NCBI GenBank assembly: GCA_965113315.1
Contig: OZ220373.1
Origin: Podarcis vaucheri
Taxonomy: Eukaryota
Direction: 5' to 3' (one strand)
DNA length: 64,000 bases
Shown here: positions 1 through 64,000 of the stretch, in pieces
Numbering within the stretch: the stretch's first letter is position 1
Layout: each line of letters begins with the position of its first letter
Position numbers and translations under genes: made by a program
The notes under the pieces: generated by a model
Seen by the model: only the letters and a program-made list of their open reading frames with translations
What the model was told of the DNA's origin: nothing
The model's database searches: none

Positions 1-597
1 AAATAATATTGGGGGGAAATGGAGCTGAGCCACAGGCCCTCACCTCTCCCCGCATGGTCCCCAGGGCTTGCCAGCCCTAGCCCCATTCCAGGGATTCAGA
101 TGAAAAATTGGCAAGCCCCTGGATTCCTTTAACAGAATTACCTTTCCACAGCAACCTTGGAGGGGCAGGCCCAGCCAATCCGAACCCCTCCTCCAATCAA
201 TTGATAACCAATGCCTAACCACAACCTTACAAGTTGTGACGATTTGCTACGCAGTAGGCAAAAACCAAATGGCCCGGCCAATAGGCCAGATGGACAAAAT
301 TCCTACCAGGCCCCTGCCCCAATGGCAGACGACCCCGTGACAGGCATAGCAAAACCCATAAAATTAGGTCGGGTGATCCCTTGCACGCAGCGAAAGAGAA
401 AGCACCAGCAGCGTCCACAGGATTTAAAACCACTGATCCCTCCCACCAAATTGCAACATAGAATTTACCCCAGCAACCCAGCCATCTAATTGTTGCCACT
501 GGCTTCCTTAGTAATCCTGCCTGGCAACAGAGGGGTGGCCTGGCGGACCCCACTGCAACATGCGCTCTCCATGAGGGTGAACATGCTCTCTGGGATT

Positions 598-736
598 CAT
601 AGAGTCACAGAACTGTAGAGTTGGAAGAGACCAAAAGTGTCATCTAGCCCAATGCCCTGCAATGCAGGAATCTTTAGTCCAAGGTGGGACTCGAACCCAC
701 AACCCTAAGCTTTAAGAGTCTTATGCTCTACTAACT
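598..736 (-). mobile_element. tRNA-Lys-derived SINE with CR1 3' tail
   Basis: Reverse strand reads AGTTAGTAGAGCATAAGACTCTT...GGTTCGAGTCCCAC followed by a CR1-type tail (CTAGATGAC...TTCCAACTCTACAGTTCTGTGACTCTATG). Confidence 0.8.
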
Positions 737-1323
737 CATAGGACCAGCCCCCCCCCCAAGGGTACTCAAGTGTACGCCACACTGGCACCATTCCCCCCAA
801 ATGTTAAAAGTCTGGCACTTACTATAACAACTTCATGGTGAGTACTGGCACCTATATGGATGGATGACAACTTTTTTAGAGACTTTGATAATGGCTTGTG
901 GGAAGCACATAGATTTTTTTAAAAAAAACTAACTACGGTCCTTGGGAGATGAGCTTCGTGTTGCTAAACAAAGACAGGTCTAGGAATTCTGGCCGTTGCT
1001 CAGATCGTATTTCCTGTTTTCATCAGATACCAGTGTGTGGGTTTCATACTGATTTAATTTCAGCTCCTCTGATGCTCTGCAGACAGAGAGAAAGTATGCC
1101 AGTTTCAGTAATTGCCTCATTCCAGTGATAAAAAATAATATATGCACCCAACCAGGACTCAGTTTTGCCTCTCTTTTTAAACGTAATGTTTGTAAATGTC
1201 AACAGTGGGAAATGTTGCCTTTTCTTTTTTAACATAAATGCTGCAATTTGAAAAAAATGTTCTAATATTTTATGGTTTGTTGTTGTTGTTAAATTGTAAG
1301 AATGATTTCAAATATATAGCAAC

Positions 1324-1517
1324 AGGTAGGTAGCCGTGTTGGTCTGATGCAGTCGAAATAAATAAATAAAATAGTCCAGTAGCACCTTAGAGACCAACTA
1401 AGTTTGTTCTGGGTATACAGTAACCTTTTGTGTGCATGCAGAAGAAGTGTGCATGCACACAAAAGCTTATACCCAGAACAAATTTAATTGGTCTCTAAGA
1501 TGCTACTGGACATTTTT
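1324..1517. mobile_element. Penelope-like element remnant forming a long inverted repeat
   Basis: Arms GTCCAGTAGCACCTTAGAGACCAACTAAGTTTGTTCTGGGTATA and TATACCCAGAACAAATTTAATTGGTCTCTAAGATGCTACTGGAC (1374-1511); resembles recalled squamate Penelope ends. Confidence 0.65.
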
Positions 1518-2882
1518 TAATTATTATTTCATATATAGCAAGTTATTGGACCATTTGAATGAAAGTAAACTCACACTAGCCTTCCTGTGTCTAGTGAGTA
1601 CACTAGGGTACAAAAAAAGATTGCTAAGTCTTGCAAGCACACAGGTATCACCTAGGGAAAACATCAATTAAAGCATCTTTATTAACGTGCTCTTCTAAGA
1701 AAGAAATAGACGGGGAAAGGGAAGGGGTTGTCAAGCAGGGCATCACCTAACCACAATATAACCAAAATCAAGACCTTCTTATACCATCCATTCAATATTT
1801 TCAGTGGAGAGGTTATATATAGTAATATGTTTCAGTGTTGAATGTGTAAGTATATGTCTAGAGACAATGGATAAAACAAACACCACTAGATGTACTGCTG
1901 GATAATTGGTTGTTGGTTATTGTATTTGTTTGTTTAAAAACCAATAAAAATATGGTGTTTTTTAAAAAAATATAGAGAGAGTGCAGGAAAAGGGATGATT
2001 CTATGAAGAAGGCCAGTGTGTTTCAATGTTGCATGTGTCAGCTGCAGTGAGCCTTGGATTCCTCCTGCATTGCTCCCCTGTGCTTGGAACGAACTAGTTC
2101 AGTTGAACATAGTTGACCAAACTAGTTAAAAAATCTCCAAACTACACATGAAAGTAGTTCCTATAATCGCCGGTTGAACTAAAGGTGAATGATCACGGAC
2201 CTGTTGTGGGAGTAGGAATAGAAAACCGGAGTGGGAGAATTGGATGGAATAGCAGGAATCCTGAACAGGAGGACTCTACACCACAACATTCTGCTGTAGT
2301 GTAACAAATAATGTACAGTAATGCAATTGGACTTAACTGTCAGGGGTCCGTTACCTTTTTTAATGTAACTAATATGTTCTGAACTCTTCCGATGAATGCA
2401 CTATATTTGGCACTGAATATTATGGAAAATTGTTCCATTAGGTTTGACACGAACCAAATCATAGCTCTGTGGATTTTCCACTCATGGAGTCTTTGTAGGC
2501 CCGATATTGCTGGAACAGAGTGACCCAGATGTGGTTTTTTAAAGTCCGTTACTGTTATTATTAGTGACACATAGATGCAAATTACGAGATAAGGGCTTTG
2601 GCAGTGGCAAAACACACTATGATTTCATTATGTTGCGCACAGAGATTGACACATGGAGCTATTCCAGTTATGTCAGGGTGTTACCTGTCTTTTGTGACGG
2701 GTGCATTCATTTGGCATGAAATATGTGAAGCTGGCTTCTTGAACCGAGGAGCTTGTAAGATAAAATACGCAGACATGATGCGAGGATGTACAAGGTGCCA
2801 GCAAGTGGTTTAATACATAGCAAAAAAATAATGAGCCTGCATGCAAAGTAGACGTGCTACCGCTCAGCTACAGCTCTTGCCT

Positions 2883-3020
2883 AACATAGGAAGTCCATTC
2901 CACCCAGTCATGCCATTTCTGCCTCTAGCTCAGTATTGTCTTGTGCCAACTGGCAGCGGCTCTCCAAGGTTTCAGGCAGAGGTCTCTTTCAGCAGTGCAA
3001 ATGCTCTTATCACTGAGCTA
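2883..3020 (-). mobile_element. Degraded tRNA-derived SINE (same family as 46901-47088)
   Basis: Reverse complement gives a TAGCTCAGTG head and an ACAATACTGAGCTAGA...TTCCTATGTT tail. Confidence 0.55.
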
Positions 3021-3345
3021 TGAAGTTTCTGCTGAGCTACAGGGTTACCAAACAGCAGACAAGGCATTGCACACCCCCAGTCTCCAAGCAATTAGAAGCC
3101 TGTGCTTACCCTGGGTTTGGTTTCCTTGGAATGAAGGTCAATGGAAACTCTGGTGTCTTTAGGATATGTGGTTTTATTTACACATATATACCACTTGAGC
3201 ATAGGATTTGAGGGGTGGTGGGAGGGGCTCATAGCATTACCACCACAAAAGATCTTGCCCATCCATTAGTGTTTCCAAGGAAGCCCCACTTCATACCCTT
3301 GGGTCCACCACAGAGGAGACATGCCTCTGTTTCTCCAGCTTCTGC

Positions 3346-3349
<4 letters not shown>

Positions 3350-3402
<53 letters not shown>
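3350..3402. repeat. (CT)n microsatellite
   Basis: Direct reading. Confidence 0.95.
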
Positions 3403-3404
<2 letters not shown>

Positions 3405-3413
3405 TGACCTATT

Positions 3414-4088
3414 CATAGCTGTCAACCGTCCCTTATTTGGCGGGAAACTTCCTTATCCCAGTGCCGTGTCCCGCTGCTGTCCCTTATTGATGATGTCTCT
3501 TAAATTTCCCGGGTTTCAAAGGATGCAGCTCCTCTCCCTCCCTCCCTGCCGGCCAGGGAGGAGGGAGGCTCCAACTGTGTTGCTTGGCTGTGTTGCTCAC
3601 CCAATAAGGAGTCTAAGAACAATTGGGGGTGGCAGTGGCGTAGCGTGGGTTGTCAGCACCTGGGGCAAGGCAAGTAATTTGTGCCCCCTAGCCCGTGGAT
3701 TTGCGCCCCCTAACCCTAACCCCCAGATGTTGCGCCCGGTGCGGCCGGCCCCCCCTGCACCCCCCACGCTACGCCACTGGGGGGTGGAGCTTGCATGCCT
3801 TGTGCCGATCAAATCGGCCACGTTGCCTGGGGACTTGCCTTTGCTCAGCGCTTCTCAGCGGAGAGGTGGCGGTGGTTTTCCTTGCTGCATCCTCTTTGCT
3901 GGGTTGCTGCGCTGTGGGAACCACCGCTTGAGGCTTCGTTTGGCTGCTGGCTGGGCTTTCTGCCTTTGGCTCGGAGGGGCTCAGAAGTTGAACATACCTG
4001 TGCCCTGAAAATCCCTTATGTCGGCTGCTGATCCCTTATTTTGAGGCTGCTGGTTCCTTTTTTTCAAATCTGTAAGTTGACAGCTATG
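3414..4088. mobile_element. Non-autonomous DNA transposon with 13-bp TIRs and a 6-bp TSD
   Basis: TIR CATAGCTGTCAAC / GTTGACAGCTATG; TSD CCTATT at 3408-3413 and 4089-4094; repeated TCCCTTAT subterminal motifs. Confidence 0.85.
3633..3779. mobile_element. hAT MITE nested in the 3414-4088 element
   Basis: 17-bp TIR CAGTGGCGTAGCGTGGG / CCCACGCTACGCCACTG; 8-bp TSD GGGGGTGG. Confidence 0.88.
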
Positions 4089-5570
4089 CCTATTGTTCCC
4101 TATTTAGGATGATGTGGCATCCAGCCAGGTGGGGGGTTGTGACTGGGGGAAATGCTGGCTCCCTTCTTGGAAAGTGCCATCACTTAGCCATCACATTATG
4201 GCTACATAGCTCCCTTTTTTGAGATGCTGATGAGAGCACTTAACTGGCCAAAAGCCATTACCTTAACAAAGAAAATTGTCTGACTGGTTCAGTAGCCTTT
4301 TCTACTGGATTCTAAACCTCACTGGATACAGCCCTGGAAGCGATCCACAGGCATCATTCAGACTTACCCCAAACCCCATGACAATAAATACAAATTGATT
4401 GGCTTGAAATTATGTATTTTAGTGCTGGTTTTATTAATTGTATCCTATTTTCCTTTTGGGCGTCTTAAATATGTAATTACTAAAGCTTTTTTGCAAGCCA
4501 TTTTAAGGTGCATTCACAAAAAGTCTGGTTGGGCAGGCTGAATGTGTGAAGTTTGGGACAACCAGGCCTGACATTTGCAAAAGGTTGTAGCTCGATCAAG
4601 AGAAATGCTAAAAGTAATATACAGAACAGCATGCATAATCTCTTGGGCTTCTTCCATTTTCCCTTCCCGTCCATTTCAGCATGTAATCTGAATGCACCAT
4701 GGTGCGAATGAGTGAATGGAAGTTGCCTGACCTGTTCCTTTATGAGGTTGGGCATAAAATAATAAGCAAGCCACCCACTGTAAATTTAATGAGGCAATTT
4801 GCTTCATGGATCATACTCAATAAATGACACAGAAATCATTTCTTTTCTACTGATGTGTTGTAAGACGTGACTCAAAGGAAAGTGATAGGGTCTGGTTAAG
4901 GGAAGTCTCAGTCGTTAGCAAACGGTTACGATTGCAAAAATAGATATTTTATTAAAAGTTTAACACGTCACATGCAATGATTGCAGCAAGTACATGTAGA
5001 AAGGGGAGGGAGCCGAAGATCTCCATCTCTACATTCTTTATGAGGGATCTAACTAGATGTTCTTGCCTAGATAGCAGCCATGTCTTGGGTATTATCAGAT
5101 GTGGTTAGTGATTTTCCTTGGGACTTCACATGTGGGGAATTTTAACAAATTCCTGGCAAAAATATCAATGAAAAATTGCTATAATATGAGGGGCACCAAT
5201 GGGAGCTTGGTTTCTAATGCAGATTGCTATACAGTGGTACCTCAGGTTAAGAACTGTGCTTATCTTAACTGAAGTCCTAACAGGGATGTGATTATGCTTT
5301 CATACAGGCTTGAAAGCAATGGTTTTTTAAAAAAATATTTTGCTAAGAGAATCAGTTGTTTTAATGGTGTCTTGATAAAATCTCCACCACTCATTTCATT
5401 GTTGTCTATTGCTGCTGATAACTCAATCAGATAACTGTCACTAATTGTATATACCGTAAGTTTTACGTAAAACATAAAACAGACTTTTCCTCTCATGGCA
5501 GTTTTTATGAAGGCTGCAGTCCTAAGTATATGTTTGGCATGGAAAAGAGATTGATCGGCAAGTCCTGGGC

Positions 5571-6683
5571 TCAAATATCTAAATAGCTGTCACATGGGAG
5601 ATGGAGGAAGCTTGTTTCTCCTGCTCCAGAGAGTAGGACCCAAACCAATGTAATCAAGTTACAAGAAAGGAGATTCTGACTAAACATGTGGAAATACTTT
5701 ATGACAATAAGAGCTGTTCTCAGTGGGAATGGTCTCCCTCGGGAGGTTGTGGACTCTCCTTCCTTGAGGTTTATAAGGAGAGGCTGGATAGCCATTGTCA
5801 GCGGCTGCCTCAGGTCTCAGCTCACAAAAGACCAATGCCAAGCTCCTCTTATATACAAGGATGTTTATTGCAGTTCATTATTGGTTCCACAACCGAGGCG
5901 CGCAGCCCCGAGTCTCTAACGTCAGACATTTGAAGTCCCCTCTGAATCGGTCCCGCCCCTGCACCAACTTAAGAGGCTTGTGCTAGACCACCTCTTCCTG
6001 TCTTTCCTTTTCCGCAGGGTCTTTCTGCCCCCCTGGGTTCCTTCCCTCCTGCTCTCTCCTGAAGCGGATTCCTGAGATGCCTGTTCCCCCCTCCTTCGTG
6101 CTTTGGGGCTGGGCTCCTCCTCCGGGCTTTCTCCATTTCCGCGTGCCTCCACATTTGAACTTGGCGCGCGCTCGCTACCCCTGACCTTCCTTTTGACACT
6201 TACACTACTCCCTGTACTACTCTCCGCCTCTTCCGGCAGGACGTTCTCCCCAGATCTCCTTCCCCTGTCTCTTTCCTGCTCCGCTCCGTGTGTCACACTG
6301 GGAACCCCCCTCTCTTCCCTTCGTTCCTGCTGGGAAGCCGGCCCCGATCTCCCACTCCCACTCGGGGTTTCCCTGCTGCTTCCCTGCTCCTGGCAGGTCC
6401 CCCCTGTGACCCCCCTTGTCCTGACTAGGGGCGCCCCCTCCTGAGAATCCTCCGATTCACTTGAGAGACTCATGGAAGATCTCAAGTCATTGTCATCCTC
6501 TTCCTCACTGTCCTGGGATTCTTCCTCGTCGCTCTCCGTCTCCTCCCTCACCTGTGCCTCTGTCTCTGAACCCCTGACAGCCATCTATCACGGATGCTTT
6601 AGCTGAGATTCCTGCACTGCAAGAGGTTGAACTAGATGACCCCCCTAGTGTCCCTTCCAGCTCCATAATTCTATGATTCCATG
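5571..6683 (+). mobile_element. CR1 LINE 3' fragment (5571-5795 plus 6580-6683) split by a solo LTR
   Basis: GLPREVVDSPSL motif typical of the CR1 ORF2 C-terminus; ATTCTATGATTC-type tail. Confidence 0.85.
5796..6579 (-). mobile_element. Solo LTR, 784 bp, probably Gypsy
   Basis: TGTCAG...CTGACA termini; 5-bp TSD GCCAT at 5791-5795 and 6580-6584; minus-strand AATAAA at 5869-5864. Confidence 0.85.
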
Positions 6684-9195
6684 TACCAGAAAGGAAGAAA
6701 CTACCACTGACCCCTGTGGGTTTTATTTCAAAGTTAAGATGCTTACAATAGTGCTATCGCTCTCATGTAGTATTACAGGTTTCAGGAAGTCCATTGAGCT
6801 GGTGTGTTGCAATCCATCGATGGACAACTAAGGGTGAATTCGCCTGTGCATGTTTATAACTTGCAGATTGCAACAGTCCTATTCATTCATTCATTCATTC
6901 ATTCAGGGTGAACCCAGGTGGGCTTACAGTGGGGAGAGGGTGGAGGTACACGCAAAAGCTCTGCCTCCAGTATCTCAGCAAGCTCTGGTCAAGCTCTGGT
7001 GCAAAAATCTGAAGAAGGATTCTAAGTGCATTAATATGAATGCATGCGTCGGAAAATCCTGAAAGCACAGAGTTTCCATTGGTGGAAGCATTGAGCTCTG
7101 AACACAGCTAGATCATCCCTGCATACCTTCACTCTCAACACGATTCCCACTTTAAGCCCGCAGACATTCACACAAACACATACATAGGACTGTGATGTTA
7201 CCTACATGGGTCTAACAGCTGCCACTTATCAAATATCACCAAATGGAGTTTTTAAGTTACCTCATGTCATGCCAAGAACAGTATTTTTCAAAGGACACAA
7301 TTCCCTCAATTCAATTCTGAGTCACTGTTTGAGGAGATATCATCAGTTCTAAGAAAGGGTGAATGTATATATAGCAGCAAACAGAAGATCAGAATCCTGA
7401 AGAAAGCCCACTTAAGTAAAATTATCTTCACCTCCTGCCTGAAAGCAGGAAATGAAAGATCCATGTAATCTCATTGTACCCTGAATTCCTTGGTTCATTT
7501 AGAGACTTGCCAGGTTTAGACAATCCTAGGTTCAACTGTATAGTACTTTGTTCTGCTGTGGTTCTGGCCACCTGCTCTGTGTAAAAAAATAAATAAATTA
7601 CTTTTTTGGATGCAATTCTGCACACACTTAACTGGACCAAGTCTTGCTGAGCTGTGTGGTGCTTGCTTCTGAAGAGACATGCAAAATGACTGCTGTGTAA
7701 GATGCAGCCTTTTTTTAGCACACAGCTCTGTGGGGTTTACAGCATCTGTGATTTTTCAATAGAACTGTTAAGTGATCTGCCACAGTATTTCTGATGTTCA
7801 TGGAATGGATCTCTGAAAGGAAGGGGGCAGTTTTGGAAGAAACTAGTAAACTATTGTGTATGTTCCAGTTTCCCAGAACATAATGGTCAAGTCTTGGGGT
7901 GGTAGCAGTGTGATGACCTGGCTTCAAGGTTGACTGCCTGTAAAGATCTATGACACTGGAACTAAGTCATCACTTGCACCCTGTGACATCTTGCTTCTGC
8001 ATTTGGTTAAGCTATGAAATATTGCCTTAACAGATTTGATTTTTTTACTTTTTTCATAAAACAAACCAGCAGTCGAGGATGTGATCTAAGATTTACAGAA
8101 GTGATTATCTTCTCACTTGCTGACGTAAATTTGCCTTCTGGAAAACCCAGGTTGTGTCTCAATATGCTGCTAATGAACAATGAGTCAGAGCAACTGATGA
8201 TCTCTCCCTTTCCACAAGAGTTTTATAGTAATCGCAAATGCGAAATCATGGCAACTTCTATTCTGAGAGCTTTAGAAGAGAGGATCAGGACTCTTTTTGC
8301 TATTGCAGGCTCTTTGGCTTGACAGTTTTGAATGCTTTTCAGTAACGGGTTTATTTTTCCTCTTGATGTGATAATGTAAGATAGGGATGATCATTGCCAC
8401 CACTGATATTTAGACTTGAGAATGGTTGTTGTTGTTTTTATTGTCTCGTGAACTGACAGTGCAGAATTCCTGGATGCTTAAGGGAAGCAACTTGTTGCAT
8501 TTGATATATGCATTGCAGCAAAGCTCTTCTCAGGTGTTCAAATTGAATGCATAAAGAGCTTTAGCCGGGTAATGCACACAGGCTCTCCAGACAGGAGACC
8601 TTTGCGTGCTGAGCATGGAGGTCTGAGGCAGCTTCTATTGCATTCAGGTGAACCTGTGCTGTCAGTTCCCAGGTGTTTGGAGACACTGAAACACTGGACA
8701 CACTTGGAAGCCCCCTTCAGTTCATCTCTCTCAGTGCTCAGAGTGATGTGCCAGGGATGGGTACACTCAGATTGAGACAAATACACCTCAACCCATAGAT
8801 TAGAATTGCTGTGCATTTCTAACAAGTCTTATGGTGGCTCACTGCACCACCTGATGGCCATGAAAAATCCTAGAATTAATGCACTCTCGCTCTCGTTCTC
8901 CCTCCCCCTTCCAATATTATTGTTAATGTATTGCTGTGAGTTTGGGGGATTCTATGGTTGAAATAGCTAGGTCAGCTTCTTGGTAATGGCCCTAAAGTAT
9001 GGGTCATTAATATATGAAAGGAAGCTGCTCTGTTCCCAAGGCCAAATGGGTGGGTCCCCTTCCTCACCTGGCTGCTAGTGAGGACAAGAGCCTGTGTGAG
9101 AGAGCTGGGCTAGAAGCAGGCTGCAAAGTGAAAGAGAGAGAGAGATGCTTGATTTCTGCATGAAGCTGAGGCTGTGATTATGGGAGCATCAAGAT

Positions 9196-9335
9196 CAGGC
9201 ATAGGCAAACTCGGCCCTCCAGTTGTTTTGGGACTACAATTCCCATCATCCCTAGCTAACAGGAACAAGCAGTGTTCAGGGATGATGGGAGTTGTAGTCC
9301 CAAAACATTTGGAGGGCCAAGTTTGCCTGTGCCTG
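9196..9335. mobile_element. Palindromic hAT (Charlie-like) MITE
   Basis: TIR CAGGCATAGGCAAACT / AGTTTGCCTGTGCCTG; degenerate 8-bp TSD ATCAAGAT / ATCGAGAC. Confidence 0.85.
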
Positions 9336-12269
9336 ATCGAGACCTTCTGGGGTGTTAATGCTGCGAACCCCTCCATCGTAGACTCAGATTACATATGTGT
9401 GTCAATAAACCACATATCCTAAAGATACCACCATCTTTGCTGTGCCTCATTCCAAGGAAACAGAACCCTGGGTAAGCACCAGGAACCCCTGGAATCCTGC
9501 ACTGCTTGGAGATTGGGGTGGTGTGCAACAGTACAATTTAAAAAGTTTCAGAGTTCAGGTACAGAATCTCAGCTGGGATCAGAAATCACTCCGCCTTGCT
9601 TCTACCTGAGGTTTCAAAAAACCTGAGTTTACAAAACATGATCCCTAAAGGTTGGCGGAACCACCACCCCAATCTGAGGTGCAGGCCTGGGGGAAGGCAC
9701 AAATATCACCTATCAGACTATGGCAAATATGTGTGTGGTGACACACAGCCGCTGTTGTGGCAAGGTCAAATGTGGGAGAAGCTTTCCGGCCTTCTCACAC
9801 CGCAGCACAAAGACTTGCTGATTTTTTCACCCTTCCTCCTCGTCTCGCACTTACTCCAGACACTTCCGAGTACTTGGGTCGTGCAGAATGTAGTAATTTC
9901 TAATGCGGCTCTTGTGGTAAAGTGATTTTTTCAGGGGTGCTGCCACACAGCTCGTTGCCAAGGATGCAAAGGACCCTAGGTATACCTCTGCTTGTGGCCA
10001 TAGACTCATTGCGATTCACTGAGATGCCATTCATCAGTTGATCGTGTGGACCAGGTCGTTTGTAGCTTATCCTCTTACAACCACAATCCAAGTGCTGTTA
10101 CCTGGACCTAAGTTCCACAGAAATCACTGATGCAATAAACTGCGTTTCCTTTTTCAATTAAATGTTCGCTGGAACATATTTTTCCCCAGTTCACATTTTT
10201 GAGATAGTCCTGATTCCTTCTTTAATGCTAAAATACTATTCCTTCATAGAACTGAGCTGCCTGCCTTTGTGCTCTGATATTTTTCCATTTCCCATCTAGA
10301 TTTATGTAAGCCTTCTTTATTATTAGAAGTACTTATGGGCATACTGGAATAGTACCCATCTGCAGCCCAGCATAAGGGCGCTCTGAATCACTGCATGACG
10401 TCTGTGTCAACAGTTGCCCCATCATCAACAGGAAGCAGCTGCACAATCAGGTGTGGGCAGGTGGTTGAGTCCACTCTGGCAGTGGGGGGAAACGACATCT
10501 GAAAGTACATTAGGTCCCTGCAGCTCAGAGAGAAAGAGCACATCATCGCTTAAGGAAAATGGAATAAGGGGAATAATGGGAGATTCATTGTGCATGTAAA
10601 CTGAAAAGCTTCGGAAAGGGAAGGAAATCATTTGGCATCAGCAGAAAGTACCGTAAATGTCATCAGAGAAATTACACATAAGTGCATAGGACAGAAGGTC
10701 ATCTCAGTAAACTAAAATTCAAGTATAGCAATATTTATACATCACTACAGCTATTTTGGACTACAGCGCTCGTCATCCCTGACCATTGGCCATGGGGCTG
10801 ATGCGAGTTGGAGGTCAACAACTCTCGTGGGTACCATACTGGGTGCTTCATGTTGGCTACCCCTGCGTGGACTCTGGGAAGCTGCCTGATTCAAAAACTC
10901 CAAGCACCTGGGGAAATAAGAGTAAGAACAGCAAACATTGGAAAGAATGGTGATCATTTGGACCGTGGGTTGGCTAATGGCACAGGCTTGTGAACACAGC
11001 AGGCCATAGGATCTAGTGAAATACACTTTTCTGCGCTGTATCTGTGTTGCACCCATATAGGGAAAACTCCATGTGAACTCATGTTCACATGATTTGTATT
11101 TATGAAACTGAAGCTGTGGTTGAGTGGCGTATTGCCTGCTTACATTTGGCCTTGATGAGCACTGTAAAATTGTGGATGTAGTAATACTGCTCATTGCAAC
11201 TGCTGGTCTGTAAAGTCCTCTGGGTCTGTCTGATTTATTTACAGACAGTTGGTTAGGCACATAATGAGAGAGAGACAAACACAGCTGCCTCTTTTCCAAC
11301 AAACAAGCAATTTGCTCATCATCAGACTCAAATTCAAGGGTGGTGCATTAATTCTGAAATAATTGGCTTCTGTGATTTACATACACTTTTGGAGCTAATC
11401 CCATCACCTTCAGGTCAGATTGGGTAACGCAATTAGCATCCCTGCAAATTCTTCACAGTGAGGTACCCAGTTCGTGGCTTCTTCAGAAGACCTACCTCAA
11501 AAACGGATAGGATCAATAGTCTAAGGCCTTGAACATTGAGAAGCACCACAGGGCATTTCAAAATCCAAGGGATGACAATATTGGTAGCTACATCTCTGTT
11601 TTACAGATGTAGTAAAAGTGAGGGGATTTAAAAACAAAACAAAACAACCACCATCGTTCTCTGTAGATGAGAAAAGAATTTGCATTCAAAAACTGTTAAA
11701 TGGAAGTGGGCCACAGGAATTTTGTCATATTTACCTTCCTTTTGAGGTGATGGAGGGGTGTTTGCAAGTGTCCTTTTTTGCGTTGTATAAATAATCTCAT
11801 CTGCAGTCTCCACCCTGCAGGCTCCCTGGGTGCCCATACTTCAGTTAAAGGCATCATGAGGTAACTCTTCCCCAGTCATGTGTGTGTGTGGTGGGACAGA
11901 GCCATGGAACTGCCCCTCCCCCCTGACACCAGTGTCTCTGCTGCTTACCCCAAAGAGGATGGAGTGGGGCAATGGTGAGGTTAGGGCTGTCTGGTTCCAC
12001 ATACATAGGACTCTCAGCTTCTACAATTAGACAAATTACATTGTTAAAATAAATCATGCTTAAGTAAATGCGCTTACTTTCCATATCATTAGTGGCCTCC
12101 ACTCTTCAATCTATGGAATGGGCATCTTAACAAGTGCAACATAATGTTCATTTCACATTTGTAAGAAATGGACCTTTTCCTGCAGCAGCTCCCACACTTT
12201 GGAACTCCCATAAAGCTGACATATATTATAATATGCAATTATAACTGATTTAATTGCTATTAACAATTG

Positions 12270-12271
<2 letters not shown>

Positions 12272-12321
<50 letters not shown>

Positions 12322-12647
12322 TTTATATCATGCCCATCTGGTTGGGTTTCCCCCCCAGACACTCTGGCCGGCTCCCAACAGAATATTAAAAACACCAAAC
12401 ATTAAAAACTTCCCTAAAAAGGACTGCTTTCAGATGTTTTCTAAAAGTCAAATAGTTGTTAATTTCCTTGAATTCTGATGGGAGGGAGTTCCACAAGGTA
12501 GGCGCCACTACCAAGAAGGCCCTCTGCCTGGTTCCCTGTAACTTGGCTTCTCGCAGTGAGGGAACCACCAGAAGGCCCTTGGAGCTGGACCTCAGTGTCC
12601 GGGCTGAACAATGGGGGTAGAGACGCTCCTTCAGGGATATTGGGTCA
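12272..12647 (-). mobile_element. L2 LINE 3' fragment with (TAA)n tail
   Basis: RAFLVVAPTLWNSLP motif of the L2 ORF2 end; microsatellite tail at 12272-12321. Confidence 0.85.
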
Positions 12648-13235
12648 GTTTATCTCCATTCTGATTTTTTAAAAACCTTTGTTGACATTTTCAATGTATG
12701 TTTTATATTCTTTATAAATTGCTTAGCGGTTTTCTTTACAATTAAGCAGTATACAAAACATCTGGAGGGCACAAGATTGGGGGATGTTTGCTGTGGCAAA
12801 CATCAGTTCATGGGTGATTGGCAAAAAGAAAGCTGTAACTGCTGTAAGTGATAAAATGCTTTGGAATTCTGGTGCTGCAACTTGGATCAATGCAATGGTC
12901 TTTGGGGCAATGTGCCTGACCATATCATTCTTCTGCTAGAGAAGCTGAGGCTTTCTTACTGTCGGATAACACAAAATGGCTTAACTTTTGTCTGGAAGGC
13001 ATAGCAGATCAGACATTTGCTGCTTAATAGCTCTTCCCATGTCAAGCAAATTCCCTTCTCAATTCAGTCTCAGTCAGGGGCACCATCTTGGTGGTGGGGC
13101 TGAGGGGTCAAGGGTACCCCAATTTTTTCAATGAAGGCCACCTCAATATTCAGCTGTGTGTGGTGCAAGCATTTCACGTGGTGTGCTCACATCACTTGCA
13201 CACGCCAAGTGCTCTGATGCACCTTAAGCAGAATA

Positions 13236-13476
13236 CAGTGGTACCTCGGGTTAAGTACTTAATTCGTTCCGGAGATCCGTTCTTAACCTGAAACTGTTCT
13301 TAACCTGAAGACCACTTTAGCTAATGGGGCCTCCTGCTGCCGCCGTGCCACCGGAGCATGATTTCTGTTCTCATCCTGAAGCAAAGTTCTTAACCTGAAG
13401 CACTATTTCTGGGTTAGCGGAGTCTGTAACTTGAAGTGTATGTAACCTGAGGCGTATATAACCCAAGGTACCACTG
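13236..13476 (+). mobile_element. Tc1/mariner (Tigger/pogo-like) MITE
   Basis: TIR CAGTGGTACCT...AGGTACCACTG; 5' TA target site. Confidence 0.88.
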
Positions 13477-14198
13477 ATTATTTTTTTTAAGTATATGGGG
13501 GAAGGGTAAATAATCATATAAACTGCTGTCAGCATTGAAGTTTTCAGCAGTAACCATGTACGATGAAACTATATTTGCCATAAAGCAGGCTAAGTAATGT
13601 GCTTGAAGAAAAAAATCAAAGTAGATTTTGCCATAGGCTGCAGACTTGAAAGCTTGCAAACTCTTACCTGAAAAACATGGTTGCAGTGAAATAGATCACT
13701 TTTCTTGTTCATCCCAAAGAATGTAAGCTACAGAACATGACAACAGTGGTCTACTTTAAAATAATATAAATTGCAAAACTGATAGCTATTCCCCCCAAAG
13801 CCTAATAACTTTCATGTAATAATTCAAATTTGATAAGTGTTGAGTTGGAAACTGTCAAATAGGCTGCATATTTTAACAAATGGATCATAGCTTCCTTTTC
13901 AATCAGATCCACAAAAGATACGGTTATGAATTAAACTAAAATAAGAGAATGTCAGAGAATGTCAGCCTAGCCATAGATCAGCGTTTCATTTTTCATAAAT
14001 GACTCAGCTGGTAGCTATGGCAACTTCTCACTCGTATCATCACCATGTTAGCTGTGGCCTAGTTCTCACTGAGGCAGGAAATATTTGCCTGGGCAGTGTC
14101 ACTTCAGACTGCAGGTGAGCTCTCACACAACTGCATGTTACCCCACATGAAGACCCCCCCCCCGTCACTGTTTACAGCCCCCAGCCAAATCATGTATA

Positions 14199-14440
14199 CA
14201 GTGGTACCTCGGGTTACATACGCTTCAGGTTACATACGCTTCAGGTTACACACTCCACTAACCCAGAAATAGTGCTTCAGGTTAAGAACTTTGCTTCAGG
14301 ATAAGAACAGAAATCGGGCTCCGGCGGCGCGGTAGCAGCAGGAGGCCCCATTAGCTAAAGTGGTGCTTCAGGTTAAGAACAGTTTCAGGTTAAGAACGGA
14401 CCTCCGGAACGAATTAAGTACTTAACCCGAGGTACCACTG
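14199..14440 (-). mobile_element. Tigger-like MITE, same family, inverted
   Basis: TIR CAGTGGTACCTCGGGTTA; TA TSD on both sides. Confidence 0.9.
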
Positions 14441-14477
14441 TATATATTACTGTAACTCAGGATGCCACATTTGACAT

Positions 14478-14552
14478 CTGAGACGAAGTAGACTCTCCAG
14501 TCCATGAAAGTTTATGCCATAATATATTAGTTATGCTTTAAGTTGACACAAG
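14478..14552 (+). mobile_element. Penelope-like terminal remnant
   Basis: CTGA..CGAAGTAGACT-CTCC-AGTCCATGAAAGTTTATGCCATAAT...TTAGT..TTTAAG. A similar remnant lies at about 31693-31742. Confidence 0.5.
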
Positions 14553-15767
14553 TTTCAGTGGCTACATACACACCATATGTTTAAAGCATATCATTACTCT
14601 CAAAGAATCATGGGAACTTTAGTTTGTTAATGGTTCTGGGAATCGTGGCTCTGAGGGATAAACTACAGTTCTCAGGATTCTTGGGGAGGGGAGCCATTTG
14701 CCTTAAATATATGTTGCGTATGTAGGATAGGCACTGGCTTCAAGGGGCCAAGGCTCTTTGGGGCCCTTCAACCTTTTTTTGAGGCGGTTGGGGTCGTCCC
14801 CCCATTGTTCAGGCTGGGCGCAGAGCTGGGTGTAGAGCGATTTCAGGACATCGTACAACATCAGGACATTGTGTTGGGCCCCATCAATGTTCTTCCGAAT
14901 GTGGCGCCTCCGGTATGTAGCCTTTGTTGGTTTTCTGTGAAATCGACTAACATGGCTGCCCCTCTGAAAATTCTCACGTAAAAAGGATTCCTTGATGCAG
15001 AAAATTGCCAGCATGTGATATTCAGTCAAGTTCCCCTAACTCAGCCTTTTTCAGTCTTTGGGCTCCATATACTGTTAAACTACAGCTCCTAATAATCCAT
15101 GCCCCTTGCCTAAGTTGGCTGGGGTTGATGAGTCCAACAACTGAGGACTCAAGGTCAAAGATGGCTGCTCTAACAAGTCATAACCTTTTCTGCAATAAAC
15201 TGTACGCGACACAGTTTGAGAACTTGTGGAACTGTTGCATTCTGTACTACGGTTTGCATAGGCATGAGATGCTTTGGTGACCTCTCTCCGAATGAATGAT
15301 TTATTGTTTTGCAAGCCACATTGTGTCTTTGACAGAATAGCTGCTTCCTCCTAAAGGAGGAATAACATTTTCCTGTCTTGCTAAAGATCTGAATTTGTGC
15401 AACTTGTCTGACTTCAGTGTAGAAACCACAAGCAAACTTGGGTCACGAAGCGTGCAAATTCCAGCAGATATTCTGGATCAAGGTTGCTTGAGTTCAGCAT
15501 CCAATCATTCTCTGCTGTTGGTCAGCCTCATTCCTGGCTAAAAAACCTTCAATTTACTAGAAACTTTTTCCTTCAATACCTGTTTTATTCTACAACATTG
15601 GACGCAGATGAAACTCCCTAGACCAGGGGTAGCCATTGTTGCATTGTGGACTCCAAATCCTACTAGCCTGGAACCTCAGCCATGTTGGCTGTGATGGAAG
15701 GTTGTGGAGTCCAACACCAATATCGGCTGCCTGTGTCCTAGATGCATCTTCGCTTGTTGACAGAAGA

Positions 15768-16063
15768 ATAATAGAATCATAGAATTATGGAGCTGGAAGG
15801 GACACTAGGGGTCATCTAATCCAACCTCTTGCAGTACAGGAATCTCAGCTAAAGCATCCGTGATAGATGGCCATCTAGCCTCTGCTTAAAACCCTAAAAG
15901 GAGGAAGAGTCCACAACCTCCTAGAGGAGACCATTCGACTATTCAACAAGTCTTACTGTCAGAAAGTTTTTCCTGATGTTTAGTCAGAATCTCCTTTCTT
16001 GTAACTTGAAGCCAAGAAAGGCGAATTCCAAGTAAATATCAGGAAACACTTTCTGACAGTAAG
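15768..16063 (-). mobile_element. CR1 3' fragment with a terminal fold-back
   Basis: ATAGAATCATAGAAT tail; body homologous to 5650-5795 and 6585-6683. Confidence 0.85.
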
Positions 16064-16222
16064 TAGTGAATGGTGAACAGGCTTCATATTCATATTTGTC
16101 AATTTCCATTTAGGGTCAAAATATTTCAAGATGGAGAAGGATAAGAATGTTATAGTGAATTGTACCATCTTCTGCTGAATACTACACCACCCTGGTTGAT
16201 ACAATAGGATTCCTGGAAATTA

Positions 16223-16451
16223 CAGTGGTACCTCTGGTTAAGTACTTAATTCGTTCCGGAGGTCCGTTCTTAACCTGAAACTGTTCTTAACCTGAGGTAC
16301 CACATTAGCTAATGGAGCCTCCTGCTGCTGCCGCCGCGCCGCCAGAGCATGACTTCTGTTCTCATCCTGAAGCAAAGTTCTTAACCTGAGTTACTATTTC
16401 TAGGTTAGCGGAGTCTGTAACCTGAAGTGTATGTAACCCGAGGTACCACTG
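16223..16451 (+). mobile_element. Tigger-like MITE
   Basis: Same TIRs; TA TSD. Confidence 0.9.
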
Positions 16452-16607
16452 TATTGCTACTTTCTCTGTAGAACATATCAAGCTAATGCAACCTGCTGGC
16501 TTTGCCTTTCGCCCTGGTGACTGAACAGTTTCTCTGTTTCACAAGAGAAATTGGGGCTGTACTCTGGATTTAGGTAGAAAAGACTTTTAAAATATGTCCA
16601 TCCAAAA

Positions 16608-16861
16608 CAGGGGTAAGCAACCTAAGGCCCAGGGGCCGGATGCGGCCCAATCACCTTCTCAACGCGGCCCATGGACGGTCCAGGAATCAGCGTGTTTTTA
16701 CAAGAGTAGAATGTGTGCTTTTGTTTAAAATGCATCTCTGGGTTATTTGTGGGGCATAGGAATTCATTCATCCCCCCCCCAAAGAAATATAGTTTGGTCT
16801 ACCACATGGTCTGAGGGATGGTGGACCGGCCCACGGCTGAAAAAAAGGTTGCTGACCCCTG
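16608..16861. mobile_element. hAT MITE
   Basis: TIR CAGGGGTAAGCAACCT / AGGTTGCTGACCCCTG; perfect 8-bp TSD ATCCAAAA. Confidence 0.9.
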
Positions 16862-17181
16862 ATCCAAAATGATCAGAGGCCATAAGCATATATTAAGTGA
16901 CAACAGGGGGCAGCAAGGCACTTGTTTTTTGCTGAAGGATTAACAGTATATCAGGTGAAGCTGGAATGAAACCATCTTGCATGAATGAATTGGGCTTTTA
17001 AAATAAAAAAGTAAATAAAAAGTGGAAGTAAACAGTTTGAATCCTAAGTGACAAGATAAATGGTGCTGTGTGACTGCAGCTGAATTCTAAAGTTTGGAGA
17101 CCGTGGTTTAAAATGTCTGGGTGAATCTCCTACCCAGAACTGGAGGATTTTGTTCATTCATTTATTAAAAATATTTGTGTA

Positions 17182-17435
17182 CAGTGGTACCTCTGGTTAC
17201 GTACTTAATTCGTTCTGGAGGTCCGTTCTTAACCTGAAACTGTTCTTAACCTGAAGCACCAATTTAGCTAATGGGGCCTGCTGCTGCTGCTGCTGCTGCT
17301 GCTGCGCCGCCGGAGCACGATTTCTGTTCTCATCCTGAAACAAAGTTCTTAACCCGAGGTACTATTTCTAGGTTAGCGGAGTCTGTAACCTGAAGCGTAT
17401 GTAACCTGAAGCGTATGTAACCCAAAGTACCACTG
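17182..17435 (+). mobile_element. Tigger-like MITE with an expanded (CTG)n tract
   Basis: Same TIRs; TA TSD; about nine CTG units at 17278-17304. Confidence 0.9.
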
Positions 17436-17705
17436 TACTACCTTCCACATCAAAGAAATGGCAAAGTGGATTACAGAATAATAAAACAACATTCATCACA
17501 CAGCAAATAAAAAAGGCGTAGCATAACAATAAACAGAAGAATAGTAGAGTGAAAATAATAACCATATTACATATTGCTGCTATTCTAAAGGCTGTTTTGT
17601 TGGTTCTGTGGTATCTTTTGACAGGGAAGCATATTTAACAAATAGCGTTAGAGTGTACAAAATAAAGGAAATTTTATTTTGGAACTTCTCTAAGCAGCAT
17701 GCAAA

Positions 17706-17724
17706 CAGCCAGCAGATGGCACCA
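17706..17724 (+). promoter_or_regulatory. Predicted CTCF site
   Basis: CAGCCAGCAGATGGCACCA; the core matches CCASYAGRKGGCRS exactly. Motif match only. Confidence 0.55.
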
Positions 17725-18489
17725 GAATCCATTATTTCGCTTTAATTAGCAACTTCCCAGTTTTGTCTGGCAGGGAAGATTTGCATTCTGTTACTGAAGG
17801 TTATTTTTATTTCACTTCCCTTTTGGCGCTTCTGATTAACAGTGGTGCCACACTATTAGCATAATCTTTAATGTCCCGTGAATTTATGCATCCATGTCCC
17901 TCCTACTACTGTTGAGTAGGAGGCTGATTTCTAACGGCACAGCCCTTAGTAATAATATTCCTGCTTCTGCATTGGCTGGAGAACCCAATAGTCAGGGTCA
18001 CTAACAAAAAGAGGCTGCCTTTATGGTAGGTAATATTTCCTAGTAGTACACAGAAGAAAACTGAAAGAAATGGCTAGCGGCAGGGCTGACGGTAAATAAA
18101 TGACTCACGGATTCAGGGGACAAAGGGGACATTTCAGCACAGCTGCCTCTAATGCCGTCCTGTAATGCACAGATAAGGTTCCAGGACAGTTGCATTGTGA
18201 TCAGCACATACTATTCTGAAATACCTTTTTTGCTAGTATAACATGTTGAGGATCCGCCACTGTTTGATTGCCTCTTTATCCTAGAAGTGACTGGATCCCT
18301 GGAGACTGTACTGAAGCTGATTACTAGTACCCAGTCCCTTAAAGTTCAAAACACTCCAGCATCAGAAAGCTGATTCCCTTGGTTCCACTACAGAAGCTCA
18401 GGTGTTCCTCAGTAGAGACATTATTTTGGAAAGCCTTCTCTGCCCAAAGAAACTCAAAAGTACTGGTCTAGTGTAACAGGATGCTTTTT

Positions 18490-18550
18490 CTTCCTCCTCC
18501 TCTTCTTCTTCTTCTTCTTCTTCTTCTTCTTCTTCTTCTTCTTCTTCTTC
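18490..18550. repeat. (CTT)n microsatellite
   Basis: Direct reading. Confidence 0.95.
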
Positions 18551-19307
18551 TAAAGGATCTTCCATATCAAACTACTTAAAAGTGTAATTTAAACGGAAAG
18601 GTTGTGTGAAGGTGGGGGAAATCCTTCTCAGCAGATAAGTCTGGTCTTGTTAATATTATTGTATACTGGATGTTCCTGAGAAGGGACAATTAGAATACCC
18701 AACAAAGCAATTGACATGTTATAGGCAGCATCCATAAGACGCAATATTACCTGTCCATCTCAGTTTGCAGGAAAATGCCTTACTGATGAGCATGAAAGCA
18801 ATTCATCTGTCAAGAGAAACCATAGCCTTGGAAAACAATTATATGGAGAATGGCAGTGAATAAAACAGGAACATATATCAGCCAAAAGACATCACCATCA
18901 GGCCCTTGTTAAGTGAACTTGCACATACCATGTTGGGAAGTTTGCCAGGCCCAAAATAGCAAATAATTGCCCTTCCCTTTCTGCACCATGGAAACTGGTG
19001 AAACATGAGACTTGACAGGATTAAGCCAAAAGGAATACAGTTCATGTGACATCTTTCTTTTTAAACCCAATCCAATCCTTTTGGGTTCTTCCCTCAGTAA
19101 GGTTCATAGGCTGCTGTCTTATATGCAGAGAGACTGAGAGTAAAGCTTATGAACTGGATAGGACTTCCTTCTGTTTAGACACGAGTAGGATTGTGCTGTT
19201 AATCATACATCTGATATGAATGGATGAGTCTGGAAGATATGCAGTCAAAGCCCCAGCTGCAATTCATGAACCAATGAAGATGGGGCACTTTGATTTGTCC
19301 TCTAAAA

Positions 19308-19524
19308 AGAGCAAGTGTGGCACAGTGTAAACAGTTGGGAGACTAGGATTCGAATCCCCACTCAGCCACAAATCTCACTGGGTGACCTTGGACCAGTCAT
19401 AGTCCCTCAGCCTGAGCTACCTCACAGGGCTGCTTTGAGGATAAAATGGGGAGGAAAGAGCCACATACAGCACCCAGAGCTCCTTGGAGGGAAAAGTGGT
19501 ATATAAATGTGCTAAATAAATAAA
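19308..19524 (+). mobile_element. MIR-related CORE-SINE (Squam3-like)
   Basis: B box GATTCGAATCCC, CORE-like GTGACCTTGG...CTCAGCCT, CCTCACAGGG...TGAGGATAAAAT segment, (TAAA)n tail. Weaker copies at about 40705-40890 (+) and 45005-45145 (-). Confidence 0.75.
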
Positions 19525-19564
19525 CAAACCAAGATACAGCATTAATTGCACATAAGCAGCTACC

Positions 19565-19877
19565 GACTGGAAAGCTCAGGGACCAAGAAGACAAGAAATT
19601 CAAGAAAGAATGGGGAAAGTTTATAATTTATCTAGGAGACGATTGTAAGCAGGTGAAAACATTAGCAGGATTTTAACCTCACTTGTAATGTAACAAACAC
19701 TATGGACAATATGGATTGATATAAAATATAGATTATGAAATAATATGCAGTTGAAAATGTTGACAATAGGACCCATGGAGTGGGTGGGGAGAAATCTCAA
19801 GATTCAGAGTAATCTCTTTATATGGATGCGCATTTGGTATGGTGTTAAATTTATATTTGTAAAATCAAATAAAAAAG

Positions 19878-19930
<53 letters not shown>
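19565..19930 (+). mobile_element. Probable L1/Tx1-type LINE 3' end followed by (AT)n
   Basis: KEWGKFIIYL-like ORF end, AT-rich UTR, AATAAA plus A-run, (AT)n at 19885-19930. Confidence 0.45.
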
Positions 19931-19934
<4 letters not shown>

Positions 19935-20303
19935 GCACATAAGCAACTAACATGCAGTATCACCATCGTTTAAATACTTGTTGTGGATTGGGAGGGGGCC
20001 ACAGAATTGGGTGTGCAGCATGTGGAGAAGGCTTCCAACAAAAAGCATTCATCTAATGAGTCCTACCTCTCCTTTGCAATATTTACCAATGTGCTACATT
20101 GCAGGGTTGCAGCTACTTTCTCAAACCGACGGACTTCCCACTGCCAGAGAATTCCTATGTGTGTTCCATCTGTCACCCACCTGTGCCAAGTAGATGAAAT
20201 GTAGCCGCGCTTGAAATCCTAGAAGGAAGCAAACCGTCCTTCCTGGTTCATCCTGCCTTGGCAACTGAAACAAGATACATAACAGCAGAAAACCAGAGAA
20301 AAT

Positions 20304-20306
<3 letters not shown>

Positions 20307-20336
<30 letters not shown>
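20307..20336. repeat. (AC)n microsatellite
   Basis: Direct reading. Confidence 0.95.
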
Positions 20337-20338
<2 letters not shown>

Positions 20339-20589
20339 TCAAGGCAATGTACAAATAAATAATAATAAAATAACAGGAGCAGCAGCATCAACATTCAATT
20401 TCAAATATAAACCAAAAATATCAGTCAACCAATCAGTTTATTACGATCATAGACCAGAAGTACCCCCCCAAAAAAAATCTACACCTGTTAAAATTATGTC
20501 TTATAGATCAACATCATTACTCAGTTAAGAGTGGACTGAAGCATCCAAGCATTTAAAGCCTTAAAAGAAAAGTCCATAAGAATGAGCAT

Positions 20590-21014
20590 CACTGAAAAAG
20601 CCCTGTTTCTTGTGCCCACCAGTCTGATGAACCTTACCTACAGGTCCTTGAAAATTGTCTCCATCGGAGCTATTTTTCTAGCTGGAAAAAAAAGCCCTGG
20701 TCTCCATCATAGGCCCCAGGCAGATTCATACAGGTGCCATTTAGGGCCTTACATGTAATTAGCTGCATTTTAAATTGGTGCCTGAAATGCACCAGGATCA
20801 GAATTGGTGCTATATGTTCACAAGCAACCAAGGAGCCGCTTGCTACACCAGCTGAAGCTTTCAGGCAGTCTTGAAGGGCAGTCCCACACAGAGTGTGGTA
20901 CAAGGAGTCTCATCTGGATGTAGCCAGGGCTTGAGTGACTGTTGCAAGGTCTATTTTCTGTTGACATGAATGCTGATAAGCAAACCAGCTGATAAAAGGC
21001 ACTCCTGGCAACTG
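20590..21014 (-). mobile_element. Old L2 LINE fragment
   Basis: Degraded QFKMQLITCKALNG, homologous to QFKVLVLTFKALNG in the younger L2 copies. Confidence 0.55.
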
Positions 21015-21284
21015 TTCCTTGATAGACAGTACTGTAACTTTTTAAAACTATTTTTAAGAATTCCTGGCAAATGCAACTGCATAGAGAAAACAAGGCAAGG
21101 TTTACAAAGAGAAAGTTGGAAGAAATAAAGTAATTATTTGGTTACAATAACCCAACACTGTCAGTTTGATGAAAAGCTTCCATATTTTGATTCTTGAGGA
21201 CAGAGCAAGTCAGTGTCATGAAAGAAAACCACAATCAGGCAAAAAGTGAAAATTGAATTGCAGTTTTAAATGGGAATACAGTGG

Positions 21285-22798
21285 AGAGTGAAGTCAAATG
21301 GGCCTTAGAAAGCACTGCAAATAACAAGGCCAGTGGAAGTGATGGTATTCCAGCTGAACTGTTTAAAATTTTAAAAGATGATGCTGTTAAGGTGCTACAC
21401 TCAATATGCCAGCAAGTTTGGAAAACTCAGCAGTGGCCAGAGGATTGGAGAAGATCAGTCTACATCCCAATCCCAAAAAAAGGCAGTGCCAAAGAATGCT
21501 CCAACTACCGCACAATTGCACTCATTTCACACGCTAGCAAGGTTATGCTTAAAATTCTACAAGGCAGGCTCAAGCAGTATGTGGACCGAGAACTCCCAGA
21601 AGTGCAAGCTGGATTTCGAAGGGGCAGAGGAACCAGAGACCAAATTGCAAACATGCGCTGGATTATGGAGAAAGCTAGAGAGTTCCAGAAAGACATCTAC
21701 TTCTGCTTCATTGACTATGCAAAAGCCTTTGACTGTGTTGACCACAGCAAACTATGGCAAGTTCTTAAAGAAATGGGAGTGCCTGATCACCTCATCTGTC
21801 TCCTGAGAAATCTCTATGTGGGACAAGAAGCTACAGTTAGAACTGGATATGGAACAACTGATTGGTTCCAAATTGGGAAAGGAGTACGGCAAGGCTGTAT
21901 ATTGTCTCCCTGCTTATTTAACTTATATGCAGAATTCATCATGCGAAAGGCTGGGCTGGATGAATCCCAAACCGGAATTAAGATTGCCGGAAGAAATATC
22001 AACAACCTCAGATATGCAGATGACACAACCTTGATGGCAGAAAGTGAAGAGGAATTAAAGAACCTTTTAATGAGGGTGAAAGAGGAGAGCGCAAAATATG
22101 GTCTGAAGCTCAACATCAAAAAAACGAAGATCATGGCCACTGGGCCCATCACCTCCTGGCAAATAGAAGGGGAAGAAATGGAGGCAGTGAGAGATTTTAC
22201 TTTCTTGGGCTCCATGATCAGTGCAGATGGTGACAGCTGGTCACGAAATTAAAAGACGCCTGCTCCTTGGGAGAAAGGCGATGGCAAACCTAGACAACAT
22301 CTTAAAAAGCAGAGACATCACCTTGCCAACAAAGGTCCGTATAGTAAAAGCCATGGTTTTCCCAGTAGTGATGTATGGAAGTGAGAGCTGGACCATCAAG
22401 AAGGCTGATCGCCAAAGAATTGATGCTTTTGAATTATGGTGCTGGAGGAGACTCTTGAGAGTCCCATGGACTGCAAGAAGATCAAACCTCTCCATTCTGA
22501 AGGAAATCAGCCCTGAGCGCTCACTGGAAGGACAGATCGTGAAGCTGAGGCTCCAATACTTTGGCCACCTCATGAGAAGAGAAGACTCCCTGGAAAAGAC
22601 CCTGATGTTGGGAAAGATGGAGGGCACAAGGAGAAGGGGACGACAGAGAATGAGATGGTTGGATGGTGTTCTTGAAGCTACCAGCATGAGTTTGATCAAA
22701 CTGCGGGAGGCAGTGGAGGACAGAGGTGCCTGGTGTGCTCTGGTCCATGGGGTCACGAAGAGTCGGACACGACTAAACGACTAAACAACAACAACAAC
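21285..22798 (+). mobile_element. RTE-BovB LINE, 5'-truncated; RT domain with one frameshift near 22238
   Basis: RT motifs NYRTIAL, QAGFR, FIDYAKAFD, GVRQGCILSP and LRYADD (YADD at 22013-22024); C-terminus GVTKSRTRLND*; (CAA)n tail; 7-bp TSD ACAGTGG. Confidence 0.95.
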
Positions 22799-22799
22799 A

Positions 22800-23016
22800 C
22801 AGTGGTACCTCAGGTTAAGTATTTAATTCGTTCCGGAGGTCCGTTCTTAACCTGAAACTGTTCTTAACCTGAAGCACCACTTTAGCTAATGGGACCTTCT
22901 ACTGCCACCGTGCTGCCGGAGCCCGATTTCTGTTCTTATCCTGAAGCAAAGTTCTTAACCTGAAGCACTATTTCTGGGTGTGTAACCTGAAGCGTATGTA
23001 ACCCGAGGTACCACTG
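22800..23016 (+). mobile_element. Tigger-like MITE whose left TIR was the BovB target
   Basis: TIRs as in other copies; original TA plus CAGTGG displaced to 21277-21284; right TA at 23017-23018. Confidence 0.9.
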
Positions 23017-23714
23017 TATGTTTTCTAAAGTCTGCTTTTATGACCTTTTTTCACAAGGGGGTGCTAAAGCCTACTAGATGTCTTATAAAAGCATTATCAT
23101 TTTCTGATATTTCATTTTTTTTAAAAAAAAAATCCCCTTTTTAATCAGCCTCTGGCTTTTTGAGAGGCAAGCCAAGCATATTTCACCAGACTGTTGATGA
23201 TTCAGAGGAGAGCTATGGCATGACTCATCGCTTCTGAAATCACAGCCTAAGGGAGGGGGAGCAACTGGCTTTTAAAATCACCCCATGGAGAAGCAACAAT
23301 TCCTGCTTTTGCTGACGGGAAAACCAAGCATTGAATTGAATAAAGTAAGTGAGCTAGGTCAGGATACTCGCAACTGGAATCTCTGCCACCGGATGATTTT
23401 CTGTATTTTAGAAAACAAAACAAAACAGCCAATTCACTCTATGAGATTAAAGGCCTGGAAAAAGGGAGGAGTAGAAGAATACTGTTGAAGAATACTACAG
23501 AAGCTAGATTTGAGGCTCAGTTACTTGAAGGTTAAAAGAAAGAAGAAGAGCCAGCAAACCTTTCTTCTGCTAATTCTTCAGAGGGGGCTGGGATGTCACA
23601 AACATTGTCAATTTGCCACATGCTTGCTGATTCATCTTTTGCAGGAACCGAATGCTGTTTATGAAAAGGCAATTGTTCTGTAATGTAAAGGTATACCCTC
23701 CAACATTTAACTGG

Positions 23715-24056
23715 TCTTGAGAGTCCCACAGACTGCAAGAAGATCAAACCTATCCATTCTGAAGGAAATCAGCCCTGAGTGCTCACTGGAAGGACAGATC
23801 GTGAAGCTGAGACTCCAATACTTTGGCCACCTCATGAGAAGAGAAGACTCCCTGGAAAAGACCCTGATGTTGGGAAAGATGGAGGGCACAAGGAGAAGGG
23901 GACGACAGAGGACGAGATGGTTGGATAGTGTTCTCAAAGCTACCAGTATGAGTTTGACTAAACTGTGGGAGGCAGTGGAAGACGGAAGTGCCTGGCGTGT
24001 TCTGGTCCATGGGGTCACAAAGAGTTGGACACGACTAAACGACTAAACAACAACAA
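23715..24056 (+). mobile_element. RTE-BovB 3' fragment
   Basis: Highly similar to 22453-22798; (CAA)n tail. Confidence 0.93.
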
Positions 24057-24140
24057 AATTATTATTATATTTATACCCCCACCCATCTGACTGGGTTTCC
24101 CCAGCCACTCTGGGCAGCTTCCAACAAATATAGAAACATT

Positions 24141-24481
24141 AAAGGTAAAGGTAAAGGTACCCCTGCCCGTACGGGCCAGTCTTGCCAGACTCTAGGGTTG
24201 TGCGCTCATCTCACTCTATAGGCTGGGAGCCAGCGCTGTCCGCAGACACTTCCGGGTCACGTGGCCAGCGTGACGAAGCTACACAGAAACGCTGTTTACC
24301 TTCCCGCTAGTAAGCGGTCCCTATTTATCTACTTGCACCCGGGGGTGCTTTCAAACTGCTAGGTTGGCAGGCGCTGGGACGAGCAACGGGAGCACACCCC
24401 GTCACGGGGATTCGAACCGCCGACCATGCGATCAGCAAGTCCTAGGCGCTGAGGTTTTACCCACAGCGCCACCCGCGTCCC
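24141..24481 (-). mobile_element. Sauria SINE, full length
   Basis: Minus strand has a GGGACGCGGGTGGCGCTGTGGG head, a B box GGTTCGAATCCC and an (ACCTTT)n tail. Confidence 0.92.
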
Positions 24482-25332
24482 AGATAAAAACATTAGAAAA
24501 GATTAAACATTTTTTAAAAGACCGTATACAGGGCTGCCTTCAGATGTCTTCTAAAGATTGTATAGTTAATTATTTCCTTGGCTCAGGAGTCACATAGCTC
24601 CATGCCCTCCAAAATTTCTCCGATGAAAATAGGGACGACCTAAAGAAAAGTGGGACATTGCACCGGGATGGTTTCTATAAATCTGGGACTGTCCCTGGAA
24701 AATAGGGGTCTGTAAAGGCAGAGGTTTTGTTGCACATTCCATTTGTTTCTTCTTTCTATTTTTCACATTTGCAGTGGACACCTGGTATTTATCAGTGATT
24801 CTGCTTCAGTCCATAGTCTATTTTAAGGTGGTGGATCACAGAGGTTGCTTCCTTCAGGCTCATTAATTTATCTCAAAGCAATTAGCTTGATATGGAAGTG
24901 GCTGGGGAGCCCTTACAAAGTGGTCAGGCACTCCCTCCAGGTTGTAATGCCTGGAATTCAAACAGGCAACACCCAGCCTGTCATATCTAACTTCCTTTTA
25001 CACTGTAGACTTAATTCTTTCTAACCAGTATCCACATGATTAAAATTAAATATTTTTGGGGGGGTAAAAAATATGCATAATGTTAATCATGATTTTGGCA
25101 CCCAGAGCAAAGTCTCCCTGCATTGCACCCCCCTCCCCCACCCCAGTTTTGGTCCTGCTCGTATACTTATAAATTTAAATATATTTTGCTTTCCCTTGCT
25201 AGTTGGCTATGTGAGATTGGATGGAATTTGGTGCAAAAACCTTATACCATTATAACAGTACAATCCCATCTATATCTACTCAGAAGCCATTAATTTTAGA
25301 GGGGTTTATTTGAAGGTAAGAGGGTGCAGGAT

Positions 25333-25598
25333 TGATCCTAGAATGTCCCACTTTTCCTTAGGATGTCCCTATTTTCATTGGAGAAATGTTGAAGGGTATG
25401 GAGTTATCTGACCCTCGAGCCGTCTAAAGGCAATCCTGTATAGGAAAGGTTTTTTTAAAAAAAAGTTTAATGTTTTATATATGTTTTTATATATATTGGA
25501 ATCTGCCCAGAGTGGCTGGGGTGACCTAGTAAGATGCATGGAGTATAAATAGTAAAATTATCATTAGGGAACGGGTCGTCCCTGTTTTGGAGGGCATG
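25333..25598 (+). mobile_element. 5'-truncated copy of the composite DNA transposon
   Basis: GATGTCCCTATTTT...TTGAAGGGTATG, then L2-tail-like sequence, then terminal TTGGAGGGCATG. Confidence 0.7.
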
Positions 25599-26072
25599 TC
25601 TACCATTCTGGAAAATGTTTAAATTTGTTTCAGTGAACTGTGATTAGAAAAATGCAGTGTTCAACTAAAATGACCTAAAATGAAGAATTTGGGATCCTTT
25701 GTCTGAGATCTGTTATTGTGTGTGTGTGTTTAATTCCTTGGTTCTTCCAGAAAAGTGCAATGAAAAGAATGCTTGATTCTTTTGCATCATTTACAACAGG
25801 GAGTAGGATCCTGCATGTTGAACCCTCAGGAATGCAGCACAGTCTGTTAGACCTGTTGGCTGCTGATGCTCAGCTGTTGCTTACAATTAAAAGGCATACC
25901 TATTCGGAGAATTACATAAAGATCATTTATGTTTCAAATAAGACACACCCTTTCTTTTGTTGCATTCTCTTTGCTTACTTTCTGAACACATGTTAAGTGC
26001 ATGAGCTATGAGCTGAAAGTCCCCACTTCAGATCAGAACCACAAACTCAGAGTAGCAGGTTCCACCTTTTTC

Positions 26073-26136
<64 letters not shown>

Positions 26137-26138
26137 TC
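26073..26138. repeat. (TTTC)n microsatellite
   Basis: Direct reading. Confidence 0.95.
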
Positions 26139-26705
26139 CTGCTCTGCTTTTCAATCCAGAGGATTTTCAGAGAGGCTTACAACAATTAAAACCCATGAAT
26201 TAAACAGCTTTTTAATCACATACTGGTAAATTCAGATTGCAGACTTAAAGATGATTTAGTGCTCTTTCGCAACAAAGCCACTTTCCTCTAAAACTGATCT
26301 TTTGCAATAAGAAAAAAGACAGGAACTTTTTGATACAATGCTTGATTGTATCAAATGCTTGATACAATGCTATGTAACCTTCCTGCAAACCACTCAGTAA
26401 ATAAGAAATGTTGCCTAACTGTCCAGCAAAAAAATAAAAATAAAAATCAGGTTGAATAATCAATAAACAAATCCATCTAGAAGCAACCAGAGGGTTTTTG
26501 TTTTTGTTTTTAAATCAAATCTAAAAGACTTGGGGAAATATGAAGGCTATCACTTGACACCAAAATATGTCAAACTTCTCCAGGGAGAGCATTTCAACAT
26601 CAGGGCTTCACCACTGAAAAGGCTGCAATTTAGGTATAATAATGGGTGTAATCTGGGTATAATAATAATAATAATAATAATGGTTTACCTTACAAGGTGG
26701 ATATG

Positions 26706-27270
26706 ATACTATCTTGCCAGAGTGGTGCATGCTCTGGTTATCTCCCGCTTGGACTACTGCAATGCACTCTACGTGGGGCTACCTTTGAAGGTGACCCGGA
26801 AACTGTAATTAATCCAGAATGCGGCAGCTAGACTGGTAACTGGGAGTGGCCGCCGGGACCACATAACACCGATTCTGAGAGATCTGCATTGCCTCCCAGT
26901 ACGTTTCCGAGCACAATTCAAAGTGTTGGTGCTGACCTTTAAAGCCCTAAATGGCCTCGGTCCTGTATACCTGAAGGAGCATCTCCACCCCCATCGTTCA
27001 GCCCGGACACTGAGATCCAGCGCCGAGGGCCTTCTGGCGGTTCCGTCATTGTGAGAAGTAAGCTTACAGGGAACCAGGCAGAGGGCCTTCTCAGTAGTGG
27101 CACCTGCCCTGTGGAACGCCCTCCCAGCAGATGTCAAAGCAATAAACAACTATTTTACTTTTAAAAGACAACTGAAGGCAGCCCTCTTTAGGGAAGTTTT
27201 TAATAATATTCAGTTGGAAGCCGCCCAGAGTGGCTGGGGGAACCCAGCCAGATGGGCGGGGTATAAATAA

Positions 27271-27312
<42 letters not shown>
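26706..27312 (+). mobile_element. L2 LINE 3' fragment with (ATT)n tail
   Basis: HALVISRLDYCNALY, IQNAAARLV and AFSVVAPALWNALP motifs. Confidence 0.9.
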
Positions 27313-27313
<1 letters not shown>

Positions 27314-28746
27314 GACACACATTGGAAGCTGCTACAAATGGTACAGGCACCCTCTGCACTCGAGAGACACATTGGGACACATTTGGTGGAGATGGGTTTG
27401 TAAAAATAAAATAAAGGCAACGTACAATATAGAGAGCCTCTTTATGGAAGTTAGTGGGAAAAGGATAGCTTGCTGCACTTCACAGTTTTGGATTCATATG
27501 TGTGGACTTTCTCGTCAGTGCAGGGGCTGCACAAGCCGGTCACCATCCTGCTTCATGCTAGACAAAACTCTCTGGCTCTTGCAATTGAACAATGTGTGCA
27601 AAGGGCAGCTACAGCCCTGGCATCTAAACCAGCTATCTTGTGATTTGTGATAGCATGACTGTTGTTATGCTGGCATTATGTTCAGTGCTCTTCATCCTTT
27701 TTCCAGGCGCCTTCTCTCTGAATTCTGCAGTGGCCAAGTGGGATTTGTGTCAGCACTGGAACCATATTAGTGTGTGTCATATTTGGTGTAATCATCATCA
27801 TTATTGTGAGCCCCTCCAGACTAACACCCCCCCCTTCCCAAATGTATTCTTCAGCATGTCATTGGAACAATAATAGTGCATTAGTGTGGATTTATATGGG
27901 ACCATTCATACATCATTATGCTTTATTAGTTGTTCTGCAATGCCCCTTTGGTGCTACCGCATGATTGCCACTCTTGCACTATAACACAACCAAGGCAATA
28001 AAATAAATAAACCGAAACACCTGCGGTTTTTTTAAAAAAAAGAAGGTACAAGAAATGAATCTGCAGGTCTGCCGCAAAACTTTTGCAGGTGCAAAGAGAA
28101 ATGAAAATGGCACAATAAAAAGGGTATCTGGAGGGACCTTGTGTTTAACCATGCTTGAAGTGGGAATTGCTTGGGCTCACTTTCCATATTAGTGGTGAAA
28201 TTCTGGGCTAAGTACTTAGTTAAGGCACAGATGGCATAATCAAGGCACTAGGGCAATTTAAACACTCAAAAGCAAATAAATGTGTAATCAAGCAATTCTG
28301 GCTCTCGGCAGCTAACATTTTAATGCCACACCATGTTGTGAGAGAGTAAAAAGATCAGAATCCTACCACCAGAATCCATAGGTGGATCCATTAGCGAGTA
28401 CGATATTTTAATCTCACAGATGATTGAATGCTGTAGGCTCACATTTCCATGGTTTATTAGTTTTATATCTGGACAGATTTGTACATTTCACTTTCTTTTA
28501 CTAGCAGCTTATTAGCTTATTTATTTATGCCCAAATTCAACCTATTTTGACAACAGTACTGAAATGTTCTAAACCATCATACATTTGGGTTGAAATTGCA
28601 CTTAAAGCACAATCCTACGCATGTCTACTCAGGAGCAAGTCCCCCTGAGTTCAACAGGGCTTATTTCCAGGTGTGTACACTAAGACTGTGGCCCTTGCTT
28701 CTTATATTCTTCCTTTACTGTGGTGGCATACACAGGACTTCACTCC

Positions 28747-29760
28747 CAGACCCTCCAAGTGTCCCTATTTTCCAGGGATTGCCCCAGATTTACAGAAGCC
28801 ATCCTGGTTTCTGATTTGACCCCAGAATGTCCCGCTTTTCCTTAGGATGTCCCTATTTGCATCAGAAAAATGTTGGAGGGTATGGAGTTATGTGAACCCC
28901 CAAGCCAAGGAGAAAAGTAACTATACAACCTTCAGAAGGCGCAGCCCTGCATAGGGAAGTTTTATAAATGTTTAATTATGTTGTTATATATGTTGGAAGC
29001 CACCCAGGGCACACTCCATCTGGTACGCAGGCTGAGACCCTACCTGCCCGCAAATTGTTTTGCCACAGTGGTGCATGCTCTAGTTATCTCCCACTTGGAC
29101 TACTGCAATGCCCTCTACGTGGAGCTACCTTTGGAGGTGACTTGCAAACTGCAATTAATCCAGAATGCGGCAGCTAGACTGGTGACTGGGAGTGGCTGCC
29201 GAGACCATATCACACTGGTCCTGAGAGATCTGCATTGCCTCCCAGTACATTTCTGAGCACAATTCAAAGTGTTGGTGCTGACCTTTAAAGCTCTAAATGG
29301 CCTCGGTCCTGTATACATAAAGGAGCATCTCCACCCCCATCGTTCAGCCCGGACACTGAGATCTAACGCTGAGGCCCTTCTGGCGGTTCCCTCACTGCGA
29401 GAAGTGAGATTGCAGGGAACCAGGCAGAGGGCCTTCTCGGTAGTGGCACCTGCCCTATAGAATGCCCTCCCAGCAGATATGAAGGCAAAAAGCAACTATC
29501 TTACTTTTAAAAGACATCTGAAGGCAGCCCTGTTTAGGGAAGTTTTTAATGTTTGATGCTGTATTGTGTTTTAATATTGGAAGCTGCCCAGAGTGGCTGG
29601 GGAAACCCAGCCAGATGGGCGGGGTATAAATAAATTGTTGTTGTTGTTGTTGTTGTTATTGTTATTATCCCAGTCAGATTGGTGGGGTATAAATAATAAA
29701 ATTATTATGATGATGAAATAGGACATCCCTATTTTTATCAGAGAAATATTGGAGGGTATG
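28747..29760 (+). mobile_element. Composite non-autonomous DNA transposon with captured L2 tail and a nested younger L2
   Basis: TIR CAGACCCTCCAA / TTGGAGGGTATG; 6-bp TSD CACTCC at 28741-28746 and 29761-29766; internal duplicate right end at 28873-28884. Confidence 0.8.
29010..29668 (+). mobile_element. L2 LINE 3' fragment (nested)
   Basis: LHLVRRLRPYL...VVHALVISHLDYCNALY...LIQNAAARLV; (GTT/ATT)n tail. Confidence 0.9.
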
Positions 29761-30469
29761 CACTCCCCCATCCTGTCACCGATCGGGTCCAGACTTGTGT
29801 GCCTTCAGAAAGCAGTGGTTTCCTTTATTTGTGCAAACATATCTGGTAGGTTTTATTCTGCTGAAAAATATTAAGCTTCTGGTGGGTGAGGCACATTTTT
29901 ATCTTGTTTAAACTGAGCCAAGTCTTATCATGTAGGCGGAGGACTGTCTGGGCTAGAAGTTCAACCCCCAGATGTTTTGGCCTATGATTTCCATCTTTTG
30001 GGCTCGTTGAAAGTTGCTTCACAGTTACCATTGCCCTTTTCAAGAAGTGGCCGGGGAACTTTCCTGTTCTTTTTTTTTCTTTCCAAAAAATGTTTTTATT
30101 AAAGATTTCTTAAAATAAGTGCATTGTATCTTTTTTCAAGTTGCGTTTTCTACAGATCTGTTTCGTTTGTTGCGGGACATTAGCGTTGCATCCAGTGTTC
30201 GGTTAGGAAGAAAAGGGGAGAGAATGGACAAACTAGGGAGCACCCAAATGCTCTGGCTAATACACCACCATTTACATGCCCTCTTAAACAATCCGGTAGT
30301 AAAATCAGCAGCAACTCGGCCCTCGACAGTCTTCGAACTCTCCTGTTTTGAGGCTAAGGCTTCGTCTTTGCCTGACAGAAACAAGCTCTCTCCAAAGTAG
30401 CAAGAAAGTGGGATCGACTTCTTCCTCGCTCAGTCTGCCTGAGAGAACTGCGCTCAGTTCAAACAAGAT

Positions 30470-31570
30470 AAAAATGTAGCCTCGCCCAGCCGGGTCAGGA
30501 GTCTCAGCTGAACGTCTTAGCCAGCGAACGAAACAAAACAAACTCGCCACCGAGTCTCTTTCGTCGAGCCTCGCTCCCCTCCCTTCTCCACAAACAACCG
30601 AAGCCGAGAGCTTTTTTTCGGTTGCTTGTTGCTAAAGCGGCGGCTGCAGGAAGAGGAGGGACCTAGCGGTGCCTGGCTTTTGGCACCACCGGGGGGGGGG
30701 GTGGCCGTCGGAAAAGCTGCTTCATAGCTGCCCGGACCCTGCCCGCTTCGCTCGCCTTCCCTCTGGCGGGAGTTGTTATTGCCTCGTCCTCGCGCCACAG
30801 AGGACGCGAGGGGGGAAAGAAACCCGCCCGCCTGTCAACATGTCCCAGCCGCAGAAAGGCAAGAAAACTCCCGCCAAAGAAGGCAGATCCGTAAGTAGCG
30901 GCGCGGGCGGAGAGGAAGGCGAGCGAGCGAGTCTGTCAGACGAAGTTCCCAGTGGTTGTTTTTATTGGTGTTGGGTTTTTTTTGCCGCGGGGCAAGAGGC
31001 TGAGGGAGAGAAGCGGGCTGGGGGGCGGGCTGAGGAATGTGCCCCCCCCCGGCGCCCTGTGGGGCTGAGGCAGAAGGAGAGGAGACAAGCGAGAGCAGTG
31101 GGTGGGGCTGGGCGGGGCGAGGCGGCGGCAGCGGCGCAAGTGAGGGAGCTCTGTACGCGCGCGCAAGGTTGGCGCAAGCGGCCCGTTGACCCTTCAGACG
31201 CAGCCCCTGAGGGAGAGGGTAGGCCAGGGAGTCTGCCCCACACTCGCCCCCGGGAACATGGCAGTCCTGAGAGAAGGTGACAGTTCCCCTCCTTCCTAGT
31301 GGGGCGTATTTTGGAGAGGGCCGCCCACCGACAGACGGCTAACTTTCTCGCTCCGGCCCCGGGAAGAGACGCAACGCGTGTCTTATCTGCACGTCTCCAC
31401 TCAGAACTAGACTAGAGGTCCGGGCAGAGCTCGGCAGAGTTGTCCCCCGCGAGGGATTGTGGGGAGGGAGGGAGACTGGCGGAGCGAGCGAGCGTCGTAT
31501 CATGGCGGGTGGAGATTAAAGCTCAGGGCGCCTCCCTTAGGCTCTGGGTGTGTGAGGCTCGCTCGGTGAC
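30470..31570 (+). promoter_or_regulatory. CpG-island promoter of CAST exon 1xa (boundaries approximate)
   Basis: Sharp rise in GC and CpG density, no recognisable repeat, GC boxes, no TATA box; spans the first coding exon. Confidence 0.8.
30840..30890 (+). CDS. CAST: CAST alternative first coding exon 1xa (type I): MSQPQKGKKTPAKEGRS
   Basis: ATG in AACATGT context inside a CpG island, 17 codons, donor TCC|GTAAGT at 30891. The MSQP start matches mammalian type I. Confidence 0.88.
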
Positions 31571-31950
31571 TAACCGTTTCTGGACAAATTCCAGAAGGGG
31601 TAGCCCTTGTTCGTCTGTTGAGGCCGTGACAATGCCTGTATTGTGCCATTTTTAAAATAAATAAATAAAAAAGAACAATTCGGTTCCAGGCCCTGAAAGT
31701 TTATGCCACACCAAAATGTTAGTCTTAAAAATGGCACAAGATGTGCTGGTTCTTCTCTGCAGTTGGTAAACTGAAGGGGTCAGACTTGCCCCCAGGCCCT
31801 GCTTTCTGATTTGGAAGTCTTGCCTACTAATCCCAGCAGCAAGCGGGTTGCCTCTGGCTGCTCTATTGGGAGGCACTCTGTATGTGCTCAGAGGCATTTG
31901 TCGTCATGTGTTCCAGGACCAAACATGGGCCCTGAAAATGTGTTGCTGGC

Positions 31951-32091
31951 TGTAAGCAAGCTCAGTTGGTAGAGCGTAAGACTCTTAACCTCCGGGTTGT
32001 GGGTTCGAGTCCCACGTTGGGTGAAAGAGTCCTGTATTGCAGGGAGTTGGACTAGATGATCCTTGTGGTCCCAATTCTACAAATCTATGAT
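31951..32091 (+). mobile_element. tRNA-Lys(CTT)-derived SINE with CR1 tail
   Basis: AGCTCAGTTGGTAGAGC...GACTCTTAA...GGTTCGAGTCCCACGTTGGG followed by GGACTAGATGATCC...TCTATGA. Confidence 0.85.
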
Positions 32092-32501
32092 GGGTGATGC
32101 AAGCAGCTTTCTAGGATCCCTCCAGACCGTATGTATTTTGTATTCAAGCACATTCAAGAGATTCAGACATCATAATGTGAAATTTAAGTTGTGGCAATTA
32201 AAGTAGATTGAATGTCCCCATTGTCCTAGTGCAACAAAAGTACTATTAAAAAAGAAGTTTCTGAGGATAGGAAACTGATAAGGTACTACATTGAACTGAA
32301 ATGAAATGAAATGAAATGTGTGGAATGATTAACAGGAAGAAATCCTCCACAAGCAAATCAGGATGGATGTTCATTGTCATGAAACCTCTGTATAAACAAA
32401 TCAGAATGAATGCTCAATAAAAAAGCTGGTATAGTCCAAGTGCCACAAAAGTTTTGTGAAAGCAGATCAGGGTGATCGTTCAATAAATAAGTGATCTGGA
32501 G

Positions 32502-32529
32502 GAGTCCCTAGAGTCCCTAGAGTCCCTAG
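32502..32529. repeat. Tandem repeat (GAGTCCCTA)x3
   Basis: Direct reading. Confidence 0.9.
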
Positions 32530-32691
32530 GGAGATACAGCAATCCAATTGAGACCTAAGGAGTTGGGGCAAGAGATTGTCCAGGGCATTTTCTCCAAGAA
32601 ATAAGGGGAAATGATATGTCTTGGGCAATAACTCTTCACTTTTAAAACAACCAGGGAGACAAAGTTTAGAGCTGCTCCTCCTATAACCAAA

Positions 32692-32974
32692 GAAGGGCTG
32701 TAGCTCAGGGGTAGAACATCTGGCTTTGCATGTAGAACAGGCATAGGCCAACTCGACCCTCCAGATGTTTTGGGACTACAACTCCCATGATCCCTAGCTA
32801 ACAGGACCAGTGGTCAGGGATGATGGGAACTGTAGTCCCAAAACATCTGGAGGGCCGAGTTGGCCTATGCCTGATGTAGAAGGTTCCAGGTTCAATCCCT
32901 AGGTAGCATTGGTTAAGACCCTGAAGAGGTTCTGCCAACAGTGCTGAGCTGCATGGACCAATGGTCTGAGTCAG
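32692..32974 (+). mobile_element. tRNA-derived SINE interrupted by a hAT MITE
   Basis: TAGCTCAGGGGTAGA A box, GGTTCAATCCC B box after the insertion, GGACCAATGGTCTGA tail. Confidence 0.75.
32738..32873. mobile_element. Palindromic hAT MITE (family of 9196-9335)
   Basis: TIR CAGGCATAGGCCAACTCG / CGAGTTGGCCTATGCCTG; perfect TSD ATGTAGAA. Confidence 0.92.
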
Positions 32975-33626
32975 AGCCTGCTTAGAACATTATTGCCTAT
33001 TCAGACAAGCTGATGTTCTTCAATTTTTTTTTAACCTTATTTTTAATTATTTTAAAACTGTTCTAATGGTCTTTAACTGTGTTTATTTATAATTTTATTA
33101 TTTCTTGTAAACCACCTAGTGGCTTTATTGCAATCAAGTCGTACATAAATTCTGTTAAATAACTTTTTTTTAGAAAAATAAGCAAGGCAGCTGCTTGTGT
33201 TTCTGTAGAACAGCAGATGGCAGCCTGGGGTAGCTCAGTTCAGTGTTTAATTTGAGACCAGTGTCTAAAGCCACAGCTCAGTCCCAGCCCTTCCCTGTCT
33301 GCAATAAAGCCAATTCTCAGCATTCCCTGTCTCTGCCAACTTTCCCCGGTGACCAAGTCCGCTACCGAGTTCTGCAGTTGCCAGCTGGTGTGAACAACCC
33401 TTCTCTTTCTCATAATGCCCCCTTCATTTTGTCCATATTATTAGTTGCAATTCCTCCCTTACCCCGTGGGTTGGTGGGTGGAATAAAGCACTTGAGGACA
33501 ATGTTGCAGTGAGGTTAAACCCAACCTACTCTAGAGTAAGTGACCTGCCCCTTCCCCCTCAAAGAGGACCTGAATGATATAAAAACCCTCCCTCCACACA
33601 CAAAAAGCATTTCATTTACCTCTGAT

Positions 33627-33782
33627 CATGGACTTAGCCAGGATTTATTGGGGGGCGGGCAGGATTTATGTTAGAGTGGACAGAACCGATCTTTCTTTAA
33701 GTATTTTTATTATTGATTTTTTATTTGATTATTGATTTGGGGAAGGGCAGATGCCCCCCCCACTCCCCTGGCTACGCTCATG
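33627..33782. mobile_element. hAT MITE (family of 36823-36957)
   Basis: Ends CATGGACTTAGCCAGG / CCTGGCTACGCTCATG; TSD degraded. Confidence 0.6.
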
Positions 33783-34349
33783 CATCTGGCCATGTGCAGA
33801 GTGCCTTTCCTTAGTTGTGGGCTGCCAACAAGATCCCATCCAACTGGGAAGCAGAATAGAGAAAGCTCTCCCTGGTAGTCGTAGGAGAAAAGGACAGATC
33901 CATTTCCTTCCTCCTGAAATAAATCGGTTTGGGGAGAGGAACAGGAAACGTTGGGACCTGCCCACTATGAATTAGGCGGGGGGGGCATGAAATCCTACCT
34001 CAGGCCACACCCACACTCAACATTTACAGTTCACACCATTCTTTGAAAGTGCCCACACCCAAAATTTCGGGATCTGTAGCTTACAACTACAAACTACAGT
34101 TTAACGAACTACAGTTCCTGTGATTTGGGGGTATGTGCTTCAAATGTGTGGTGTGATTTGGTCTGTTTGGCTCCCTGTACAGTACTTCTGCTTCGTTTTA
34201 TTTGGCATCTGTTGCTACATTTTCTCGTGTTTAAATGTGAATAAATATCTATTATTGCGGGGAGGGGGAAGGGATGTATGGTTTGTGCTTAGCCCAGGGC
34301 TCAGGCAGCACAGCCAGCACCAGGGAGGTCCCACTACAGGTTCTGTACC

Positions 34350-34760
34350 CTGAAGGCGAACAGAGCCCGCCCTTACTCGTCACTAGCCGCAGATCTTCCC
34401 TCTCCCCTCGGAATTTATGCGCTCCAAGCCCGCTGTGGGTTAACTTTGTGCCACTGCCGCCAAACCCAAAGGAGCAGCCGCAACAGGCGCAAGCACCCCC
34501 GCCTCGCCCTTTCTGGCTTCACCGCCTGTGGAGGGGCGGGGCCGATGGCAACAAGGACCAGGCCACGCCCCTTTCCCCCCTCCGCCAACCTGCCCCGCCC
34601 TAGTAGAGGAAGCAATGCAATCCAGCCACTCGTAGCTGAGTTTGTGAGCGCGCAGTTGGTGCTACTGAAGCTGAAGTTTGGAGGGATCGATCGGAGAGGA
34701 GGAAGCAGGAACCCAGGATGGCTTTTGCAAGCTGGTGGTATGCGACGGTAAATAAGAGGG
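34350..34760 (+). promoter_or_regulatory. CpG-rich Sp/KLF promoter of CAST exon 1xb
   Basis: GGGGCGGGGC at 34533-34542, GCCACGCCCC at 34562-34571 and CCCCGCCC at 34593-34600, 120-190 nt upstream of the ATG. Confidence 0.75.
34718..34747 (+). CDS. CAST: CAST alternative first coding exon 1xb (type II): MAFASWWYAT
   Basis: AGGATGG strong Kozak context, 10 codons, donor ACG|GTAAAT at 34748, downstream of GC boxes. Matches recalled mammalian MAFASWWYKT. Confidence 0.9.
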
Positions 34761-36822
34761 ATGTCCTGTCATTGTTTGCTGTGGGTTTTGTGCTTTTTCT
34801 TTTTGGTCTTCACGCTGCTGCCTGTGTATAGATCTTGTCAGGGAGTGTCAGTCATCACGGGCAATTGTGTAGATAAAGGGTGAATGGAGGGGAAAGCTCA
34901 GCTGGAGAGCTTAAGTGCACACCTATGCGCAGGTTACGCCAGGTATGCGTTTTCCCACAGTACAGGAAACTTCGCCCACTTATGGTATGCGGAGGAGAGT
35001 AGCTCGCCGGATTCCATTGCAGCACTTTTCGCTTTAAAACGTGGGGAGCTTTTGGGGCGTCACAACAGAGGGAAAGTGGAAGTGGTTCGGAAGACCTGGG
35101 GAATAAATCTTTTGTGCATGGTTTTTGGTTTTGGTTTTTTTTGCCTGGAATGTAATAAAGTAGACCATGGACAATTTGTTTAGTACAATACTTCCTCATG
35201 CTTGTCAAGAATGATCTGTTGGCACTCATGACATTGGATGCTTTGAGAGAATGACATATGAATCTTTTAGGAAATTATTGGTAGTTTCAGGTTTTTAATG
35301 TGTGCTAATATTGTGACAAGTCAGGCTTTAATATTCCTTCTTATTATGGAGACTAGACATACAACCCACAGCTAATTAAAATTAACGACAGATCTTCTAA
35401 GCATGCTGTCCTAAGCCCACTTACCTGAGCGTAAATGCCCTTGAATTCAGTTGGATGATGTTCTGAGTAGACATGGTTAGGATTGTAGTGGAACATTTGG
35501 GCTGTATTATTGCAAAGTTTTATAGATCTTTTAAAAAAATCAGTTTTCTTCCCCCACCCTCAGTTAGTAATGTTTCTAATTGGAAAAGGAATTTAATTGG
35601 AAAAGGTTCATTTTTCTGATGCTAAAATGACAGTAGTAGGCTTTACTGCATTATTGGAAAAGGGTTTAGCATTTCACTTAAAAAAAAAAAAGTTCCTGGC
35701 TTTAAGAGCTTTACTTTTTAATGGTATTTCTGGCTTGAGGGCACCTCCTAAAATAAATCACAACTGTTTGAAGTTTGACAGTTCCCATCACACAAGATCA
35801 TCTCAAGTAAACCTGCAATTACTAAAAAAGAAAGAAACCAAAACAGCCATCCCTTCAATTTGCTGACCTTGAAAATTCTAGTGGATAGTTGTAAAATTGC
35901 AGAAAAGGGGTGGTGGTGGAATAATATACCCTGGGAGATCTGTGGGCAGAAGCAGGTAGCTACATTCATACAGTGATGGTTATCTGGATCCCAATTGACT
36001 GACAGTCTGTCAGTGTCTTGATAGAAACACAGGAGGGCCACTAGACTCAATATAAGGAAATGTGGTGGTATAAATATTCTAAACAAATAGGTATTGCATG
36101 TAACTGGTTTTGCGCAGCTGCAGGTGAATTGCGGCCACATGTAAGAGGCTACAGTGGGGTTTGCTTAGGTTGGAGAACAAAATATGTGCCCAGCATTGGA
36201 GCCATAGTTGAGAAATAAAAGCGACTGACTGCATTACTCAACACAGATGCATTTGTAGCACAGTTCTTCCTCAGAAGTAAGACCTATTCAATTCAGTTGG
36301 GGCTTAATCCCATTTCTGGATCAAGACTGCAGCCCTAACCTCCTTTACCTGGGAGCAAGCCCCAGTGAATTCAGTAGGACTTACTTGTGAGTAGACATGT
36401 TTAGGTTTTGATTGCAAGTCCTGCTGCTGATTAAGATAATTTGGGATAGGACTGCAGATTTAGTAACTTTATCCGATTCGTGCAAAATATTCAAATACTG
36501 ATTTCCACAGGGTGTTTTTGGGAGGGTTCCCATGACCCACAAGCCATATCTGGCCCATTGATTAATTTTATTTGGACTTCGGTTTCCATCTTTGGAAATG
36601 CAGAATTGGCCAGCTATCTGCTAGCCCAGTTTGTACTTTCAAATCTCTCCTCAGGTGGTAGGTTGGCCAGCCTCCCTCCTAAGAAAGCATGCATTTGAAA
36701 GCAGAGACCAGATTGGCCAACATCTGGCCCAGTTGATGCTTTGAAACATACACCAGGCAGCAACTCAGCATTGGACAGCCTCCCACCTGAAGCGAGCTTT
36801 GAAAGAAATCTCTGGCTTATAG

Positions 36823-36957
36823 CATGGGCGTAGCCAGGATTTTTGTTGGGGAGGGCAGGCTTTTGTTAGGGGGAGGAAAACCTCAGTTAAGTATTTTTAT
36901 TGATTTTTATTTAGTGGGGGGCAGCTGCCCCTGCCCCCCTCCTTGCCTATACCGATG
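36823..36957. mobile_element. hAT MITE
   Basis: CATGGGCGTAGCCAGG left end; perfect 8-bp TSD GCTTATAG. Confidence 0.8.
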
Positions 36958-39900
36958 GCTTATAGCAGGACTGACCCACACATTCAGTTCGGAATGTACT
37001 AAGAGGATAGGAAAAAAGGATCCCCCATTGCTAGAGGGAATTGATTAGGACATGCATACTTTTAATTCAATTAATATTAATTTTCTTTCTCAGTTCCTGT
37101 TTTATCTTAACATCTGAATCAATTAGCTGCTATTAGCAGGTGTAGATGAAAGGTAGTTGGTATTCTTAATTAGACTTGGGAATTCAAGTAGAAGCATAAT
37201 GAAGCAGCTGTGGATTGTCATATACAGATTGTGCTTATGGGCATGCTGATGGTAAGAACCACCCAGGGAGTCTTTGTGCATAAAAAGAGTTGAACCCAAT
37301 GCCTCTTGTTAGCTCTAAATTCTCCAGGCAGACACCTGAAGTAAACAATCATTTTTCTTGCATGTTCTGGAGTATTATTTTTTCCAGGAACGCGGTACTG
37401 TATAAACTTTGGGCTTCTAGTTTTGCAATCAATATGTCTTTAAATGAAACAGTAAGAATACACAGTCCTTTTCAAAATCACACATTATGCATTTGTGTAC
37501 AGACAAATCTCCAAGGCTTGGCAAAATGTGGCTGGCCTGCTACTGTGCCATAGACCTCCAGTCAACCTCTTTATCTCACTTCTGCCTCAGTTATGAGAAA
37601 TGACATAACTTGCAAGTTTAGCATCCTGGTATGTAAAACAAAGGTCTCTTGAGTCCTAACTGGCTACCAGTGATACCACTGAAAACCAAACATTGTGCCA
37701 GCAATCCACAGGTAAATCAACACTAAAGTGTCAGGCAAGGCCGTCAAAGTCAGGTAATCATGGGCGCTCAAGATTGTATTAAGATCTTGTGCCTAAATCT
37801 ACTTCAGCAGCATAATGTTAATTGCAGGGACTAAATGTAGGCCAACACAGGGCCATTCCTGCTGGTAGGTAGCGTAGAGTGGCTCTCTCATGTGGCTGAT
37901 GCTGTGTTTGTATGTGTCACGTGGCTGCCCTGCACCTTTCCCCAACCAACCTGTTGCCCTCTAGCATGGTGGAGTATGCTATCCCATTGCCAATCACATT
38001 CAAGTGCAGTTGGCACCTCTATACTGAATGAAGACACACCAATGTTGTTTTCATTGGGCAGCATCATAGTCTTGGCATGGCCCTGGTGCACATATGGTTT
38101 GTGTGTTAAACAACCAAACATACCAAAAGGGTTGTGACAGATATACACCTGGGCCATTTTGATTGGTTTTAAGTGACTTATTAAATGCAAAAGGGATAAA
38201 ATGAACAAGATAAGAAGTTGTTGGGCTTCAGCTCTCATCAGTCACAGCCAGCACAGCCAGTGCTAGGGGATGATGGGAACTGGAAGTCAGCAATATTGGA
38301 AAGGCCACAGATTCTTCATCTCTCTTATAAACAGGGCAGTCAGATAGCCAACCAGTTGTGTGCTTTTATCAGCAGAGCTTCAAACTGATACCATTTGTGG
38401 AGTAATACACAGCGATAATTTTCAGAATCTGGAGTATGTGATACTGCACATATGTGCTCATTCACAGTGGATGAAGCAAAGCATAACAATTTTTTTATTT
38501 GCTTCCAGAAACTGGATGCAAATCTCATTGAAATAGCAGGTGTTGTCTTCCTGCATGTTTTGAAGAGGGAAGGCTGCCTAGGTGCCTTCAGTGACCTGAT
38601 GGGATTTTCTCTTGTGGTTGCAACATTTCCGGCATCCTCTTGTGCAAAGTGCAAGTTACAATTATATGTTTGTATCTTGTGAGCTAAGAACATATTACTG
38701 TATCTTGTATTTATAAATTGCTGTGTGTTTTATCCTGGCCAAATAGAAACATTGCATGGCTACATAATGGCAAATGTGTGCTATACCAAATGTCTCAGTA
38801 TCTGAAAATTATTGCTACATACAAGTCAACAAAGGATGAAGTCAGTCATGAAAAAAGTGAAGGACTGGCATGAACAGTTGTGGTATGCACCATACTAATA
38901 GCAATGTTTCTTTGTAATCCACGAAATGATACAAAATTGCATTTTTGTGCCTTCTGTTAATTTGCAAGCAACTTTGTAACAGCTGCACATTTAACAATAC
39001 TGCTTTTATTTATTTATTTAATAGCTCCCTTTTGATCCCTCCCTCCAAATTTTCCAATCTAACCAAATTTTTATAATTTTTTTATTTTTATTTACTGGGG
39101 CTGGAAATACAGAGAATAAAATATTTTGTTAGGATCCAGGCCAATGTTCTGTAATTAGGCTTCTATGAACAGGAAACAAATCCATCTATAGGAGTGTATG
39201 GGAGAGACATTGATTCCCTCCAGTAGCACTGCTTGCTCTGCTCCAGAGGGTCCCCCAACTCTTTGGAGCAGATTTTTAGGGGGTACAAGTGCCTGAAGGA
39301 AGCCCCCCTGCTTCCACTGGCAGGAGCATCGTGTAAGTGGAAACTCTACTTGGGATGCTCCTGTCATCAGAAGCAAATCAGATTTTGTGGAATGAGAAGG
39401 TTGTCCATGGACCCGAGTTCTGATAAAGATGTTCAGCTTTGTGGGTGAGGTAATACTTTATGTACAGTGTCAATTGACATTTGAACTTTCCTTCATCTCT
39501 TGCTGTGGGACACTTCTCTTTCAACACACCTTCAAAGTTGAGTTTGTTTTCCCATTTGGCATCTGTATTGGATTGGAAAGTTATTTTATATATGCAGTTA
39601 TAGTTTTTGTTGCTTTATACTGTCAAAGTTTTATGTGTAATCCCCCCCCCAGATGCCTCATAGGAAGTGATTTATAAATCTGTTGTTGTTGTTGTCGTTA
39701 ACATCCCATCACCAGGGAAGTCTTCATGTGTCTGCTCCAAAGATAATAGAAGTCAATGAGAGAAGTCTTGAACATGTTCCAAATACATTTTAGCTTCTGT
39801 CTTTACGGAGGTCTGTGCCTCCCAGTTTATGAGGCTTACCTTGACTGATCAAGGAGTCAGAGCTGACAGGTGTGGCCATGAAAGAACATGCTTTTATGGC

Positions 39901-42186
39901 ATTTCAGTCTGCTTCATTGAACGCTATTGTTCATGCTTGTGAAGAAAATTGAAAACGCTGTTCACTGGAATGTCGTGTTCAAAAGCTATCCAACTTTAGC
40001 CTCTCGAATTTTTCTTTTGATTTGCTGTGGTTTTACAAGCTAAGAAATTACTTGTACTCCTTAGACTGTTGTTAATAGCTCTCCATTTATTTGGGTATGT
40101 TAAGAAAGTGTGGTTCTAGTTAAACATCAGGTACTACTTTTGGTACAGTAATAACATCAATAGCCAGATAAATGTTGGACTTTGGATTTGTGCCGCCGCC
40201 TTTGCATTGATTCTCCACCCAAAGAAAATACAGGTTCAAGTTACAAAATTCTGTGACTGAATGCAGCACATTCCTATAGCTGTATGCTGCTCTTTAGATA
40301 GAAATCTTACTTACATTGGTGGGAAAGCTGTGTTACATCTGTGACAATTTATGACTCTTTAGAATTTTTATAGCTGGATCATAGTGATGCAGAATGACTG
40401 ACTTAGGGCTAGTTCACACATGTATCTCCAGCACTTATTGACTGTAGCATCATGCAATGACTTGGATTTATGAATGAGCCACCACAGACTCATCACCAAT
40501 AATAGACCCATCACCTAAGGTTCACTCTAAGTTTATTACTGTCCAATGGAGATAGTTCAGTTGTCTTTTTTAGAGGCATCAAATGATAACATATCAAGTG
40601 GTGTATATGTGAACAAGCCTCACAAAATAGTTCCTTAAATGAAAAGCTCTCTAGGGAAGCATGGTGCACTGGAAGAGGAAGTGAATATGTTTCCCACGTA
40701 AGAGCCAATGTAGCATTGTGATTATACTGTAAGACTAGTACAAGGAAGACCAAGGTTCAAATTCTGGATCAACCATGAAGCTTACTAGACAAGCTTGCCC
40801 AAAGTCAGGCAATATATTCCACTGATGTAGTGAGGATAAAGCAGTAGGGAATCATACACACCGTATTGAGCTTGTTGGGTATATATGCAATAAAACAAGA
40901 TGTAGGGGTATATAGATGCAGCATCAATGGATGGCATAGGTCTTGGATATACCAACTGGAATTCTTGGTTGGATGGGTTTGTGTGCATGCAGAAGATCAA
41001 GTATGTTTATGGCATGATTTCACAAAGTTTTAAAAGTGCTAGTTCAAAAGCAAATGCAAACACCTTGTGAAATATTAATACCTAAAATAGTGTGTGTTGT
41101 AGAGGCGTACACATGCTGCAAGCTATTTCCTCCTTTTAATTAGAGCATTAGGTGCTGGTTTAGCTGATTAGAGAGTTCAGCACATAATTCCTGAAATGTG
41201 TGCTTCGCAGGAAAAGCATTCATGCAAGGGGAGATACTATCTCCTGTGGGTTGAAGTCTCCATTATATGCACAGGACTGTTGAAGTGACACAATATAAAG
41301 CCCTCTGTGGTTATACGTTTTGTATTATAGAAATGCTGCATCTTATACACTGTATCCTATATCATTCTCAGCACCAGAACAGTTACAGGCAAATACAGTG
41401 CAATTTATTTGCAAGATTGCAAATGGTACATGTGTACAGTACAATTTTTTGTAGAACTGCAGTTTGTTGGACTGATATAGTAGATTTATTATGGTAGATT
41501 ATTATGATTGTTTTTGCTGTCAGGTAGCCTCCTTATTCACATGAAGCTACATCACCAAGGATGTGCAATGGGGTAGAGCACCAGCACCTTTCGTTCAGTA
41601 GGGATGAGATGAAGAAGAGGTAAAATTGGGGGGGGGGAGAGATCCAAGGTTGGCAGCAGAGGCCGTGCTGGTGTGCACACAGCACCGGGCTGCTACCAAC
41701 TTAACTCTTCTTTAATCTTGCTGCCACTGCACCTGTCCCATCCCTCTCCAGGTGAGCAAGCAGCAGTGCCACACGGTGCCTCCCCTGTGCATCACCTCTG
41801 GGTCACACAGTGGATGTGCCTGCTTAGTTAGGATGTACATTTCTTGTCAAGCTATGGGCCTGATGATTATCTTAGTGTGTGAGCTGCCTCATACAGGTTA
41901 AGAGGACCTTTCAAGTATCCTGGTCCCATGCCATATAAGTCATGAATGGGGAGCCTGAGGTTCTCCAGAAGTTGTTGGGCCTTCAACTTCCATCAGCCTA
42001 AACCTGCATGGACAGTGATCAGGGATGATGGGGAGTTGTGGCTCAACAATTTTTGGAGACATACAACTGTCATCATTCCTGACCTCTGGCCATTCCCCAT
42101 CATCACTGATGTAAGCCTCTAGGGGTCATGACCAGTGGTTTGTGCAGTGCCTTCACACCATCCCTGCACTCCTTCCTTTTTGGCAC

Positions 42187-42438
42187 ACCTAGGGCTTGCC
42201 TAGCAGTTCGAAAGCACCCCCGGGGGCAAGTAGATAAATAGGTACCGCTTACCAGCGGGAAGGTAAACGGCGTTCCGTGTGCGGCTCTGGCTCGCCAGAG
42301 CAGCGTTGTCACGCTGGCCACGTGACCCGGAAGTGTCTTCGGACAGCGCTGGCCCCCGGCCAATAGATGGGCGCACAAACCCCAGAGTCTGTCAAGACTG
42401 GCCCGTTCGGGCAGGGGTACCTTTACCTTTACCTTTAC
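42187..42438 (+). mobile_element. Sauria SINE, 5'-truncated with an internal deletion
   Basis: Body near-identical to 48404-48647; (ACCTTT)n tail. Confidence 0.9.
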
Positions 42439-42729
42439 AGTTTCCTGTTATTTCCCACCTAGGAGACTAGGAGTACCAGGATTTTTAGTGAATTTGGATC
42501 TTAAACAAATTAAAAACTGTATTTTCAGATCCTGACCTGTTCAAAACATAGTGATCATAGGCTTTGGATTCACATGGTATAGAAAGGGATATTTCTCTGC
42601 AAGAAATAGAAGTCCAAAGTTTTAGTGGGTGTGGAGAGAAATAGGTTTGTACTTCATGGGTCATGGCCAATATCTTGGCTGTATCATTTGTTTGCTTTAA
42701 TTTACAGTTTGTCTTTATGTTTCCTACAG

Positions 42730-42789
42730 CGTGGGCCTAAAAATGCAAGTGGATCATCGGGAGATAAAAAAGGAGCAGAAGCAGTGGAG
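42730..42789 (+). CDS. CAST: CAST exon 1y: RGPKNASGSSGDKKGAEAVE
   Basis: Pyrimidine tract plus CTACAG acceptor, 60 nt, donor GAG|GTAACT. GDKKG resembles mammalian GEKKG. Confidence 0.88.
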
Positions 42790-45721
42790 GTAACTATAAA
42801 GCATTATGTTTTTATTACTAGGATTATGTTACAGTAATGAATTTTGACCAAAATCATTGTGCTAGTCAAGGCAGCTAACAAACTCAAAATGCATAAATAA
42901 TTCCTATTTTTCTGTGTGCAATGACTTCTAATTGCTATTTTATAAAATGTTTACTGGTGAAGGCTCTCACAACGTACTGTTTGCTTAGATTTCATGATTT
43001 GAAAATAGCAACAAGTAATATTGCTTTGTTTGCCATAATTTAGAAGATCAAAAGAGTGATGAAGCGCTACATAAATATTTGCAGCTCAATATCTGTAACT
43101 GAACCCAGTTGTAATTTCAATAGTGTGGGAAGGAAACATAGTGTGGGGGAGAGCGAGGAAGCTGAGAGGTACAACAGAGCAAACTGCTTTGTTTAATGAT
43201 TCCTACCTAGAGCACTGTAACAGGATTCTCTCAGTTCAGAAGAGCAGCAATCTGACATTTCAGCCACACCAGCCATCATGTCACCTAAATCTCTGAGACT
43301 TCCTGACTAAATGGCAATTTGCTTGTAACGTGATCTCTTGTGCCTTTCATTAGACAGATGAGTAGATATTGTATTGCCTGAAGAACAAGGGCTGCTGTAA
43401 TGCATCTCCTCTGACTTTGTCAACTCAATCCTTTCATCATCTAAGTTTTTTTTCAGCTTACCTGCATAAAGCAGGGTGTTGTGCTGTGTTGAATTCCGAG
43501 TTCCTGAAGACACAGAAACTGGAAATGCATGAATAACTGTTTATAGACAGTGGGTGGAATTGAATGTAGGGCTATGCCAACATTTCCGTCAGTGTAAGCA
43601 TTTTAGCTTGCCGAGCAGAAATCCCATTGCACGATTGGAAGTCCTTGTGTGGACTTTTGTTGGCAGTACTCATTAGCTGAGTCCGGCGTAAATAGGTTCT
43701 ATGTTTCCAGCTAAGTCATGCTCACAGTAGACCTGCAAGCCCACTAATTTCAATGGTTCTACACAGTGTACGACTTGGGTGGATATGACTATTATGTTGG
43801 CATATCATGGATCAGCCATTGTATTGTACTTTCAAAGAAGAAAATCCTGAGAGCTTAATTATGAAAACAACTTGACACACTTGCATTTCCATTGTATTGA
43901 ACATACATAAGTATAAGAAAGTTATCAAACATTACTAGGAATCATTACTGGCCCCAGTCCAGGGAGGCTACACAGCCACTGGAGACCTTCCACTCCCTGC
44001 TCTAAGTTGAGATTAGTGTTCTCGGTTAAGGAATGGGCACATGCAGCATCTTTCTAACTTAGCCATTTCTGTCTACCTTTTCTATCTCCTCATTCTGCAC
44101 TGTCAAAGTGGATAATCCACTGGTAGGTGGTATGTGCACAGAGTAGCAGTAATATACATGCACTGTAGATACTTCCTTTTCTGTGTCAAGTTTGGAATGC
44201 TTTGCCTTGTACGTTGCTTACTTTCAAGGAGGAGTTGGGCACTATCTACTTGTCTGAATAACATTGGCAGTGCTATGTTTTTGCCTCCTGAACCAATCTC
44301 CCCTGCTTCATGCCAATTTTTACTCCTTGATTTGGAAACCGCACAATTTGTGGTAATGGTGGTGGGAGTAAAAGGGCAAAACAATTCTGGTTGGAACATT
44401 TCTATTCCAGGGCCCTTGCTGAAAGGCCAGCATGAGTGCTCCTATTTCAAAAGAAGTTTGAGCCCAATTCTTCTAGGAAGGTGTGCAATCATAATATTAT
44501 TTCTATGCAATTTGCTATTCTCTTAAAATGTCAAACTTTGAATGAATGACTAGCATCCCAAGCTAAAATTTACAGGCAGGAGTGCCAGTTGGCCCTGAGA
44601 CTGGGCCGTGGGTGCCATGCAGTGTGCATGGCCCTGGCACTGAAATTTCTGGGTGCCCAGCCTCTTCATGGGGAATTTTTTGGGTGTTCGGGCACCCAGG
44701 TCCCCAGGGAGCTGGCACCTATGTTTGCAGGGTTATGTATCCATGGCATCACTCTCAGCAGTCTCCTGAACAGGGCAACTGGTTCAGCCTGTATGTTTCA
44801 CTGGCCTGGCATCTTCCCCCCATACTCCCAAAATTGGCTAAATTCTACCCCATTACTAAATTTAGGATTATGGGGAGTCTGCCCCCCCCAAATCATAACA
44901 GTATTATAGCAGTTAATATACCACCTTTCAGTAGAAATGCACAGAGCGGCTTGCATAAGAGATGCCTTTTTGGAGTTAGCATCTGTTGGTTATCAGACAG
45001 TTAGTTTATTTTGTTTATATCCCACCTTTTCATCCAAGGAACTCAAGGTTGCCTACATGGATCTATCTCCTCATTTAATTCCAACCGCCCTGTGTGGTAG
45101 GTTAGGTTGAGACCTTGACTGGCCCAAGGTTACCCAGCGAGCTTCATATTGTTGTGGCACCATCCATCACATCATTAATAGACACAGTCCTTAAATTGAT
45201 CATTAACTATAAGATGCTAGGAGAATGGGTGCTAAATCATTTCCGTGATGCTGTTTGTAGTGTTAGATGTTTTTTTCTGATATATGCAATCTTACAGGGA
45301 AGTCAGTGCAGCAATGAATTTTTATATATCTAAATAATTTATGTAATACATAGTATATGGTCCAGCCAATGCTAAACACTTGTAAGCTGGGAATGACTAC
45401 CTGCACTGGTTAAAGATATCATTAATGCCTCGTTGAGGGAATGGTGCTATCTTTACTGAAGGAGGCCATGGGTGATGTGCTGTCTACAGTCTCACTTGAC
45501 CAGAGCAGCTTGGAAAATCTCCAATTCAGATTGGAAGCACAAGTCACGGACATGTGTCACCTTTTTTTGTTACACTCTAAAACATCATCTGGGATGTTTG
45601 ATGTTGTTACAGTGTTAGTATATTATTTACTATTCTTGGGAAAAGCTCCAAGCATTGCTGGGTTAAGTAGATTTCTTAAGGCTGTTTCACACTAGGTTTG
45701 GATGGAAATTGTTTGGCAGGT

Positions 45722-45842
45722 ATTATTATTATTAATACCCCACCCATCTGGCTGGGTTTCCTGAGCCATTCTGGGAGGCTTACAGCATATCTAAAAACAT
45801 AAAACATCAAGCATTAAAAACTTCCTGATACAGGGTTGCCTT
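45722..45842 (-). mobile_element. L2 3'-tail fragment
   Basis: ATACCCCACCCATCTGGCTGGGTTTCC, as in the other L2 tails. Confidence 0.65.
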
Positions 45843-46900
45843 GTTATTAATTTGATTTATTCACCCTAAGGTCCCAGGATGGGTCACAACAGTTTGAAAT
45901 AGAACATTAAAAACAATTTAAAGCAACTTACAACCACAAAAATAGGGTGTGTCTTAAAAATATGCATCTTAAGGAGACTCTTCATGAGCTAGGCACCAGT
46001 GTGAATATCATGGAAATGTTTGGAGAAGGGCAGCTCTGTGTGTTAACTTGACACCCAGTGTGAAAAACCACCAGCTCAGCCTGGTCTCATTGACATGTTT
46101 GAGTTCTTGAATGAGATAGTAATTAAGTGACTCCAAGGTTTTCATGCAGGTTGGATGAGAGTGGGAGAGAAGGGTTTAAAAAATATTGTGACCAGAGGAT
46201 AAATTGTCTACATGTGTGTCTGCAGATCTGCCTGCCTGTTTTCATGTTAAGATGCTGGAACTTTGACAGAGAAGGGCAATTAATTAATTATGTTTGCATT
46301 GACTTTTTGCACCATTCTTAGTTTTCATCTTTCAATCCATCCTGTGTTATTAATATAGGAGAAAATATGTATTTATAATAAAAGGCTAAAAGCCAGGAGA
46401 AGCTCTTTGTACTTGATTGTCAAGGCAATGTCCTGTTTATAGAGACCTACTTATTTATAGAGCTGGCCCATGTGAGAACATTTCATGTGTAGTATTAACA
46501 GTGGTGCACTTTCAGTTTTCTGTGCCCCGCACCACTTGTGTTCCATTCTACGCCACCCTAAAACTGCCTCTGGTATCAACTATTATTTGCCATGATGGCA
46601 GGCATCATTTACTGATGCAATCATTTCCCCTTTAGTTGTAAATTGGAAACCTGCTTCCAACCATGGTTTTCAATCCGTCACCAGAAGTCCCTGCCATGGT
46701 TTGCTGATTTTTTCCAATTATGACAAACCCTTGGTTAATACTGAGAAGGAAATTGAAAGGGGAAGACATAGCTCATTCACAGTCTTGAATTGAGTCTGTG
46801 CACCAGACTCTAAGCTGACTATATGGTGAGCAGAGCACAAATTTTTGCATCCCTTCCCAGGGAAAGTATTTATCCAGGATAACAGCAGAATTGTTATTCA

Positions 46901-47088
46901 GGAAGGGACATAGCTCAGTGGTAGAGCATCTGCTTTGCCTATAGAAGGTCCCATGTTCAATCCCTAGTATCTCCTGGTAGGACTGGGAATGTTCCCTGCC
47001 TGGAGAGTCACTGTCAGTTGGTGTAGTGATACTTAACTAGAAGGACCAATGGTCTGATTCAGTTTAAGGCAGTTTTCTATGTTCCTAT
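46901..47088 (+). mobile_element. tRNA-derived SINE (family name not assigned)
   Basis: TAGCTCAGTGGTAGAGC A box, GTTCAATCCC B box, tail GGACCAATGGTCTGATTCAG...CTATGTTCCTA. Confidence 0.75.
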
Positions 47089-47293
47089 TCATATTCATAC
47101 TTTCACATAGTACCCAAAGATTGCTAGTGAGTGAATTAAAGTAATTGCACTTTAGTAAAATGCTGACTGCAAATCAGTATATCATCAACATGGCAAGAAA
47201 AAAGCTCTGAAAATAGGATGCAACATCTATCTTTATTGAAGATTTTCCCTACAGCATTAGTGTTTTACTTTTCAATATTTTTTTGTCTTGTAG

Positions 47294-47365
47294 AAGAAAC
47301 CTGAAAGTGCTAGCCTTACTGAATCTCCTAAAACACAAACAAGTGGGACATCTTCCATCAGTAAG
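47294..47365 (+). CDS. CAST: CAST exon 1z: KKPESASLTESPKTQTSGTSSISK
   Basis: TTTTGTCTTGTAG acceptor, 72 nt, donor AAG|GTAACT. Begins KK and ends K like the mammalian exon. Confidence 0.88.
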
Positions 47366-48288
47366 GTAACTTGAGTGGTTATAGAACTGTTCGTCATATT
47401 CCTGGAAGCATGACCGGCAAATGCTTTACTAATTATCTAATCTTGAATGTTTATGCTGGTGTCATCTGTCTTTAAATTGACTGTGGGTTCTTATAGTGTT
47501 GACAGATTGTTGGAAGCTGACTTTGGAGGGTTTGAACCTAAAATGTGGCTCATACATATTTTAAATTAATAATATAGATGAGTGGTATATCAGTCAACTG
47601 AAACTTCAATGTTCTCAGTGATTCAGCCACTTTAAGTGTGCGTTTTAAGGCTATGTGCATTGGATTCATATGAATCCTGAAGTGTAATGTAATGCATCAG
47701 ATGGATCTTCTGCCTCCCTGAGGTGAATCAGGATCTGTACAAGTCAATCCAACAATGATTTAAAAAGTGCCCTATTCAACAGAATAAGTAGGAGGGCCTT
47801 GTGGATATTTGGCATATCAGAGGCAAAGCAGAATCTCTGGAAGGGAGCACAGAAGCTAAAACAGTGGCCCCTGAAGTGAGTTGTGATGCCTTGACAATAC
47901 AGGTGTCACCACTCCTCCACTCCCCACAAAAGGCTGCAGACAGGCTTCTGCTGAAACCAAAAGTAATGTCTCTTAAATTTGCCATAATGATGGTGAAGCA
48001 ATGGGAGAAGGGCGAGCAAACACCAGAGTGGAGATTTTCTGTCAAATTGCCCATGAAACACTAGAGAAGATTAAGCAAGTCTTTTTTTCTTTTTCTTTTT
48101 TACCCCTTCCAAAACTGTAATGGCTGTCCCTGTGGGAAAATGACAAATTACAGAATGATGTCTGCCGTGAGGATTTATGCCTCTGGAAGGTGTGACCTTA
48201 CCTGCAAATTTCATCAAAATTCACCCCAAAATAAAAAGGGTTTTAGACATTTCCTTAAAAAATAAAATAAATCAAAGGTATCTAGCAC

Positions 48289-48647
48289 GCGGGTGGCGCT
48301 GTGGGCTAAAGCCTCAACGCCTAGGGCTTGCCGATCGAAAGGTCGGCAGTTCGAATCCCCGCGGCGGGGTGCGCTCCCGCTGTTCGGTCCCAGCGCCTGC
48401 CCACCTAGCAGTTCGAAAGCACCCCCGGGTGCAAGTAGATAAATAGGTACCGCTTACCAGCGGGAAGGTAAACGGCGTTCCGTGTGCGGCTCTGGCTCGC
48501 CAGAGCAGCGATGTCACGCTGGCCACGTGACCCGGAAGTGTCCCCGGACAGCGCTGGCCCCCGGCCAATAAATGTGAGATGGGCGCACAAACCCCACAGT
48601 CTGTCAAGACTGGCCCGTTCGGGCAGGGGTACCTTTACCTTTACCTT
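48289..48647 (+). mobile_element. Sauria SINE, young, near full length
   Basis: A and B boxes, CpGs intact, (ACCTTT)n tail, 10-bp TSD TATCTAGCAC. Confidence 0.95.
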
Positions 48648-50400
48648 TATCTAGCACAAAAGTGCCTTGATCTATCTGTCTGTAACTTGGTAGGCTTTAT
48701 TGACTCTGGAGGGGGAAATGTGCCTGCAGATTTAATGCATGCATGTCAGACGAAAAAAATGGTTATAACCATTGCTGAATTTCCCAATAGCAAAGTGGCC
48801 AGCAGGTTGGGAGACAGCGTGGACTTGGACAGACCCTGAGATGAATCGGGCACCTAGAAAGTGCTTTGACGAAAGCTCCAAATCAGGGTCCAAATGAAAT
48901 CATGTGGTTGACATACACCAATATTGCGTACATGTATAAAATATCTGAATGAAAACTGCAGACTGTAGTGTTAAATTTTGAGGTGCTATGATGGGTTCTG
49001 GGTATTTCACAGCACTGTGAGGAAGCTAGCATCATGTTAATCCCTTGAAAATGTCCTGCATTGAGATCATGCATGCATGTGAAGCTATGTTTTACCAACT
49101 GGTTTCCAGGCACAGTTCAAAGGCTTGGTAGTACGCCTCCTCCCATGTCTGCTTACCTGTTCACTAAACTCAAGGAGGAAGGTCATAGTGGAAGCACTGT
49201 TGGGTGGGCCAAGGAAGGTGGCTTTCTCAGTGACTGCACCAGCATTGTAGAATGGTTTGCCCAGTGAGGTTCAAATGACCTCCTTCTGAGTGTTTTCTTG
49301 TAATTCATGAAGACTTTTTTTAATTTGCCAGAATGAAGTGATTTTTACTGAAGGCTGTGTTCTGTTTTGAGTTTTTATTATCTCTGAGTTGTGCTCCTCT
49401 GATTTTAATTATTGTGAGTTGACTTGGTTGGGAGGGGTTGGTGAAGCAGACTGGTAATGCAGAGCTGCCACAATGGCATCACTGCCATTTACCTGGATGG
49501 TGTCGGGGCACGGTGGTGGCAAGTCTGGGGTTATGTGGACAAATTGGTGTCAACACCAGTTGGCACTTTCCTAATGGATGAGATTTACAGAAGTTTAGCT
49601 GAGCCATTAATGCAGTTTGTTCAGTGTTTATCTATTTCACATATATTGTGTTATAAGAGGAAATATTTATTTTTAGAGTGGTGGCGAAATACCTGTAGGA
49701 AACTATCATATTGGATCTACTTTTTCTGTTATTTTCCACCCTGACTGCTAGCAGCTCTCCAGATTGCGGTTTTTGCCTGCTCTTCTAGCTAGGATTATTT
49801 TAAGTGGAATGTCTGGGGTGGACCACGGAAGCTTCTGCACATGACATATGCACTCTGCAAGTGTGCCATGGTTTGTCCCCATCTATATATTATGCATATA
49901 GTAAGGAAAACCTGAAGCACTATAGCTCCTATAAGCTGATGTTCTTTTTAATTTGTTCCCTGGCTCCAACAGTTTTATGTGCAGCAGTAAAATATTGTCT
50001 GATAAAGAGAATGTTACATGTTCTATACAGTGCACACTAAAATGGCTTTATTGCTATATAGAATTCAAAAGCAACATTTTGAAAATATAGTTCTCTTCCT
50101 CTCTGTATTCTGGATTAAGAGAAGTTGCCAAACAAATTTCAATATGCAAATAATTTGTTTTTTAAAAATATTCAGAATAGTTTCAAAAGATATGTGGTAC
50201 ATTGTTGCTGATGTTTTCATATAACAGTGTTAACATGCTGAATATTTATTTAGAAATCAAGCTAGAGTCATATTATAAAGAGTTTCAAATATTTTTGTGC
50301 CCACATATTCTTCCTGGTGAATAAACAAGAGCAGTGAAAGGGCTGCCTTAACTGGTTTTTGTAATGCATTTATACGTTATAGAGCGGTCTTCAGGCTATA

Positions 50401-50533
50401 TATCCCCAAACTCAGCCCTCCAGATGTTTTGAGACTACAACTCCCATCATCCCTAGCTAACAGGACCAGTGATCAGGGATAATGGGAGTTGTAGTCCCAG
50501 ATATCTAGAGGGCTGAGTTTGGGGGGGTGCCTG
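50401..50533. mobile_element. Palindromic hAT MITE (relative of the 9196 and 32738 copies)
   Basis: CCCCAAACTCAGCCCTCCAGATG...GAGGGCTGAGTTTGGGG. Confidence 0.8.
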
Positions 50534-50839
50534 CTATATGCCTTTCCAAATTTGGTTAAACAAAATCCCCTGCCAGTAGGTTATTAGTACTCCCTTGTGC
50601 CTTTGGTAAATCAGAAAATTCAGAAGCCTCAATAAAACTTGGTACAGCAATTCAGTTTTGTCTACTGTCTTCTCTTAACTACAAGCCACATAAGTAAAAC
50701 ACCCGCGTTTGACTTTGGCAGCAATTCCACTTTGGCAAAGCTAGCTGCTGCCTGTCCCCACCTTCCTTGTGAGGATCTCTCAAGTTTATTTGAATATTCA
50801 TAGGAGGTGGAGCAACTGAGCCTGCAGACTGAGTGTGTC

Positions 50840-51170
50840 TGCTTTTGCTGTTCGGATTGGTCGTGCCATCTTCACTGCCATGGGTTTATTCCAGGGGCTG
50901 CGTTAAAACTGAAACCATGGCTCGAACTGATACAAACTGAAATGAAAGCAAGCTTGCGATAAGGATCCTGTGTGTTCTGTTTACTTAGAGTTTGGGAAGG
51001 AACATACCAGCTGCCTGGAGTGAGTACTGTTTTTCCGGGATGGTTTTTTTGCTACTGTCAGTACTGCGGTCTAACTGTGTTACGTACTTCCTGCTTTCTT
51101 TTGCTTCTCCAACCCTGCAGTGCTCTTTACTGCAGAACATGAACTGCTGAATTAGTTAGTGTTGTGCTTA
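50840..51170 (+). promoter_or_regulatory. Candidate internal promoter and non-coding exon(s), equivalent to mammalian exon 1u
   Basis: Lies between exon 1z and exon 2; local CpG retention; inverted CCAAT (ATTGG 50856-50860); donors GA|GTGAGT (51020) and TA|GTAAGT (51171). Confidence 0.45.
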
Positions 51171-52184
51171 GTAAGTGGGCTGGAGCATTTTATTTCTGGA
51201 GTTGCAGAGTTTTACAGCTCTTACTCTTGCTTTCTAGCCCTGAGAAGAATAGGCTTTTCTGCTAGGGGCTGCTGACTATCTGGTGTGTTTTTATCAGAAA
51301 GGTTGTTGTGAAAGAAGTGACTTGTAAGATCTTAGCAAAATCTCGAGAGTAAGATCTTCATGGCTATAGATCTAATCTTTTTTATTAAAAAAAAAACCTG
51401 AACTGACTGTCATAAGCTCACAATGGTGTCTTACAAATTTGGTGTGTCATTGCTGACTGTCTATTCAGTGTATATTTGGAACCTGTGTAATTCAGGGTGT
51501 GGTGATCTGTACAGGATATCTCTCTCTCTGTTCAGGCATGTCCAGGTAACTATTGTCTCTTCCAAACCCAAAGGTGGTGTTTACTTAATATTATATGTAT
51601 ATTATTCCATAACAATGAAGCTGAATGACTAAAGCTGTTGCTAAGCTAACAATAGTAGGAATATGTTTCCGCCCGACCCCCAAAATTATAAACAATTTTC
51701 CCCCTTTAATGTTTTAGAAAACAATTATTTTCAGTTATGGGGTTTGGAGTTAATTGGCTAAGTTAAACTTCAGTCCTAAGCATTCTTACCTGGGAATAGG
51801 TCCCGCTCAACTCAGTAGAATGTTGAAGCTGAAACTTTCTATATGATGTCTGCTCCAGGAAGTGATTTCTTCCATGACGTTGAAGGTCGAAATTGGGAGG
51901 CTTGTAATGGCAGGCTTGAGTATGCCCATTTATGTATTATGAACCAACCCCGTCCAAGCTGGGATCTAGCTTATCATGTACTCTACTAATCATTACTACC
52001 ACTGCTCTTTCACTCAAATCACACCTGGCAATGTGTGTGGCAACAAGGATGGCAAGGCATCCATTGAAATGGCATCATTTTCTGTGGTCTCTTCACAGTT
52101 TCACCACCATCTTTAGCAGTGGAAAAGCTCTCTTGTTTAAGGAAAGGCAGCAGGGAAGAAAACACACTGCTGCCATCTCTTATA

Positions 52185-52865
52185 ATCATAGAACTGTAGA
52201 GATGGAAGGGATCCCAAGTGTCATCTAGCCCGGCCTTCTGTAATGCAGTATACCAGAAGGAATCTCCCCCCCCCCCCATGTTCAGCCCAGATGCTGAGGT
52301 CCAGCTTCTGAGGATTTCCTCACTGCGAGAAGTGAGGTTACAAGGAACCAGGCAGAGGGCCTTCTCGGTAGTGGCCTCCCATCAGATACCAAGGAAATAA
52401 ACAACTATCTGACTTTTAAAAGACATCTGAAGGCAGCCCTGTTTAGGGAAGTTGTAAATGTTTGATGCTATATCGTGTTTTTAATGTTCTGTTGGGAGCC
52501 GCCCAGATTGGTTGGGAAGGCCCAGCCAGATGGGTGGGTATAAGTAATAAATTATCATTATTACTTTGTTGTTGTTGATGATGATGATGATGCAGGAGTC
52601 TGAACTAAATCCATGACCGATGACCACCCAACTTCTGTTTAAAAACCTCCCATGAAGGAAAGCCCACAACCTCCTGAGGGAGTCCGTTCTACTGTCGAAC
52701 ACCTCCCACCGTCAGAAAGTACTTCCTGATGTTTAGTCAGAATCTCCCTTCTTGTAACTTGAATCCATCGGTTCAGGTCTTACCTTCTGGAGTAAGAGAA
52801 AACAAGCTTGCTCCATCTTCCATGTGACAGCCCTTTGGATATTTGAATATGGCTATCATATCTCT
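52185..52865 (-). mobile_element. CR1 3' fragment interrupted by a + strand L2 3' fragment (about 52279-52590)
   Basis: CR1 tail AATCATAGAA; L2 segment SLREVRLQGTRQRAFSVVA; CR1 resumes at TGCAGGAGTCT. Confidence 0.8.
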
Positions 52866-55720
52866 CTTATAAATGTTACGCCCCTGCCCTCCTTCAAAAA
52901 TGACTTGTTTTAGTTTCCCCCTCATCTTCCTACACCAAGTTATGGGAAATGCCCATTTTCCTGTGAGCCAAATAGCTTCATGAAACTTGGAGGTTTTGGA
53001 TATGTGCTTTTTGGATAACTAGCTCCAGAGCATGGGTAGAGGGCAAACCCAAAGTTCTTCAGTGACAATTTGGCTATTTCGTCCAGTTATCTTTGTGGTG
53101 ATGACCTTGACACCACATGGTAGCTGTCATTTGCCTGAATCTTTGAGTGCATGTTGATTATGCACTTTGGGTGTTTAGCAAATAGGATTTGTTAGGGAGT
53201 TGATGGCCTGAACTGGGAACCACATTACTTTTATGCTGGGCCATAGTCCATGGTCTGTGTACCACGCTCTTGGGCCCCTCTTCAGACATAGTAGACATAT
53301 TTAATCTGGGGCATTGCCCCAAAGACTGACAGGCAGTAATCCTCTGAATTGGTCAGGTTTGGTTTAAATAGTAGGAGCCTGATCTTCTCCTGCCTCTTGA
53401 TCAACACAGTAATACCTTTTGCTTGCTACTCTTTAGGCTCCTACTTCCAGCTCAAGACTCTGATCTCTAGGCAGTGTTCAAAATTAGCCAGGTGCCAGGC
53501 ACATTTTGCACCTTCTTTTCAACTGCTTCTAACCAAGTGAAGATGCCTGGGTGCCAGGGTGGCACCTAACATCTTCACCATCTGGTGATCATTGGATCTG
53601 GACTGTTTTCACACACCAGTACCCCATCCTGTAGAATTCTATATTTTATCTGCACAATTAGAATGGATTTCTGGAACCAAAATGGTTTTTCTGTGCAGCC
53701 TGAGCAGGAGCAGTCACCATTAAGAAAAAGAGGTCAGAATAGGCCATGATATATGTGGACTGTCCCTGGATCAAGTGACTTTTCTTCTTTAACTTCTCAA
53801 AGCTCTTAAGCTAGCTCAAGGTTGCCATCTGAACTCACCCAATGTTTAACTGAGAATCAATCACGGTCAGTCCCCCATTTGAAAAATAAGACTTTAGAGC
53901 CATCTTGCCAAAAAATGCAACTAGACATTCCATTTTGGCGCCTTCAACCTTGGTGTAAGGAACCATTTGGCGCCTAGCTTATATATCTAAGTATATAATA
54001 CTGTCTCCAGGAAGCTAAGGTAGAGAGAAACCCCCAAGGTCTAGATTCAGGTCTGACTTATGCCTGCCCTACCTATATTTTGAAGATTCGCTGTGAAGCA
54101 TTTTTTATTCTTTACTACAGCTATTTTAATATTCTATAGTGGTGCTCTGATTTTATCATGAAAATATCCACACTGTGGTTTTGTTCCTGCTGTGTTTTTG
54201 AAATCTGAAATTTCTCTCTCTCCCTTTTTTCAGTAGAGCCAGATTTATTCAGTGCACCAGGCAGTTCACAAATCTTGTATTATAAACTGGGTGTGCCTCT
54301 GGTCAAACACGCTACAATCTCTCCCAAGTTCTGTTTAGCTATGAATCATACAGTTATTACCGGTTACCAGGCAACTCTTTTCATATTTGTTTCCAAGCCC
54401 AACATATATATTCACATGGTTCATCAGTGGCAAAACTTTGCTTGTTTATGAACTCAGTGGTAAAAAGCTTTTTATTTTTTAATGGCTGCTTGATAAATAT
54501 TTGAAAGGAAAATAGCAGAGGAAACAAATAACATTCTGTAGAGTTGCGATGAAGAAAGACATCACTGCCCCATTAGATGTGCACAATGTGAATGTTATTA
54601 TTGTCTCCTTGCAGTCTTTGTGACAGATTAAATTTCCCTTGGCCCACACTCTTGCCATTTCTTCCTAAGGGTTTTATTACACGTGGTGCTGAAAATCTAA
54701 ATTGTGATCATTCTCAGTTTAAATAAAAAGCTCCCTCTAGTTTCATGTTCAGTTTCAAACCTGCTCTGTTTATAGTCCAGTTGAAGAACTGATACATAAT
54801 CAATATAGCTGCTGATCCCATCTAACCATCCTCCTGTGAGTCTTTACAGGTGAGTGCAAGCGTAAGAGAGATTGTTATGTAGACCACCACACACATAGAG
54901 GGGAAGGTTTATCCTTTCTCCCCCAGTCATGACTGGTATTAAAATTGTCCTCCTCCATGCTTAAGAAACCTTGGCTTAATATATTGTTCTCCCTGAGTAT
55001 CTCATCTCCAGTCTAAAGAGTTTGCCATGAGCTGCTGTTCTCTTTCCATGATTACTGCTTTGATCTCAACTCCTCACTGGCTCTTTTTAAATTTTTACTT
55101 CACACTTGCCTATGGTCCCTCTGATGTTTATTTGCTGCTCTGGAACCACAGGGCTGTTTGTCACCCACTTGGGGACTGACAATTTGCCTTCCCCAAGTCC
55201 TGGAATCCAATTGCCTCAAATCTGGCAGTTTGAGTAGGGTAGGTATGGGACTTGCTTATAAGGCAAGAGTGGTGGCAGCCTCTTCCAGATGCATGTTTAC
55301 TCCATGACAATAATGAATGTGACTCATTTTAGGGAGGCTTGGAACAGATACTTGTGCTGTATCGTGGAGGAGGAAGACTTGATTATGTGAAGGTGGCTTA
55401 CTGTAGAATGAAAGTATGACTTCATTGCCTAGCATTTACTTGCTGGAAAAATATAGGTGGATAATATAGTCAAATTACATAGTGAAAGCCTTTTGGCATG
55501 CCATTCAGAAGCTATTGAAGTTGAGTCTGTCACTGAAGACATGTACTTAACAATAGAATATCTGCTTGCCGCATTTTATGCAACGAGGGTGCAAAAGAAA
55601 ATGGTTTTTCAAATTTGGTAAAACAGAAAATTTAAATAAGGGACCTGTTCCATGTGTCTCCTATGTAAATGTAAAACTCTTAGTTTGGACTTGCCAGAGC
55701 CTACAACCACTTATTTCAAA

Positions 55721-55838
55721 CGATAGCTCAGTTGGTAGAGCATGAACCCCATGTTAGGTAAAAGATTCTGGCACTGCCGGGGTTTGGACTAGATGATGTT
55801 CGTGCTTCCTTCCAACTCTACAGTTCTGTAATTCTGAG
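55721..55838 (+). mobile_element. tRNA-Lys/CR1 SINE, internally deleted
   Basis: TAGCTCAGTTGGTAGAGCATG head and GGACTAGATGAT...TTCCAACTCTACAGTTCT tail. Confidence 0.75.
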
Positions 55839-56665
55839 TTTTAATGTTTTCTTCAGGCCAGCTCTGGAAAGCTTGGATTAAGATGGGATTGTTAGCCTGG
55901 TTGTTTTCAATAAATAATTTTGGCAGTATAATGACTCTTAAAGAGATAATTATAAGCACAAATACATCTTTGGTTTCAGTACATCATTAAGCTTCATATT
56001 GAAGAAAGGTGGGAGGAAAGGTTAATATCTTAACATTAATTGGTTTTGTAAGCAGCCTGTAATAATTGCTGTTCTGTGCCCTTTCATTTCTCCTGTGTCC
56101 TTGCATTTTTCTTAACTCTAGCAATGTTGGTTTGCCCCTATTAAGAGATTATCAAAACGTAATCCACCTTTGAACAACTCACTTAGTATTATCAATTTCA
56201 TTTCATTCTATTGGTTATCTGTAACCCACTTTTCATTCCAGAAGGAAACCAAACATGGCTAATAAAAAACATCTGTGTCTGATATAAGCACTCCAGGTTA
56301 TTCTGACTATTCAAGCTTCTACTTGTTTATAGCACATCCCCCCCCAAAAAAAAAACACCTTTGCACTTTAGCTCAGTCCTACCACTAATGAATGAGTATG
56401 TTACATCTTGTTTAATCTTGTAATAAGTCTATGGAATTTTGGTTATTTGTGTATTTAAACACAACTCCCCATTCATTATATGCTCTGTGCAATTTGTGGG
56501 GAAAAGGATCAGTGTTCACATCTATCAATGAACATCCAAGATCAATGAGAGCTTTGGGATATAGATTTGCAACTTGCTGTATTGGGATGGAATTCTAAAA
56601 TGTATAAAAATAGTTAACTCCTATTGGTGGGCAATTAATTCACATCCTTTTTTTGCACATTGTAG

Positions 56666-56725
56666 GCTCAGTCTTCTTCCACGGTTTCCTCAAAGGCACC
56701 CACTATGAAGCCTTCTGAAACAAAG
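56666..56725 (+). CDS. CAST: CAST exon 2: AQSSSTVSSKAPTMKPSETK; internal ATG at 56705 is the type III (L-domain) start
   Basis: TTGTAG acceptor, 60 nt, donor AAG|GTATGT. MKPSETK resembles mammalian MNPTETK; A at -3 of the ATG. Confidence 0.9.
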
Positions 56726-57862
56726 GTATGTCTTCTGAAAAAGGATAAGCAAGTGTCCATTTATACCAGTCTGATTCTGTGCTGCTTTTACAGCAGCTGT
56801 TATTATAAGAAATTGCTATGTGATCTTTTTCCATCTCTGAGCACACAAGTGAGTGCAAGTTGCTGATTGACCCAAGAAGTAGGGTTTAACACAAGAGTTT
56901 AACACTGGTGTACTATCAGTGTTAACCCTTATCAAAATGGTTTATATGAGCAAGTAATAAATGTTAACAGTGCTTAAGAACTGTTGTGGAGAGCAATTCT
57001 GTTGTGATCACATATCATTGGCTGTATGGAAATTGCACCACTTATTCAACCAATTCCTACTGATATGGTTTCAGTGCTTGGATTTGAATGGAATGTCCAC
57101 AGCCAGTTTCTCTAAAACAACAACAGCATATAGGTGATGCTAATCTTTGTTTTATGTGTCAGGTGAAATTATATGTCTCAATTTGCTCATATGTGCATAA
57201 CTGATAAGCAATCTTTATTCCTTTGCAACTAATAGTGTTTAGTCATATATGCAACTCCCTAGACAACATTCCTTCTTTCGAGAGAGGATAGTAGTGAGTT
57301 GAAATTGTCATTGCTTAAGGGGGGGGGGGGCTTTCCCAGGTAGGTCAGTAATTGACCATGTAAAATTGCATGTTCTATTTTACCTCCTCATCCCCATAAC
57401 CTTGATTCCTAAATTTCTCATTTTCTGACTTCATCAAATCCTTCAGTAGGCTAACCACATAAAAACAAGTCTATCTCATTCTGCCTGTTATGTAATCAGT
57501 CCCATTGTTGCAGAATTCAGCCAGGCTCAAATACTGCCTCTACTAGCACACAGAACAATTCACAATAAAATAAAAACTTATAAAGGTTTTTAAAACATCC
57601 AATTGCCTCAATCAATTTTTAAAGAACAGTAATGAACTCCACATAACTGAGAGACATCAACTGATACATAGTGTGGACTGGGGTTGGGAACCTGAGACCC
57701 AGGGCCTCCAGCTCTCTCTGTCTGGAGCTTAAGACTTTCTCCAGGCTACACCTGCCATGGGAGCTTTTGCCTGACTGGAATATGTCCTGAGCTGTGATAG
57801 CACCCTTTGCTTGCCTGGATGGGAGAGATGTATGTAGAAAACTTGTGTGTGGTAGGAATATA

Positions 57863-58378
57863 CCGTATATTTTTCGCTCTATAAGACACACCCGACTATA
57901 AGAAGCACCTAGTTTTTAGAGGAGGAAAACAAGAAAAGCCAGCATGAGCCACAGACACGCTCGCTCGGCGTGAGTCTTTAAAGGTAGAGCGGCTCTTGCT
58001 GGCTTTTCTGGGAGATAGGAGAAGGGACTGACTGGCTGTCCTCCATCCCTTCTCCCACCTCCCTGAAAAGCCAGACCAAGCTGCGCAGCTATCTCTGAAG
58101 CCTGCATAGCAAGAGGGAGACCTGCGCAACGCCTCTTGTTGTGCTGCCTTCCCAGTGAAGCAGGATGAGGGATGGAAGGGAGCCATAGGGAGCCCCTTTC
58201 ATCCCTCATCCTGCTTCACTGAGAAGCCAGCAGACCAAGAGGTGCTGCGCAGCTCTCCCTCATGCTGTGCTGGCTTCAGCGATAGCTGCGCAGCCTGCAT
58301 TCACTCCATAAGACGCACGCACACTTCCCCTTACTTTTTAGGAGGAAAAAAGTGTGCCTTATGGAGCGCAAAATACGG
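57863..58378. mobile_element. Tc1/mariner (Tc2/pogo-like) non-autonomous element with an internal palindrome
   Basis: Ends CCGTATATTTTTCGCTCTATAAG / CTTATGGAGCGCAAAATACGG; TA TSD. Appears nested in an older hAT-like element (about 57678-58522). Confidence 0.8.
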
Positions 58379-58810
58379 TAGTTTACTGCACCAAGGTAAG
58401 AATCACATTACTTGATCTATCTGGTTTTGCCTTTGGTTGCATCCTCCACCAGCATGCAGCTCCTAAAAGCTTCTGTACAAGGGGATGCAGCCCTCCAGCT
58501 GAAAAAGATCCCCTACTCCTGGTCTAGAGTATTTAGCTTCTATTAACTTGCTTACTTGGCAGTTATAAATCACGTTTCTGTTAAGGCAGGTTTGTCACAA
58601 CTTGTCAGTGTAAGCCAAACTCTGAGAGATCTGTTCTTGCGCTCTGGTGTTCACCTTCATGGGACTGGCACTCAAGTGCTCATATAAATAGGCAAAGTGG
58701 GCATCCTATTTATAGATTCAAATGACTACTAGAAGCACTTGGCATGTTCCTTACCTTGTCAGAGAGGGCGCCAAAAACCCAGCTCTAGAAATGCAGAGCC
58801 TGTTTTTGCA

Positions 58811-58855
58811 CACAATTTAGATCAGACCATAATCACAATTTAGATCAGGCCATAA
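58811..58855. repeat. 23-bp tandem duplication
   Basis: CACAATTTAGATCAGACCATAAT followed by CACAATTTAGATCAGGCCATAA. Confidence 0.85.
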
Positions 58856-58959
58856 AACTACTTTGAAAACTGAAGGGAAACTTATTGATATGGCAATAGT
58901 GGTCTCCTTTTCAAAAGGAAAAAAAGTCATTGATCCCACTGGAAATCTTCTAGCCCCTT

Positions 58960-59325
58960 AAAGGTAAAGGTAAAGGTACCCCTGCCCGAACGGGCCAGTC
59001 TTGACAGACTGTGGGGTTTGTGCGCCCATCTCACATCTATTGGCCGGGGGCCAGCGCTGTCCGGGGACACTTCCGGGTCACGTGGCCAGTGTGACAAAGC
59101 TGCATCTGGCGAGCCAGAGCCGCACACGGAACGCCGTTTACCTTCCCGCTGGTAAGCGGTACCTATTTATCTACTTGCCCCCGGGGGTGCTTTCGAACTG
59201 CTAGGTTGGCAGGCGCTGGGACCGAGCAGCGGGAGCGCACCCCGCCGCGGGGATTCGAACCGCCGACCTTTCGATCGGCAAGCCCTAGGCGTTGAGGCTT
59301 TAGCCCACAGCGCCACCCGCGTCCC
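58960..59325 (-). mobile_element. Sauria SINE, young, full length
   Basis: Reverse complement is almost identical to 48289-48647. Confidence 0.95.
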
Positions 59326-60473
59326 TTAGGTGTACTTAAAAGAGATCTCTTAATCTAAGCCACTATATATATATAATTTTCAGGTATATTTTCCATTTTT
59401 ATCCTCATGGTTCAGGTACAGAAGCACATAAAATTGTGAGCAGATTTTGTGTTAAAATGGGACCCTTTCTGTCCTCAGACTGCAAGTACCACTGGCCTAT
59501 TCCCAGTCCTATTCTTCTTCTGTCTTTCCCATGCAACCCATTTCTTTTGTCCATGAGCTGGATTCTTTCTGAATTTTAAACTTGAGTTCCATCCACAATT
59601 ATATTGACAATCTCTTAGCATTACTTACACAACACAACAACGGCTGGAAAAATAATAGACTCGGTTTCCAGGACAGCTACTTTGGATAAAGCAAGGGGAT
59701 CTCTCCCATCCTCTTCAAATGGGTGCTACCCTTTGCAGCAATGCCCACATGGCCTCCGGCGGTGAAAAAAGGGTACCCCAACTCCACCCCACCCCCTCTG
59801 CTCCTGTAGCTTTAAGGTGGGATTTGTGCTGGTTGGCTAAGAAGTGAAGGCCATCAATGCAACTGAGTTCAGAAAGAGGCAGCTTAATAGAAAAGAGAAT
59901 GAGGATGGGAATCAACAAGAAGAAGCTGCATATGCAGCTGAAGGATCATCTATTGAATATATTTTCACAGCTCAGCTCTTGCAATGCATAATATTACATA
60001 AAACAATCAGTCAGTATATGCACTGTTCTCTAACAGTATTATCCTGTTTACCCAGAAGTCCTGTTTAGTTTCCTGGAACATAGTCTCTTTCTAGTAAGTG
60101 TGCAGAGCATTACAACCTAATAACTCAAGCCAGTGATGCAGCATAAATTCTGCAGGAAAGGCTATGCTCAATTCAGTTCTATTGTTTTCTTCTCTTGCTT
60201 TGATGTGTTTTATGGCTGTAAACCTTCTGTGCAGAATAGGAAGCTGGAAAAGACATTGTTCTAATTGGTACCTAAATTCAGTGTTACTTTTAACGCAAGC
60301 GCAACACTTACTTGACCTTCACAACTGTTGGCAGTTGTTAATTTTTTGGATGCTGGTTACCTGTATATTCTGGGGGGAAAGAGAGTTGGGGAGAGGTGAA
60401 CAGAGGCATAGCCCTGCCACGTGTTTCCATACCTTTCCAAGACAAGTCTCTCTAGGTCAGTGTGACTTTTAAA

Positions 60474-60660
60474 GAATATGGCTAAAGCTGCGTAGGAAGC
60501 TGACTCAGACAATTAGTCCATCTAGCTCAGTATTGTCAACACAGATCGGCAGTAGGTTTCCAGGATTTTAGGCAGGAGTCTCTTCCAACCCTCTCTGCAG
60601 ATGCCAGTAACTGAATCTGGGAATTTTTGTATGGCAAGGCTGTGTCCTACCAATAAGGCT
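60474..60660 (-). mobile_element. Degraded tRNA-derived SINE (family of 46901-47088)
   Basis: GTCCATCTAGCTCAGTATTGTC segment shared with 2883-3020. Confidence 0.55.
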
Positions 60661-60996
60661 TTCACCAAAGGAGAAAGTTTTCACCATTACAAGGAATACA
60701 TGGGTACATATGGTGTTCAGACATGCACCTGCTAATTCCTGTAACGTGCACCTGTGCTGGAAACGAGGGTGGATCACATGTTGGCATGGAAGCTCTTTTT
60801 ACTGAAAATGTCGTGTTTAAAAATTCAACCTTTCGTAAAATAAAACGCTTCCTCACAAAGCCTTTAAAAAGGGAAAGGCAATTTTCTTTTCAGTGCTTTA
60901 TGCTCTAAAATGGCCTCCCCTGTTTTTGAAACACATTTCCTTGGCATGCCTTACACAATTTCTGTAAGCACCCTGAGTTTGTGCTCTCAATATTAG

Positions 60997-61062
60997 GCTT
61001 CTTCAAGCCAGCAAAAGGCCAGTGGAGTGGAATCTCACAAAAGAAAACGAAACAAGAAGCAG
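60997..61062 (+). CDS. CAST: CAST exon 3 (cassette): ASSSQQKASGVESHKRKRNKKQ
   Basis: TATTAG acceptor, 66 nt, weak donor CAG|GTGAAA. 22 codons with SQQ and a basic end KKQ like recalled human AIPVSQQ...KKKHKKQ. Confidence 0.8.
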
Positions 61063-62159
61063 GTGAAAAGAGATTGGTTTTTGTGTGTGTGTTTGAAAAT
61101 AACACCAGCTACACCAGCAGCATGTGCACATTCATCAGTCTTGAACTAATAAACTTCATTTTATGTATGTCTTTAGTTGCATATAGTCACGCTGCAATCT
61201 TTTCCAAAGCATACAGTCCGCCATGGGAATAAACCACCAAACGTAATTTCATTTGTGTCCTTGTTCTTGTGGCGTGACAGTACGCAAACTACTAGCTAGA
61301 GATGCGTGGTGGCTAATATCCATGTAGTGGTCGAACTTCACTATTGGAGAACTATATGGATACAGCTATAGCAGACTTGTTTGGGCTACAAGACAAACAG
61401 AAAACCTAGGATTTCCTGCTCTTCCTTTGTGTTTATAATGGAGTTCTTGCGTACTTTTGAAATGTGTGCCTGTGTGGCTTGTGTGTGTATATATATATAT
61501 AGGCACTAGAGAATGCTTCAGGTCAAATTTTAGAATACTGGCTAATCCAGAGTAAAACATGTAACACTTGAGTTGAAGTGAGCAATTTACAGCTGTGTTG
61601 CTTGTGTTCTTTGAGAGCTTTAAAAAGCGCTTGTTGGTTTAATGATAGTAAAGCTGCTCCCGAGGTCTTACTTGCTATAAATTCTCTCTCCTGACTGAGA
61701 ATTCTCTCCCCTCTCTTTCCATTCTAATCCACCATTTAAATTGTTCTTCCCACATAATTCCTCAACACGTGGATTTTATAATTCCTTAACTGTCTGCCTG
61801 TGTTTATGCTCTGCTTCATTTCATTCTGCTAGCTTCACGGTTAATAAGCAATCTTGTGCCACACAAGAGTTAAGAATTCACTGGTCAATTAAAATACGGC
61901 TTTCAAAAAAGCCTCATGGGAGTCATAGTTTTATTTTTTTTACTCCTTAGCTATTGGTTCAAAATATTGCAATCACTATCAGTAACAGCTCTCAGGGGTT
62001 TGTTCTGCTGTAGCCAATGAATGTTCCCGAGGAGGAAAGTCCATTTCATCAACTTTGTTCATGCTGTTTCTGCTTGTAAATATTGTTGCATTCTAAGGAA
62101 TATCAATTTATTTTTAATATAATAATTGGCTTTTTCGTTTGACATTGTTCATATTGTAG

Positions 62160-62210
62160 GCAGCCCAAAAGGCCAAAGCAGAAGCTGAAAAAGCTGCACA
62201 GTTAGCTAAG
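62160..62210 (+). CDS. CAST: CAST exon 4: AAQKAKAEAEKAAQLAK
   Basis: TTGTAG acceptor, 51 nt, donor AAG|GTAAGG. KAEAEK resembles mammalian KTEPEK. Confidence 0.85.
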
Positions 62211-63363
62211 GTAAGGTAACATACATTTATGTTTTGAATTGCTGTGCCCTGAACTAATATCTCATAAGCATTTACATATGTGATGAAGCTCGCTTGTTTG
62301 ACTAATCATTATTTGTTTTAAACAAAAGTTCTGGGTTTCATAATCTATAATTCAGGGCCTTCTGAATGTGTTATGAGTCTTTTAGGTTGCTTCCAATGGG
62401 GTGTTGTAATGCCTATTCTGCAGCTTACAATAACTCTGAAAAAGAAAATAGTGGCTTCCTGACAGTAGCAGCTTGCCCAGTTGACTATCCCTGCCCATTT
62501 CCCATTTCCGCACAGTGTCAAAGGAAAGCAGCCTGGAATTAAGTTGCGCTGAAATCAGTGGAGATTACACTTAGTTCCTAGATGCATTTTAATAAGAGTA
62601 AATGAGCTCTTAGGGAAAAGCAGGATATAAAACAAGAGGAATAAATAGCTTCCATTATGCACTTAATCTGGTATAAACAAAAATGGTTTGTAAACTATGT
62701 ATCAGAAAATGAGCTTGCATTAGCACAGTGGCTGTTAGTTTTTAGGAACATTGCCTGTGCAAATGCATGTCCACAAGGATGTCAGTAAGGGGGGGGAAGA
62801 CAGCAGCACCAGGAGAGCAAATGATGCAAAGACCCTCCCCACACTCGGGGAATGAAGAGTTAGAATACAAGTCCCATAGTTACTGGGCACAAAATGAGTT
62901 GCACAGGGTCACTTAAAACCATGACGAAACCTGCACATATCACTTCTGCCTAGAAATAATGAGGCAGAGGCAGCCCATCCTATGATTCCCGTGAGTGTAT
63001 TTCGATCCTTCAGGAAGACTTGTCAGATGAAGGAGAAGTGGGCTGCAAGTCAGTGCAGATTCAGTTGAAGGCTTGCTTGCAGGGGCTGTGCTCATCACAG
63101 ATTCATTCAGATTTTGACATTCAGAGGGGGTGTTTACTTCACCAAGCACCCCTAATTTTAATGCAGTTGTGCTCATAGACATGTGATACAAATACAACTT
63201 ATGGATATTTGGACAACGTTCAGGCTTGTATTATTCCGTCATAGCGAAAATACTTTTGACTATTACTTTCTTCATTGTGCAGACTAGTTTGTTTACATTT
63301 TATCTGTAACTGTTTGTTTACATTTAAATTTGATCAATTATATTGCTATCTCTTTTCACACAG

Positions 63364-63420
63364 CCAGATGATTCTCAGTCTAAACGTTCATCAGAAGAGA
63401 AGCAAAAAGAGCCTGGAGGG
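63364..63420 (+). CDS. CAST: CAST exon 5: PDDSQSKRSSEEKQKEPGG
   Basis: TCTCTTTTCACACAG acceptor, 57 nt, donor GGG|GTAATT; followed by an 89-nt intron. Confidence 0.85.
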
Positions 63421-63509
63421 GTAATTTTTATTTTACTTACTAGGAGAGATAATTCTTTACAATGCAAATTTATGTAAGGTCATTCATCTTTTTATGTGTG
63501 TACATGTAG

Positions 63510-63623
63510 GCAAAAAGCCAAAGCAAACCTGTAGTGGAACCTAAGCAACCAAGTACTGGAAAAGTACCCTCTGGTCAGATTGACAAGACAACAACGCAGC
63601 TGACATCCAAAGAAGAACCAAAG
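63510..63623 (+). CDS. CAST: CAST exon 6: AKSQSKPVVEPKQPSTGKVPSGQIDKTTTQLTSKEEPK
   Basis: ATGTAG acceptor, 114 nt (38 codons), donor AAG|GTAAAA. Ends in EPK like the mammalian exon. Confidence 0.85.
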
Positions 63624-64000
63624 GTAAAATAGAAGCAGAAAACCCTTCTTCAGAAAGCTTTTGAGTGGCACTCCCAAGGTTAGGTATCTAAAGTGTTTGC
63701 CCCAAAGGATGGGACAAAAATTGAATAAAACCCAACTTTAACTGGACCAATGCATGGCTTAATACCATTTTATCATCATAAATAAGTTGAATAAATGATT
63801 TGCATTTTTCCTGCTTTTTTCTAGTTATAAATTAATATACTGTAATACATAAATACACTTGGATGTTTTTGTTTTTCTTTGCAGTAAAACAATCACAGAA
63901 CATTAATATAGTTCCCTGTAAGTGTTGAATAAAATGTGATTTCTTATAGATCTTTTTTTTTTTTTTTTTGCAAGGCTGACTTCGTAATGTCTGGCTATAT

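Follow-up and report, generated by a model that had tools for sequence, protein, structure and literature searches.

A composite DNA transposon family, probably of hAT6 type, with 6-bp target-site duplications and a LINE 3' end between two right termini in Podarcis vaucheri

The stretch of Podarcis vaucheri DNA analysed here (64,000 nucleotides, hereafter the window) holds three copies of a repeat that resembles a DNA transposon at its ends and the 3' tail of a LINE in its interior, and the question it raises is whether such copies spread as one mobile unit and, if so, how that unit was assembled and which type of enzyme moved it. The layout proposed in the initial annotation, namely a left end, an inner right end, a LINE tail, and an outer right end, was confirmed in the window copies, and the positions of copies 1 and 2 and of their flanking target-site duplications (TSDs) are exactly as given there. 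Copy 3 does belong to the family as claimed, but its left end, and with it one of the two flanks that a TSD requires, is missing. The features of the three copies are as follows.

28741..28746, plus strand: left TSD of copy 1, CACTCC
28747..28884, plus strand: copy 1, left end through inner right end (consensus 1-138), with the inner right end at 28843-28884
28885..28905, plus strand: copy 1, linker, some 20 bp long, in which LINE likeness is weak at best
28906..29010, plus strand: copy 1, captured LINE 3' end, initial segment (final ORF2 codons and 3' UTR)
about 29011..29668, plus strand: copy 1, later nested 5'-truncated LINE (ORF2 C-terminus and its own tail), outside the mobile consensus
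29669..29715, plus strand: copy 1, remainder of the captured tail with a trinucleotide stretch
29716..29760, plus strand: copy 1, outer (functional) right end
29761..29766, plus strand: right TSD of copy 1, CACTCC
23692..24712, minus strand: copy 2, with two repeats nested in it and part of the outer right end missing
23686..23691 and 24713..24718, plus strand: TSDs of copy 2, both TAAAGG
about 24140..24483, minus strand: SINE-like repeat inside copy 2, with further copies at 42199, 48279 and 58958
about 23715..24056, plus strand: second repeat inside copy 2, 94% identical to 22453-22794
25332..25598, plus strand: copy 3, left-truncated, of the internal-deletion subfamily (deletion of about 34 bp)

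The left end of copy 1 contains a 12-bp imperfect inverted repeat along with GTCCC/GGGAC subterminal motifs. In copy 2, some 12 bp are missing close to the left end, as is most of the outer right end; its two nested repeats are presumably a Sauria SINE (24140..24483) and a RTE/Bov-B-related element (23715..24056). The mobile unit had been described as a 1-kb element; the real unit, however, is about 377 bp long, and the kilobase length of copies 1 and 2 is due to the later nested insertions. The window also contains LINE 3' fragments that stand free of the element and come from the cargo's LINE family (12283-12639, 26714-27305, 45722-45842, and 52270-52576), another repeat of about 245 bp present in five copies 82-93% alike (13232-13476, 14197-14443, 16221-16454, 17180-17437, and 22796-23019), and palindromic repeats at 1355-1530, 9181-9338, 32728-32888, 50404-50524, and 58077-58297.

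To move from three copies to a family, the 1.61-Gb genome was searched, and the first 264 bases used as query returned 5,232 candidates genome-wide, 40 of which were scored. A 35-base left end had 414 exact matches, versus none for the reversed control. Because the exact left end is present in only three of 50 copies picked by other criteria, a rough estimate of about 7,000 copies is obtained, and three element fragments in 0.54 Mb of loci unselected for the element lead to an equally rough figure of about 9,000. The 377-bp consensus, built from 22 hand-picked uninterrupted copies, begins with the left end, which runs into the inner right end (1-138), and continues with the linker of about 20 bp, the LINE-like segment (159-331), and the outer right end; its ends read CAGACC..GGTATG, and its terminal inverted repeat spans 12 bp with one mismatch. 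At least three sister families (loci L273-L322) share the same termini around unrelated fillers of approximately 0.8-1.1 kb, 0.33-0.65 kb, and 0.5 kb, and these, too, generate 6-bp TSDs. The family appears to be old, as non-CpG divergence is 7.5-8% in a sample biased toward conserved copies. A 49-bp mini-element (L299) with a five-of-six TSD match was also encountered, as were two element copies lying head to head or rearranged within single loci (L068 and L040).

The TSDs were analysed in 101 copies, 30 of them best matches and 71 chosen by their exact left end, and the terminal right end was detectable in 67. A 6-bp duplication was exact in 15 of these 67 copies and matched at five or six positions in 37, compared to a mean of 0.9 and a maximum of 6 in shuffled controls, and hence the consistent 6-bp TSD, which the initial annotation had set as its own test, held up in a genome-wide sample. 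In the same 67 copies, lengths of 2-5 and 7-10 bp stayed at shuffle level; at 8 bp, the length that defines canonical hATs, no copy showed an exact match and only one a near match. A 7- or 8-bp TSD with shifted boundaries, hinted at by two window copies, was also considered, but moving the boundaries by one or two bases yielded nothing longer. In the sister MITE described below, scored likewise, 25 of 30 copies had an 8-bp TSD, which indicates that the method does discriminate between lengths. The 30 copies (of 67) that fall short of a five-of-six match fit aged and rearranged copies or ends called in error, and such a shortfall is in part expected. The target site shows a central AT preference, with A at position 3 and T at position 4, each in 52 of the 101 left flanks. 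In the set with variant left ends, a 6-bp TSD was found in seven of the 14 copies having both ends. Among tail-bearing copies of the 71-copy set, finally, the TSD was located at the outer right end in 22 of 35 and at the inner right end in none of 36.

The 6-bp TSD had been presented as an oddity against the general hAT rule of 8 bp, the latter as stated in the available text of PMC3942097. Such a view can no longer be maintained, as hATs with a 6-bp TSD already constitute a named group, hAT6, placed inside a lineage that includes Blackjack (Kapitonov and Jurka 2007, as cited in the portion of PMC12730594 consulted). The family described here resembles hAT6 in its 6-bp TSD, its short inverted repeats, and the presence of local hATs with similar ends; it differs in that its right end is doubled and it carries a LINE tail, and the likeness as judged here is one of TSD and repeats. 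Both ends of the family align with the ends of two local hAT elements.

L131:3184-6252 (C26, about 6.62 Mb): hAT of 3,069 bp with TAAGGTTACCA ends, an 8-bp TSD (7 of 8), and a 651-residue frame that contains PF05699 and is free of interruptions
L160-L189, L155, L248, L134, and L135: sister MITE, 154-218 bp long, with ends of the form CATAGCTGTCAAC, a left end that has 608 exact matches, and 8-bp TSDs

The end-likeness scores were reached by 0, 0, 0, and 4 of 2,000 shuffles, a control that is lenient toward low-complexity motifs. PF05699 is carried both by the 3,069-bp hAT and by the transposase remnants of the sister MITE, and remnants with CATAGCTGTCAAC-type flanking ends are located at C27, C28, and C29. 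Judging by their terminal motifs, these local hATs would group with Blackjack. The sister MITE is close to our family in that its left and right ends are homologous and its size is near that of the tail-free core, but it differs in its 8-bp TSD, in having transposase remnants, and in the absence of LINE cargo from the six copies examined. Three further long frames, at C26 and C38, are more distant from the 651-residue hAT frame (31-33% identity).

Short terminal inverted repeats, along with ends that align to PF05699-bearing elements, are what hAT6-type membership would entail, and we consider this family of about 377 bp, with its 6-bp TSD and one LINE 3' end between two right termini, to be probably a non-autonomous hAT6-type (Blackjack-lineage) transposon mobilised in trans. 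The mobilising enzyme was probably a hAT of the Blackjack/hAT6 lineage, which would now be lost or would have escaped detection. The initial annotation had called for a search for a transposase-coding element with these ends; none was found near the 62 PF05699 matches inspected, out of 64 (flanks of 1.5-5 kb, with the best 150 of 369 candidates scored), nor did three protein searches, in which the best candidates were scored, or the inspection of 8 kb around 20 variant left ends yield an autonomous partner. One locus (L142) did show a 12-base right-end match near a transposase remnant, but this match faces away from the gene and runs into unrelated sequence. The failure to find a partner transposase, along with the fact that the nearest, transposase-bearing hAT relatives of the ends make 8-bp and not 6-bp TSDs, would be in line with an enzyme from another superfamily known for 6-bp TSDs, such as IS3EU, Polinton, or an unclassified group. 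We deem such an origin improbable, however, because both ends align to those of hAT-transposase elements, and because the first two candidates differ in structure from what is seen here: IS3EU requires inverted repeats of more than 30 bp of the form TAYGG..CCRTA (PMC12730594, in the portion consulted) instead of 12 bp and CAGACC..GGTATG, and Polintons have long inverted repeats, 584 bp in anole, and a multi-gene body (PMC3014272, in its available text), against a 377-bp element with a 12-bp repeat.

The cargo could be traced to a LINE. Over 173 bp (consensus 159-331), the tail shares 80-81% identity with the 3' ends of LINEs that have a long open ORF2, and in one of these LINEs a 1,031-residue frame contains PF03372, PF14529, and PF00078, corresponding to endonuclease and reverse transcriptase; the source of the cargo is hence the 3' end of an ORF2 with both activities, followed by a simple-repeat tail, as expected of a LINE. 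The protein of the main LINE is 97-98% identical to Podarcis muralis database entries, and its relatives are found in lizards (52-98%) and in fish or coral (43-52%), all named only as reverse transcriptase proteins with no clade name. Its C-terminal motif LDYCNALY would fit the L2 clade, to which it may belong. In the 71 copies chosen by the left end only, the tail module (at least 30% covered) was present in 53, and 50 span one and the same junction in a single alignment. Furthermore, 11 diagnostic sites, picked on data overlapping those scored, were compared, and the element-type base occupied 7-11 of them in 28 of 32 element tails and 0-4 of them in 43 of 45 free ones. The four low-scoring element tails all belong to the deletion subfamily, and a few free tails have some of the element-type bases, which suggests that the donor would have been an older LINE subfamily. 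A shared junction together with fixed differences from free tails points to one capture, followed by spread as a unit, in agreement with the earlier claim that the MITE-LINE junction is constant and that the chimera spread as such. Multiplication must also have continued after capture, as a whole subfamily has in common a 34-bp deletion in the tail, along with a linked substitution, found in seven of the 50 junction-spanning copies and in copy 3 of the window (an eighth match to the pattern was unrelated and left out of the count). More copies with this deletion occur among elements with a CATA left end, and a looser pattern search returned 229 such left ends, older tail-bearing copies included.

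Younger LINEs were seen to have inserted into the captured tail in four elements, one in the window (29011-29668) and three elsewhere (L028, L032, and L197). Such repeated entry, and the very presence of a LINE 3' end, might recall SINE-like retrotransposition driven by the LINE tail, or independent LINE insertions into many MITE copies. Either scenario seems to us extremely unlikely, as the copies extend past the tail to the inverted repeat, begin with a complete left end, and show a constant TSD of 6 bp, which is at odds with the former, and independent events would not give a shared junction and shared diagnostic bases. That this is a real composite non-autonomous DNA transposon is well supported.

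As to how the composite was formed, an arrangement in which the right end is joined directly to a second right end has 58 exact matches, versus 451 for the junction between right end and linker. Of 27 distinct loci with this doubled-end junction, the left end is present in 20 and the tail in one, and an exact 6-bp TSD was seen by eye in 8 of the 20. The tail-free doubled-end form measures 183 bp. In the 71-copy sample, as counted by eye, tail-free copies comprised about six with doubled ends and about five with a single end, the single-ended 138-bp form being known only from this sample. When the composite is compared to the 183-bp form, the insert has TATGGA on both sides, is 5'-truncated, and closes in the LINE simple-repeat tail. 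It is likely that the 183-bp form was the substrate that received the LINE, and the initial proposal of a MITE of about 140 bp capturing an L2 end and a second terminus together stands as far as the composite is concerned, but the order of events was probably different, given that a tail-free doubled-end form exists. A comparison of 50 tail-bearing with 29 tail-free copies revealed no diagnostic site and an equal divergence (8.0% vs 7.5%, p 0.94), so that neither form stands out as the ancestral one.

We lean toward a model in which a MITE of 183 bp whose right end was doubled gained a 5'-truncated LINE at the end-end junction. In such a model, the LINE would have inserted between the two right ends via target-primed reverse transcription, leaving TATGGA as a flanking direct repeat and some extra bases at the 5' join. 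A transposase acting in trans would then have cut at the left end and at the outer right end, and gap repair would have multiplied the composite to several thousand copies. Insertions of the L2 clade produce duplications of 3-5 bp, often with extra bases at the 5' side (PMC4245944, in its available text), which fits direct LINE insertion. At 17 free or nested LINE insertions, however, no TSD was clear by eye, and TATGGA may consequently be microhomology only.

Alternatively, a hAT6-like vehicle might have taken up the tail as flanking or filler DNA, starting from a short MITE located some 20 bp upstream of what remained of a LINE; a right end farther out might have been used, or the template might have switched while a gap was being repaired, and the 183-bp form would in either case be a deletion product. 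This route would account for a linker that is not clearly LINE-derived, and the unrelated fillers of the sister families, one of which has at its right end the same GAATAGG prefix as the outer end here, along with the recurrence of right-end tandem duplications and collapses in the family, show a comparable plasticity; filler uptake is also known for lizard hobo hATs (PMC3014272, in its available text). We nonetheless consider it rather unlikely, as the captured piece is 5'-truncated and stops exactly at the LINE trinucleotide tail, like a fresh insertion, and as doubled-end tail-free copies are about as common as single-end ones, even though deletion between 42-bp repeats should far outpace deletion between 6-bp repeats. 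A separate observation concerns the 45-bp right end, which has been repeated in tandem, about ten times at most, within single elements (L196, L202, L207, L208, and L076), some of which still show a TSD, as a minisatellite born from a transposon end.

The preferred model of LINE insertion and subsequent spread by transposase implies that some LINE tails reached their present location by cut-and-paste. This had been claimed for apparent L2 tails at the outset, and it is supported, yet the share is small. Among 29 tail matches in 0.54 Mb of loci that had been retrieved for unrelated purposes, and thus not a random sample, none was captured; one tail (L226), first flagged as element-linked, turned out to belong to a free LINE in the opposite orientation. 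By extrapolation, captured tails would amount to about 5% (approximately 5,000 vs some 87,000). Trinucleotide units could be measured in 37 tails, with at least five perfect units in 14 (one of which belongs to a nested LINE) and at least eight in nine. Snake CR1 LINE tails are reported to seed microsatellites (PMC3157835, in its available text), and the two systems are alike in that LINE 3' tails seed trinucleotide repeats; here, unlike in snakes, the tail was spread by a DNA transposon and represents a small share of such tails.

Precedents exist for other parts of this picture. The available text of PMC3014272 reports that anole hobo hATs carry fragments of RTE Bov-B and CR1 as well as of Sauria-SINE, thereby raising their copy number. 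These Anolis elements (hobo_AC) are comparable to ours as lizard hATs that amplify retroelement fragments and include many filler-bearing non-autonomous families, but theirs have 8-bp TSDs, TAGGCTT ends, and kilobase cargo, and the two tables of that paper list no family with the ends described here or with a 6-bp hAT TSD. The family was absent from the papers covered by a non-exhaustive literature search, and it would most likely be catalogued in repeat libraries and supplements. Both the 6-bp hAT group and retroelement cargo in lizard hATs are already known, and it is only the family itself that was not found in print.

Taken as a whole, the data could be read as a lacertid clan of hAT6-type MITEs whose dominant family arose when one LINE inserted between doubled right ends, with about 5,000 tails and their microsatellite seeds then spread by cut-and-paste, although we regard the case for this complete scenario as evenly balanced. 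Repeat maskers would split each copy into DNA-transposon and LINE pieces, and such split annotation would add a few per cent to the count of LINE 3' ends and assign them wrong ages. The family offers a clean example of a DNA transposon dispersing a retroelement tail and a microsatellite seed, a process already known in anole. A 6-bp family beside an 8-bp family with homologous ends, moreover, represents a natural pair with regard to the hAT cutting stagger and its change from 8 to 6, and if the partner transposase were found in a relative, these sister families could be used to test what sets the length of hAT TSDs.
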